DNA of 32,000 nucleotides from positions 30,001 through 62,000 of the forward strand of contig OY970357.1 of NCBI GenBank assembly GCA_963718585.1, given 5' to 3'. How positions within the stretch are numbered: position 1 is the first letter of the stretch; the number at the start of each line of letters is the position of its first letter. The translations under genes were made by a program, and so were the position numbers. Source of the DNA: Candidatus Saccharimonadota bacterium (GTDB lineage: Bacteria > Patescibacteriota > Patescibacteriia > 2-12-FULL-60-25). Shown in pieces: positions 1-32,000 of the stretch. The notes beneath the pieces were generated by a model, which was not told where the DNA came from, made no database searches, and saw only the letters and a program-made list of their open reading frames with translations.

Positions 1-32
1 GGCGAGGAGCGCGTGCTCCTCAAGGGGCGTGG

Positions 33-764
33 TCAGGCTTCGGATGCCTGTTTGGGAAGGTGCGCTTCGAGTTTGCGGGCCGCTTGGAGCAGCTTCTTCT
101 TTTTGCTCTGCCGCAGCTCGGTGCAGAGGACGTTCCGCAGAGATGCGAAATCGCCGTTGCGTAGAGCTTCATTGATCGCATAGCTCTTGGGATCGAGCGC
201 ATGGAGGATCTGCACGATCGCGGCCCGGGTCCGCTGTTCGTCCTCCGGCCACTTCCGGTGGACCACGATCTCGTCGACGGCCTGGATGGTGTCGTTGGTG
301 AGATCATCGTTGTCCGGGATCGTGAGGCCGTACTGGTCATCGAGCTTGAGGCGGATCTGGATGATCAGGAGCGAGGACGTCGCCGTCGCACCAGGCGGCG
401 GGATGCTCGCGGACTTGCCGCGGGCCTTGTCGAACTCATCGGCCGAGATGGAGGGCGGTTCGCGCTCTCCGATGATGGCCGAGTCCCGTCCTTCGAGGAG
501 CTCGTCGTCACCGACCTCGATCGGATCATCGTCGAAGAGGTCGTCGATGGCCGCCGCCTCTTCCGGTGGGAGTGATCCGGTCTGGACTTCGATCTCGGCG
601 CCGTCGTCGGAGGAGGAGTTGTCATGTGATGACAACGGCTCCGTATCCGGCGCTGTTGCGTCGGCTTCACCAGACGGGGGCGGCGAACGGGTGGGACGAG
701 AGTCATCCCAGTCCTCGTCGACCGGAGCGTCTGCTTCGGCTTCAGGGATATGGGCGCTCAACAT
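33..764 (-). CDS. hypothetical protein, acidic low-complexity N-terminal two thirds plus ordered-looking C-terminal ~100 aa
   Basis: 243-aa ORF with ATG at 764. It is co-directional with 815..1699 and lies 50 nt downstream of it. The N-terminus is D/E/S/P-rich (DEDWDDSRPT, SSSDDGAEIE); the C-terminus reads LLIIQIRLKLDDQYGLTIPD... No family recognised and no SD seen. Confidence 0.5.
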   Translation of the reverse strand: MLSAHIPEAEADAPVDEDWDDSRPTRSPPPSGEADATAPDTEPLSSHDNSSSDDGAEIEVQTGSLPPEEAAAIDDLFDDDPIEVGDDELLEGRDSAIIGEREPPSISADEFDKARGKSASIPPPGATATSSLLIIQIRLKLDDQYGLTIPDNDDLTNDTIQAVDEIVVHRKWPEDEQRTRAAIVQILHALDPKSYAINEALRNGDFASLRNVLCTELRQSKKKKLLQAARKLEAHLPKQASEA

Positions 765-814
765 CGGTGGAGGTGTGGCCTGCTCGGCCGTCTCTTCCGA
801 CGATGCCGGCGCCC

Positions 815-1699
815 CTAGGCTTTTGGGCCTTCGTCCTCCGCTCCGTCGATCACATCGGAGACCTCGGTGCTTTCGGGGGCCTCCTCGACCGTGATCTCCT
901 CGACCACCTCTTCGAGCTCGAGCGGGCGTTCGAAGCCCATCTTCTTCGCAGCGACCTCGATGAGGTTCTTGAAGTTGACGAGAGGGATGTGCGTCACGAT
1001 CTTGGACACCGTGACGATCTCCACCTCGTGCTTCGCTGAGAAGCGTTCACCCGGCTTCGCCTTCTCGAGCTCCAACCGGGCCTTGTCGACCGCGGCGCGG
1101 ACTTCAAGCGGGATCTTCGCTTGCCAGAGCTCGTAGTCGAGCGCGGTGCGGAGGTCCCAGTGCGTGATGATGGGCTGAAGCTTCTTGTTGTCGAAGTCGC
1201 GATCGCTTCGCAAACACGAGTTGAGGAACTTCTCCATGACCAGTCGGTGTTCTTCGGTGTCCTGGTCGAGCGGAAGCGCGTCCATCGCGCTGAAGAACAG
1301 GTTGGCGGCATCGCCATACAGGACAAGTTCTTCGGCCTTGAAGGCCACCTCGAACTCGGCGGACGTCCGATCCTCTTCGAGGACCTCGTCGAGGAGGGAC
1401 GCCTGCATGTCCGGAGCCATGCGACGGGCTGCCTTGGGAAGGAGTCCGGTCAGCTCCGTGACGATCCGTTGCCGGATGTCGGGACGCTGCTCGAGCATGC
1501 GCATGCGGTCCGTGGCGGTCAGCGCCTCGCGGCGTTGTTCCGGGGTCCACCAGGGGAGGTCGAGCTCGCGGAGCTCCTTGAGGAGTTCTGCGAGGATCTG
1601 CAGCGCCGGGCTCTTGCCCAGCGCGATATCTGCCTCGTGGTCGAGGACATCGTCTTCGACGTCGGGGTCTTTGTGAACGAGCGCTGAAATTGGGACCAT
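815..1699 (-). CDS. hypothetical protein (acidic, helical-looking)
   Basis: The ORF track gives 815..1735. The internal ATG at 1699 is preceded by AAAGGAGGG with a 4-nt spacer, so 1699 is the preferred start (MVPISALVHKD...). Acidic C-terminal tail. No family recognised. Confidence 0.7.
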   Translation of the reverse strand: MVPISALVHKDPDVEDDVLDHEADIALGKSPALQILAELLKELRELDLPWWTPEQRREALTATDRMRMLEQRPDIRQRIVTELTGLLPKAARRMAPDMQASLLDEVLEEDRTSAEFEVAFKAEELVLYGDAANLFFSAMDALPLDQDTEEHRLVMEKFLNSCLRSDRDFDNKKLQPIITHWDLRTALDYELWQAKIPLEVRAAVDKARLELEKAKPGERFSAKHEVEIVTVSKIVTHIPLVNFKNLIEVAAKKMGFERPLELEEVVEEITVEEAPESTEVSDVIDGAEDEGPKA

Positions 1700-1773
1700 T
1701 TGCCCTCCTTTGTTGGTAAAATGGCAGTCAGACATTTGCAGATATCTGCGCTTTTGTCAAGTGTGACAAGGCC

Positions 1774-1799
1774 AAAAAACCCTCCGCTCGGAGGGTTTT
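1774..1799 (-). terminator. intrinsic terminator after fba
   Basis: Minus-sense AACCCTCC-GAGC-GGAGGGTT followed by TTTTGG, 20 nt after the fba stop. Confidence 0.75.
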
Positions 1800-1819
1800 C
1801 ACGGTGTCTTTCGGATGTG

Positions 1820-2737
1820 TTAGGCGCGCCCTGCACTCTTGAAGAGCTTCATCTTTCGCATGGCCACTTCGCGCATGAGGAGATTACCCGGTTCGAGCAG
1901 CTTCCGTGGGTCGATGACCTTCGGCAGATCATGGACCGCTTCCCGGACGCCCGCCGTGAAGGCGAGACGGAGATCCGTGTCGATGTTGATCTTGGACACG
2001 CCGTGTTTGATCGCCTGGGTGATGTCCTTATCGAGGACGCCGCGCGCTTCGCCGATCTTCGCACCATATTTTTCCGCCAGCTCTTTGACGTCTTCCATCA
2101 CCCCCGAGGCGCCGTGAAGCACGATCGGGAGGGTGATGACCTTTGCGATCTCTTTCAACCGCGGGATATCGATGTGTGTTTGGCCCTTGAACTTGTATGC
2201 GCCGTGGGCCGTACCGATCGCGACCGCGAGCGAGTCGCATTTTACGGCCTTCGCGAACTTCACCGCCTCATCCGGGCTCGTCAGATGTGCGTCCCGCTCC
2301 TTCACGGTCACGAAATCTTCAATGCCTTTGATCGCGCCGATCTCAGCCTCCACAGACACCCCTTTCGCATGGGCCCAGGACACGACCTTCTTCGTGTTGC
2401 GGACGTTCTCGGCGTAGGGGAGGGCAGAGCCGTCGTACATGACCGAGGTATATCCGCTTTGGATCGCCTGTTTCACGATCTTCAGATCCTTGCCGTGGTC
2501 GAGATGCATGACGACCGGGACTTTGCCCGTGGCGGCGACGCGGATCATGGCCACAAGGTAATCCATCCCAGCGTAGTGGATCGCGCCTTCGGAGGTCTGC
2601 ACGATGATCGGCGAACGCATCTTTTCCGCCGCGGATATGACGGCCTTGAGAGCCTCAAGATCATTGATGTTGAGAGCCGGGACGGCGTAGCCCTTTTTCC
2701 GCGCGGGGAGAAGGACTTTTTTGGCAGTGACGAGCAT
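1820..2737 (-). CDS. fba: class II fructose-bisphosphate (ketose-bisphosphate) aldolase
   Basis: 305 aa with typical class II FBA/tagatose-bisphosphate aldolase blocks: PALNINDLE, PIIVQTSEGA, VVMHLDHG, EAEIGAIKG, LAVAIGTAHGAYK, LVLHGASG. Confidence 0.9.
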   Translation of the reverse strand: MLVTAKKVLLPARKKGYAVPALNINDLEALKAVISAAEKMRSPIIVQTSEGAIHYAGMDYLVAMIRVAATGKVPVVMHLDHGKDLKIVKQAIQSGYTSVMYDGSALPYAENVRNTKKVVSWAHAKGVSVEAEIGAIKGIEDFVTVKERDAHLTSPDEAVKFAKAVKCDSLAVAIGTAHGAYKFKGQTHIDIPRLKEIAKVITLPIVLHGASGVMEDVKELAEKYGAKIGEARGVLDKDITQAIKHGVSKINIDTDLRLAFTAGVREAVHDLPKVIDPRKLLEPGNLLMREVAMRKMKLFKSAGRA

Positions 2738-2740
2738 AGG

Positions 2741-3754
2741 TCAGTGTTTATGGAGCTTAGGCTTCACCTTCGCAAATTTTCGTAACGTACGTTTCATACC
2801 CGCGCGATCTAGGAGTCCGGCCTGTGGACCGACTTCATGGATGACGCTCCATCCATTGGCCGTGCCCCATCGGAGCGCTTCGGGAAGTTTGAGATGACGA
2901 AGATGGGCGACCGTGGCCGCCGTCGCGAAGCTATCGCCTGCGCCCGTCGTCTCGATCGGTTTTCCGTCGAAGATAGGCATGTGCCAGTGCTCCTTTCCGT
3001 CCCAGGCATCCGCACCGTTCTTGCCGTCGGTGATGATGACGGTCTTGGCACCGTAATGGGTGAAGGCCTGCAGGAGGTTGCACATGGTGCGTTCGCCGTC
3101 CTTGAGGAGGTATTCCGCCTCGTCTTTGTTGAGGATGAAGAGATCGGACCGGGCGATCAGCGGAAGGACCCCTTTCAATCCATCTCGGACGTGCGTGGTC
3201 CCCGGCTGAAAGGCGAAGAAGACCTTCGGACGTTTTTTCAGTTCCGCAACGAGGAGTCGGTCCATTTTTTTATGGTCCTTCCCCATGGCCGAGTAGTAGA
3301 TGCACTTGGTCGGTGGGAGCTTGGGGAGCTTGTAATCCCGTTTCTCGAAATGGACGAGTTGGGTCTTTTCCCCACGGAAGATCACGAGCGTCGATTCAGA
3401 GGTCGGATGCTTCTTGTCCGTGAAGATATATTTGTGTTCGACCTTCTCTTTTTCCAGTGCTTCTCGGATATGTCGTCCGGAACGGTCGTCGCCGATCCAG
3501 CTGACCAGCGCAGAGGTGAGACCGAGGCGCGATGCGCCGACCGCGGCATTGGCGGAGTTCCCGGCGGCCGGGACCTTGATGATCTTTTGGACCGGGATCT
3601 TGTCTGCGTATTCAAGACAGAGGAGGCACGTGTCTTTATGGATGCTGCAACTGACCGTCGCATCGTGGATGAAATAGAAGACATCGCGCAGCGATTCGCC
3701 GATGGCGATGAGGTCGGGGTTGCGTTTCTTGGTAGAACGGGCTGGCATAGGCAT
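2741..3754 (-). CDS. PfkB-family (ribokinase-like) sugar/sugar-phosphate kinase
   Basis: 337 aa. N-terminal GG-type sugar-binding region (AAGNSANAAVGASRLG) and C-terminal TGAGDSFATAA anion-hole motif. Its stop lies 3 nt upstream of the fba start. Confidence 0.85.
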   Translation of the reverse strand: MPMPARSTKKRNPDLIAIGESLRDVFYFIHDATVSCSIHKDTCLLCLEYADKIPVQKIIKVPAAGNSANAAVGASRLGLTSALVSWIGDDRSGRHIREALEKEKVEHKYIFTDKKHPTSESTLVIFRGEKTQLVHFEKRDYKLPKLPPTKCIYYSAMGKDHKKMDRLLVAELKKRPKVFFAFQPGTTHVRDGLKGVLPLIARSDLFILNKDEAEYLLKDGERTMCNLLQAFTHYGAKTVIITDGKNGADAWDGKEHWHMPIFDGKPIETTGAGDSFATAATVAHLRHLKLPEALRWGTANGWSVIHEVGPQAGLLDRAGMKRTLRKFAKVKPKLHKH

Positions 3755-3789
3755 TCAGCATACCAGCGATGTGCGGGTGCGAACACCCA

Positions 3790-4392
3790 TCAAAGGATCA
3801 TCGCGCGAAGGCGCCGGACCATGCCGAGTCGTTTGCGGAAGTGTTCGACCTGATCAGGCGTCGCAAGGCCATTCGAAGCGCGATCGGCGGTCTCCATGAG
3901 GTCTTGGTTCGCCTCCGCCTCGATCCGATCCATGATCGCGCCGGCGTCTGCGGGGAGTTTGGTTCCGTCTTTTGCTGCACGAACCGCTTCATCCAAGGCA
4001 TCGCGGCGCATGGTCTGGGCAAGGAGGGCGTCCTCGGCCGAGGAGATCTCCGCAGGGGTCGCGCGCGGAACCTCATGTCCCGGAACGTATGTCATGTTGC
4101 CGGGATTCTTCTTCTTCCGGAGCGACGCCTGCATACGGATGACGTCGTTGTTCGCTTCCTGAAGGAGTGTGGTCAATCCGTTGATCAGTTCCTGGGCCGC
4201 AGCGACCTCCGCCCCGGGCGGAGATCCGTAGATCTTCGTGTCACGAGAGAGGCGGGGGGGAGTGACCCCCTGCCGTTCGAGTTCCGCGATCTTCGCGTGT
4301 ATGGCCGCAGCCTGCTCCGGCGTCTTGATCATGCGTTGACCGATCGGACGGCGCGCGTTCTTCGGACCGGAAGGAGGAGTGTCCCGGTTCAT
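3790..4392 (-). CDS. hypothetical protein (Ala-rich, probably helical/coiled)
   Basis: 200-aa ORF that fills the gap inside the operon. Its ATG (4392) lies 1 nt after the transketolase C-subunit TGA (4394..4396), suggesting translational coupling. No family recognised. Confidence 0.6.
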   Translation of the reverse strand: MNRDTPPSGPKNARRPIGQRMIKTPEQAAAIHAKIAELERQGVTPPRLSRDTKIYGSPPGAEVAAAQELINGLTTLLQEANNDVIRMQASLRKKKNPGNMTYVPGHEVPRATPAEISSAEDALLAQTMRRDALDEAVRAAKDGTKLPADAGAIMDRIEAEANQDLMETADRASNGLATPDQVEHFRKRLGMVRRLRAMIL

Positions 4393-4393
4393 A

Positions 4394-5395
4394 TCACGCT
4401 GTACGCTTCATCGCGCGGCCGACGGCCGCGACGATGTCCTTCGCGCGCATACCGTACTTGGTGAGGAGTTCACCCGGTTCGCCGGATTCGCCGAACGAGT
4501 CCGGCATGCCGATGCGTTCCAAGGGAACGGGCGTGTGGGTCACGAGCGATTCGGCGACCGCGCCGGCCAATCCACCGGTGACTTGGTGTTCCTCGACGGT
4601 CACGCAACAACCGGTCTTCTTCACACTTTGTTCCAACGTGTCGTGATCGAACGGTTTCAACGTATGGCAGTTCAGGACCTCGGCGGAGATGCCTTGCTTC
4701 TCCAGGTCGCGCGCGGCGAGGAGCGCTTCCGCAAGCAACGGACCGCACGCGGCGATCGTCACGTCTGTCCCCACAATGCAGGTATTCGTCTTTCCGATCT
4801 CGAATGGCGTGTCTGCCGTCGTGATGACGGGCGTCTTTTCGCGCGTGAAACGGAAGTAGCACGGACCGACATGCTCGGCGACCGCGTGCGTGCATTTCCG
4901 CGTCTCTTCGGCATCGCAGGGGACTACGATCGTCAGATTCGGGAGGGCCCGGACCGAGGCGATATCCTCGAGTGCTTGATGCGTGGCTCCATCCGGACCG
5001 ACCGAGATGCCGGAGTGCGCACCAGCGACTTTCACATTCGCATCGCCGTAACAGACGGAGACGCGAAGCTGATCCCAGCAACGGCCGGGAACGAATACCG
5101 CATACGAAGAGACGAATGGGATCTTCCCGGCAAAGGCGAGCCCTGCGGCCGTGCCCATCATATTCTGTTCGGCGACCCCGCATTCCACGAATCGCTCCGG
5201 AAATTTCTTTTGGAAGTGATACGCGCGCGTGGATTCAGAGAGATCACCGGTCAGGACCACGACATCTGGATCGGTATCGCCGAGCTCGACGAGCCCCTGA
5301 CCGTATCCATTACGGGTCGGGATCTTTTCGACGTCGGGGCTGAAGATCTGGTCGTTGAGATGGAGTTCAGGATTCAACATATCATTCGCCTTCAT
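4394..5395 (-). CDS. transketolase, C-terminal subunit (pyrimidine-binding + C-terminal domains)
   Basis: 333 aa. Contains FVECGVAEQNMMGTAAGLA and GATHQALEDIA blocks typical of the transketolase Pyr domain. Forms a split-gene arrangement with 5382..6278. Confidence 0.9.
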   Translation of the reverse strand: MKANDMLNPELHLNDQIFSPDVEKIPTRNGYGQGLVELGDTDPDVVVLTGDLSESTRAYHFQKKFPERFVECGVAEQNMMGTAAGLAFAGKIPFVSSYAVFVPGRCWDQLRVSVCYGDANVKVAGAHSGISVGPDGATHQALEDIASVRALPNLTIVVPCDAEETRKCTHAVAEHVGPCYFRFTREKTPVITTADTPFEIGKTNTCIVGTDVTIAACGPLLAEALLAARDLEKQGISAEVLNCHTLKPFDHDTLEQSVKKTGCCVTVEEHQVTGGLAGAVAESLVTHTPVPLERIGMPDSFGESGEPGELLTKYGMRAKDIVAAVGRAMKRTA

Positions 5396-6278
5396 GGGTG
5401 ATCTGACCGCCGAGCGTGCGGAGTTCAGCGAGTGCGACCTTGGCCTCTTCGGCGTTCGGAGGTTTCCCGTGCCATTCGAATCGGTTTTCCATGAAGCTCA
5501 CGCCTTTTCCCGGGATGGTGTGACAGAGGATGAGCGTCGGATTCTCCGCCGTAGCGCGCGCTTGGCTCGCAGCATCCACGACCTCACGGATGTTGTGTCC
5601 GTCGACTTCGACGACCGACCAATTCCACGCACGGAATTTGTCTGCGAGGGGTTCGAGGGGCATGACGTTCTCGGTGAAACCATCGATCTGGATGTTGTTG
5701 CGATCGAGGATCGCGGTCAGCTCCCGAAGATCCTTCTTTCCGGCGAGCATGGCTGCTTCCCAGGTCTGACCTTCGTCCAGTTCTCCATCCGACAGGAGAC
5801 ACCACGTATGCCACGTCGGAAGCTTCTTCGCCTTCGGGTCCGCTTCGTTGCGCTGATCATTCATCCGCGATGCGAGGGCCATGCCGACGGCCTGGGACAG
5901 GCCTTGTCCGAGCGGACCGCCGCAGGTCTCGATCGGAAGATCCGGCTGGAAATGGTTATTGGAATGGCCCTGAAGGCGCGTACCGAGTTTGCGCAAGGTT
6001 AAAAGCTCTTCCCGCGGGAGATAGCCGCGATTCGCAAGCGTCGCGTACAGCACTGGGCAGATATGTGCATTGGAGAGGACGATCCGGTCGCGGTCGGCGG
6101 CCCCGCGGGTCTCAGGGGTGATATGCGCGATCTCGTAGTACAAGGCGGTGAAGACGTCGGCCATGCCGAGCGGGCCGGCAGAGTGACCGCTTTTCGCGGC
6201 AAGAAGCGAGGAGATCACGTCTTCGCGGATCTGATTCGCCGTGAGATCGAGCTCACGGAGGCGTTTAGATGACATCAT
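5382..6278 (-). CDS. transketolase, N-terminal (ThDP-binding) subunit
   Basis: Contains SGHSAGPLGMADV and LLSDGELDEGQTWEA (GDG-type ThDP motif). The ORF track extends to 6353, but that extension crosses a terminator hairpin. ATG ATG at 6278 is preceded by GGAAGGAAAGG. Overlaps the C-subunit gene by 14 nt. Confidence 0.9.
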   Translation of the reverse strand: MMSSKRLRELDLTANQIREDVISSLLAAKSGHSAGPLGMADVFTALYYEIAHITPETRGAADRDRIVLSNAHICPVLYATLANRGYLPREELLTLRKLGTRLQGHSNNHFQPDLPIETCGGPLGQGLSQAVGMALASRMNDQRNEADPKAKKLPTWHTWCLLSDGELDEGQTWEAAMLAGKKDLRELTAILDRNNIQIDGFTENVMPLEPLADKFRAWNWSVVEVDGHNIREVVDAASQARATAENPTLILCHTIPGKGVSFMENRFEWHGKPPNAEEAKVALAELRTLGGQITHEGE

Positions 6279-6305
6279 GTCCGCATTGTACGCCTTTCCT
6301 TCCAG

Positions 6306-6345
6306 ACAGAAAACCAAACCCCGCCTGAGCGCAGGCGGGGTTTGG
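6306..6345 (-). terminator. intrinsic terminator after 6393..7184
   Basis: 12-bp stem CCAAACCCCGCC (6314..6325) / GGCGGGGTTTGG (6334..6345). The minus-sense hairpin is followed by TTTTCTGT. Confidence 0.8.
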
Positions 6346-6392
6346 TCGGCCATTCCACCCCTCGAAAGAGGAGAACGTCCATGGGTACGGTC

Positions 6393-7184
6393 CTACTGAA
6401 CGTTGACGGTACCCTGCATCACCGTGTTGTTCGCATCGTGGTAGTTGTATGAACCCGGTGTGTTGAAGACATGGCTATATGTTCCCTGGTAGGCCATGTT
6501 GCCTGAGGTCCAGCCGTCGCCCAAGACGTTATGGGCGGCGCTGTCCTGGTTCTTCCAGGTGACGGTCGTACCCGCGTTCACGGTCACGGTCGTCGGGACG
6601 AAGCCGTTCGAGACGGTCCCGATCGAGATCGTGACGTCATTCGCGTCGAACTGTTTGTCCTGCCCGATGGTCGTGGTCTGCGTCGTCACGTCTGCCGGTT
6701 TGTAGTCAGACGCCGTCTGGATGTCTGTGCCGATCTTGTAGTTGACGAAGAATGCGTCCGGGATGTCATCGATCTGGTTCTTCCAGCTCAAGCCGTATAA
6801 CGTCTCGGCGAGCTGTTCCGAACCGACGTGGCGAAGGAATCCACCCTGATCGACCACGTAGACCTTCGGGTCCGTCGTGATCTTCACCATCTTCACTCCC
6901 GGGCGATACGTGACGTTGCCGCCGAGCGGGATGGTCGAGAGGACCCCGTCCGGGATCTGCTTCACGGTCGAGAAATCCTTGTACCAGGTGAAGTAGGTCT
7001 TTTCATTCGGAAAGACGAACCGCGTCCCATTGGTCGCATAGTAATAGACGGTCGAGCCTGATCCTTTGATCAGGTCGCCGAACGAGAATGCCGTCGTTGT
7101 CGCAGCGTGCGACGCGAGCGGCGCGGCGATCATCGCTGCGCTCGCGATGATCGATGCAAGCTTGGTGAGCTTCATGATATACAT
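6393..7184 (-). CDS. secreted protein: signal peptide, conserved N-terminal domain shared with 7303..8787, C-terminal cupredoxin-like domain lacking Cu ligands
   Basis: Signal peptide MKLTKLASIIASAAMIAAPLASHA. The block GGNVTYRPGVKMVKITTDPKVY is nearly identical to one in the neighbouring gene. The C-terminus (TVTVNAGTTVTWKNQDSAAHNV...GSYNYHDANNTVMQGTVNV) follows the plastocyanin/halocyanin pattern. The start could be 7184 or 7175. Confidence 0.75.
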   Translation of the reverse strand: MYIMKLTKLASIIASAAMIAAPLASHAATTTAFSFGDLIKGSGSTVYYYATNGTRFVFPNEKTYFTWYKDFSTVKQIPDGVLSTIPLGGNVTYRPGVKMVKITTDPKVYVVDQGGFLRHVGSEQLAETLYGLSWKNQIDDIPDAFFVNYKIGTDIQTASDYKPADVTTQTTTIGQDKQFDANDVTISIGTVSNGFVPTTVTVNAGTTVTWKNQDSAAHNVLGDGWTSGNMAYQGTYSHVFNTPGSYNYHDANNTVMQGTVNVQ

Positions 7185-7204
7185 GTTTAAAGAATGATGA
7201 GGGA

Positions 7205-7233
7205 AGTGTAGGCGCGCGCCTGCGCGGCGTCAA
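7205..7233 (-). promoter_or_regulatory. sigma-70-type promoter for 6393..7184
   Basis: Minus-sense TTGACG (7233..7228), 17-nt spacer, TACACT (7210..7205). Confidence 0.55.
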
Positions 7234-7248
7234 CTTTGTTCTAGGGCG

Positions 7249-7280
7249 AAAAAAAGACCCCGGCATCACATGCCGGGGTC
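7249..7280 (-). terminator. intrinsic terminator after 7303..8787
   Basis: Minus-sense GACCCCGGCAT-GTG-ATGCCGGGGTC followed by TTTTTTT. Confidence 0.85.
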
Positions 7281-7302
7281 GTCGAACGTTCGTATGTTGT
7301 CC

Positions 7303-8787
7303 TTACGATGGGTTCGTCACCGTGATCGAGAGCGGATCACCTTGGCCAACGGCGCCGAGCGCATCGGTCGCTTGGCCGGTGAACGTGATCGTCCCGGCCG
7401 TATTCCACGGTCCGGTCGTTGCGGTACACGGGGCGGCACTATCGCAATGCTTGAGGACCGCACCGTCCTTCATCACGTCGATGGACGCGATACCGTCATC
7501 ATCCGATGCCGTGACCGTGACGTCGAGCGTCTCGCCGACATAGATCAGGGTCTTACCGGTCGAGACCGTGACCATGGGCGCGTCCGTGGTCCCGATCGTG
7601 ATGATCTTGACCGCAGAGGTGTAGGTCCGTCCCAGCGTGTCCGTGACCTTGCCATACACCGGGTGCGTGCTGCTCACGGCGCCCGTGATCACGTCACCCC
7701 ATCGACATTCGCGCGCGCCGGTCGCACAGCCTTTGACATCGACGTCATCCACGAAGATGTCGATCCGGTTCACCGCGATGCTCGCGTCTGCCGTCACGGC
7801 GACGCCCACGGTCTCGCCGGATTTGATCATCACACGATCGATGCTGACCTGCACGAGGTGCTGTCCGTCGGCCTGCACCGTGATCGTGACATCCTTCGTC
7901 TCAGTCGTCCCGTCCAGCCGGCTCAGTTTCGCTTCTGCGACATAGCTCGTCTTGGTGCCGGAGGTGGGGATCTGCGTCTCGCCAGAGCAGGACGCGGACG
8001 GACAGGACGTCACGAGCGAACCATCGAAGAAGATCTCTATCTTTGAGACGTTGGTGACGTCAGACGAGGTTGCGGTCAGGTAGATGACATCGCCCGATTG
8101 GACGGAGGTCTTGTCCACGGAGAGACCGAAGGTGGCCGTTGTCGTGGTCGGCGGTGTGGACGTGGTGTTGTCATTCGGGGGCAGTGATGGCGTCTCGCCA
8201 TTGATCCGCTTGTCGACGTCGATGTTCGTCGCCGCCTGGGTCTCGGCCGTCGGGGAGAAGTCCGATGCATTGTTGATATCCGCACCGACGGTGTAGTTCA
8301 CGAAGAACGCGTCAGGGATATCATCGACCTTCGTGTTCCAGTCCGCTCCGTAGAGCGCGGGGGCGACGGCTTCGCTCGTGACCCAGCGAAGCGTGCCGTC
8401 CGAGGCGACGGCATAGACCTTGGGATCGGTCGTGATCTTCACGAGTTTCACGCCCGGGCGGTACGTGACGTTCCCCCCGATCGGGATCTCTGCCAGATCC
8501 GAATCCGAGACGGTCTGGACCGTCGAGAAGTCTGCGTACCAAGTGAAATAGGTGCTCTCGGTCGGAAAGACGTACCGTTTGCCGTTCTCGGCAAAGTAAT
8601 AGACCGCAGAACTGGATCCTTTGATGAGAGTTTGGGTGGAGACCGTTGAGGCGTGTGCCGGGGCGGATCCAAGCAACAGGAGAAGCGTGGAGGTGATCGC
8701 GGCAACGCGGAATCGGAACGTGGATGACATAGGGAGGATGTTAGATAAGATCAGGGTCAGCATACCAAGCCGTGGCAGCCTTGGCAC
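7303..8787 (-). CDS. secreted surface protein: signal peptide, shared N-terminal domain, Thr/Pro linker, three Ig-like repeats each with a Cys pair
   Basis: 494-aa ORF. Hydrophobic leader ...AAITSTLLLLLGSAPAHAS. N-domain paralogous to 6393..7184. Linker NDNTTSTPPTTTTA. Three ~85-aa repeats with CPSASC, CATGAREC and CDSAAPC. The start is uncertain (8787, 8763 or 8730) and no SD is seen. Confidence 0.75.
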   Translation of the reverse strand: MPRLPRLGMLTLILSNILPMSSTFRFRVAAITSTLLLLLGSAPAHASTVSTQTLIKGSSSAVYYFAENGKRYVFPTESTYFTWYADFSTVQTVSDSDLAEIPIGGNVTYRPGVKLVKITTDPKVYAVASDGTLRWVTSEAVAPALYGADWNTKVDDIPDAFFVNYTVGADINNASDFSPTAETQAATNIDVDKRINGETPSLPPNDNTTSTPPTTTTATFGLSVDKTSVQSGDVIYLTATSSDVTNVSKIEIFFDGSLVTSCPSASCSGETQIPTSGTKTSYVAEAKLSRLDGTTETKDVTITVQADGQHLVQVSIDRVMIKSGETVGVAVTADASIAVNRIDIFVDDVDVKGCATGARECRWGDVITGAVSSTHPVYGKVTDTLGRTYTSAVKIITIGTTDAPMVTVSTGKTLIYVGETLDVTVTASDDDGIASIDVMKDGAVLKHCDSAAPCTATTGPWNTAGTITFTGQATDALGAVGQGDPLSITVTNPS

Positions 8788-8793
8788 GCGTGG

Positions 8794-9273
8794 TCAGGAA
8801 CGGCGGTATCTTTCGAGTAGACGGCGTGTCGGATGCCCATTCCGGGTGCCGAAGGTCATATGATGGATCACCGGTACGCCACGCTTCGAACTGTTGGAGA
8901 TAGCTCGATCCCCACCAAGGGCAAAACCGATGTGACGATGTTCCAGACCGTCCCGCTCGATGATCGGTTCCCAGATCAGGATATCGCCTGCGCGGACCGT
9001 TCGGACGCTTCTCCACCCGGATCGTTGCAGGTCGCGGACCGTTCCGTCCACGGTCAGGTGGGGTTCGTGGATCCAACCGAAATGATGAAGGATCGTGGAC
9101 ACGAAAAAGGCACAGGAGAGGCGGCCGTTCTTCACCAGATCGGACTTCCGACCATCGATCGTCGCATAGAAGTGCTGGAAGATCCGCGACCGGATGCTTC
9201 CGCGGACCATGGCGAGATAAGTCTCGTTGTCGCGCGGAACGATCTGGGATCTACGCGTGGTGGAGTGCGTCAT
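8794..9273 (-). CDS. NlpC/P60-like (papain-fold) hydrolase-like protein, no signal peptide
   Basis: The order Cys...GD-hydrophobic...His matches NlpC/P60: GRLSCAFFVSTIL, VRAGDILIW, HIGFALGGDRAISNSS. The upstream part of the 236-aa ORF overlaps rpe. The likely start is ATG 9273 (23-nt overlap with the rpe end) or 9207. Confidence 0.5.
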   Translation of the reverse strand: MTHSTTRRSQIVPRDNETYLAMVRGSIRSRIFQHFYATIDGRKSDLVKNGRLSCAFFVSTILHHFGWIHEPHLTVDGTVRDLQRSGWRSVRTVRAGDILIWEPIIERDGLEHRHIGFALGGDRAISNSSKRGVPVIHHMTFGTRNGHPTRRLLERYRRS

Positions 9274-9883
9274 ACGCGGCTTTGGGATCCGATGTGTTCC
9301 AGATCGAACTCGCGGCATAGAAACGCGTGACGCCGGCGTCTCGCAGATCGGGGACATGTTCCACGGTAACGCCTCCGTCGAATCCGATGAGGAGGTGCGG
9401 CCAGCGTGCGCGGATCGCGCGGACCTTTTCGACCGTCTCCGGGATGAGTGCTTGTCCGGAGAAACCGGGTTCGACACCAAGGACAAGGACTTCGGACAGG
9501 CCATCCGCGAAGGGATCGAGCACCTCGATAGGGGTCTTCGGCGAGAGGGCGAGTCCGTATTCGATCCCGATGTGCTCGCAGGTCAGGAACAGGTCTGCGT
9601 GATCGACCTGGGCTTCGACATGCCAGAGTGCGCGGTGGATCGGTCCGCCACGATGGATCTTATCGAGATACCTGGCGGGATCCGCGACCATGAGATGGAG
9701 CTCGATCCAGGTCGGTGTCTGCATCGCATCGATCGTATCGAGATCGCACCAGCTCGCGTTCGGATAAAGCGTGTCGTCGAGGACATCGAGCTGGACGGTC
9801 GACGCGAGTTCTTCCACGGTCGTGAGCTCGGATCGGAATGTCGCCTCATCCTGTGCGAGGATGGCAGGAATGATGTGGTTCAT
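9251..9883 (-). CDS. rpe: ribulose-phosphate 3-epimerase (divergent)
   Basis: 210 aa with IIPAILAQD, HLMV, GVEPGFSGQ and GFDGGV motifs in Rpe order. Its start lies 1 nt after the rpiB stop. Confidence 0.8.
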   Translation of the reverse strand: MNHIIPAILAQDEATFRSELTTVEELASTVQLDVLDDTLYPNASWCDLDTIDAMQTPTWIELHLMVADPARYLDKIHRGGPIHRALWHVEAQVDHADLFLTCEHIGIEYGLALSPKTPIEVLDPFADGLSEVLVLGVEPGFSGQALIPETVEKVRAIRARWPHLLIGFDGGVTVEHVPDLRDAGVTRFYAASSIWNTSDPKAAYDALHHA

Positions 9884-9884
9884 A

Positions 9885-10319
9885 TTAACCCAGCTGTTTC
9901 ACCCGTCGGAGGTATCGCGTTGCTTTACCGAATGCGGTCTTCAGGAAGGGATCGACGATCTTTTTCGCTGCTGCGGGTGTGAGATCCCACCCGGAGAGGC
10001 AGAGGACGTTCACATCATCATCATGCCGCGCACGCTTCGCCTCCGCCGCGGTGCGCGCCTCGAATGCGCGGACCTTTTTTACGCGGTTCGCGGCGATGCA
10101 GACGCCTACGCCGGACCCGCACACGAGGATCCCGCGGCTATTCCGTGTCCCTGCGACTTTGTGTGCGAGCGCACTGCCGATCGTCGGATAGTCATCGCCT
10201 GGCGCGAAGACGGGCGAGAGGTCTTCGATGTGGATCCGGTCGGGAAGCAGGGCTTTGAGTCGTTCTTTGAGCGCGAAACCTGCGTGATCCGCGCCGAGAT
10301 AGATCGTCGATATGGCCAT
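9885..10319 (-). CDS. rpiB: ribose-5-phosphate isomerase B
   Basis: MAISTIYLGADHAGFALKERL... and GILVCGSGVGVCIAANR are typical RpiB/LacAB blocks. Start set at ATG 10319; the longer ORF (to 10376) would run through the ileS promoter region. Confidence 0.9.
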   Translation of the reverse strand: MAISTIYLGADHAGFALKERLKALLPDRIHIEDLSPVFAPGDDYPTIGSALAHKVAGTRNSRGILVCGSGVGVCIAANRVKKVRAFEARTAAEAKRARHDDDVNVLCLSGWDLTPAAAKKIVDPFLKTAFGKATRYLRRVKQLG

Positions 10320-10327
10320 ATGAGGGG

Positions 10328-10356
10328 AGTGTAGCAGGGTTGACGGAGGCGTCGAA
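10328..10356 (-). promoter_or_regulatory. candidate promoter for rpiB (leaderless geometry)
   Basis: Minus-sense TTCGAC (10356..10351), 17-nt spacer, TACACT (10333..10328). The ATG follows 8 nt after the -10 element and there is no SD. Confidence 0.45.
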
Positions 10357-10368
10357 GGACCGCATGAT
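10340..10368 (+). promoter_or_regulatory. candidate promoter for ileS (very short leader)
   Basis: TTGACG (10340..10345), 17-nt spacer, CATGAT (10363..10368). ATG at 10381 and no SD. Confidence 0.45.
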
Positions 10369-10380
10369 ACGCACACATCT

Positions 10381-13371
10381 ATGTCGAACGAAACCGCTGG
10401 ACCACGTCGCGATCTGCGCCCCGATTTTCCGCAGATGGAAGAGGAGGTCGCTGCATTCTGGGTGAAGAATCGGATCTTCGAGCGTTCGATCGAGGAGCGG
10501 CCGGAGAAGAATGCGTTCGTCTTCTATGACGGACCGCCGTTCGCGACCGGACTTCCGCACTACGGACACCTCCTACAGTCGGCGATCAAAGATGCGGTGC
10601 CGCGCTATAAGACCATGCAGGGGTATCGCGTCGAGCGGCGGTGGGGATGGGACTGTCATGGTCTGCCTATGGAAGCTCTCGTCCAAAAGGATCTGAAGCT
10701 CGCGAACAAACAGGATATCGAGGCGTATGGCATCGGCAAGTTCAATGATGCCTGCGCCGCGACGGTCTTGAAATATGCGGATGAATGGAAGCGATATGTG
10801 GATCGTCTCGGGCGATGGGTCGAGTTCGACAACGCGTATAAGACGATGGACATCCCGTACACCGAGTCCGTGTGGTGGGCCTTCGGTGATCTCTGGAAGA
10901 AGGGGCTCATCTACAAGGATCTGCGCGTGTCGTTGTATTCGCCGTCCAATGGGACGCCGCTTTCCAATTTCGAGGTCGCGATGGAGAACTCGTATATCGA
11001 TGTCGAAGATCCGTCGATCACGATCAAGTTCAAGGCGGTCGGCGAGGAGCTGACGTATTTTCTTGCATGGACCACGACGCCATGGACCTTGCCGGCGAAC
11101 ATCGCACTCGCCGTGCATCCCTCTGAGGTCTACGTGAAGGTCCGTCTCAAGGAGACGGGAGAGACGTATGTCTTTGCGGAGAAGCTGATGAATCAGGTGC
11201 TGCGACAATTCTTCCCGTTGCCGGATGGGGAGCCGCCGTTCGAGATCGTCGCCAAGATGTTGGGGAGCGAGCTTGCGGGCGCAGCCTATGAGCCGTTGTA
11301 TCCGATCCCGGTCGGTGCGGAGAAGGTGCTCATCGCGCGCGAGGGAAAGACGCGGTATCAGATCGTGGCCATGGACTACGTGACCATGACCGATGGGACG
11401 GGCATCGTGCATACGGCGCCGGCGTTCGGCGAAGAGGACTTCCGCGCGGCCGGGGCGCATGCGCTGCCCGTGGTACTCACCGTGGACGAATATGGGAATC
11501 AGAAGCCTGAGGTCCCGCTCGTGGGAGGTGTGTTCTATCTCGATAGCAATCCGGCGGTCGTCGAGGACCTTCGTGGTCGAGGCCTCCTGTATCGTTCTGA
11601 GACCGTCGTGCACACGGTCGCCATCTTCAGTCGCAATAACACGCGTCTCATGTATAAGGCGCAGCCTGCCTGGTATGTGAATGTGACGAAGCTCAAGAAG
11701 AAGATGCTCGACACGGCGAAGAAGATCAGCTGGCATCCAGACACTTTCAAAGAAGGGCGTTTCGGCAAAGGTCTTGAGACCGCACCGGATTGGTGCATCT
11801 CCCGTGCGCGATTTTGGGGTGCGCCGTTGCCGGTCTGGAGTAATGCGGACGGGACGGATGTCCGCGTCTTCGGTTCCATCGCCGAGCTCGAGAAGGCGGC
11901 GGGGATCAAGCTTGATCGGAAGGATGCGCTCATCCTCCATCGTCCGAAGATCGATGACGTCGTGTTCACGAATGCGAATGGCGAAGAGATGCGACGGGTC
12001 CCCGACGTGCTCGACTGCTGGTTCGAGTCGGGGAGCATGCCGTATGCGGCGCAGCATTATCCGTTCGAACGGAAAGAATGGTTCGATGCGAATTTCCCAG
12101 CCGACTTCATTGCCGAAGCCCAGGATCAGACACGCGGATGGTTCTACAACCTGCACGTCCTCGCGACCGCGCTCTTCGGGACGCCGGCATTCAAGAACGT
12201 CATCGTGACCGGGCTCATCATGGCCGAGGATGGGAAGAAGATGTCCAAGAGTCTCAAGAACTATCCGGATCCATGGGATCTCATGACGCGTCTGGGGGCG
12301 GACAGTCTGCGGATGTATCTCCTGTCCTCGCCGGTCGTCCAGGCGGAACAACTCAATTTCAGCGAGCGGGATGTCGAGACGGTCCAGCGCACGATCTTCG
12401 GTACGCTCTGGAACGTCCGGGCGTTTTATCTCCTCGCGGCCGGCACGGATCGGATCGAGATCGCCAAGCCACGGAGCGGACACGTCCTCGATCGGTGGCT
12501 CGCCTCACGACTCAACCAATTGACCGAAGAGATGACCCGTTCGCTTGAACAGTACGACCTGCCCGGGGCGACGCGTCCGCTGCGCGCATGGGTCGATGAT
12601 CTCTCGACCTGGTGGTTGCGCCGTTCACGCGATCGGATGAAGGGTGGTGATCCGGACGACCGACTTGATGCGTTGAAGACCTTACGCGAAGCCCTGCTCC
12701 AGACCGCTCTGCTTCTCGCGCCATTCGCGCCGTTTTTCGCCGAACGGCTGTATCAGGATCTGGAGGGGTCGAAGATGTCCGTGCATCTGGACCGCTGGCC
12801 CAAGGCAGACCCGCGTCTCATCGACGAACAGTTGTTGGCGGATATGCGCCGCATCCGCGCGGCGGCGGCCGCTGGGCATGAAGCGCGGGCGAGTGCGAAG
12901 ATCCCTGTCCGTCAGGCGCTTGCTTTGGCGACCGTGCAGTTGAGTGATGCAGCAGAAGCATCCCGTCTGAGCGCGAGGCACGACCTTCTTGTATTGCTTC
13001 GTGATGAGCTGAATGTCGAGCGAACAGCGGTCGTGCAGGGGACGACCCCAGAGGGGTCGGATTTCCATGTGACCCTCGACACGATCATCACCCCAGAGCT
13101 CAAACGGAAGGGCATGGGTCGCGAATTGGTACGTCATGCCATGAACCTGCGGAAGGCTCTCGAGCTGACGCCACAGGATCCGGTCGTTCTCTATCTTGCG
13201 ATCGAGGATGCGAGTCTGCGTGACCTCTTCGAAGACCTGGCGCAGACCCAGGCGGAAGCCGTAAAGGCAACGATTTTCGGCGTCGGTGACGATCTGCCGT
13301 CCGACATCGAGGTCGATGAGGCGTTCAAGGTCGATGGTCGACAGATCCGTATTGGCGCAAAAAAAGGCTGA
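10381..13371 (+). CDS. ileS: isoleucyl-tRNA synthetase
   Basis: 996 aa. HIGH-type motif PHYGHLL and KMSKS present (DGKKMSKSLKNYPDP). WCISRxRxWG block (DWCISRARFWGAPLP). CP1 editing region present. Confidence 0.95.
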   Translation: MSNETAGPRRDLRPDFPQMEEEVAAFWVKNRIFERSIEERPEKNAFVFYDGPPFATGLPHYGHLLQSAIKDAVPRYKTMQGYRVERRWGWDCHGLPMEALVQKDLKLANKQDIEAYGIGKFNDACAATVLKYADEWKRYVDRLGRWVEFDNAYKTMDIPYTESVWWAFGDLWKKGLIYKDLRVSLYSPSNGTPLSNFEVAMENSYIDVEDPSITIKFKAVGEELTYFLAWTTTPWTLPANIALAVHPSEVYVKVRLKETGETYVFAEKLMNQVLRQFFPLPDGEPPFEIVAKMLGSELAGAAYEPLYPIPVGAEKVLIAREGKTRYQIVAMDYVTMTDGTGIVHTAPAFGEEDFRAAGAHALPVVLTVDEYGNQKPEVPLVGGVFYLDSNPAVVEDLRGRGLLYRSETVVHTVAIFSRNNTRLMYKAQPAWYVNVTKLKKKMLDTAKKISWHPDTFKEGRFGKGLETAPDWCISRARFWGAPLPVWSNADGTDVRVFGSIAELEKAAGIKLDRKDALILHRPKIDDVVFTNANGEEMRRVPDVLDCWFESGSMPYAAQHYPFERKEWFDANFPADFIAEAQDQTRGWFYNLHVLATALFGTPAFKNVIVTGLIMAEDGKKMSKSLKNYPDPWDLMTRLGADSLRMYLLSSPVVQAEQLNFSERDVETVQRTIFGTLWNVRAFYLLAAGTDRIEIAKPRSGHVLDRWLASRLNQLTEEMTRSLEQYDLPGATRPLRAWVDDLSTWWLRRSRDRMKGGDPDDRLDALKTLREALLQTALLLAPFAPFFAERLYQDLEGSKMSVHLDRWPKADPRLIDEQLLADMRRIRAAAAAGHEARASAKIPVRQALALATVQLSDAAEASRLSARHDLLVLLRDELNVERTAVVQGTTPEGSDFHVTLDTIITPELKRKGMGRELVRHAMNLRKALELTPQDPVVLYLAIEDASLRDLFEDLAQTQAEAVKATIFGVGDDLPSDIEVDEAFKVDGRQIRIGAKKG

Positions 13372-13423
13372 ATAAAGCGAAATTTCCTGAAAACCGGCCA
13401 CGTCTTCTCTTGATCATGGGGAG

Positions 13424-13452
13424 TTGACAAAAGGCTGGTTTTTCGGTATGTT
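13424..13452 (+). promoter_or_regulatory. sigma-70-type promoter for the kinase gene
   Basis: TTGACA (13424..13429), 17-nt spacer, TATGTT (13447..13452). The ~50-nt leader carries the hairpin TTCCCAGA-TAG-TCTGGGAA and AAGGAGG. Confidence 0.6.
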
Positions 13453-13506
13453 CAGACATTCCCAGATAGTCTGGGAAGTGGTCTTTCACACACCAAGGAG
13501 GTGTTC

Positions 13507-15234
13507 GTGTCTCGCATCATCAAGAATCGCCTCAGTCGGGAGGCATCGGAATACGAGGTCCTCCAGCCGATCGGCGAGGGAGGCATGGCGTCCGTCTACA
13601 AGGCGGTACAGCTTCACCCGCCGGCCGAATGGGTCCAGGCATACGGCAGGATCCCGCGGATCGTCGCGATCAAGTTTCCGCACCGGGAGATGATCGAGCG
13701 TGACGACACGTTCGAAGATCGGTTTGCGCGCGAGGCGCGCCTCGTCTCCGGCATCCAGCATCCCAACGTGATCGGCGTCTATGAGGTCGGTCTCGATGAG
13801 GACTATCAACCCTTCATCGTGATGCAGTTCATCGAACATGCGGTGACGCTCGAGGACGTCGTCTCGAAGCGCTACGAGGAGTTCTACGAACCGCCTCGTG
13901 AGCCGGGCAAGATCCCGCATTCGTTGATCGGCATGCGGTGGGTCAACACGGTGTTCCGCCAGCTTCTGGAGGGACTCCGCGCGATCCATGCGAAAGGCAT
14001 CCTGCATCGGGATCTCAAGCCCGATAACGTCCTCATCACGACCGATGCGGATGGGATGCCGCATGTGATCATCATGGATTTCGGGATCGCGAAGCAGCTG
14101 GAATCCGCAACGTCCGAAGAGACGCGCAACCTGACGCGGGGCGCAGCACTCGGGACGCCGTACTACATGTCCCCGGAGCACGTCTTTCCGGTCAAGCCGG
14201 CTAAGGTCGCCGAGCATTCGGAAGACGAGCTGACGGTCCGCTCGCAAGAACGGACATTCGTCACGACGTATTGCCCCGGCTCCGATCTGTGGTCCGCGGG
14301 AGTCATCTACTTTCGGCTGATCTCCGGCCAGGTTCCGTATTACCATACGGACATCAACTTCATTCTCGCCATGATCGGCGATCCGAACCATCCGGTTCCA
14401 TCGGTCACGGAGTACGTCACGGACGTCAATCCGGCGGCGCTCACGCTCATCGAGCGTTGCCTGGTGAAGGATCCAGAGCAGCGTGTCCGCACGGCGGAGG
14501 AAGCCTTGGCGCTGCTCGACACCGTGGACGAGGCGGAGCAGCTCTATGAAAGAGGGCTGCGCCTCGAGACCAAGAGAGCCGATCCGGCGAAAGCGATCCC
14601 GGTGAAGGCGATCCGGACGTCCAAGCGTCCGACCATGAAGAGCGCGGATTATGAGGAAGACCCGCCAGAGGAGTCAGTAGCGGGATCGGCGGACGCTCAT
14701 GGTCGTAAGACCGTTGCGATCGTCGGTGTGCTTGCGGCAGCGCTCGGGATCGGTGTGGTGTTCTTCCTCCGTACGTTGGAGGGGACGCCGAACCCGGCTC
14801 CTTCCCCCTCGGTCGTAGCATTGGGCTCCACGCAGACCCCGTCAGCGAACCCCATGCAAAGTGCTTCAGCGGCCCCATCTGCGGTCGTTTCGGCGGTCTC
14901 TCAACCGCTCGCATCGGCTTCGGCTCCTCCCGCGAGACCAGCTTCCCACAAACGGAAGCCGAGCACGGGTCCTCGGCCGTCCGATCGGGACGTCTATCGT
15001 CTGTACCATCGCGGTCTCACGGCGGCACATCGCGGAGACTGTGCGAGCGCGGAAGCGGATCTGTCCGGCGTTGCCGCGATCTATCCAACGTTCCCGCCGC
15101 CATTCAAGCTCCTCGGTGACTGCGCACGCACGCATGGTCATCTGGATGACGCACGGAACTACTACAAGCAGTACCTGTCGTTCGAGGGCGTGGACCCGCT
15201 CCCACCCGAGGCACAGAAGCTGCTTGATCCATAG
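13507..15234 (+). CDS. Hanks-type Ser/Thr protein kinase with one TM helix and extracytoplasmic TPR-like tail
   Basis: Kinase motifs GEGGMASVYKA, VAIKF, HRDLKPDNVLI, DFGIAK and GTPYYMSPE. TM segment TVAIVGVLAAALGIGVVFFL. AAGGAGG at 13494..13500 favours GTG 13507 over GTG 13501. Confidence 0.9.
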   Translation: MSRIIKNRLSREASEYEVLQPIGEGGMASVYKAVQLHPPAEWVQAYGRIPRIVAIKFPHREMIERDDTFEDRFAREARLVSGIQHPNVIGVYEVGLDEDYQPFIVMQFIEHAVTLEDVVSKRYEEFYEPPREPGKIPHSLIGMRWVNTVFRQLLEGLRAIHAKGILHRDLKPDNVLITTDADGMPHVIIMDFGIAKQLESATSEETRNLTRGAALGTPYYMSPEHVFPVKPAKVAEHSEDELTVRSQERTFVTTYCPGSDLWSAGVIYFRLISGQVPYYHTDINFILAMIGDPNHPVPSVTEYVTDVNPAALTLIERCLVKDPEQRVRTAEEALALLDTVDEAEQLYERGLRLETKRADPAKAIPVKAIRTSKRPTMKSADYEEDPPEESVAGSADAHGRKTVAIVGVLAAALGIGVVFFLRTLEGTPNPAPSPSVVALGSTQTPSANPMQSASAAPSAVVSAVSQPLASASAPPARPASHKRKPSTGPRPSDRDVYRLYHRGLTAAHRGDCASAEADLSGVAAIYPTFPPPFKLLGDCARTHGHLDDARNYYKQYLSFEGVDPLPPEAQKLLDP

Positions 15235-15256
15235 GCGCATCGGCGCCGTTCAACTC

Positions 15257-15293
15257 AACCCCGTCCGCTCGAAGCGGACGGGGTTTTTCTTTT
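15257..15293 (+). terminator. intrinsic terminator after the kinase gene
   Basis: AACCCCGTCCGCT-CGA-AGCGGACGGGGTT followed by TTTCTTTT. Confidence 0.85.
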
Positions 15294-15321
15294 GTGTCGC
15301 CACGCGCTACGCTGTCCGCGT

Positions 15322-15879
15322 ATGATCGGATCCATCCGAGGGAAAATCATCGACGTACAGGCGATATCTGCCCTTGTGGAGGTGCAGGGCGTCGGATATG
15401 AGGTTCTGGCCGCACCCGCCGTGCTAACGGACCTGACCGTGGGGAGCGACTGTTTTTTGTATATCCACGATGTCGTCCGCGAAGACGCCCGGTTACTCTA
15501 TGGATTTTTGCAGCGCAGTGACCTCGAGTTGTTCCGTCGGTTGCTGACCGTCTCCGGCGTCGGGCCCAAGGTCGCTCTTGCTGTCTTGGGCGCGGGCGGT
15601 GCGGTTGCCGTGAAGCACGCCATCGCTCAAGGGGATCTCACGCGATTGACGTCGATGCCAGGCGTGGGGAAGAAGACCGCGCAGAAGATCATCCTTGAAC
15701 TGAAGGGACAACTGGTCGAAGAGGCGTCGCTCCCTCCTGGCGATGCGGAGGCGGTGGATGCGCTCGTCGCGCTCGGGTATCCAGCCGCGACCGCGCGCGA
15801 AGCCGTGAAGATGGTCGGAGAGTCCGTGACCGACGTCTCGGAACGGATCCGTGAAGCATTGAAAGCACTCGCCAAGTGA
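15322..15879 (+). CDS. ruvA: Holliday junction DNA helicase subunit RuvA
   Basis: MIGSIRGKI...VEVQGVGYEV...LLYGF...LFRRLLTVSGVGPKVALAVL...LTSMPGVGKKTAQKIILELK. Start taken at the conserved MIG (15322). Confidence 0.9.
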   Translation: MIGSIRGKIIDVQAISALVEVQGVGYEVLAAPAVLTDLTVGSDCFLYIHDVVREDARLLYGFLQRSDLELFRRLLTVSGVGPKVALAVLGAGGAVAVKHAIAQGDLTRLTSMPGVGKKTAQKIILELKGQLVEEASLPPGDAEAVDALVALGYPAATAREAVKMVGESVTDVSERIREALKALAK

Positions 15880-16919
15880 CCATGCAGCCAGACCGCAGAC
15901 TCATCGATGTCGCCGCGCCCGCAGATTGGGAGGCGTTCGTCGCTCATCAACCGTATGCGCAATTCCTGCAGTCCTGGGCTTGGGGAGAATTCCGTCATCA
16001 GACCGGATGTCCGATCCGGCGGTTTGCCCTTGCGGACCATGAGGGACGGTGGCGTGCCGCGATCCAACTGGAATATCGGAAACGGCGATTCATGGGATAT
16101 TGGTTCGCGCCGCGCGGACCGATCTTCTCCCATACGCTCACAGCGGAGGGGCGCCGAGATGCGATCCGTGAGCTGACCGAAGCCCTGCTCCAACATCCGG
16201 AGTTGCGGAGCCATGTGCTTTTTTGGCGCATGGAGCCGCTCTCGCGACTCGCGGATCCGGAAGGACTGGTCCCGCTTTCGTTCCGACGATCTCCGGCACA
16301 GGATCCTTCCTCGACCTTGGTCCTTGACCTCTCGCGTTCGGAAGAGGATCTGCTCGCGGCCATGCATGAAAAGACGCGATACAACATCCGCGTGGCCGAA
16401 CGGCACGGGGTCCGGACGCGCCTCGGATCTACGCCGGCAGATACGGACGCGTTCCTCGCCCTCATGAGCGAAACGGCGACCCGGGATCACTTCGTTCAGC
16501 GAGACCTCACGTACGTTCGGAAGACATTGGAGATTCTTCGCGCGCGCGGTATGGCGGCGTTACGTCTCGCGGAAATCGAAGGTCGGATCGTCGTGGCGAA
16601 CATGGAGATCCGATATGGGGATACGGTGACGTATCTCTACGGCGCGTCGGCTTCGGCGGATCGAAAGACCATGGCGCCATACGCCTTGCATTGGGATGCG
16701 ATCCGCGCGGCGAAGCAGGATGGATTCACGCGGTATGATCTGTGGGGCGCAAATCCGCTATCCAAAGCCATGTTCTCCTATAAATCCTCGTGGGAAGGGA
16801 TCACGCGATTCAAACGGGGTTGGGGAGGCGAGCGGGTCGATCTTGTCGGGACGTGGGATCTGCCATTTAACCTCTTTCTGTATCGGCTTGCGTTTCTGAA
16901 GCAGTTTTTCCGAAATTGA
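15876..16919 (+). CDS. FemAB-family peptidoglycan interpeptide-bridge aminoacyltransferase
   Basis: 347 aa with FLQSWAWGEF, KTRYNIRVAERHGV, YLYGASASADRKTMAPYALHW and RFKRGWGG blocks. GTG 15876 overlaps the ruvA TGA (GTGA); the alternative start is ATG 15882. Confidence 0.85.
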   Translation: MTMQPDRRLIDVAAPADWEAFVAHQPYAQFLQSWAWGEFRHQTGCPIRRFALADHEGRWRAAIQLEYRKRRFMGYWFAPRGPIFSHTLTAEGRRDAIRELTEALLQHPELRSHVLFWRMEPLSRLADPEGLVPLSFRRSPAQDPSSTLVLDLSRSEEDLLAAMHEKTRYNIRVAERHGVRTRLGSTPADTDAFLALMSETATRDHFVQRDLTYVRKTLEILRARGMAALRLAEIEGRIVVANMEIRYGDTVTYLYGASASADRKTMAPYALHWDAIRAAKQDGFTRYDLWGANPLSKAMFSYKSSWEGITRFKRGWGGERVDLVGTWDLPFNLFLYRLAFLKQFFRN

Positions 16920-16989
16920 GGTCATCCGTGCGCCCCGGTCCGGAAAAAGGTACACTGGAAACGTTCTTATTCTTAACCGTTATTTTCAT

Positions 16990-17271
16990 ATGATGGGAAA
17001 AATGTGCGGTGTCCATAAGGTCGCGTGGGTCCTCCTGATCGTTGGAGGTCTCAATTGGGGCCTTGTCGGGTTGAATCCCGGCTGGAACGTGGTCCATCTG
17101 CTCCTGGGTAGTTGGATGTGGCTCGAGCGGCTCGTCTACATCCTCGTCGGTCTGTCGGCGATCGCCATGCTCGGCGTCACCAAGTGTTGCATGACCTGCA
17201 ATGCCAAGGAGAAGAAAAGTATGGGGGGCTCTGGTTCCGGCCAGATGCCTGGTGGTGGACAGAAGATGTGA
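16990..17271 (+). CDS. DUF378 (YuzA-like) small membrane protein with Cys/Gly-rich tail
   Basis: VAWVLLIVGGLNWGLVGL...LVYILVGLSAI matches the DUF378 signature. C-terminal tail KCCMTCNAKEKKSMGGSGSGQMPGGGQKM. Confidence 0.8.
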   Translation: MMGKMCGVHKVAWVLLIVGGLNWGLVGLNPGWNVVHLLLGSWMWLERLVYILVGLSAIAMLGVTKCCMTCNAKEKKSMGGSGSGQMPGGGQKM

Positions 17272-17281
17272 CAGAACGAAA

Positions 17282-17310
17282 AGATCAGGCGAAAGCCTGG
17301 TCTTTTATTT
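17282..17310 (+). terminator. intrinsic terminator after the DUF378 gene
   Basis: AGATCAGGC-GAAA-GCCTGGTCT (one G-U pair) followed by TTTTATTT. Confidence 0.75.
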
Positions 17311-17440
17311 CAGCCATCTCATCTTAGTTCCGCATATCGAGAACCGGACGCCGGTGGGCGAGCGAGGCTGGATCCCCTGCGAGGACCATTGACCATCTCC
17401 TGTGTAGCCTCTGAATCCGATGGTCGGCGGATCAGGATGA

Positions 17441-17477
17441 TAAAAAGAAAAACCCCTTCCTTCGAAAAGGTCGGGGT
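17441..17477 (-). terminator. intrinsic terminator after the CDP-alcohol phosphatidyltransferase gene
   Basis: Minus-sense ACCCCGACCTT-TTCG-AAGGAAGGGGT (with internal loop) followed by TTTTTCTTTTTAT. Confidence 0.7.
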
Positions 17478-17481
17478 GAGT

Positions 17482-18207
17482 TCAGAGGTCTTTGTGGGTG
17501 AAGTTCTCACCCACGTGGTCAACGACCTCGTCGATCCGAGGATGAAGACGGATCCGCGAGAGGACGCTCAAGACACCGAGGACGAGCGCAATGCTGAAGA
17601 GCGTGTTCGCAATGCGCGCATCATGCGTCCATCTGAGGATGACAGGGAGCACAGCGATCAGCCCGAACATCTGGGTGAGTGTTTTGATCTTGCCGATCCA
17701 CGTGGCGCTTTCGCCGCGCGTATAGTCACCGCCGAGAGAGAACGGATGGCGCATCAACGTCCCAAGGAGGTCGATACCGATGATCGCGATGACGAGCCAG
17801 ACCTCAATGGCATGGGACCACGCCATATAGACGAGCGTGGGGAGGACGCGGCCTTTGTCCGCGAGCGGATCGATCCGTTTACCGAACGCGATGTCTTCTG
17901 CGGTCCGCGGGATCCCGGCCTCGGTCATGGCCTTGGCCATCTTGCCATCGATCACGTCGAGGATGCAGCCGGTAACACCGAGCTGGAAACCGACCATATG
18001 CTGATGGCAGAAGAAGAGTACGGCACCGGCCCAATAAAAGGCGAACCCCCAAAAGGTGATCCAGTTCGGGGAGAGGTACGGTTTCGTACTCCATGCCGCC
18101 AGTGTCCGCTTTGGGATGATGAGGATCGACACGCATTGGATGAGGCCGATCACAAGCGCGATGTCTGCGCGAAGGACCCATGGGAGCGATTCCCAGAACG
18201 TGTGCAT
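17482..18207 (-). CDS. CDP-alcohol phosphatidyltransferase family protein
   Basis: Polytopic membrane protein with DVIDGKMAK...GKRIDPLADK, i.e. the D-G-x2-A-[RK]...G-x3-D-x3-D motif with a longer than usual insert. GGAGG lies just upstream of ATG 18207. Confidence 0.8.
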   Translation of the reverse strand: MHTFWESLPWVLRADIALVIGLIQCVSILIIPKRTLAAWSTKPYLSPNWITFWGFAFYWAGAVLFFCHQHMVGFQLGVTGCILDVIDGKMAKAMTEAGIPRTAEDIAFGKRIDPLADKGRVLPTLVYMAWSHAIEVWLVIAIIGIDLLGTLMRHPFSLGGDYTRGESATWIGKIKTLTQMFGLIAVLPVILRWTHDARIANTLFSIALVLGVLSVLSRIRLHPRIDEVVDHVGENFTHKDL

Positions 18208-18240
18208 CCAACCTCCGGTGGTGGGTGAAAGGACGCCGTC

Positions 18241-18269
18241 GGTGTATCACGACACCGGAGAAGGTTCAA
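18241..18269 (-). promoter_or_regulatory. candidate promoter for 17482..18207
   Basis: Minus-sense TTGAAC (18269..18264), 17-nt spacer, TACACC (18246..18241). Confidence 0.45.
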
Positions 18270-18282
18270 GATGCGGGATCGA

Positions 18283-18309
18283 AAAGACAGCGGTCGTCCC
18301 GCTGTCTTT
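18283..18309 (-). terminator. hairpin/terminator after tRNA-Arg
   Basis: Minus-sense AAAGACAGCGG-GACGA-CCGCTGTCTTT followed by T and then CGAT. The U-tract is short. Confidence 0.5.
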
Positions 18310-18312
18310 ACA

Positions 18313-18389
18313 TGGTGCACCCCAGACGATTCGAACGTCTGACCTCTTCCTTCGGAGGGAAGCGCTCTATCCAGCTGAGCTAGGGGTGC
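18313..18389 (-). tRNA. tRNA-Arg (anticodon CCG), CCA encoded
   Basis: The 77-nt minus-sense sequence GCACCCCTAGCTCAGCTGGATAGAGCGCTTCCCTCCGAAGGAAGAGGTCAGACGTTCGAATCGTCTGGGGTGCACCA folds as a cloverleaf. Acceptor GCACCCC/GGGGTGC, anticodon loop CUCCGAA, T-loop TTCGAAT. Confidence 0.9.
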
Positions 18390-18403
18390 ATGGAAGTGGT
18401 GAG

Positions 18404-18432
18404 AGCGTAGCGGAGTTCTCGTTGCTTTTCAA
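18404..18432 (-). promoter_or_regulatory. candidate promoter for tRNA-Arg
   Basis: Minus-sense TTGAAA (18432..18427), 17-nt spacer, TACGCT (18409..18404). The tRNA 5' end follows 14 nt later. Confidence 0.5.
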
Positions 18433-18455
18433 GCTTACGCGCCCGCATCTTCATC

Positions 18456-18484
18456 TTGACGCATGGGTCGTCATTCGATATTAT
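18456..18484 (+). promoter_or_regulatory. sigma-70-type promoter for the tRNA-Lys unit
   Basis: TTGACG (18456..18461), 17-nt spacer, TATTAT (18479..18484). This is the best -10 element in the window. Confidence 0.7.
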
Positions 18485-18585
18485 CCGGCCACAAGAAAAA
18501 AGGCCTGCGTCGGCATGGAGAACCATACAGACGCGGCGTTCCCTCGGGATATACGGGGCTTTGCCCCGTCATCCCACACTCACTT

Positions 18586-18661
18586 GCGTCGGTAGCTCAG
18601 CTGGTAGAGCAGGGGCCTCTTAAGCCCAAGGTCCTGGGTTCGATCCCCAGCCGACGCACCA
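18586..18661 (+). tRNA. tRNA-Lys (anticodon CUU), CCA encoded
   Basis: The 76-nt sequence GCGTCGGTAGCTCAGCTGGTAGAGCAGGGGCCTCTTAAGCCCAAGGTCCTGGGTTCGATCCCCAGCCGACGCACCA folds as a cloverleaf. Acceptor GCGTCGG/CCGACGC, anticodon loop CUCUUAA, T-arm CTGGG-TTCGATC-CCCAG. Confidence 0.9.
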
Positions 18662-18663
18662 TG

Positions 18664-18693
18664 AAGAACCCCGCATTTGCGGGGTTCTTGTTT
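18664..18693 (+). terminator. hairpin/terminator T1 directly after tRNA-Lys
   Basis: AAGAACCCCGC-ATTT-GCGGGGTTCTT followed by GTTTG. The T-run is interrupted. Confidence 0.6.
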
Positions 18694-18696
18694 GAT

Positions 18697-18823
18697 GGCT
18701 GGGGATCGAACCAGGGAAGGGTGAAACCGTGAGGTTTCACTTGCTGAGGAAAGCGCACGAAAACCCGAAGGTTTTCGTGGAAGGAGCGGAGCGACGATGT
18801 AAGCATCCCCAGCCGACGCACCA
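18697..18823 (+). repeat. structured module 1 ending in a perfect 19-nt copy of the tRNA-Lys 3' end
   Basis: The 5' arm GGCTGGGGATCGAACC (18697..18712) is the exact reverse complement of tRNA positions 18637..18652. Hairpins lie at 18721..18740 (GTGA loop) and 18756..18779. The 3' end ATCCCCAGCCGACGCACCA (18805..18823) is identical to 18643..18661. Confidence 0.8.
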
Positions 18824-18828
18824 AGACG

Positions 18829-18856
18829 AAGATCCCCACATGGGGATTTTTGTTTT
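18829..18856 (+). terminator. hairpin/terminator T2 after module 1
   Basis: AAGATCCCC-ACAT-GGGGATTTT followed by TGTTTT. Confidence 0.65.
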
Positions 18857-18859
18857 GGC

Positions 18860-18981
18860 GGCTGGGAGATCGAATGGGGAGGGTGATGGGAACCGGGAGG
18901 TTCCCATGACGGAAGTTTGAAACCGATGGGTTTCAAAAAAGCGAGCGAAGCGAGCGCGTGAGATCCCCAGCCGACGCACCA
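18860..18981 (+). repeat. structured module 2 ending in a perfect 19-nt copy of the tRNA-Lys 3' end
   Basis: The 5' arm is GGCTGGGAGATCGAAT (18860..18875). Hairpins lie at 18886..18907 (GGGA loop) and 18916..18937. The 3' end ATCCCCAGCCGACGCACCA is at 18963..18981. The order of elements is the same as in module 1. Confidence 0.8.
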
Positions 18982-18985
18982 ATGG

Positions 18986-19013
18986 AAAGACCTCGTCACC
19001 GCGGGGTCTTTTT
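18986..19013 (+). terminator. intrinsic terminator T3 after module 2
   Basis: AAGACCTCG-TCACCG-CGGGGTCTT (one G-U pair) followed by TTTG. It abuts the -35 element of the sigma-factor gene. Confidence 0.7.
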
Positions 19014-19017
19014 GTCA

Positions 19018-19045
19018 TTGACAACGTCTCTTCGTTCCATAAAGC
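19018..19045 (+). promoter_or_regulatory. candidate promoter for the sigma-factor gene
   Basis: Perfect -35 TTGACA (19018..19023). The -10 is weak (TAAAGC, 19040..19045, 16-nt spacer). ATG at 19057 has no SD. Confidence 0.4.
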
Positions 19046-19056
19046 TGAAAAATGCC

Positions 19057-20487
19057 ATGAGGAAGAAACGGAAGAGCGGCAGTGTTCCTTCACCATCTGT
19101 GACGCGTGCGTCGCAGCCTCCCGATCAGGAGGTGAGCTCGGCCCGGGATGAGCTCGCCCCGTACTTCGCCCTTCGTCGGATGTACCCCGTGCTGACCCAA
19201 GAGGAGTTCAACAGCGCGCTCAAGGTCTATCGGACGGCAAAGACCAAGGCAGCTCGCGAGCATGCTCGCGACAAGCTGACCTTCTCGAACATCGGGTTGA
19301 TCATCACCATCGCGTATCGGTCTCGGCATCATGGCGTGCGGTTGAGCCTGCTCGTCAATGAAGCGCTCGCCGTCATGGCGACGATCGTGCTCGACAAGTT
19401 CGATGAGACGCGTGGATTGAAGATCTCGACCTACGCCTCGTGGTGGATCCGCAGCGCGATCCACAACTCGATCCGCATGCACAAGACGGGAATGGCGGTC
19501 AGTATTCCGGAATACCAGATGATCAATCTGGGGCTCATCACCCGCGCGCGGAAGGAATTCAAGCGCGCGAATGGGAGAGTGCCGGATCAGGAGGAGCTCC
19601 TGAAGACCATCAATGGGTTCGATGCGAAAGTAGCGAAGGCGATAACGATGGAGAAGCTGAAGAACACGCTCCAATACGCCAGCATCCATGTCGATTCGTT
19701 CGACGCCCCCCTTCATCCGGATGCGGAGTTCACGCTTGGAGATATCCTTCCAGCGCCAGTACAGGATGGGCATTCGATCGAGGAGCGACTTTCCGAACCC
19801 GGTGGGATCGGGGAGCGGGTCCAAGAGGCCCTTGCAGAACTCGCGACCGTCAAGCCGCGTCATCATCTCATCGTTCGGTGCCGATACGGCTTGGACGGTC
19901 AATATCCAGAGACGCTCAAGACCGCCGGGAGCCGATTGAAGATCTCGCGTGAACGCGCGCGGCAGATCCAGAATGAGGCGCTTCGGTTCATGAGAAAGAT
20001 CACCGGGATCTCGGAAGAGCGGCTTGATGCGGTCCTGCTCGCGCTCGGGGAGATGGCCGTCTTCGAACCGGAAGTAGAGTCGCTCCCGAACGGCATGTCA
20101 TTGAACGGAGATGAGATGGAGGAGGTCTTCGCGATCTTCTCGGAGCATGCTGTGGACTGGCGCGGCCGTGGGACGTACCGCGTCCTCGCACCGTTTCAGA
20201 CGCTCTGCGCGCGTGTTCCTGTCCCGTCGGATGTCATCCGTCGGACCCTCCACAGTTTCAACACCTACAAGTGGATCGAAGCGGTTGAGGACCAGGATGC
20301 CGTGATCCTTCTGCGGACGGATCAGGTCCCGGCGCTGAAAAAGCCAGGTTCGGAGAAGAAGACCGCGAAGAAAAAGCGGTCTACGAAGACAGGAAAGAAG
20401 CGTCCGGTGAAGCGCCTGACGTTCGCGACACAGAAGAGCAATATCCGTCTCCGTCAGCGGAGACGGAAGAACGATCAGCCGACGTGA
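19057..20487 (+). CDS. sigma-70 family RNA polymerase sigma factor with ~160-aa C-terminal extension and basic tail
   Basis: Region 2 (DKFDETRGLKISTYASWWIRSAIHNSI), a region 3-like segment, and region 4 (IVRCRYGLDG...TLKTAGSRLKISRERARQIQNEALRFMRKI). Start set at ATG 19057; the GTG 18958 extension would read through the tRNA-end repeat and terminator T3. Confidence 0.85.
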   Translation: MRKKRKSGSVPSPSVTRASQPPDQEVSSARDELAPYFALRRMYPVLTQEEFNSALKVYRTAKTKAAREHARDKLTFSNIGLIITIAYRSRHHGVRLSLLVNEALAVMATIVLDKFDETRGLKISTYASWWIRSAIHNSIRMHKTGMAVSIPEYQMINLGLITRARKEFKRANGRVPDQEELLKTINGFDAKVAKAITMEKLKNTLQYASIHVDSFDAPLHPDAEFTLGDILPAPVQDGHSIEERLSEPGGIGERVQEALAELATVKPRHHLIVRCRYGLDGQYPETLKTAGSRLKISRERARQIQNEALRFMRKITGISEERLDAVLLALGEMAVFEPEVESLPNGMSLNGDEMEEVFAIFSEHAVDWRGRGTYRVLAPFQTLCARVPVPSDVIRRTLHSFNTYKWIEAVEDQDAVILLRTDQVPALKKPGSEKKTAKKKRSTKTGKKRPVKRLTFATQKSNIRLRQRRRKNDQPT

Positions 20488-20503
20488 GTCGCTCTTTGAC
20501 CTC

Positions 20504-20534
20504 ATCCCGCCCTTCGCGAAGGGCGGGATTTTTG
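20504..20534 (+). terminator. intrinsic terminator after the sigma-factor gene
   Basis: Perfect palindrome ATCCCGCCCTTCG/CGAAGGGCGGGAT followed by TTTTTG. Confidence 0.85.
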
Positions 20535-20538
20535 ACGG

Positions 20539-20566
20539 TTGACAATTCGGCCCAAAATGGCATAGT
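20539..20566 (+). promoter_or_regulatory. candidate promoter for 20629..20898
   Basis: TTGACA (20539..20544), 16-nt spacer, CATAGT (20561..20566). Confidence 0.5.
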
Positions 20567-20628
20567 GTCGTCAGCTCCTTACTGCTGCTTCTGATCCGAT
20601 GATGTGTGAAAACGGAAGGAGAGAGACG

Positions 20629-20898
20629 ATGACAAGTACGGTTCGACTCATTCCCGTGGGTCAGGCAGAGATCCGGTCCGAAGAGGAAGAGTCAGAGAGT
20701 GTGGAGCTCATTGCGCTCCAGGGAGGATCTCTCGGCCAGTTTTACGAGAAGCGGCACGATCCGCGCCTGAGTCGGTTCGCCGGCAAGCGGTGTCAGGGCA
20801 GTAAGCCCGATGGATCACAATGCACGACGCGGATCGCGTCATACAATCACGATGCGGAGGGCCTCTGCTTCGTCTGCCAGCGACAGCGCAAAATATAG
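20629..20898 (+). CDS. small acidic protein with C-terminal four-Cys zinc-ribbon-like motif
   Basis: GGAAGGAGAG lies 5 nt upstream of ATG 20629. The 89-aa product carries C-x9-C...C-x2-C (KRCQGSKPDGSQC...LCFVCQRQ). No family recognised. Confidence 0.6.
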   Translation: MTSTVRLIPVGQAEIRSEEEESESVELIALQGGSLGQFYEKRHDPRLSRFAGKRCQGSKPDGSQCTTRIASYNHDAEGLCFVCQRQRKI

Positions 20899-20921
20899 GC
20901 GGCGCACGCGTCGACACTTTC

Positions 20922-20954
20922 ACCCCGGTCATCTCGACCGGGGTTTCTGTTATT
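20922..20954 (+). terminator. intrinsic terminator after 20629..20898
   Basis: ACCCCGGTC-ATCTC-GACCGGGGT followed by TTCTGTTATT. Confidence 0.75.
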
Positions 20955-21003
20955 CCGCCGCATGGACAACCCCGGTCCAAACGGCTAACCTTCCAACCAT
21001 TCT

Positions 21004-22281
21004 ATGCGTCTCACAGGCCTCTTCACCAAGACTTCCAAGACCCCTCCGGCCGATGCCGAATCCGCGAACGCGCGATTCCTCGTTCAGGCCGGGTATGTCG
21101 ACCAGCTCATGGCCGGTGTCTACACGTATCTCCCGCTGGGTTTGCGCGTACTGAATCGGATCCAGAACATCGTCCGTGATGAGATGGATGCACTTGGCGC
21201 CCAGGAGGTCCTCATGCCTGCGCTCACCCCGGCCGAGCCGTGGAAGATCACCGGTCGTTGGACCGACCCGGGGCCTGAGGTCATGTTCCAGTTCAAAGGC
21301 GCTGGCGACCGCGATCTCGGCCTTGGCTGGACGCACGAGGAGATCGTGACCCCACTCCTGAAGAAATTCATCCAGTCGTACAAGGATCTGCCCGTGGCCG
21401 TCTATCAGGTGCAGGACAAATTCCGCAACGAGCTGCGTGCCAAGTCCGGGATCCTGCGCGGGCGCGAATTCAACATGAAGGATCTGTACAGCTTCCATGC
21501 GTCGGTCGAGGAGCTCGAAGCCTACTATGACAAGGCATTGGAGGCGTATCTCCGCGTGTTTCGACGGTGCGGGATCGATGCGATCCCGACGGAAGCGTCG
21601 GGCGGTGCGTTTTCCAAGGTCAGTCATGAATTTCAGATGCCGACCGAGAGCGGGGAGGATGTGATCTTCGTGAATCAGGCCGGTGATTATGCCTGGAATC
21701 GCGAGGTCGTGCCGGACATGAAGGATGGCGATGACGCACCGGATGGCTCCGGTCCGGTCCGTGAGATGAAAGCGATCGAGGTCGGGAACATCTTCAAATT
21801 GAAGACGCGCTTCACGGACGCATTCAATGTCGAATTCACGGACGAGGACGGATCGCGGAAAAAGGTGCAGATGGGATGCTACGGCATCGGTCCGTCGCGC
21901 GTCATGGGCGCGATCGTCGAGGCATCGCATGACGACCGTGGGATCATCTGGCCAAAGGTCGTGGCACCGTACGCCGTCCATATCGTCTCGATCAACGCGA
22001 AGAGTGACGAGATGCAGGACCGACTCATCGAGGCGGCCGAGGATCTGCATGACACCCTCGTGCAGGAAGGGATCGAGGTATTGTGGGATGACCGTGAGGT
22101 CAGTGCCGGACAGAAGCTTGCGGACGCGGACCTCATCGGATGTCCGCTCCGTCTGGTGATCTCGGAGAAAACGCTCGTAGAAGAGTCTGCGGAATGGAAA
22201 CTGCGTGCGACCGAAGAGATGAAGCTTGTGAATTTGCAGGACGCGGTCGAAGAGATCCGTTCGTTCGTGAAAGAAGTCTAA
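21004..22281 (+). CDS. proS: prolyl-tRNA synthetase, bacterial-type core without INS editing domain
   Basis: 425 aa with class II motifs (FRNELRAKSGILRGREFNMKDLYSFH; MGCYGIGPSRVMGAIVE) and an anticodon-binding domain. Only ~25 aa sit where E. coli-type ProRS carries the ~180-aa INS. Confidence 0.95.
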   Translation: MRLTGLFTKTSKTPPADAESANARFLVQAGYVDQLMAGVYTYLPLGLRVLNRIQNIVRDEMDALGAQEVLMPALTPAEPWKITGRWTDPGPEVMFQFKGAGDRDLGLGWTHEEIVTPLLKKFIQSYKDLPVAVYQVQDKFRNELRAKSGILRGREFNMKDLYSFHASVEELEAYYDKALEAYLRVFRRCGIDAIPTEASGGAFSKVSHEFQMPTESGEDVIFVNQAGDYAWNREVVPDMKDGDDAPDGSGPVREMKAIEVGNIFKLKTRFTDAFNVEFTDEDGSRKKVQMGCYGIGPSRVMGAIVEASHDDRGIIWPKVVAPYAVHIVSINAKSDEMQDRLIEAAEDLHDTLVQEGIEVLWDDREVSAGQKLADADLIGCPLRLVISEKTLVEESAEWKLRATEEMKLVNLQDAVEEIRSFVKEV

Positions 22282-22290
22282 GGTCGAGTG

Positions 22291-22328
22291 AAAAAGAAGA
22301 ACGCCCCGGGAAGCCCGGGGCGTTTTTG
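22291..22328. terminator. bidirectional intrinsic terminator between convergent proS and 22334..23419
   Basis: ACGCCCCGGG-AAG-CCCGGGGCGT is flanked by A-rich AAAAAGAAGA on the left and TTTT on the right, so it can serve both strands. Confidence 0.85.
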
Positions 22329-22333
22329 GGAGT

Positions 22334-23419
22334 TTAGTCCATCGAAGAGACGGAAAGGAGGCCGTACCCACATGAGCTGTCGTATTTTCTGCTCACGTGA
22401 ACACTCACCATCATGTGTCCATCTTTGGAATGGAGGTGAAGCGCGTACGGTGTCTGTGAACTCGTTTTCTCATTCGAACTCCAATCGGGAAGGCAGCCCT
22501 TGACCCTGTGAGCGATGAGACGAGCATCGGCGACAACGTCGCTGCACGTTTGGCCGTTTGGCGTATGGCACATGTACTCGGGAACGTCGTCCGGATCATC
22601 TTTACGTACGTATATCCGGCAGTGTTGGACTCCTGGGAGGGTGACCAGAGCTTCGTAGACATGCGAACTGTCATTACGGGTCGTTATACCGCGCAACGAC
22701 CGGAACTCCGGCGCATCGCGGATCACGCGTTTGAGCGCTGTGCAGAACGTCCCACTCGAACCAGATCCACTGGCAGTCGGTGGTGGAGGGGGCGGTGTCA
22801 CCTTGAATGGCTCCACGATCAGGCTGTTGATCCAGACGCTCAACAGTCGGCTGTACGGCACGATTTTCGGGAATATCGACATCGGATCGTTGATGTAGAC
22901 GTACGGGACCATGACGGAGACCGGACGTCCGAACATATCCTGGCGCCACTCTTGCCGGAATGCCATCCCGCGGATGACGATCGCGTGGGTGGAGCGGAAC
23001 CCGCTGACGATCTGCGCGATCACCGGGCGGTCGCTGTTCAAGATGTTGTACAGCGTCATGGGGTTCGTTGGCGGTGCGAGAGTCGTAATGACCCCGCCGA
23101 AGCGCAGGATCACGGCCCGGATCTCACCCATATCGTTCGCGGCTTTGACACAACGAGCGGGGTTGCCACAACAGTACCCCGGAGGCAGGCCATAGCCGAT
23201 CTCCATCATCTGGCACTGTTGGATGGACTGTCCGTTGTTCCGATAGCGGATGGCCATCTCGGACGCGGCGAGCCAGCACCATTCAGGTGTGTGTTGGAGA
23301 ACGATCGGGACGTTGAGATAGACGAGACCAGGTCCCGACTGTCCGCGGGACGTCGTCGCCGTGAGCCCGAAGACCCCGAGTGTGAGGATGATGATCAGGA
23401 GACGCAGTGCCTTGGCCAA
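22334..23419 (-). CDS. secreted papain-fold cysteine peptidase-like protein (C39/C70-like N-domain), poly-Pro linker, Cys-rich C-terminal domain
   Basis: TTG start at 23419, preceded by AGAGGAGG with a 5-nt spacer. Signal peptide AKALRLLIIILTLGVFGLTA. Putative nucleophile in Q..PEWCWLAASEMA, His in THAIVIRG, then YINDP. PPPPPP linker. Confidence 0.65.
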   Translation of the reverse strand: MAKALRLLIIILTLGVFGLTATTSRGQSGPGLVYLNVPIVLQHTPEWCWLAASEMAIRYRNNGQSIQQCQMMEIGYGLPPGYCCGNPARCVKAANDMGEIRAVILRFGGVITTLAPPTNPMTLYNILNSDRPVIAQIVSGFRSTHAIVIRGMAFRQEWRQDMFGRPVSVMVPYVYINDPMSIFPKIVPYSRLLSVWINSLIVEPFKVTPPPPPPTASGSGSSGTFCTALKRVIRDAPEFRSLRGITTRNDSSHVYEALVTLPGVQHCRIYVRKDDPDDVPEYMCHTPNGQTCSDVVADARLIAHRVKGCLPDWSSNEKTSSQTPYALHLHSKDGHMMVSVHVSRKYDSSCGYGLLSVSSMD

Positions 23420-23482
23420 GAGAACCTCCTCTATGTGAGTGCCAAAAGAGCCCGCCCATTACAGCGGAAGATGGCCGATCCG

Positions 23483-25168
23483 TCAATGATCAACGAGGCG
23501 TTTACGCATGTACGTTCCCGCCAACCGATATCCGAGCGATCGGTAATAGGCGCGGACGCCGATCCCGCTGATGACGGCGAGATCCCGGTATCCCTCGCGT
23601 ACCGCGATGGCTTCGGCCCGCCGCATGAGCTCGCGCCCGTACCCTTTGTGCTGCGCCGCGTCCGTACGCCCTTGTTTGAGCGCTAGCGCCGTTCCGTAGG
23701 TATGCAATTCGCGGACGATCGCTGCGTCACGTAGTTCGGGGAGGGCGTCTTCGATCTTCCGAGATTCTCGGTCAACCCGCGGATCTGACGCGTAGGGTTC
23801 AGATGTACGGACGTGCTCCGGGTCATTCGGCAGGCGAAGTCGCAAAAAGGCGAAGACCGCACGACGGTCCGGATCCTCCATGCTTAAAAAGACCTCGCGC
23901 CCACCGGCGTTCTCATACGTTTCTTCGAAGAGTTGCGGGGTGACGGTCGCAGGATCGATCTCGGTCACGTGTCCGACTTCGCGGCAACGGAGGCATTGGC
24001 AGGAAAGTCCGCGCCGTTTCATCTCGGATTCGATGGTCTCGCGAAGGTTCGTGATCTTATTTCCGTATGAGATCGCATGTTCAGGAAAGTCGCGGATGAG
24101 ACGAGAGATCCGGCAATATGGCGGCACAACGGTCTGCATGGCGATCAATAGCTCCTTCAGTGTCTCGCCCTCCAAAGGCGTGAATCGTCCCTCCTTGGAC
24201 CAGTCATGAAGCTCTGCGGTAGGCAGGACGACGCAGGGATAGAGCTTGATCATATCCGGACGGAATCGTGGATCCGTGAAGAGCGTGCGAAAGTCTTCCA
24301 GGTCTCGTTCCGGCGTGGACCCAGGTTGACCGGGCAGGATGTGAAAGTCCGTTTTGAGTCCGGCTTGTTTGAGGAGCGCGACCGCACGCACCGTTGCCTC
24401 GACCGTATGGCCCCGCTGGGTCAGCGCGAGGACCTCGTCCTGCAAGGTCTGTACCCCGAGTTCCACGCGCGTGCACCCGAGTTCGCGCAGACGCTGGATC
24501 TCCACGGCATTCACCCAATCTGGACGTGTCTCGATCGTGAGTCCGATGATCCGATACTGGGCAGACTCGTTGGCACGTTGAGTCGTCGCAAGGTTCGCGA
24601 AGCGACGTTTGTGGCCGGATGCTCCCAAGTGATTGGCCGCATCGAAACAGCGTTTGATGAACCAGCGGCGATAGTCCCAGCGGTAGGAGGACCATGTCCC
24701 GCCTTTGATGATGAGCTCGATCTTTTCCGCGCGATGCCCATTTCGTTCCAGTGTCCGCACGCGCTGGAACACCTGATCGTATGGATCGAATCGTAAGGAC
24801 AGGGCGCGCGCGGCAGCTGGTTCGCTCGCAAGGTAGCTTTTGGGCATCCGCGCTTCGGTCGGGCAGTAGACGCACTTGCCCGGGCAGGGATATGGCTTCG
24901 TCAGGACCGTGATCGGCGCGACGCCGGAATCCGTGCGGACATCCTTCACACGGAGGAGCCGTTCGAGAGCGGTCGTTTGCGGGATCCGTCCATGCGTGAC
25001 GGCCTTGCGGTACGTGGTCCAAAGCTCCTGTGCATCCGGGAAGCGGTATGGCGTGCCCTTCAACCGACGCCGCATGACGGTCCATAAACGCTGCCGATCT
25101 CGGAGATCGGTCGTCAGAGCGTCGGAGAGTATGCGCTCCACGAGCGCGGTCGGTGGACGTTCAGGCAT
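23483..25168 (-). CDS. elp3: Elp3-type radical SAM / GNAT tRNA U34 side-chain (cm5U) synthase
   Basis: PYPCPGKCVYCP radical-SAM cluster motif, an Elp3 central region, and a C-terminal GNAT domain (HKGYGRELMRRAEAIAVREGY...). Start set at ATG 25168, because the longer ORF (to 25450) overlaps the divergent methyltransferase gene. Confidence 0.9.
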   Translation of the reverse strand: MPERPPTALVERILSDALTTDLRDRQRLWTVMRRRLKGTPYRFPDAQELWTTYRKAVTHGRIPQTTALERLLRVKDVRTDSGVAPITVLTKPYPCPGKCVYCPTEARMPKSYLASEPAAARALSLRFDPYDQVFQRVRTLERNGHRAEKIELIIKGGTWSSYRWDYRRWFIKRCFDAANHLGASGHKRRFANLATTQRANESAQYRIIGLTIETRPDWVNAVEIQRLRELGCTRVELGVQTLQDEVLALTQRGHTVEATVRAVALLKQAGLKTDFHILPGQPGSTPERDLEDFRTLFTDPRFRPDMIKLYPCVVLPTAELHDWSKEGRFTPLEGETLKELLIAMQTVVPPYCRISRLIRDFPEHAISYGNKITNLRETIESEMKRRGLSCQCLRCREVGHVTEIDPATVTPQLFEETYENAGGREVFLSMEDPDRRAVFAFLRLRLPNDPEHVRTSEPYASDPRVDRESRKIEDALPELRDAAIVRELHTYGTALALKQGRTDAAQHKGYGRELMRRAEAIAVREGYRDLAVISGIGVRAYYRSLGYRLAGTYMRKRLVDH

Positions 25169-25183
25169 TTCGTTGGGTAGAGT
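25154..25183 (+). promoter_or_regulatory. candidate promoter for the methyltransferase gene (leaderless geometry)
   Basis: TGGACG (25154..25159), 18-nt spacer, TAGAGT (25178..25183). The ATG at 25193 follows 9 nt after the -10 element, with no SD. The -35 element lies inside the first elp3 codons. Confidence 0.4.
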
Positions 25184-25192
25184 GAACACAGC

Positions 25193-25942
25193 ATGACGCA
25201 GAGTGTCGAAGCCATCAAGCGGTCCGTCGCCGCCTTCTACCAGACGTATGGGAAGGATTTTTCTGCGACCCGGCGCGGCACCTGGGACGTGATGCGTCTG
25301 ATCCTCGAGGTCTTGCGTCCCGGCGATACGCTTGTGGACGTCGGAGCGGGGAACGCCCGGCTCGCCCGTGAGGTCCCGAGCAGTGTGCGGTACATCGGGA
25401 TCGAACCATCGGAGACCATGCGGGCTGAAGCGCAACGGTTCGTGGCACAACGGAAGGAAGGGGATCTGCGCGCCGGCGGATTTCCGCGTTTACCCGTGGG
25501 GGACGCGGAAGCGGATGCGGTCGCTTGCATCGCCGTGCTCCACCATCTCACGCCGGCAGAGCGATTCCCGGCCATTGCAGAGCTCCATCGGATCCTTCGT
25601 CCGGGAGGCGTCCTCATCCTGACCGTCTGGAATCTGCGTTGTCGGCGGTTTGCTCGCTTGTCGACGCTTGCCGCTGCGTGGTTCCAATGGTCGCTTGTCG
25701 CCGGCGGAGGTCCGGGTGATCTTTGGATGCCGTGGCAGGGTGGATCCGATGAGGCAAAGCGATACGTCCACTGCTTCACCCCGGTGGAACTCCGTTCGTA
25801 TTTCGACGCGGAACACTGGCACATGGAGCGGTGCGAGCCCTGGGCGCGCGGACAAACCGCATCCGTTTGGAACGGGCCGAATCTTGTCGTCGTCGCGCGT
25901 AAAAAAATCCCGCCGAAGCGGGAGGAGGAGCGGCCATACTAG
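25193..25942 (+). CDS. class I SAM-dependent methyltransferase, Trm9/ALKBH8-MTase-like
   Basis: Motif I LVDVGAGNARLA, plus blocks that line up with yeast Trm9 / human ALKBH8 as I recall them: FYQTYGKDFSATRRGTW, ACIAVLHHLTPAERF..L.RILRPGGVLILTVW, DLWMPW, RYVHCFTPVEL, NLVVVARKK. Confidence 0.75.
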   Translation: MTQSVEAIKRSVAAFYQTYGKDFSATRRGTWDVMRLILEVLRPGDTLVDVGAGNARLAREVPSSVRYIGIEPSETMRAEAQRFVAQRKEGDLRAGGFPRLPVGDAEADAVACIAVLHHLTPAERFPAIAELHRILRPGGVLILTVWNLRCRRFARLSTLAAAWFQWSLVAGGGPGDLWMPWQGGSDEAKRYVHCFTPVELRSYFDAEHWHMERCEPWARGQTASVWNGPNLVVVARKKIPPKREEERPY

Positions 25943-26424
25943 GCGGCTTGAGGGGGGAGCGAAGGGCCACCAGGAAGAGCGCGTCGTGGATACCATGCGA
26001 TCTCTTTGACCGATGCTTTCGTCATGTAGGTCGCATCAAAGAGTGTCGAGAGGAGCCAACAGACGGCGTCGCGTCCATCTGTATTGATCAAAGGTAGGAT
26101 GTCGTATGGGGGCGTGCAGGTGGGGTCGGCAGCAAGGCACCGTTCCCGGATCTCGTGAAGTAAGATCGAGATATGACACGGGTTGTCGGGGCGGGGTTGA
26201 TCTTTGAAGAGCAGACTGAACCCGTCTGACGTATGCATCACCTCGATCCCGCACTGGAGCGCCGTGGAGAGCTGGTCCGCGAAAACGTCTACGACGGACG
26301 GGTCGATCCGTGCCTTTGGTCGACTCCAGCTGACATGATCGTTCATCTCGATCCGCGTACCTTTTGGCGAGCGGAATGAGCACGATCCAGATTTGAATAC
26401 GAACCGGTCATTCGCGTAGAGCAT
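25939..26424 (-). CDS. hypothetical protein
   Basis: GGAGG with a 5-nt spacer before ATG 26424 (the ORF track starts at GTG 26430). 161 aa with several Cys. Its stop overlaps the methyltransferase stop in the tetranucleotide CTAG. No family recognised. Confidence 0.65.
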   Translation of the reverse strand: MLYANDRFVFKSGSCSFRSPKGTRIEMNDHVSWSRPKARIDPSVVDVFADQLSTALQCGIEVMHTSDGFSLLFKDQPRPDNPCHISILLHEIRERCLAADPTCTPPYDILPLINTDGRDAVCWLLSTLFDATYMTKASVKEIAWYPRRALPGGPSLPPQAA

Positions 26425-26453
26425 GTTCACCTCCGTAAAAAGAGCAGGCGTTC

Positions 26454-26482
26454 ACTGTAAGGAGGGGAGCGATGCGGGTCAA
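26454..26482 (-). promoter_or_regulatory. sigma-70-type promoter for 25939..26424
   Basis: Minus-sense TTGACC (26482..26477), 17-nt spacer, TACAGT (26459..26454). Confidence 0.55.
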
Positions 26483-26487
26483 GGGTC

Positions 26488-26515
26488 AAAAAAACCGCCC
26501 GCATGGAGCGGACGG
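26488..26515 (-). terminator. intrinsic terminator after hup
   Basis: Minus-sense CCGTCCGC-TCCAT-GCGGGCGG followed by TTTTTTT. Confidence 0.85.
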
Positions 26516-26523
26516 TCTTGATC

Positions 26524-26865
26524 TTACATCTGTGGTGCCATGGGGGGCGCGGCTGGCGGGGGTGTTGAAGGCGGTTCGACGGGACGCTGACGCTTGAGTG
26601 CGTCTTTGAGACCCTTACCAGCCTTGAATTTGGGAACGGTCACGGACGGGATCTGGATCTTCTCTGACGTATTACGTGGATTGACCCCCGTCCGACCTGC
26701 ACGCGTCTTGGCCATGAATGAGCCGAATCCAGCGATCGTGACCTCGCCGCCGTGCGTCAACGTTTCCGTGACGGTGTCGACAAAGCATTCGACCATGTCT
26801 TCGGCCTGTTTCTTGGTGAGGCCGACCTTCTCCGCAATGTGCGTGATAAGCTCCGCTTTATTCAT
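26524..26865 (-). CDS. hup: HU/IHF-family DNA-binding protein with Pro-rich C-terminal extension
   Basis: MNKAELITHIAEKVGLTKKQAEDMVE...GFGSF...RAGRTGVNPRT-like arm...VPKFKAGKGLKDAL, then a PVEPPSTPPPAAPPMAPQM tail. The alternative start ATG 26874 (MRCMNK) lies closer to an AGGAG. Confidence 0.9.
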   Translation of the reverse strand: MNKAELITHIAEKVGLTKKQAEDMVECFVDTVTETLTHGGEVTIAGFGSFMAKTRAGRTGVNPRNTSEKIQIPSVTVPKFKAGKGLKDALKRQRPVEPPSTPPPAAPPMAPQM

Positions 26866-27040
26866 ACAACGCATTTGACTCCTGAAAATCGCGATCTGCT
26901 GGGGTTTTGCATCGTCGCGCACTCACCGTACGTTCTCCGTACGCCTCGCACGTTCCTCGCTCCAGCCCGCAGCATCTCATCGATTTTTAAGGGTCGAGGA
27001 TTAAGAGTTACGGTTTGATCTCAGAATACCCGGATTTGGC

Positions 27041-27844
27041 TTAGCCATCAACAATTTTGCGGATCTGGTCAAGTCCCACCGCCCGGCCGGTGTCAATATC
27101 TGCCTCGATGAGCGCCGCATTCACCTCGATCTTTCCGGTCCTCGGTTGGTCGTAGGATGTGCTTCCAGGGCTTAAAAATGACTTAACTGCGCTATTTTTT
27201 TCGAATCCGATGACTGAATCGTACGCCCCGTTCCGGCCAACATCTGTCACATAGGCGGTCCCGCCAGGCAGGATCTTGCCATCGGCGGTGGGGACGTGGG
27301 TGTGGGTACCTAGGACCGCGGTGACGCGGCCGTCGGCAAAATGTCCGAAGGCCTCTTTTTCGCTCGTGGCCTCGGCGTGGAAGTCCACGAGGACGAGATC
27401 TACGTCCGGATGTCGGGTCAGGATCGTGTCGAGCGTCTCGAATGGGCTCGCGACCTCATCTTTCATGAAGAGCTTTCCCAGGAGATTCGTCACGAGGATA
27501 TTCGTTCCCTCCTTTTCGATCACCATCGCTCCGTGTCCAGGGCGATGCGCGATGATATTCGCGGGACGGACGAGTCGATCGCGCCATGTCGGGTCGTCAA
27601 AGCAGGCGAGACCCATCTGGTTCTCCCAGACGTGATTGCCAGAGGTGTACGCGTCGATCCCCGCGGCATCCATCTCCTTCAAGGTCTTGGGTGTGATCCC
27701 GCGTCCGTGGGACAGGTTCTCGACATTCGCGATGATGAGATCGGGATGCAGCTCGGCGCGGAGCGCGGGCAGGGCGGTCGTCACTCCGCGACGTCCGATC
27801 GCGCCGATGATGTCACCGAAGAAGAGGATCTTGAAGCTGCGCAT
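27041..27844 (-). CDS. ymdB: YmdB-like metallophosphoesterase (2',3'-cyclic-nucleotide phosphodiesterase family)
   Basis: ILFFGDIIG, ANVENLSHGRG, SGNHVWEN and DFHAEATSEK blocks. Sits directly downstream of rny (1-nt gap), as in Bacillus. Confidence 0.9.
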   Translation of the reverse strand: MRSFKILFFGDIIGAIGRRGVTTALPALRAELHPDLIIANVENLSHGRGITPKTLKEMDAAGIDAYTSGNHVWENQMGLACFDDPTWRDRLVRPANIIAHRPGHGAMVIEKEGTNILVTNLLGKLFMKDEVASPFETLDTILTRHPDVDLVLVDFHAEATSEKEAFGHFADGRVTAVLGTHTHVPTADGKILPGGTAYVTDVGRNGAYDSVIGFEKNSAVKSFLSPGSTSYDQPRTGKIEVNAALIEADIDTGRAVGLDQIRKIVDG

Positions 27845-27845
27845 C

Positions 27846-29381
27846 CTAGCGGGCGTATTCGATGATGCGGGTCTCGCGGATGAGGGTCACGCGGACCTCA
27901 CCCGGATACTTGAGCTCGGCTTCCACTTTGTGTGCGATGTCCTTGGCAAGCTGGGTCGCGGCAAAGTCGTCGATCTGTTGCGGGTTCACGAACACGCGGA
28001 CCTCGCGTCCGGCTTGGATGGCGTAGACCTTTTCAACGCCCGGGAAGGACGACGCGGCCAGTTCGAGATCTTCCAAGCGCTTCACGTACAGCTCGAACGA
28101 GTCCTTGCGCGCGCCGGGTCGGGCACCGGAGATGGCGTCTGCGGCCTTCACGATCACGGCTTCGAGTGTCTTTGGTTTATCCTCGTGATGGCCGATCGAC
28201 TGGTAGCACAGCTCTTCGGGGAATCCGAATTTCTTCATGATCTGATAGCCGAGTTCGGGGTGGCCGCCCTGCATGTCGTGGTCCACGCCTTTGCCGATGT
28301 CGTGGAAGAGGCCGCCGACCTTGCAGACTTTCACGTCCGCATGGAGTTCCTCCGCCATCATGGCGGAGAGATTCGCGACTTCCATGGAGTGCATGAGCGC
28401 ATTTTGACCGAAGGATGTGCGGTATTTGAGACGGCCCAGGATCTGGATGAGCTTTGGATCGATCCCGGTCATGGGGATCCCGAGTTGATACAACGCATCT
28501 TCGCCCGCTTTTTTGATGTCGATCGCGAGCTCCTTTTTCGCTTCGTCGATCGCCGTCTCGATGCGTCCTGGATGGATACGGCCGTCTTTGAGCAGTTTTG
28601 CGAGTGCGTGCTTTGCCACCTGGCGTCGAATGGGGGAGAACCCGGAGATCGTGAGGATCCCGGGCTGATCATCCACGATGAGTTCACACCCGGTGAGCCA
28701 TTCGAGCGCCTTGATGTTGCGGCCTTCCTTCCCGATGATCCGTCCTTTCATGTCGTCGCTCGGAAGCTCGATGTAAGACGTGGTCGTCTCGGAGACCGTA
28801 CTCGAAGCGAGTCGCTGGATGGCGACGGCGATGATGTTCTTCGCCTTGCGTTCGATCTCGTCGGAATCTTGCTGGTCGAGTTTCCGCATGCGGCTCATGA
28901 GCGCGTCTTGGTTGTCGCGTTCCACGACCTGCATCAGGCGCTCCTGTGCCTGCTCCTGTGTGAGTTGGGCGATGGTCTCCAAACGCTTCGACTCCTCCGC
29001 CTCGAGTTCAGCGAGCCGCTTTTCGCCTTCGGTAAGTTTTGTGGAGCGCTCCTCCAAGGATTTCCGCGTTTCATCCATCTCCAAGATTTTCTTTCCGAAT
29101 TCGGCTTCGCGCTCGGAAAGCTGTTGTCGATCCTTCTTGGATTCTTCGGTCAACCGTTTTTCCTCTATGCGGGCATCCTCGAGGATCTTGATGGCTTTGT
29201 CTTTTGCCTTGACGAGGACATCCTGCTGCTTGGACTCAGCATCTGCCAAGATGTGCTTGGCTTTTGCCTCGGCCTCGTCGACCTGTTGTTGGATTTTCTT
29301 TCCTTTGTCTGAAACGATGAGCTTTGCGATCACGGCGCCGATCGCCGCGCCGATGATGAGCCCGATAAGGGCGTACAACAT
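27846..29381 (-). CDS. rny: ribonuclease Y
   Basis: 511 aa. N-terminal TM helix (MLYALIGLIIGAAIGAVIAKLIV), a coiled-coil region, a KH domain (GRIIGKEGRNIKALE) and an HD domain (GGLFHDIGK...). Confidence 0.95.
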   Translation of the reverse strand: MLYALIGLIIGAAIGAVIAKLIVSDKGKKIQQQVDEAEAKAKHILADAESKQQDVLVKAKDKAIKILEDARIEEKRLTEESKKDRQQLSEREAEFGKKILEMDETRKSLEERSTKLTEGEKRLAELEAEESKRLETIAQLTQEQAQERLMQVVERDNQDALMSRMRKLDQQDSDEIERKAKNIIAVAIQRLASSTVSETTTSYIELPSDDMKGRIIGKEGRNIKALEWLTGCELIVDDQPGILTISGFSPIRRQVAKHALAKLLKDGRIHPGRIETAIDEAKKELAIDIKKAGEDALYQLGIPMTGIDPKLIQILGRLKYRTSFGQNALMHSMEVANLSAMMAEELHADVKVCKVGGLFHDIGKGVDHDMQGGHPELGYQIMKKFGFPEELCYQSIGHHEDKPKTLEAVIVKAADAISGARPGARKDSFELYVKRLEDLELAASSFPGVEKVYAIQAGREVRVFVNPQQIDDFAATQLAKDIAHKVEAELKYPGEVRVTLIRETRIIEYAR

Positions 29382-29680
29382 ATGATCAAACGCCCGGTTT
29401 TCACGAAAAAATGTCCGAGGCCGGTCTTCGCTGTTCCGTTGTTGTGTCAGTCTCGCGATGACCCACGTGGGATCACGGTGACAGAGTCATGGTGGAAGGC
29501 CGACCGCTGGTTCATCCGTGCCAACCGGAGCGGGTTAGGTATTGGGTCGGTAAAGCCACGATAGCAAAGGTCGCCTCCGGCGTCTAGGTATGAAAAACTC
29601 TCTTCTGGGCGAGTGGGGCCTCTTTTGGAGACGGATCCCGTGGGCGGACTATGTGCTGAGAAGGTTGATCCCCGTGATCC

Positions 29681-30469
29681 CTACGGTGGAAGCTCGCCGT
29701 TTTTGGCCAGCTCCTCAAGACGCGTCGCGTCATCGACTCGATAGTCGCCGACGCGGGTACGGCGAAGCTGGGTGAGATACGCGCCACAGCCGAGCGCACG
29801 TCCGATGTCATCGGCCAGGGTGCGGATGTACGTTCCGGAGGAGCAGGTGACCTGGAATTTCAGGAACGGCCATTCATAATCCACGAGTCGTAGGTCATGG
29901 ATGGTCACGGTCTTCACCGGACGCATTTCCTCCGTCGCCTTCCCTTTCCGTGCGAGTTCGTACAATTTCTTACCGCCGACCTTCTTCGCAGAATGGAGCG
30001 GCGCTTTTTGATCGTGTGATCCTTGGAACCGCTTCAAGATGTCGATGACGTCGTCGATCGTCGGGCGTTCATATCCTTTATTCTCCGTGATCTCGCCCTC
30101 GGGGTCGAACGTCGTGCTCGTCGCACCGAGCCGTGCGGTCGCCTCATACGTCTTATCGAGTCCGACGAGTGCGGTCAGCTTTTTGGTCGCTGGGCCGACA
30201 CCGACGATCAAGAGCCCGGTCGCGAACGGATCGAGCGTTCCAGCGTGACCGATCCGGCGGATCTTCAAGATGCCGCGCAGTTTTGCGACGACATCGTGGC
30301 TCGTCCATCCTGTGGGTTTATCGATCAAGAGAAGACCCCCAGGATCGCGACCCGCTTGGTCTTCGCTACGCTCCACGCTCACCGGTCCGTCGAGTACGTC
30401 TCGCGCGTCGCTCGCTCCAGACCGGCGCGTCTCATCGATCCTGGAGGTCTTCGGGACTTTTTGTGACAT
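29681..30469 (-). CDS. truB: tRNA pseudouridine(55) synthase TruB
   Basis: LLIDKPTGWTSHDVV...RIGHAGTLDPFATGLLIVGVG with the catalytic Asp motif. There is a ~45-aa N-terminal extension with no alternative Met. Confidence 0.9.
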   Translation of the reverse strand: MSQKVPKTSRIDETRRSGASDARDVLDGPVSVERSEDQAGRDPGGLLLIDKPTGWTSHDVVAKLRGILKIRRIGHAGTLDPFATGLLIVGVGPATKKLTALVGLDKTYEATARLGATSTTFDPEGEITENKGYERPTIDDVIDILKRFQGSHDQKAPLHSAKKVGGKKLYELARKGKATEEMRPVKTVTIHDLRLVDYEWPFLKFQVTCSSGTYIRTLADDIGRALGCGAYLTQLRRTRVGDYRVDDATRLEELAKNGELPP

Positions 30470-30483
30470 GCCCGCATCCTAGC

Positions 30484-30520
30484 ATAAAAAGAAACACCCG
30501 CCGTCGTGCGACAGCGGGTG
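30484..30520 (-). terminator. intrinsic terminator after 30527..31018, immediately upstream of truB
   Basis: Minus-sense CACCCGCTGTC-GCAC-GACGGCGGGTG (one G-U pair) followed by TTTCTTTTTAT. Confidence 0.8.
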
Positions 30521-30526
30521 AGGAGA

Positions 30527-31018
30527 CTAGGAGGGCATGGGCTTCAGCGGGCGCAAAAGCCACGCTTCGAAGAGGGCGACCATGTCATGATATTCGCCGC
30601 ACGCGATCTCGTGACGCCATCCCCCGGGGACGGACGTGTCTCGCGCCCAGCCGTTCGACGCAAGGATGCGGTGACCGCCGTCTTTCCCTTTTTCGACCTC
30701 TCGCCAGGAGAAACTGACCGTGACGGTCTTCCCATCCCGTTGGACATCCGCAAAGAGCCAGGTCTCCTTGGACATGATGTCCCACCAGCGAAAGGTCCCG
30801 ATGGTCGCTTCGTTGATCCCGGAAAGCTCCATGAGCTTGCCCAGGATCTTCCGCTGCTCCTCAGCGCTCGGGAGTCGTTTGAGGAATTCCATCGTAAAGA
30901 AGATGCGCTCTGGATCCGTACTCGGTGGATGAAGGCTTTTAGCCGCTTCGCGCGTCTTTTCTTCGCCCGAGAGCTCGACAGTGAATGCCGAAAGGACGTC
31001 TTCAGCCGGAAAGAACAT
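30527..31018 (-). CDS. hypothetical protein
   Basis: GGAGG with a 6-nt spacer before ATG 31018. 163 aa. No family recognised. Confidence 0.7.
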   Translation of the reverse strand: MFFPAEDVLSAFTVELSGEEKTREAAKSLHPPSTDPERIFFTMEFLKRLPSAEEQRKILGKLMELSGINEATIGTFRWWDIMSKETWLFADVQRDGKTVTVSFSWREVEKGKDGGHRILASNGWARDTSVPGGWRHEIACGEYHDMVALFEAWLLRPLKPMPS

Positions 31019-31088
31019 GTTTCACCTCCGCGTTTACCCTAATGGATACCGCGCGGTTTGGCCAGACAGCCGTCCAAGGCTAAAAAGA

Positions 31089-31117
31089 TTGACTTTTTCG
31101 CCAAAATCTCCTACCCT
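31089..31117 (+). promoter_or_regulatory. candidate promoter for infB (leaderless geometry)
   Basis: TTGACT (31089..31094), 17-nt spacer, TACCCT (31112..31117). The ATG at 31126 follows 8 nt after the -10 element, with no SD. Confidence 0.5.
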
Positions 31118-31125
31118 TGGCCCAC

Positions 31126-32000
31126 ATGAACGTCTCTGATTTGGCCCGCAAATTGCGGACAACGCCCCACGAGCTCCTGCAGAAACTTCCGGTGCTCGGT
31201 TTTGATGTCGGTCGCAAGGCGATCAAGATCGATAACACGGTCGCGGATCGGATCATCAGGAAATGGTACGAGAACGAGCGGCGCGAACGTATCCGGAACA
31301 CCTTGCTTGCGTCTGCCAAAAAGCCGGGGGAGGAGGCGACGAAGGAGCTCAAGGCCATAAAGCTTCCGTCGGTCATCGTCGTGCGTGAGTTGGCGGGACG
31401 TTTGAATCTCCCGGTCACGCGCGTCATTCAGGAATTGATGCGCGCCGGCATCCTCGCGTCGCAAAATGAACGGTTGGATTTTGAGACCGCGGCCATCATC
31501 TCGGAAGAGCTTGGGTTCAAGGCGGAACCGGCCGAGGCGAAGCCGGATGACGCTAATGAGCAGGTCCAGGCGGTCGATCGTGTGAAGGAGGTCTTCGCTT
31601 CGGAGAAGGTAGAGCATTTGATCGCCCGTCCCCCTGTCATCGTGGTCATGGGACACGTGGACCATGGGAAGACCAAGCTTCTCGATGCGATCCGTGAGAC
31701 GAATGTCGTAGACAAGGAAGCGGGCGGCATTACACAGCATATCGGTGCGTACCAAGTGGAACGGAAGGATCGGAAGATCACGTTCATCGATACGCCGGGT
31801 CATGAGGCGTTCACGGTCATGCGTTCGCGTGGTGCGAAGGTCGCGGATGTCGCGATCCTCGTGATCGCGGCGGATGACGGGGTCCAGCCGCAGACCAAGG
31901 AAGCGCTTGAGATCATCCAGGCGGCAAAAATCCCGTTCGTCGTCGCATTGAACAAGATGGATAAGCCTGACGTTGATCCGGATCGCGTCCTTGCGCAGCT
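31126..32000 (+). CDS. infB: translation initiation factor IF-2 (5' part; runs off the window)
   Basis: This ORF is not in the track because it has no stop within the window. My translation from ATG 31126 is [10 protein letters not shown]...[23 protein letters not shown]...[10 protein letters not shown]...VALNKMDK, i.e. G1, G3 and G4 of the IF-2 GTPase domain. Confidence 0.95.

Follow-up and report, generated by a model that had tools for sequence, protein, structure and literature searches.

The window, by which we mean the whole 32,000-nucleotide stretch of DNA analysed here, contains a tRNA-Lys(CUU) gene that is followed on the + strand by two tandem structured units, module 1 and module 2. 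The units are 162 and 158 bp long and begin one nucleotide past the tRNA gene. [quoted passage not shown] The flanking G and A residues of mini-hairpin c presumably pair with each other. A third terminator lies behind the second tail, and downstream of it the ATG of a sigma-70 gene is at 19057. The features of the locus are listed in Table 1.

Table 1. Features of the tRNA-Lys locus, numbered from the first nucleotide of the window
Feature	Position	Strand	Basis
Promoter-like site, sigma-70-type (TTGACG-17-TATTAT), for the tRNA-Lys unit	18456..18484	+	promoter scan
Leader hairpin GCGTC...GACGC	18507..18534	+	contextual element
tRNA-Lys(CUU) gene, CCA encoded	18586..18661	+	ARAGORN and Rfam
Terminator T1, 11-bp hairpin and interrupted T-run TTGTTTGAT	18664..18696	+	-20.8 kcal/mol, z -4.85
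Module 1 5' arm, inverted T-arm copy (21 nt, 90%)	18697..18717	+	inverted repeat search, fold
Module 1 hairpin a, GTGAAACC-GTGA-GGTTTCAC	18721..18740	+	fold, core motif, covariation
Module 1 hairpin b, CACGAAAACC-CGAA-GGTTTTCGTG	18756..18779	+	inverted repeat, fold, covariation
Module 1 mini-hairpin c, GGAGCGGAGCGAC (GC-GGA-GC core, tandem G.A flanks)	18783..18795	+	motif GAGCGRAGCGA
Tail 1, exact copy of the last 19 nt of tRNA-Lys	18805..18823	+	exact match, fold
Terminator T2, hairpin and TTTTTGTTTT	18829..18858	+	-23.2 kcal/mol, z -6.2
Module 2 5' arm, GGCTGGGAGATCGAAT	18860..18875	+	inverted repeat, fold
Module 2 hairpin a, ATGGGAACC-GGGA-GGTTCCCAT	18886..18907	+	inverted repeat, fold, covariation
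Module 2 hairpin b, TTTGAAACC-GATG-GGTTTCAAA	18916..18937	+	fold, covariation
Module 2 mini-hairpin c, GCGAGCGAAGCGAGC	18941..18955	+	initial 14 nt are a word in seven E. coli TLRs
Tail 2, exact copy of the last 19 nt of tRNA-Lys (20 nt with G18962)	18963..18981	+	exact match
Terminator T3, final one ahead of the sigma-70 gene	18986..19013	+	-18.6 kcal/mol, z -4.8

Anatomy and predicted folding of the two units

Only one promoter-like site is seen between positions 18000 and 19400, and it precedes tRNA-Lys. The stretch ATCCGGCCACAAGAAA right behind this site is kept in two related loci, L004 and L027. The 5' acceptor strand of the tRNA, GCGTCGG, is repeated in the leader hairpin (18507-18513), and equivalent copies are present in the leaders of the related loci L004 and L052.

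The last 19 nt of tRNA-Lys, ATCCCCAGCCGACGCACCA, extend from A58 of the T-loop through CCA. An earlier sequence-only reading of this DNA had reported that this 19-mer recurs perfectly at 18805 and 18963, and the result is reproduced: the window holds three exact sites (18643, 18805, and 18963), with periods of 162 and 158 nt. The first of these is the end of the tRNA gene itself (copy 0, 18643-18661), and the third has 20 nt in common with the tRNA when G18962 is included. All coordinates and sequences that the same reading gave for the locus are accurate. No additional site with up to three mismatches is found in the window, and three matches were reached in 0 of 100 shuffles. The tRNA-Arg(CCG) gene has no tail copy, and no further copy of a module is found within the window.

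Each 19-mer had been described as followed by a different stem-loop and T-run, and in all three cases the hairpin proves to be stable (z -4.8 to -6.2). Hairpin and T-run are retained in T1, T2, and T3 although their sequences differ, and T2 carries three compensatory changes when compared with T1. A simple terminator scan flagged none of the three on the + strand; its sole hit was T2 read on the - strand.

The 5' arm of module 1 was originally recognized as complementary to the T-arm over 16 nt without a mismatch, a match that holds and extends to 21 nt at 90%. In the predicted fold, its initial 10 nt pair with 10 nt of tail 1, leaving GACGCACCA unpaired. The inverted similarity of the module 2 arm continues upstream through the T-run, where its counterpart is the acceptor part of tail 1 (18850-18866 vs 18808-18824, 76%). 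The proposal that a helix between arm and 19-mer closes each module is borne out by both predicted folds (z -4.4 and -4.8), in which the closing helix is GGCUGGGGAU/AUCCCCAGCC and GACGCACCA is free. This arrangement agrees with the consensus structure of the Rfam family RtT.

The loops of hairpin a (GTGA and GGGA) were correctly classed as GNRA, and the loops of hairpin b (CGAA and GATG) are not GNRA. A core of the form RAACC-N4-GGUUY had been ascribed to all four long hairpins. It is found four times in the modules as RAACC-N4-GGTTY, and once elsewhere in the 32 kb, where 0.06 occurrences are expected. The two modules can be aligned over their full length and are approximately 60% identical outside the 19-mer, that is, about 40% diverged, while the tails are invariant. 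Between the units, 10 pairs are changed on both sides (three in the terminator, three in hairpin a, and four in hairpin b) and none is broken in these elements, a covariation result equalled in 0 of 500 shuffles. The sequence-only reading had taken the paired substitutions as a mark of selection on RNA structure, and the count is in keeping with that view: ten compensatory changes with no disruption at about 40% divergence argue for selection on pairing.

Comparison with the tRNA-linked repeats of Escherichia coli

It had been stated that no described RNA family has such a layout. This is incorrect, for the tRNA-linked repeats (TLRs; Rfam RtT, RF00391) are laid out in this way. TLRs comprise 22 elements at 10 loci of E. 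coli, with one to five at each locus (PMC8144298). Their description is traced to Egan & Landy 1978 and Rudd 1999, both as cited in PMC8144298. According to the definition of Rudd 1999, as given in PMC8144298, a TLR belongs to a tRNA or rRNA operon, where it comes directly behind the stable RNA gene in the same orientation; its final 18-19 bp match the 3' end of that tRNA or rRNA exactly, and it is co-transcribed with the operon and processed into a discrete RNA. The E. coli families are RtT (rttR), which follows tRNAs, and RrA/B/F, which follow 5S rRNA (PMC8144298). At tRNA operons, TLRs come after tyrT/tyrV, serX, proK, lysT-lysQ, lysV, and argV-argQ. RrB, located between T1 and T2, the terminators of rrnB, arises by read-through of T1, for which the efficiency is 87%. 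The 5' end of RrB falls 3 nt past the mature 3' end of 5S rRNA and its 3' end 3 nt past the repeat (PMC8144298). Deletions of rrA/B/F have modest phenotypes only, and an E. coli strain without all 22 TLRs was constructible.

The modules of the window lie in the same place and on the same strand as TLRs, end in an exact tRNA tail of 19 or 20 nt, and come as a tandem pair with lengths of 162 and 158 bp. The comparison drew on eight E. coli TLR loci (L032-L039). The E. coli tRNA-operon elements are also found directly behind a tRNA gene as one to five tandem same-strand units of roughly 100-180 bp (98-181 bp as measured here), and in the tyr, ser, pro, and arg repeats the block of identity begins at A58 of the T-loop, as in the window. 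E. coli arms are inverted T-arm copies as well (22 nt, 86%), and they pair with the tail and leave 9 nt free. The RtT consensus, which matches the four tyrT/tyrV repeats with 133-138 bits, has this arm/tail closing helix and a 9-nt unpaired end in ...CCACCA. Further common parts are a hairpin a with a GAACC...GGTTC core, a hairpin b with a 4-nt loop, and a purine-rich mini-hairpin, GAGCGAAGCGA, beside the tail. Terminators bracket the serX, proK, lysQ, lysV, and rrnB repeats, and TLRs at the end of an operon have a terminator behind each unit.

The mini-hairpin motif GAGCGRAGCGA stands shortly ahead of the tail in E. coli and in the window. Within the 32 kb this motif, which was picked after the sequences had been inspected, occurs only at the two equivalent module positions (0.19 expected). 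Mini-hairpin c of module 1 is one base off GGAGCGAAGCGAC of E. coli tyr TLR1. Module 2 has an exact 14-mer, GCGAGCGAAGCGAG, in common with seven E. coli TLRs, a word likewise picked after inspection; it lies 8 nt from the tail in module 2 and 2-3 nt from it in E. coli. Shared words of at least 13 nt are found in 0 of 12518 background segments. Some of the likeness to TLRs is bound to appear in any element that combines a tRNA tail with an arm complementary to it.

When only four E. coli TLRs are used to build a covariance model, its best match in the window is module 1, from arm to tail with exact boundaries, at a marginal score (12.4 bits, E about 0.08); module 2 is not recovered. The reverse model recovers the E. 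coli TLRs with correct boundaries, also at a marginal E (0.46-2.4). The Rfam RtT model itself (gathering threshold 45 bits) has no match over 18400-19200 even at E <= 10. Rfam as a whole, at gathering and at E <= 10, returns only the two tRNAs, other low scorers being terminator-driven noise. An nhmmer profile of E. coli TLR bodies detects neither module.

There are also clear differences between the two systems. The stems of hairpins a and b in E. coli are unrelated in sequence to those of the window, and the window units have an extra stretch, GGGAAGGGTGA, that separates the arm from hairpin a. The units of one E. coli locus are 95% identical and their duplicated terminators are identical, whereas the two units and three terminators of the window have diverged by about 40% with compensatory changes. 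The host has a Patescibacteria-type genome of about 1.08 Mb that encodes RNase Y, and the RNase E cleavage proposed in E. coli may therefore not apply to it.

RrA, RrB, and RrF (E. coli rrnA, rrnB, and rrnD; PMC8144298) resemble the locus in their succession of a stable-RNA gene, a terminator, a structured element that is about 150 nt long and closes with a repeat of the stable RNA's 3' terminus, and a second terminator. They lie behind 5S rRNA rather than a tRNA, and they bind Hfq and CsrA through GGA loops. Their origin by read-through, with both ends set by the maturation of the upstream RNA, is proposed likewise for the modules. 3'ETS-leuZ (glyW-cysT-leuZ, cited in PMC8144298) is also a small RNA that the enzymes of tRNA processing cut out of a precursor, but it is a simple trailer fragment that pairs with other sRNAs and has no tRNA tail copy, arm, or tandem units.

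Proposed read-through RNAs and their possible distribution

The modules are probably TLRs of the kind found in the tRNA and rRNA operons of E. coli, with RNAs that are proposed to arise by terminator read-through and to be cut at the tRNA-like 3' end. Of the three explanations offered by the sequence-only reading, a family of small RNAs with tRNA 3' ends made together with tRNA-Lys is the best supported, and it corresponds to what is described for E. coli RtT and RrA/B/F (PMC8144298).

By analogy with E. coli RrB and from the predicted folds, the following mechanism may be suggested. Transcription would begin at the putative tRNA-Lys promoter, a step supported by the single promoter-like site ahead of the gene. 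Most polymerases would stop at T1, a fraction would read into module 1, and a smaller fraction would pass T2 into module 2. A point against the scheme is that three serial terminators would make module 2 rare. Because the junction of tail and terminator repeats the context of the tRNA 3' end, the nucleases that mature tRNA-Lys would also cut behind each tail, freeing CCA-ended RNAs of approximately 125-160 nt in amounts that would follow tRNA-Lys transcription. Before cleavage, the arm could pair with the T-arm of the tRNA, and the distal tail with the 5' acceptor strand. In predicted read-through folds of the window and of four E. coli loci, the distal tail is base-paired to the 5' strand of the tRNA. 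Such pairing would explain why even the nine unpaired bases of the tail are identical to the tRNA.

TLRs have been known since 1978 (Egan & Landy 1978, as cited in PMC8144298) without gaining an accepted function. In the searchable literature, they are described only from E. coli and other Enterobacterales; the layout is already known, and its occurrence outside enterobacteria is apparently unreported. We raise tentatively, as a possibility that is open to considerable doubt, that TLRs are widespread structured elements on the 3' ends of stable-RNA genes in distant phyla, with a tail and an inverted T-arm tailored to the host tRNA and a shared mini-hairpin core. If so, one would have to assume either that a function linked to the maturation of tRNA 3' ends or to control of read-through has been conserved, or that a hitherto unrecognised mechanism moves the element and re-targets it between stable-RNA genes. 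Independently of this, a clear TLR in a reduced genome of Patescibacteria type and about 1 Mb would be of interest. The shared order of parts, the A58 boundary, and the mini-hairpin motif suggest something general about tRNA 3' ends, terminators, and read-through. The window units are old enough for compensatory change and are therefore evidence of constraint on the hairpins and the exact tail, which the near-identical E. coli copies cannot supply. If the likeness is merely convergent, the locus is an ordinary lineage-specific duplication. A phylum-wide survey is worthwhile, and its descriptor could combine a tail copy 100-200 nt downstream, an inverted T-arm, and a terminator for each tail.

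Relatives, wider searches, and competing explanations

Exact scans for the 19-mer gave 14 loci in genome contigs and 16 in metagenome contigs (two real tRNA-Lys genes in each collection), with a single copy at every locus, and 0 matches in 2.9 million viral contigs. Relatives in which one acceptor-stem pair differs are missed by these scans and came from a synteny search anchored on the FemAB neighbour; homologs of the sigma-factor neighbour do not exceed 33% identity, which makes that gene useless for synteny. Logan contigs break inside module 2, where a 4-kb contig of the locus begins, and in relatives they break at the tRNA pair. Eight related tRNA-Lys loci consist of the tRNA and one terminator, with the second tail absent, and the related locus L040 has only a decayed arm and about 55 alignable nt of a module. 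The modules are therefore dispensable in the lineage. An integrase-bearing island bounded by the 19-mer, such as the sequence-only reading had envisaged, is found at none of these related tRNA-Lys loci. In some relatives the tRNA pair has the opposite orientation with respect to the flanking DNA, the FemAB-ProRS gap is filled by differing genes, and the region 3' of tRNA-Lys holds foreign-looking genes, including an Mrr-type nuclease (L040) and a GIY-YIG gene (L043).

An unlikely alternative to TLR-type RNAs is that the units are a neutral or selfish product of DNA events, in which template switching at a terminator palindrome made the arm as an inverted copy of the tRNA 3' region, slippage or unequal crossing-over between tails made the tandem units, and gene conversion with the tRNA gene keeps the tails identical with no RNA function involved. 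Tail, terminator, and next arm do form one long interrupted palindrome, and the relatives show loss of the modules or, in L040, decay. The inverted tRNA pair and variable gap genes of relatives mark the locus as a rearrangement hot spot. E. coli proK likewise has a truncated extra copy, and E. coli tolerates the loss of all its TLRs. However, the absence of a single disrupted pair beside ten compensatory ones in the three hairpins argues for selection, and the three differing terminators all keep hairpin and T-run. Conversion would need to end exactly at A58 in both copies, and to do likewise in E. coli, and a mini-hairpin motif common to the window and E. coli is hard to obtain from local duplication.

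It is improbable that the arms serve to capture the tRNA-Lys T-arm in read-through transcripts, as a mark or diversion of misprocessed molecules, with the rest of each module acting as a spacer and no free small RNA of importance. This explanation draws on the arm being complementary to 21 nt of the T-arm, when 10 nt are required for module closure. It also draws on a predicted interleaved fold of tRNA, T1, and module 1 at -127.9 kcal/mol, compared with -109 for the parts folded separately, although minimum-energy predictions are unreliable on 240-400 nt. The predicted folds of E. coli proK, serX, lysV, and tyrV behave in the same way. Co-transcriptional folding and the tertiary structure of the tRNA should nevertheless favour the cloverleaf before the arm exists, and capture accounts neither for the exact tail and the second module nor for the conservation of hairpins a, b, and c. 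Of the earlier suggestion that the arm pairs with the tRNA T-arm, the pairing itself stands in the predicted folds, here and in E. coli, and it is better placed within the read-through scheme of TLR-type RNAs than set against it.

Integrases classically target a core that runs from the T-loop of a tRNA gene to its 3' end. The 19-mer spans exactly such a segment, and the units could be read as two related miniature elements (CIME-like) inserted serially at tRNA-Lys by a tyrosine integrase acting in trans, with the 19-mers as cores. Exact cores with diverged interiors are expected from tandem integration of related elements, and the variable, foreign-looking region in relatives is compatible with it. 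We nonetheless regard this reading, which the earlier note gave as attL/attR remnants, as very improbable. No integrase, transposase, or phage domain is found in the window ORFs scanned with Pfam, the other large ORFs reading as housekeeping genes. BLAST against phages and plasmids yields only matches of about 27-39 nt (E 0.03 to 1), with nothing beyond the terminator stems, and the 19-mer is absent from the viral contigs and never occurs twice at one locus in the collections of genomes and metagenomes. The interiors measure no more than about 140 bp, and an inverted T-arm is not a product of att recombination; unlike att sites and CIMEs, the units also have conserved hairpins and a terminator for each copy. 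The same layout is present in E. coli behind 5S rRNA and between tRNA genes inside operons, without integrases.

Several other candidates were rejected. As coding sequence, the modules hold only frame-accidental ORFs that cross the terminators and the tRNA, with no tpr-like conserved peptide. A minus-strand pseudo-tRNA is suggested by the reverse complement of the module, which starts with GCGTCGG and ends in a T-arm, but no 3' acceptor strand is present in it, and it is the + strand that has the T-runs. A role like that of a primer-binding site is discounted as the arm is complementary to the T-arm, not to the 3' terminal 18 nt. For rttR in a mobilome paper, the raised coverage is ascribed there to RNA/DNA hybrids, not circles.

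Anatomy and constraint of the modules

Two structured units, module 1 and module 2, lie 3' of the tRNA-Lys(CUU) gene, and each ends in a copy, or tail, of the tRNA 3' end. The final 19 nt of tRNA-Lys, ATCCCCAGCCGACGCACCA, comprise T-loop A58, the 3' strand of the T-stem, the 3' strand of the acceptor stem, the discriminator, and CCA. A window scan located further exact copies at 18805 and 18963 and no other site with up to three mismatches allowed; three matches were reached in 0 of 100 shuffles. A hairpin with a T-run begins 3–5 nt past each copy, giving the terminators T1 (after tRNA-Lys), T2 (after the first tail), and T3 (after the second), with hairpin energies of −20.8, −23.2, and −18.6 kcal/mol, respectively. 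Taken with their preceding terminators, the modules align end to end with ~60% identity outside the 19-mer. The 5' arm of each unit repeats the tRNA T-arm in inverted orientation (21 nt at 90% in module 1); the unit also has two perfect hairpins (a and b) with the common core RAACC-N4-GGTTY and a purine-rich GAGCGRAGCGA tract. The hairpin core occurs four times in the modules and once elsewhere in the 32 kb, versus 0.06 expected. In the predicted module folds, the arm pairs with tail nucleotides 1–10 and GACGCACCA stays unpaired.

Between the units, both partners have changed in ten pairs of the terminator, hairpin a, and hairpin b, and no pair is broken, a signal from two sequences only that is the maximum attainable from two; such a compensatory score was reached by 0 of 500 shuffles and is lost when the partners are slid. 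The hairpins and the tail are under constraint. The sequence-only reading, which described the tRNA-Lys 3' end as triplicated, each copy with a terminator and covarying hairpins, was confirmed in full by the 19-mer scan, the folds, and the ten double-sided changes.

Features of the tRNA-Lys region and of the wider window
Feature	Position	Strand	Remark
FemAB–ProRS gap	16919–21004		
tRNA-Arg(CCG)	18313–18389		divergent; ARAGORN + Rfam
Promoter-like site	18456–18484		single site for the tRNA-Lys unit
tRNA-Lys 5' leader	18485–18585		
Second 5' acceptor-strand copy	18507–18513		GCGTCGG
tRNA-Lys(CUU)	18586–18661	+	ARAGORN + Rfam
Unit 1	18662–18823	+	module 1 with preceding terminator
Unit 2	18824–18981	+	module 2 with preceding terminator
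Sigma-70 family protein	19057–20487		476 aa; directly 3' of T3
ELP3-like gene	23483–25450	−	radical-SAM/acetyltransferase
RNase Y	27846–29381	−	
TruB	29681–30469	−	tRNA pseudouridine-55 synthase

Comparison with the tRNA-linked repeats of E. coli

The same reading held that no described RNA family has such a layout, a view overturned by the "tRNA-linked repeats" (TLRs) of E. coli (Egan & Landy 1978; Rudd 1999; summarized by Stenum et al. 2021, PMC8144298) and their Rfam family RtT (RF00391), which match it. These repeats number 22 elements at ten loci, one to five at each (PMC8144298). Eight E. coli K-12 loci were compared, with TLR coordinates from the strain table in PMC8144298, and RtT matches the four tyrT/tyrV repeats among them at 133–138 bits. 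The RtT consensus has an arm/tail closing helix and nine unpaired 3' nucleotides, and the window modules have exactly this structure; the E. coli arms are 22-nt inverted copies (86%) of the tRNA-Tyr T-arm, and the window arm is likewise an inverted T-arm. The serX, proK, lysQ, lysV, and rrnB repeats show tail, terminator, arm, hairpin a (GAACC...GGTTC core), and purine tract, followed by hairpin b with a 4-nt loop, GAGCGAAGCGAG, tail, and terminator. In the TLRs of E. coli tRNA-Tyr, Ser, Pro, and Arg, A58 is the first base of the identity block, and the window shows the same boundary. By these class-defining features, the window modules are TLRs. Judged from sequence, they are a real finding and a TLR/RtT-type element, not a new kind, and seem to be the first case recorded outside Enterobacterales within the literature searched; the host has a reduced Patescibacteria-type genome. 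They hint that the class may be widespread.

Sequence-level kinship with the E. coli TLRs is likely but not proven. Profile methods say little on this point: Rfam RtT has no window match at E ≤ 10, and nhmmer with a profile from E. coli TLR bodies likewise has none. Three results point to a real relationship. The exact 14-mer GCGAGCGAAGCGAG of module 2 also occurs in seven E. coli TLRs (lys, serX), 8 nt from the tail in module 2 versus 2–3 nt in E. coli; words of at least 13 nt common with the E. coli set occur in 0 of 12518 background 105-nt window segments, the longest being 12 nt (0.75% of segments). GAGCGRAGCGA is found in the window only at the two equivalent module positions, versus 0.19 expected, and may, by partial prediction, fold into a GC-GNA-GC mini-hairpin with flanking tandem G.A; a tandem-GA motif is reported for RtT, and GGAGCGGAGCGAC of module 1 stands where E. 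coli tyr TLR1 carries GGAGCGAAGCGAC. For a covariance model of four E. coli TLRs only, the top match across both window strands is module 1 (18698–18823, +, arm to tail; 12.4 bits, rough E 0.08), and module 2 is missed. In the opposite direction, a model of the two modules finds the E. coli TLRs of tyr, serX, lysQ, and lysV at E 0.46–2.4 and places their boundaries correctly; these TLRs rank below trivial matches to the T-arm and tail of tRNA genes.

All arms of the long-form E. coli TLRs (tyr, ser, pro; L032–L038) carry GATGAGAA replacing the exact inverted T-loop GATTCGAA, with flanking stem halves that fit each host tRNA. E. coli TLRs also repeat the 5' half of the T-arm in direct orientation, as with GGAGGTTCGA in proK, and the element can therefore be read as an inverted T-arm and then a second T-arm that the body interrupts at A58. 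The common GATGAGAA, the host-matched stems, and the half copy together suggest a common TLR ancestor re-tailored for each tRNA.

A probable route of expression

RrB, the TLR-type RNA of E. coli rrnB, sits between the rrnB terminators T1 and T2 and is produced by read-through of that T1, whose efficiency is 87%; its 5' end lies 3 nt past the mature 5S 3' end, where an RNase E site is described, and the RNA ends 3 nt past the repeat (PMC8144298). In the window, transcription would start from the promoter-like site and partially read through T1, then T2. Because every tail/terminator junction repeats the tRNA-Lys 3'-end context, the transcript may be cut after each tail by whichever activity matures the tRNA-Lys 3' end, as proposed for RrB. 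Structured, CCA-ended RNAs of ~125–160 nt would be released, in amounts tracking tRNA-Lys transcription. Minimum-energy predictions for the read-through precursor, which ignore co-transcriptional folding, match the arm to the tRNA T-arm and the distal tail to the tRNA 5' acceptor strand; the window and E. coli proK, serX, lysV, and tyrV are all predicted to take this interleaved pairing, 6–19 kcal/mol better than separate folds. Pairing of this kind would account for the nine "unpaired" tail bases being kept identical to the tRNA. RNase Y and TruB, which acts on the T-loop, are encoded ~9–11 kb from the modules, and the presence of RNase Y suggests that the cleavage step assigned to RNase E in the E. 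coli TLR proposal may fall to a different nuclease in this genome.

Genomic neighbourhood, relatives, and origin

Housekeeping genes in the window encode IleRS, a Ser/Thr kinase, RuvA, FemAB, a CDP-alcohol transferase, sigma-70, ProRS, an ELP3-like enzyme, HU, YmdB, RNase Y, TruB, and IF2. FemAB homologs (58–64% identity), labelled Patescibacteria or Candidatus Uhrbacteria, lie on contigs with equal gene order, and the tRNA-Arg/tRNA-Lys pair occupies the variable FemAB–ProRS gap. The tRNA-Lys loci of relatives, to which the sequence-only reading had pointed, each have one terminator and no second tail at eight distinct loci (L002, L004/L027, L022, L040, L043, L048, L051, L052/L053). Past the tRNA-Lys terminator of L040, among the closest relatives, GGCAGGGATCGAAC forms an arm-like inverted T-arm in the stretch 9105–9205; a further ~55 nt there are alignable to the module 1 start, hairpin a is decayed, the tail is absent, and a Mrr-type nuclease gene follows. 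This stretch appears to be, and is best read as, a truncated module remnant, comparable to the truncated extra TLR copy of E. coli proK (L037, ~405–350, −). Since the modules are absent or decayed in relatives, they are lineage-specific and dispensable, and probably older than the window genome alone.

A neutral origin, in which the terminator palindrome was extended and slippage occurred, accounts for the arm and the tandem repeat and agrees with the absence of modules in relatives, but leaves the compensatory changes, the exact A58 boundary, and the common mini-hairpin unexplained. A purely cis-acting arm is possible, although it explains little of the module. The proposal that the modules are integrase-site remnants suits the T-loop-to-CCA core but is disfavoured: the window ORFs scanned with Pfam gave neither a recombinase domain nor an integrase, searches of viral, phage, and plasmid sequences gave no match, two cores at one locus were found nowhere else in the searched collections, and E. 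coli has the same layout after 5S rRNA.

The FemAB–ProRS gap is a rearrangement hot spot in the lineage (window versus L004, L040, L043, L045, L047–L049, L051, L052). The tRNA pair is inverted relative to its flanks in L004, L043, and L052 versus the window, L040, L048, and L051, and the gap genes vary (sigma-70 in the window, Mrr-type nuclease in L040, GIY-YIG in L043, an AcrVA2-like gene in L045). Among 5.8 billion proteins, none matches the sigma-70 family protein at more than 33% identity; Pfam recognises region 4 only, the C-terminal tail is long and Lys/Arg-rich, and syntenic relatives lack a sigma gene at the equivalent position. The ELP3-like gene is a conserved neighbour of ProRS in this Patescibacteria lineage (also L004 1332–3059 and L052 9986–11734).

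The Logan assembly of the window genome breaks inside module 2 (L001 position 1 = window 18879), and Logan assemblies of one relative from two samples share a break inside tRNA-Arg (L041 and L042 end at locus position 8865). No exact repeat of at least 31 nt accounts for these breaks, so the population may vary at this locus, for instance in the number of module copies.

The 5' acceptor strand of tRNA-Lys is also repeated in its leader (compared with L004 5500–5602 and L052 8180–8260, −), ~80–95 nt upstream of the tRNA within an acceptor-like hairpin, GCGTC...GACGC. In L052, the 29-nt direct repeat CGTCCATAATTCCCTCGTTTGCGTCGGTA stands at the leader start and again at the tRNA start, and the L004 leader has the look of a partial, degenerate 5' half of tRNA-Lys, CTT anticodon loop included. 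On the 5' side, this leader repeat seems to mirror the 3' tail repeats, and it is conserved in relatives without modules.

Follow-up and report, generated by a model that had tools for sequence, protein, structure and literature searches.

The window analysed here is a stretch of 32,000 nucleotides from contig OY970357.1 of a Candidatus Saccharimonadota bacterium (Patescibacteria), in which elp3, on the minus strand, and a methyltransferase gene, on the plus strand, lie start to start and are divergently oriented (Table 1). The longest form of the Elp3 open reading frame (23483..25450) begins at a TTG codon; the ATG at 25168 (MPERPP...) yields the 561-residue protein, with which homologous loci align from residue 1–4. 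No sigma-70-like site was found in the spacer and, since only 24 bp separate the divergent starts, the promoter of each gene must sit within the other gene. This head-to-head layout suggests that the two genes may share their regulation. Close relatives keep the whole block of ProRS, Elp3, methyltransferase, HU, YmdB and RNase Y. The convergent neighbour of the methyltransferase gene (25939..26430) gave zero Pfam or NCBIfam matches.

Table 1. Coordinates of the two genes, their spacer and their motifs in the window.
Feature	Position	Strand	Residues	Remarks
elp3	23483..25168	-		561-aa radical-SAM/GNAT protein; predicted tRNA U34 carboxymethyl (cm5U) synthase; TIGR01211, Pfam and PDB matches
Elp3 [4Fe-4S] motif CPGKCVYC	24863..24886	-	95-102	all three Cys kept
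Elp3 linker Cys motif CQCLRCREVGH	23969..24001	-	390-400	zinc site of prokaryotic Elp3
Elp3 acetyl-CoA-binding GNAT motif QHKGYGRELM	23624..23653	-	506-515	Q/RxxGxG type
Spacer between both start codons	25169..25192	.		24 bp exactly, from the sequence
Trm9-like class I SAM-dependent methyltransferase gene	25193..25942	+		249 aa, ATG start; predicted cm5U34 to mcm5U34 carboxyl methyltransferase
FSATR	25259..25273	+	23-27	R27 = ScTrm9 R29 (hhalign)
IAVLHH	25529..25546	+	113-118	H117/H118 = ScTrm9 H115/H116
LRPGG		+	135-139	methyltransferase motif
TVWN	25622..25633	+	144-147	W146 = ScTrm9 W145
GDLWMPW	25715..25735	+	175-181	W181 = ScTrm9 W168
RYVHCF	25760..25777	+	190-195	R190 = ScTrm9 R241; V192 at the Y243 position
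NLVVVARK	25880..25903	+	230-237	N230 = ScTrm9 N271

The minus-strand product matched TIGR01211 with 532.5 bits (NCBIfam; curated cut-off 350), carried the Pfam domains Radical_SAM (95-287), Radical_SAM_C (304-385) and Acetyltransf_1 (504-547) in that order, and retrieved the Elp3 proteins of Methanocaldococcus infernus and Dehalococcoides mccartyi from the PDB (E 1e-118 to 1e-120). The cluster motif aligned with CPhGKCIFC of M. infernus Elp3 and CPGKCIYC of D. mccartyi Elp3. The linker motif, whose three Cys are conserved across bacterial and archaeal Elp3 (PMC6367351), aligned with CRCIRCREVGH and CRCIRCREYGH of the solved Elp3 structures, and the GNAT motif with QHMGYGRMLM and QHRGLGRKLL. 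Judged by its sequence, the 561-aa protein is a full Elp3 with intact Fe-S, zinc and acetyl-CoA motifs, as the earlier note had read it from its radical-SAM CPGKCVYCP and C-terminal GNAT domain.

For the methyltransferase, Pfam and NCBIfam returned generic matches only (Methyltransf_11/25/12/23), none of them above curated cut-offs and none to a Trm9 model. A better fit to UbiE-type enzymes, which the earlier note had held against its own Trm9 assignment, was not found; the best UbiE-type NCBIfam model reached 28.5 bits (cut-off 216) and TIGR01934 reached 23.5 (cut-off 158). When the PDB was searched with a profile of the family, Yarrowia Trm9 (5cm2_Z) was the top match (E 2.4e-12, 50.1 bits), in an alignment that covered profile positions 25-205 and included the TR, HH, VW, D..PW and RY.H motifs; 3ege_A scored 48.7 bits. 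With the single sequence, the Thermus hypothetical protein 2gs9 came first and Trm9 tenth, so that Trm9 headed the PDB ranking only with the family profile. An AF2 model of the methyltransferase (pLDDT 92.5) had the class I SAM-dependent methyltransferase fold and was matched first to 5cm2_Z by Foldseek (E 3.6e-13; second match E 9e-13); dozens of class I methyltransferases fell within one order of magnitude, so the fold alone does not discriminate among them.

Alignment by hhalign to a profile of 18 fungal Trm9 sequences gave a probability of 99.8 and an E-value of 6e-28 over 207 columns, nearly all of both profiles, at a sequence identity of only about 20-23%. Run against the bacterium's own genome, the fungal Trm9 HMM had the methyltransferase as its best match (51.1 bits; next 32.9), which completes the reciprocal comparison proposed in the earlier note. 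In a search of 1.84 billion representatives, 219 family representatives were retrieved at E <= 1e-30, a result that does not reveal the rank of Trm9; the best 150 matches were all nameless family members of about 210-270 aa. The family is thus a large one, and its current annotation goes no further than "class I SAM-dependent methyltransferase" or "hypothetical protein". A word-based homologue search and a contig scan returned close relatives followed by generic methyltransferases and were uninformative on distant kinship. Taken together, the PDB profile search, Foldseek, hhalign and the own-genome HMM search agree in supporting the assignment of the putative enzyme as Trm9-like, the margins in the PDB and Foldseek rankings being small.

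All motifs listed in the earlier note were located in the methyltransferase (Table 1), and the residues that form them are invariant or nearly so in 19 close homologues. Alanine mutants of Trm9 at R29, D72, H116, W145, W168, R241, Y243 and N271 are without activity (PMC4678810); seven of these eight residues are kept here, as R27, E71 (for D72), H118, W146, W181, R190 and N230. The arginine corresponding to ScTrm9 R29, which has been proposed to position the substrate carboxylate (with R29A mutant data; PMC4678810), was present in 143/143 family representatives and 18/18 fungal Trm9 sequences. Likewise kept were the counterparts of the essential H116 (139/143) and of W145, for which stacking on U34 has been proposed (143/143) (PMC4678810), as well as W181 (129/143) and R190 (140/143). 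Asn was found at the N230 position in 134/143 representatives, and hhalign paired N230 with YlTrm9 N222; ScTrm9 N271 is the proposed reader of U34 O2/N3 (with N271A mutant data; PMC4678810). All mapped essential positions except Y243 are thus at least 90% conserved among the 143 representatives. At the Y243 position these carry Tyr (71), Val (27) or Cys (14), and the methyltransferase of the window has V192.

A maximum-likelihood tree was built without archaeal Trm9 or ALKBH8 sequences. In it, fungal Trm9 grouped with the bacterial family and with Dehalococcoides at a support of only 81/95, two long-branch non-family groups fell within the same grouping, and monophyly of the family with Trm9 was not rejected by the AU test (p 0.32). 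A Trm112-methyltransferase fusion encoded in the same genome was placed, on a long branch, beside fungal Trm9 (88/76); since the FS.TR, D..PW and RY.H motifs are missing from the fusion, its position is attributed to a long-branch effect. The tree is compatible with Trm9 kinship of the methyltransferase but not decisive.

The genome (1.08 Mb, single contig, 100% complete) was searched for the remaining enzymes of wobble-uridine modification. Neither MnmE nor MnmG was found in it, and MnmA is encoded; the combination that the earlier note had set against its proposal, degenerate Elp3 catalytic residues together with mnmE/mnmG, is thus not what this genome contains. No stand-alone Trm112 was found in the complete genome, which extends the earlier note's remark that none lies beside the pair. 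Only one PF03966 match came near the cut-off (21.6 bits), to the zinc ribbon at the N-terminus of the fusion, a 331-aa protein whose gene sits in a glycosyltransferase neighbourhood. The open reading frame 25939..26430 was considered as a Trm112 substitute and rejected, as it is without family match and is absent at an otherwise syntenic locus (L011). The genome also encodes the tRNAs on which the pathway would be expected to act, namely tRNA-Lys(UUU), Glu(UUC), Gln(UUG), Arg(UCU), Gly(UCC) and Leu(UAA); none of the tRNA species served by Elongator in yeast is missing.

Conservation of the pair was assessed in 301 Patescibacteria genomes. Elp3 and the methyltransferase were found within 3 kb of each other, always divergent, in 73 genomes from 34 family-level groups. 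Best matches to the methyltransferase family occurred exclusively in Elp3-carrying genomes (83/83), and 72 of these 83 lay within 3 kb of Elp3, all divergent; down to E <= 1.3e-15, family matches were found only in genomes with Elp3. The same divergent pairing was seen at loci from public assemblies. In Dehalococcoides mccartyi (CP019867), a divergent neighbour of Elp3, 44 bp upstream, scored 71 bits against the Trm9 HMM; QueH, a GNAT gene and ArsP lie on one flank of this pair and hydrogenase genes on the other. The adjacency of Elp3 and the methyltransferase is far beyond chance, and the synteny that the earlier note wished to see across related genomes exists. MnmG was present in 11 of the 301 genomes and never together with Elp3, a mutual exclusivity that fits a common role at U34. 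One Patescibacteria family (f27) has Elp3 in 14/14 genomes and the methyltransferase in 0/14; Elp3 without the methyltransferase in some families implies that the second step is not obligatory.

We consider it probable that the two genes form a module by which the tRNA wobble uridine is modified at C5: Elp3 would make cm5U and the methyltransferase mcm5U, and the module would stand in for the MnmE/MnmG missing from the genome. In the first step, Elp3 alone, as in archaea, would carboxymethylate C5 of U34 with the help of its radical-SAM [4Fe-4S] domain and of acetyl-CoA bound to the GNAT domain. In the second, the Trm9-like enzyme would use SAM to esterify the cm5U carboxylate. We infer the former from the strong family match of Elp3 and its intact motifs, and the latter from full-length similarity to the Trm9 profile, conserved Trm9 substrate-binding residues and tight gene linkage. 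MnmA would add s2 on tRNA-Lys(UUU), Glu(UUC) and Gln(UUG) to give mcm5s2U, in a hybrid pathway that would combine C5 chemistry of archaeal/eukaryotic type with a bacterial thiolation step. Eukaryotic Trm9 needs Trm112 for its activity; unlike it and the Haloferax enzyme, the methyltransferase probably works without such a partner, and mcm5(s2)U34 made independently of Trm112 is the most likely product. Given that MnmE/MnmG are absent and the Elp3/Trm9-like pair is present, decoding in this bacterium probably relies on a "eukaryote-type" tRNA modification. The linked pair, the conserved Trm9 residues and the missing MnmE/MnmG together support the central suggestion of the earlier note, a complete two-step (m)cm5U34 pathway in a bacterium.

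The methyltransferase might instead have a target different from the carboxylate of cm5U, for instance a different atom of the Elp3 product, some other position in tRNA or rRNA, or a small molecule. Its link to Elp3 would then be one of co-regulation or of physical, non-catalytic partnership only. Such a target would agree with the generic Methyltransf_11-type Pfam and NCBIfam matches, the narrow PDB and Foldseek margins of Trm9 over unrelated methyltransferases, the Val in place of Tyr243, the absence of Trm112 and the indecisive tree. We regard it as unlikely, however, because the residues outside the SAM core with which Trm9 binds the cm5U nucleotide (R29, H116, W145, W168, R241 and N271) are conserved across the 143 divergent representatives, the alignment with Trm9 is full-length, and the confinement of the family to Elp3 genomes (at E <= 1.3e-15) is what would be expected if the Elp3 product is the substrate. 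Far less probable is the older view of Elp3 as a protein or other acetyltransferase, with a methyltransferase unrelated to tRNA. Nothing speaks for it other than the historical histone acetyltransferase label, a molecule name that the PDB entries retain. Against it, acetyl-CoA hydrolysis by the Elp3 of bacteria, archaea and yeast responds specifically to tRNA and not to histone or tubulin peptides (PMC6367351), archaeal Elp3 forms cm5U in vitro (as cited in PMC5372719), and MnmG and Elp3 exclude each other in the 301 genomes. Least probable of all is that the two genes are neighbours through inherited synteny with no bearing on function, a reading that the data from across phyla already contradict. 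It would account for the block shared by close relatives (ProRS to RNase Y) but not for a pair that has remained linked and divergent in 34 family-level groups, that has a different gene context in D. mccartyi (Chloroflexota), and whose methyltransferase family was not found without Elp3.

The proposed Elp3-methyltransferase module was compared with known systems. The same two chemistries are predicted here as for eukaryotic Elongator with Trm9-Trm112 (yeast) or ALKBH8-TRMT112 (animals), which produce mcm5U34/mcm5s2U34. The alignment with eukaryotic Trm9 is full-length, with R29, D72 (as Glu), H116, W145, W168, R241 and N271 kept; in contrast to the eukaryotic pathway, Elp1, Elp2, Elp4-6 and Trm112 are lacking, Val replaces Tyr243, the genes are physically paired, and thiolation is predicted to depend on bacterial MnmA in place of Ncs2/Ncs6-Urm1. 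In archaea, Elp3 acts alone, HvoTrm9 of Haloferax volcanii binds Trm112, and the genes for Elp3 and Trm9 cluster, as in Sulfolobus solfataricus (PMC5372719, PMC6144793); the pair adjoins here likewise. Trm9 occurs in only some Elp3-bearing archaeal lineages, and the methyltransferase is similarly patchy in Patescibacteria. Unlike in Haloferax, the host is bacterial and Trm112 is not encoded as a separate gene; the likeness to archaeal Trm9 is drawn from the literature. The Elp3 of Dehalococcoides (DmcElp3; 5L7J, 5L7L, 6IA6) has the CPGKC.YC cluster motif in common with the Elp3 of the window, and its gene also has a divergent Trm9-like neighbour. DmcElp3 has 459 aa and a short N-terminus. The Elp3 described here is extended at that end by about 75 residues, as the archaeal enzymes are, and the loop that precedes its GNAT core contains an insertion of some 20-25 residues.

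MnmE/MnmG (with MnmC) form (c)mnm5(s2)U34 at the same position of the same tRNA set and are likewise combined with MnmA, but they are unrelated enzymes with unrelated chemistry (a GTPase and an FAD enzyme, using glycine and methylene-THF). Esterification of a wobble-uridine carboxylate by a class I methyltransferase is known from E. coli CmoM (SmtA), which converts cmo5U34 to mcmo5U34. CmoM belongs to a separate pathway (cmo5U, made by CmoA/CmoB) from the cm5U pathway predicted here; no CmoM model was among the NCBIfam matches of the methyltransferase at E <= 0.01, and the CmoA and CmoB models reached only 16-18 bits.

C5 modification of the wobble uridine is nearly universal and is divided by domain in textbooks, bacteria using MnmE/MnmG to make (c)mnm5U and eukaryotes and some archaea using Elp3/Elongator with Trm9 to make mcm5U. 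To our knowledge, documentation of mcm5U and mcm5s2U is so far limited to eukaryotes and a small number of archaea, and no report of an mcm5-type wobble modification was found for any bacterium. Nor was a paper found that describes a bacterial Trm9, or a mention of the methyltransferase neighbour in the DmcElp3 literature, the 2016 DmcElp3 structure paper (PMC5018218) being outside the scope of the latter statement. A 2020 review confines bacterial Elp3 to Dehalococcoides and notes that direct evidence for xcm5U34 is lacking there (PMC7663514). What was found here is a genetically linked, predicted two-step pathway that is widespread in Patescibacteria, occurs in D. mccartyi and is exclusive with MnmG. 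The broader reading, that about 40% of the sampled Patescibacteria and Dehalococcoides have exchanged MnmE/MnmG for a Trm112-independent Elp3-Trm9 module and decode with mcm5U/mcm5s2U, thiolated by MnmA, seems to us slightly favoured by the balance of the evidence.

Because D. mccartyi is cultivable and DmcElp3 has already been produced recombinantly, the question is directly testable, and a Trm9 predicted to be naturally independent of Trm112 offers material for mechanistic work. If the broader reading is true, Trm9 does not always require Trm112, and the pairing of Elp3 with Trm9 is of ancient origin or else has passed as a unit between archaea and bacteria. A methyltransferase family that has been annotated only generically gains a specific functional proposal, one that bears on how bacteria with reduced genomes may achieve accurate decoding.

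Both ATG codons of the divergent elp3 and methyltransferase genes were located (Table), and the head-to-head arrangement and exact spacing claimed in the earlier note were confirmed. Homologous loci align from residues 1–4 of the 561-aa Elp3 start. With so short a spacer, each promoter would lie inside the opposite gene; a sigma-70-like site was searched for within the spacer and none was found. Elp3 reached 532.5 bits with the NCBIfam model TIGR01211 (cut-off 350), contained Radical_SAM, Radical_SAM_C and GNAT domains, and matched the Elp3 structures solved for Methanocaldococcus infernus and Dehalococcoides mccartyi (DmcElp3) at E 1e-118 to 1e-120, as expected of the full Elp3 proposed earlier. 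The Fe-S cluster cysteines (CPGKCVYC) were intact, with spacing identical to DmcElp3, as were the linker cysteines (CQCLRCREVGH) and acetyl-CoA motif (QHKGYGRELM). Compared with DmcElp3, the window protein is ~75 residues longer at the N-terminus, like archaeal Elp3, in a region that matters for tRNA binding (PMC6367351), and carries a ~20–25-residue insert ahead of the GNAT core. In two relatives whose methyltransferase is 45% identical to the window's, Elp3 is 705 aa (L011:3694-5811 and L012:3694-5811) and gave DUF559/MTES_1575 endonuclease-type matches besides the radical-SAM domains, which suggests that a nuclease-like element has been inserted in frame; no such insert is present in the window Elp3.

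Features of the gene pair, its surroundings and related loci (window coordinates unless a genome or locus is named; G000, source genome of the window; L007, locus of the fusion gene)
Feature	Position	Strand	Remarks
tRNA-Arg(CCG)	18313-18389		just upstream of the sigma-70-family gene
tRNA-Lys(CUU)	18586-18661		just upstream of the sigma-70-family gene
sigma-70-family gene	18958..20487	+	509 aa from GTG
ProRS	21004-22281		
peptidase-like gene	22334..23419	-	361 aa; between ProRS and Elp3
elp3	ORF 23483..25450 from TTG; ATG at 25168	-	561 aa
spacer between both ATGs	24 bp		25193 is the start of the plus-strand gene
Trm9-like methyltransferase gene	25193..25942	+	249 aa
HU	26524-26922		
YmdB	27041-27844		
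RNase Y	27846-29381		
TruB	29681-30469		
Trm112-like zinc ribbon + Methyltransf_11 fusion	G000:C1:661031-662047; L007:616-1611	-	331 aa; among glycosyltransferase genes
tRNA-Ile(UAU)	G000:C1:108054-108128		outside the window

The methyltransferase matched only a generic Methyltransf_11-type domain in Pfam and NCBIfam, with no model above its curated cut-off. A UbiE-type identity was not supported (NCBIfam models at 24–29 bits vs cut-offs of 158–327). Since these searches gave no Trm9 model, other tests were used. The motifs listed in the earlier note were all found in place, and they are invariant or nearly so among 19 close homologues. A profile of these 19 was searched against all PDB sequences; Yarrowia lipolytica Trm9 (5cm2_Z) ranked first (E 2.4e-12, 50.1 bits), with an alignment extending from the TR motif at the N-terminus through to RY.H, followed by an uncharacterised Anabaena methyltransferase (3ege_A, 48.7 bits) aligned over the N-terminal half only. 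Foldseek with an AlphaFold2 model (pLDDT 92.5) likewise placed 5cm2_Z first (E 3.6e-13, TM 0.79 on the target), with many class I methyltransferases within a factor of ten behind. Fungal Trm9 sequences were gathered with the 5CM2 fragment, keeping the Trm9 names given by the sources, and 18 were aligned; hhalign of the family alignment against them gave probability 99.8 and E 6e-28 over 207 columns, nearly all of both. In the reciprocal search of six-frame ORFs from its own genome, the window gene was the best match to the fungal Trm9 HMM (51.1 bits; next, 32.9). Family members are annotated publicly either as "class I SAM-dependent methyltransferase" or as "hypothetical protein".

Active-site residues were mapped on two alignments, the one from hhalign and another made with MAFFT from 143 family representatives and the 18 Trm9 sequences. 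Alanine mutants of S. cerevisiae Trm9 (ScTrm9) without activity are R29, D72, H116, W145, W168, R241, Y243 and N271, placed around the SAM methyl group and docked cm5U, with Y18 placed near the carboxylate (Letoquart et al., PMC4678810). The window counterparts are R27 (R in 143/143 representatives), E71 (D/E in 143/143), H118 (139/143), W146 (143/143), W181 (129/143), R190 (140/143) and N230 (134/143), and Y18 corresponds to Y16 (135/143). The exception is Y243, which is V192 here and Y, V or C in 71, 27 and 14 of the 143. Mutants of H24, K31, H115, Q149 and D270 keep activity (PMC4678810), and the dispensable positions H115, Q149 and D270 are also those that vary across the bacterial family. 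The conserved Trm9 residues, which lie outside the generic SAM-binding motifs, are regarded as the strongest argument that sequence offers for a Trm9-like substrate. A tree was built from 25 family members, 2 Dehalococcoidia proteins, 12 fungal Trm9, the 16 nearest non-family methyltransferases and 4 other methyltransferases of the same genome. Trm9 fell within the bacterial family group (support 81/95, not starred) together with two long-branch intruders, and monophyly of the family with Trm9 was not rejected (AU test, p 0.32); the tree is compatible with a Trm9 relationship and is not decisive.

The window spans bases 30001–62000 of a 1,084,458-bp genome in a single contig (completeness rating 100%, contamination 0.16%), and homologue searches placed its nearest protein relatives in Candidatus Uhrbacteria and "Patescibacteria group" assemblies. 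The surroundings (21004..31803) comprise translation and RNA-metabolism genes; IF-2 comes next in a close relative (L009). The peptidase-like protein has a hydrophobic N-terminal segment, a proline-rich linker and a papain-like Peptidase_C70/C39_2 domain (26.7 and 25.3 bits), and no counterpart was present in L009 or L013, both syntenic loci. At its listed length the sigma-70-family protein is unusually long; regions 2 and 4 alone were detected, followed by a ~150-aa Lys/Arg-rich C-terminal extension.

The pair was found at every locus encoding close homologues. Because the ProRS ... HU-YmdB-RNase Y block is syntenic as a whole in these, a wider survey was made of 301 genomes drawn evenly from Patescibacteria. 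Elp3 exceeded its cut-off in 118/301, and the methyltransferase profile matched in 100 at E <= 1e-12. All 83 matches at E <= 1.3e-15 were in Elp3-carrying genomes, 72 of them <=3 kb from Elp3; matches weaker than ~1e-15 were generic methyltransferases, mostly in Elp3-less genomes. Adding two weaker matches gave 74 in 73 genomes and 34 family-level groups, all divergent from Elp3 and mostly with gaps <250 bp. This spread over 34 groups rules out local synteny alone as the cause of linkage, though related genomes are not independent. Some Patescibacteria families have Elp3 without the methyltransferase, mirroring archaea, where Trm9 is likewise confined to few orders (PMC5372719). Family-level group f27 has Elp3 in 14/14 genomes and the methyltransferase in 0/14; in one complete f27 genome (L097, G174:C1:128300-135700), Elp3 lies between NDK and the gene for a large Ig-/CarboxypepD_reg-repeat surface protein. 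Such Elp3-only lineages may stop at cm5U or another derivative.

The DmcElp3 sequence was rebuilt from a printed alignment and matched to a 98%-identical database entry. In D. mccartyi CP019867, Elp3 has a divergently oriented neighbour 44 bp upstream, a Methyltransf_11 gene encoding 224 aa; its product reached 71 bits with the fungal Trm9 HMM and contains HH, VWN, VPW, RYY and RN motifs. The same pair occurs in a second Dehalococcoidia genome. The genes around it in D. mccartyi are not those seen in the window; the pair therefore moves, or is retained, as a unit. DmcElp3 was called "a rare example of bacterial Elp3s" in 2019 (PMC6367351), and a 2020 review described bacterial Elp3 as confined to Dehalococcoides, with evidence for xcm5U34 there lacking (PMC7663514).

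The complete genome of the window gave no match to MnmG and, for MnmE, only GTPase domains of other proteins (<=100 bits vs cut-off 253); MnmA is encoded (387 bits). MnmG was present in 11/301 surveyed genomes, none of which has a true Elp3. ARAGORN identified 47 tRNAs, including Lys(UUU), Glu(UUC), Gln(UUG), Arg(UCU), Gly(UCC) and Leu(UAA), with separate C34 isoacceptors for Lys, Glu and Gln. It also found tRNA-Ile(UAU), alongside just two genes for tRNA(CAU), and a search of the complete genome with the TilS model TIGR02432 gave no match; the probable reader of AUA is therefore tRNA-Ile(UAU) and not a lysidine tRNA. The earlier note saw no Trm112 beside the pair, and no stand-alone Trm112 was found in the whole genome, so the window methyltransferase probably works without it, as judged from gene content. 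The sole Trm112-like signal (21.6 bits) was the N-terminal zinc ribbon (CPxC...C.C) of the 331-aa fusion protein, the second-best Trm9 HMM match (33 bits), which the tree places next to fungal Trm9, with a long branch, and which has none of the Trm9-specific motifs FS.TR, D..PW and RY.H.

These results support the two-step pathway read from the sequence. Elp3, acting alone, would make cm5U34, as archaeal Elp3 does in vitro according to passages citing that work (PMC5372719, PMC7663514); the Trm9-like enzyme would methylate the cm5U carboxylate to mcm5U; and MnmA would thiolate the Lys, Glu and Gln tRNAs to mcm5s2U. Elp3-Trm9 gene clustering is reported in Sulfolobus, and HvoTrm9-Trm112 has been characterised (PMC5372719, PMC6144793). 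A 2026 paper reports Elp3, and Elp3 only, in "numerous bacteria", and literature on Elp3 in Patescibacteria or the candidate phyla radiation, bacterial Trm9 and bacterial mcm5U yielded no description of the pair. Eukaryotes and archaea already provide examples of the chemistry and of both enzyme families, but the literature searched does not describe the pair's occurrence in bacteria, the absence of Trm112 or the use of MnmA alongside it. We consider it likely that the Elp3/Trm9-like module makes mcm5(s2)U34.
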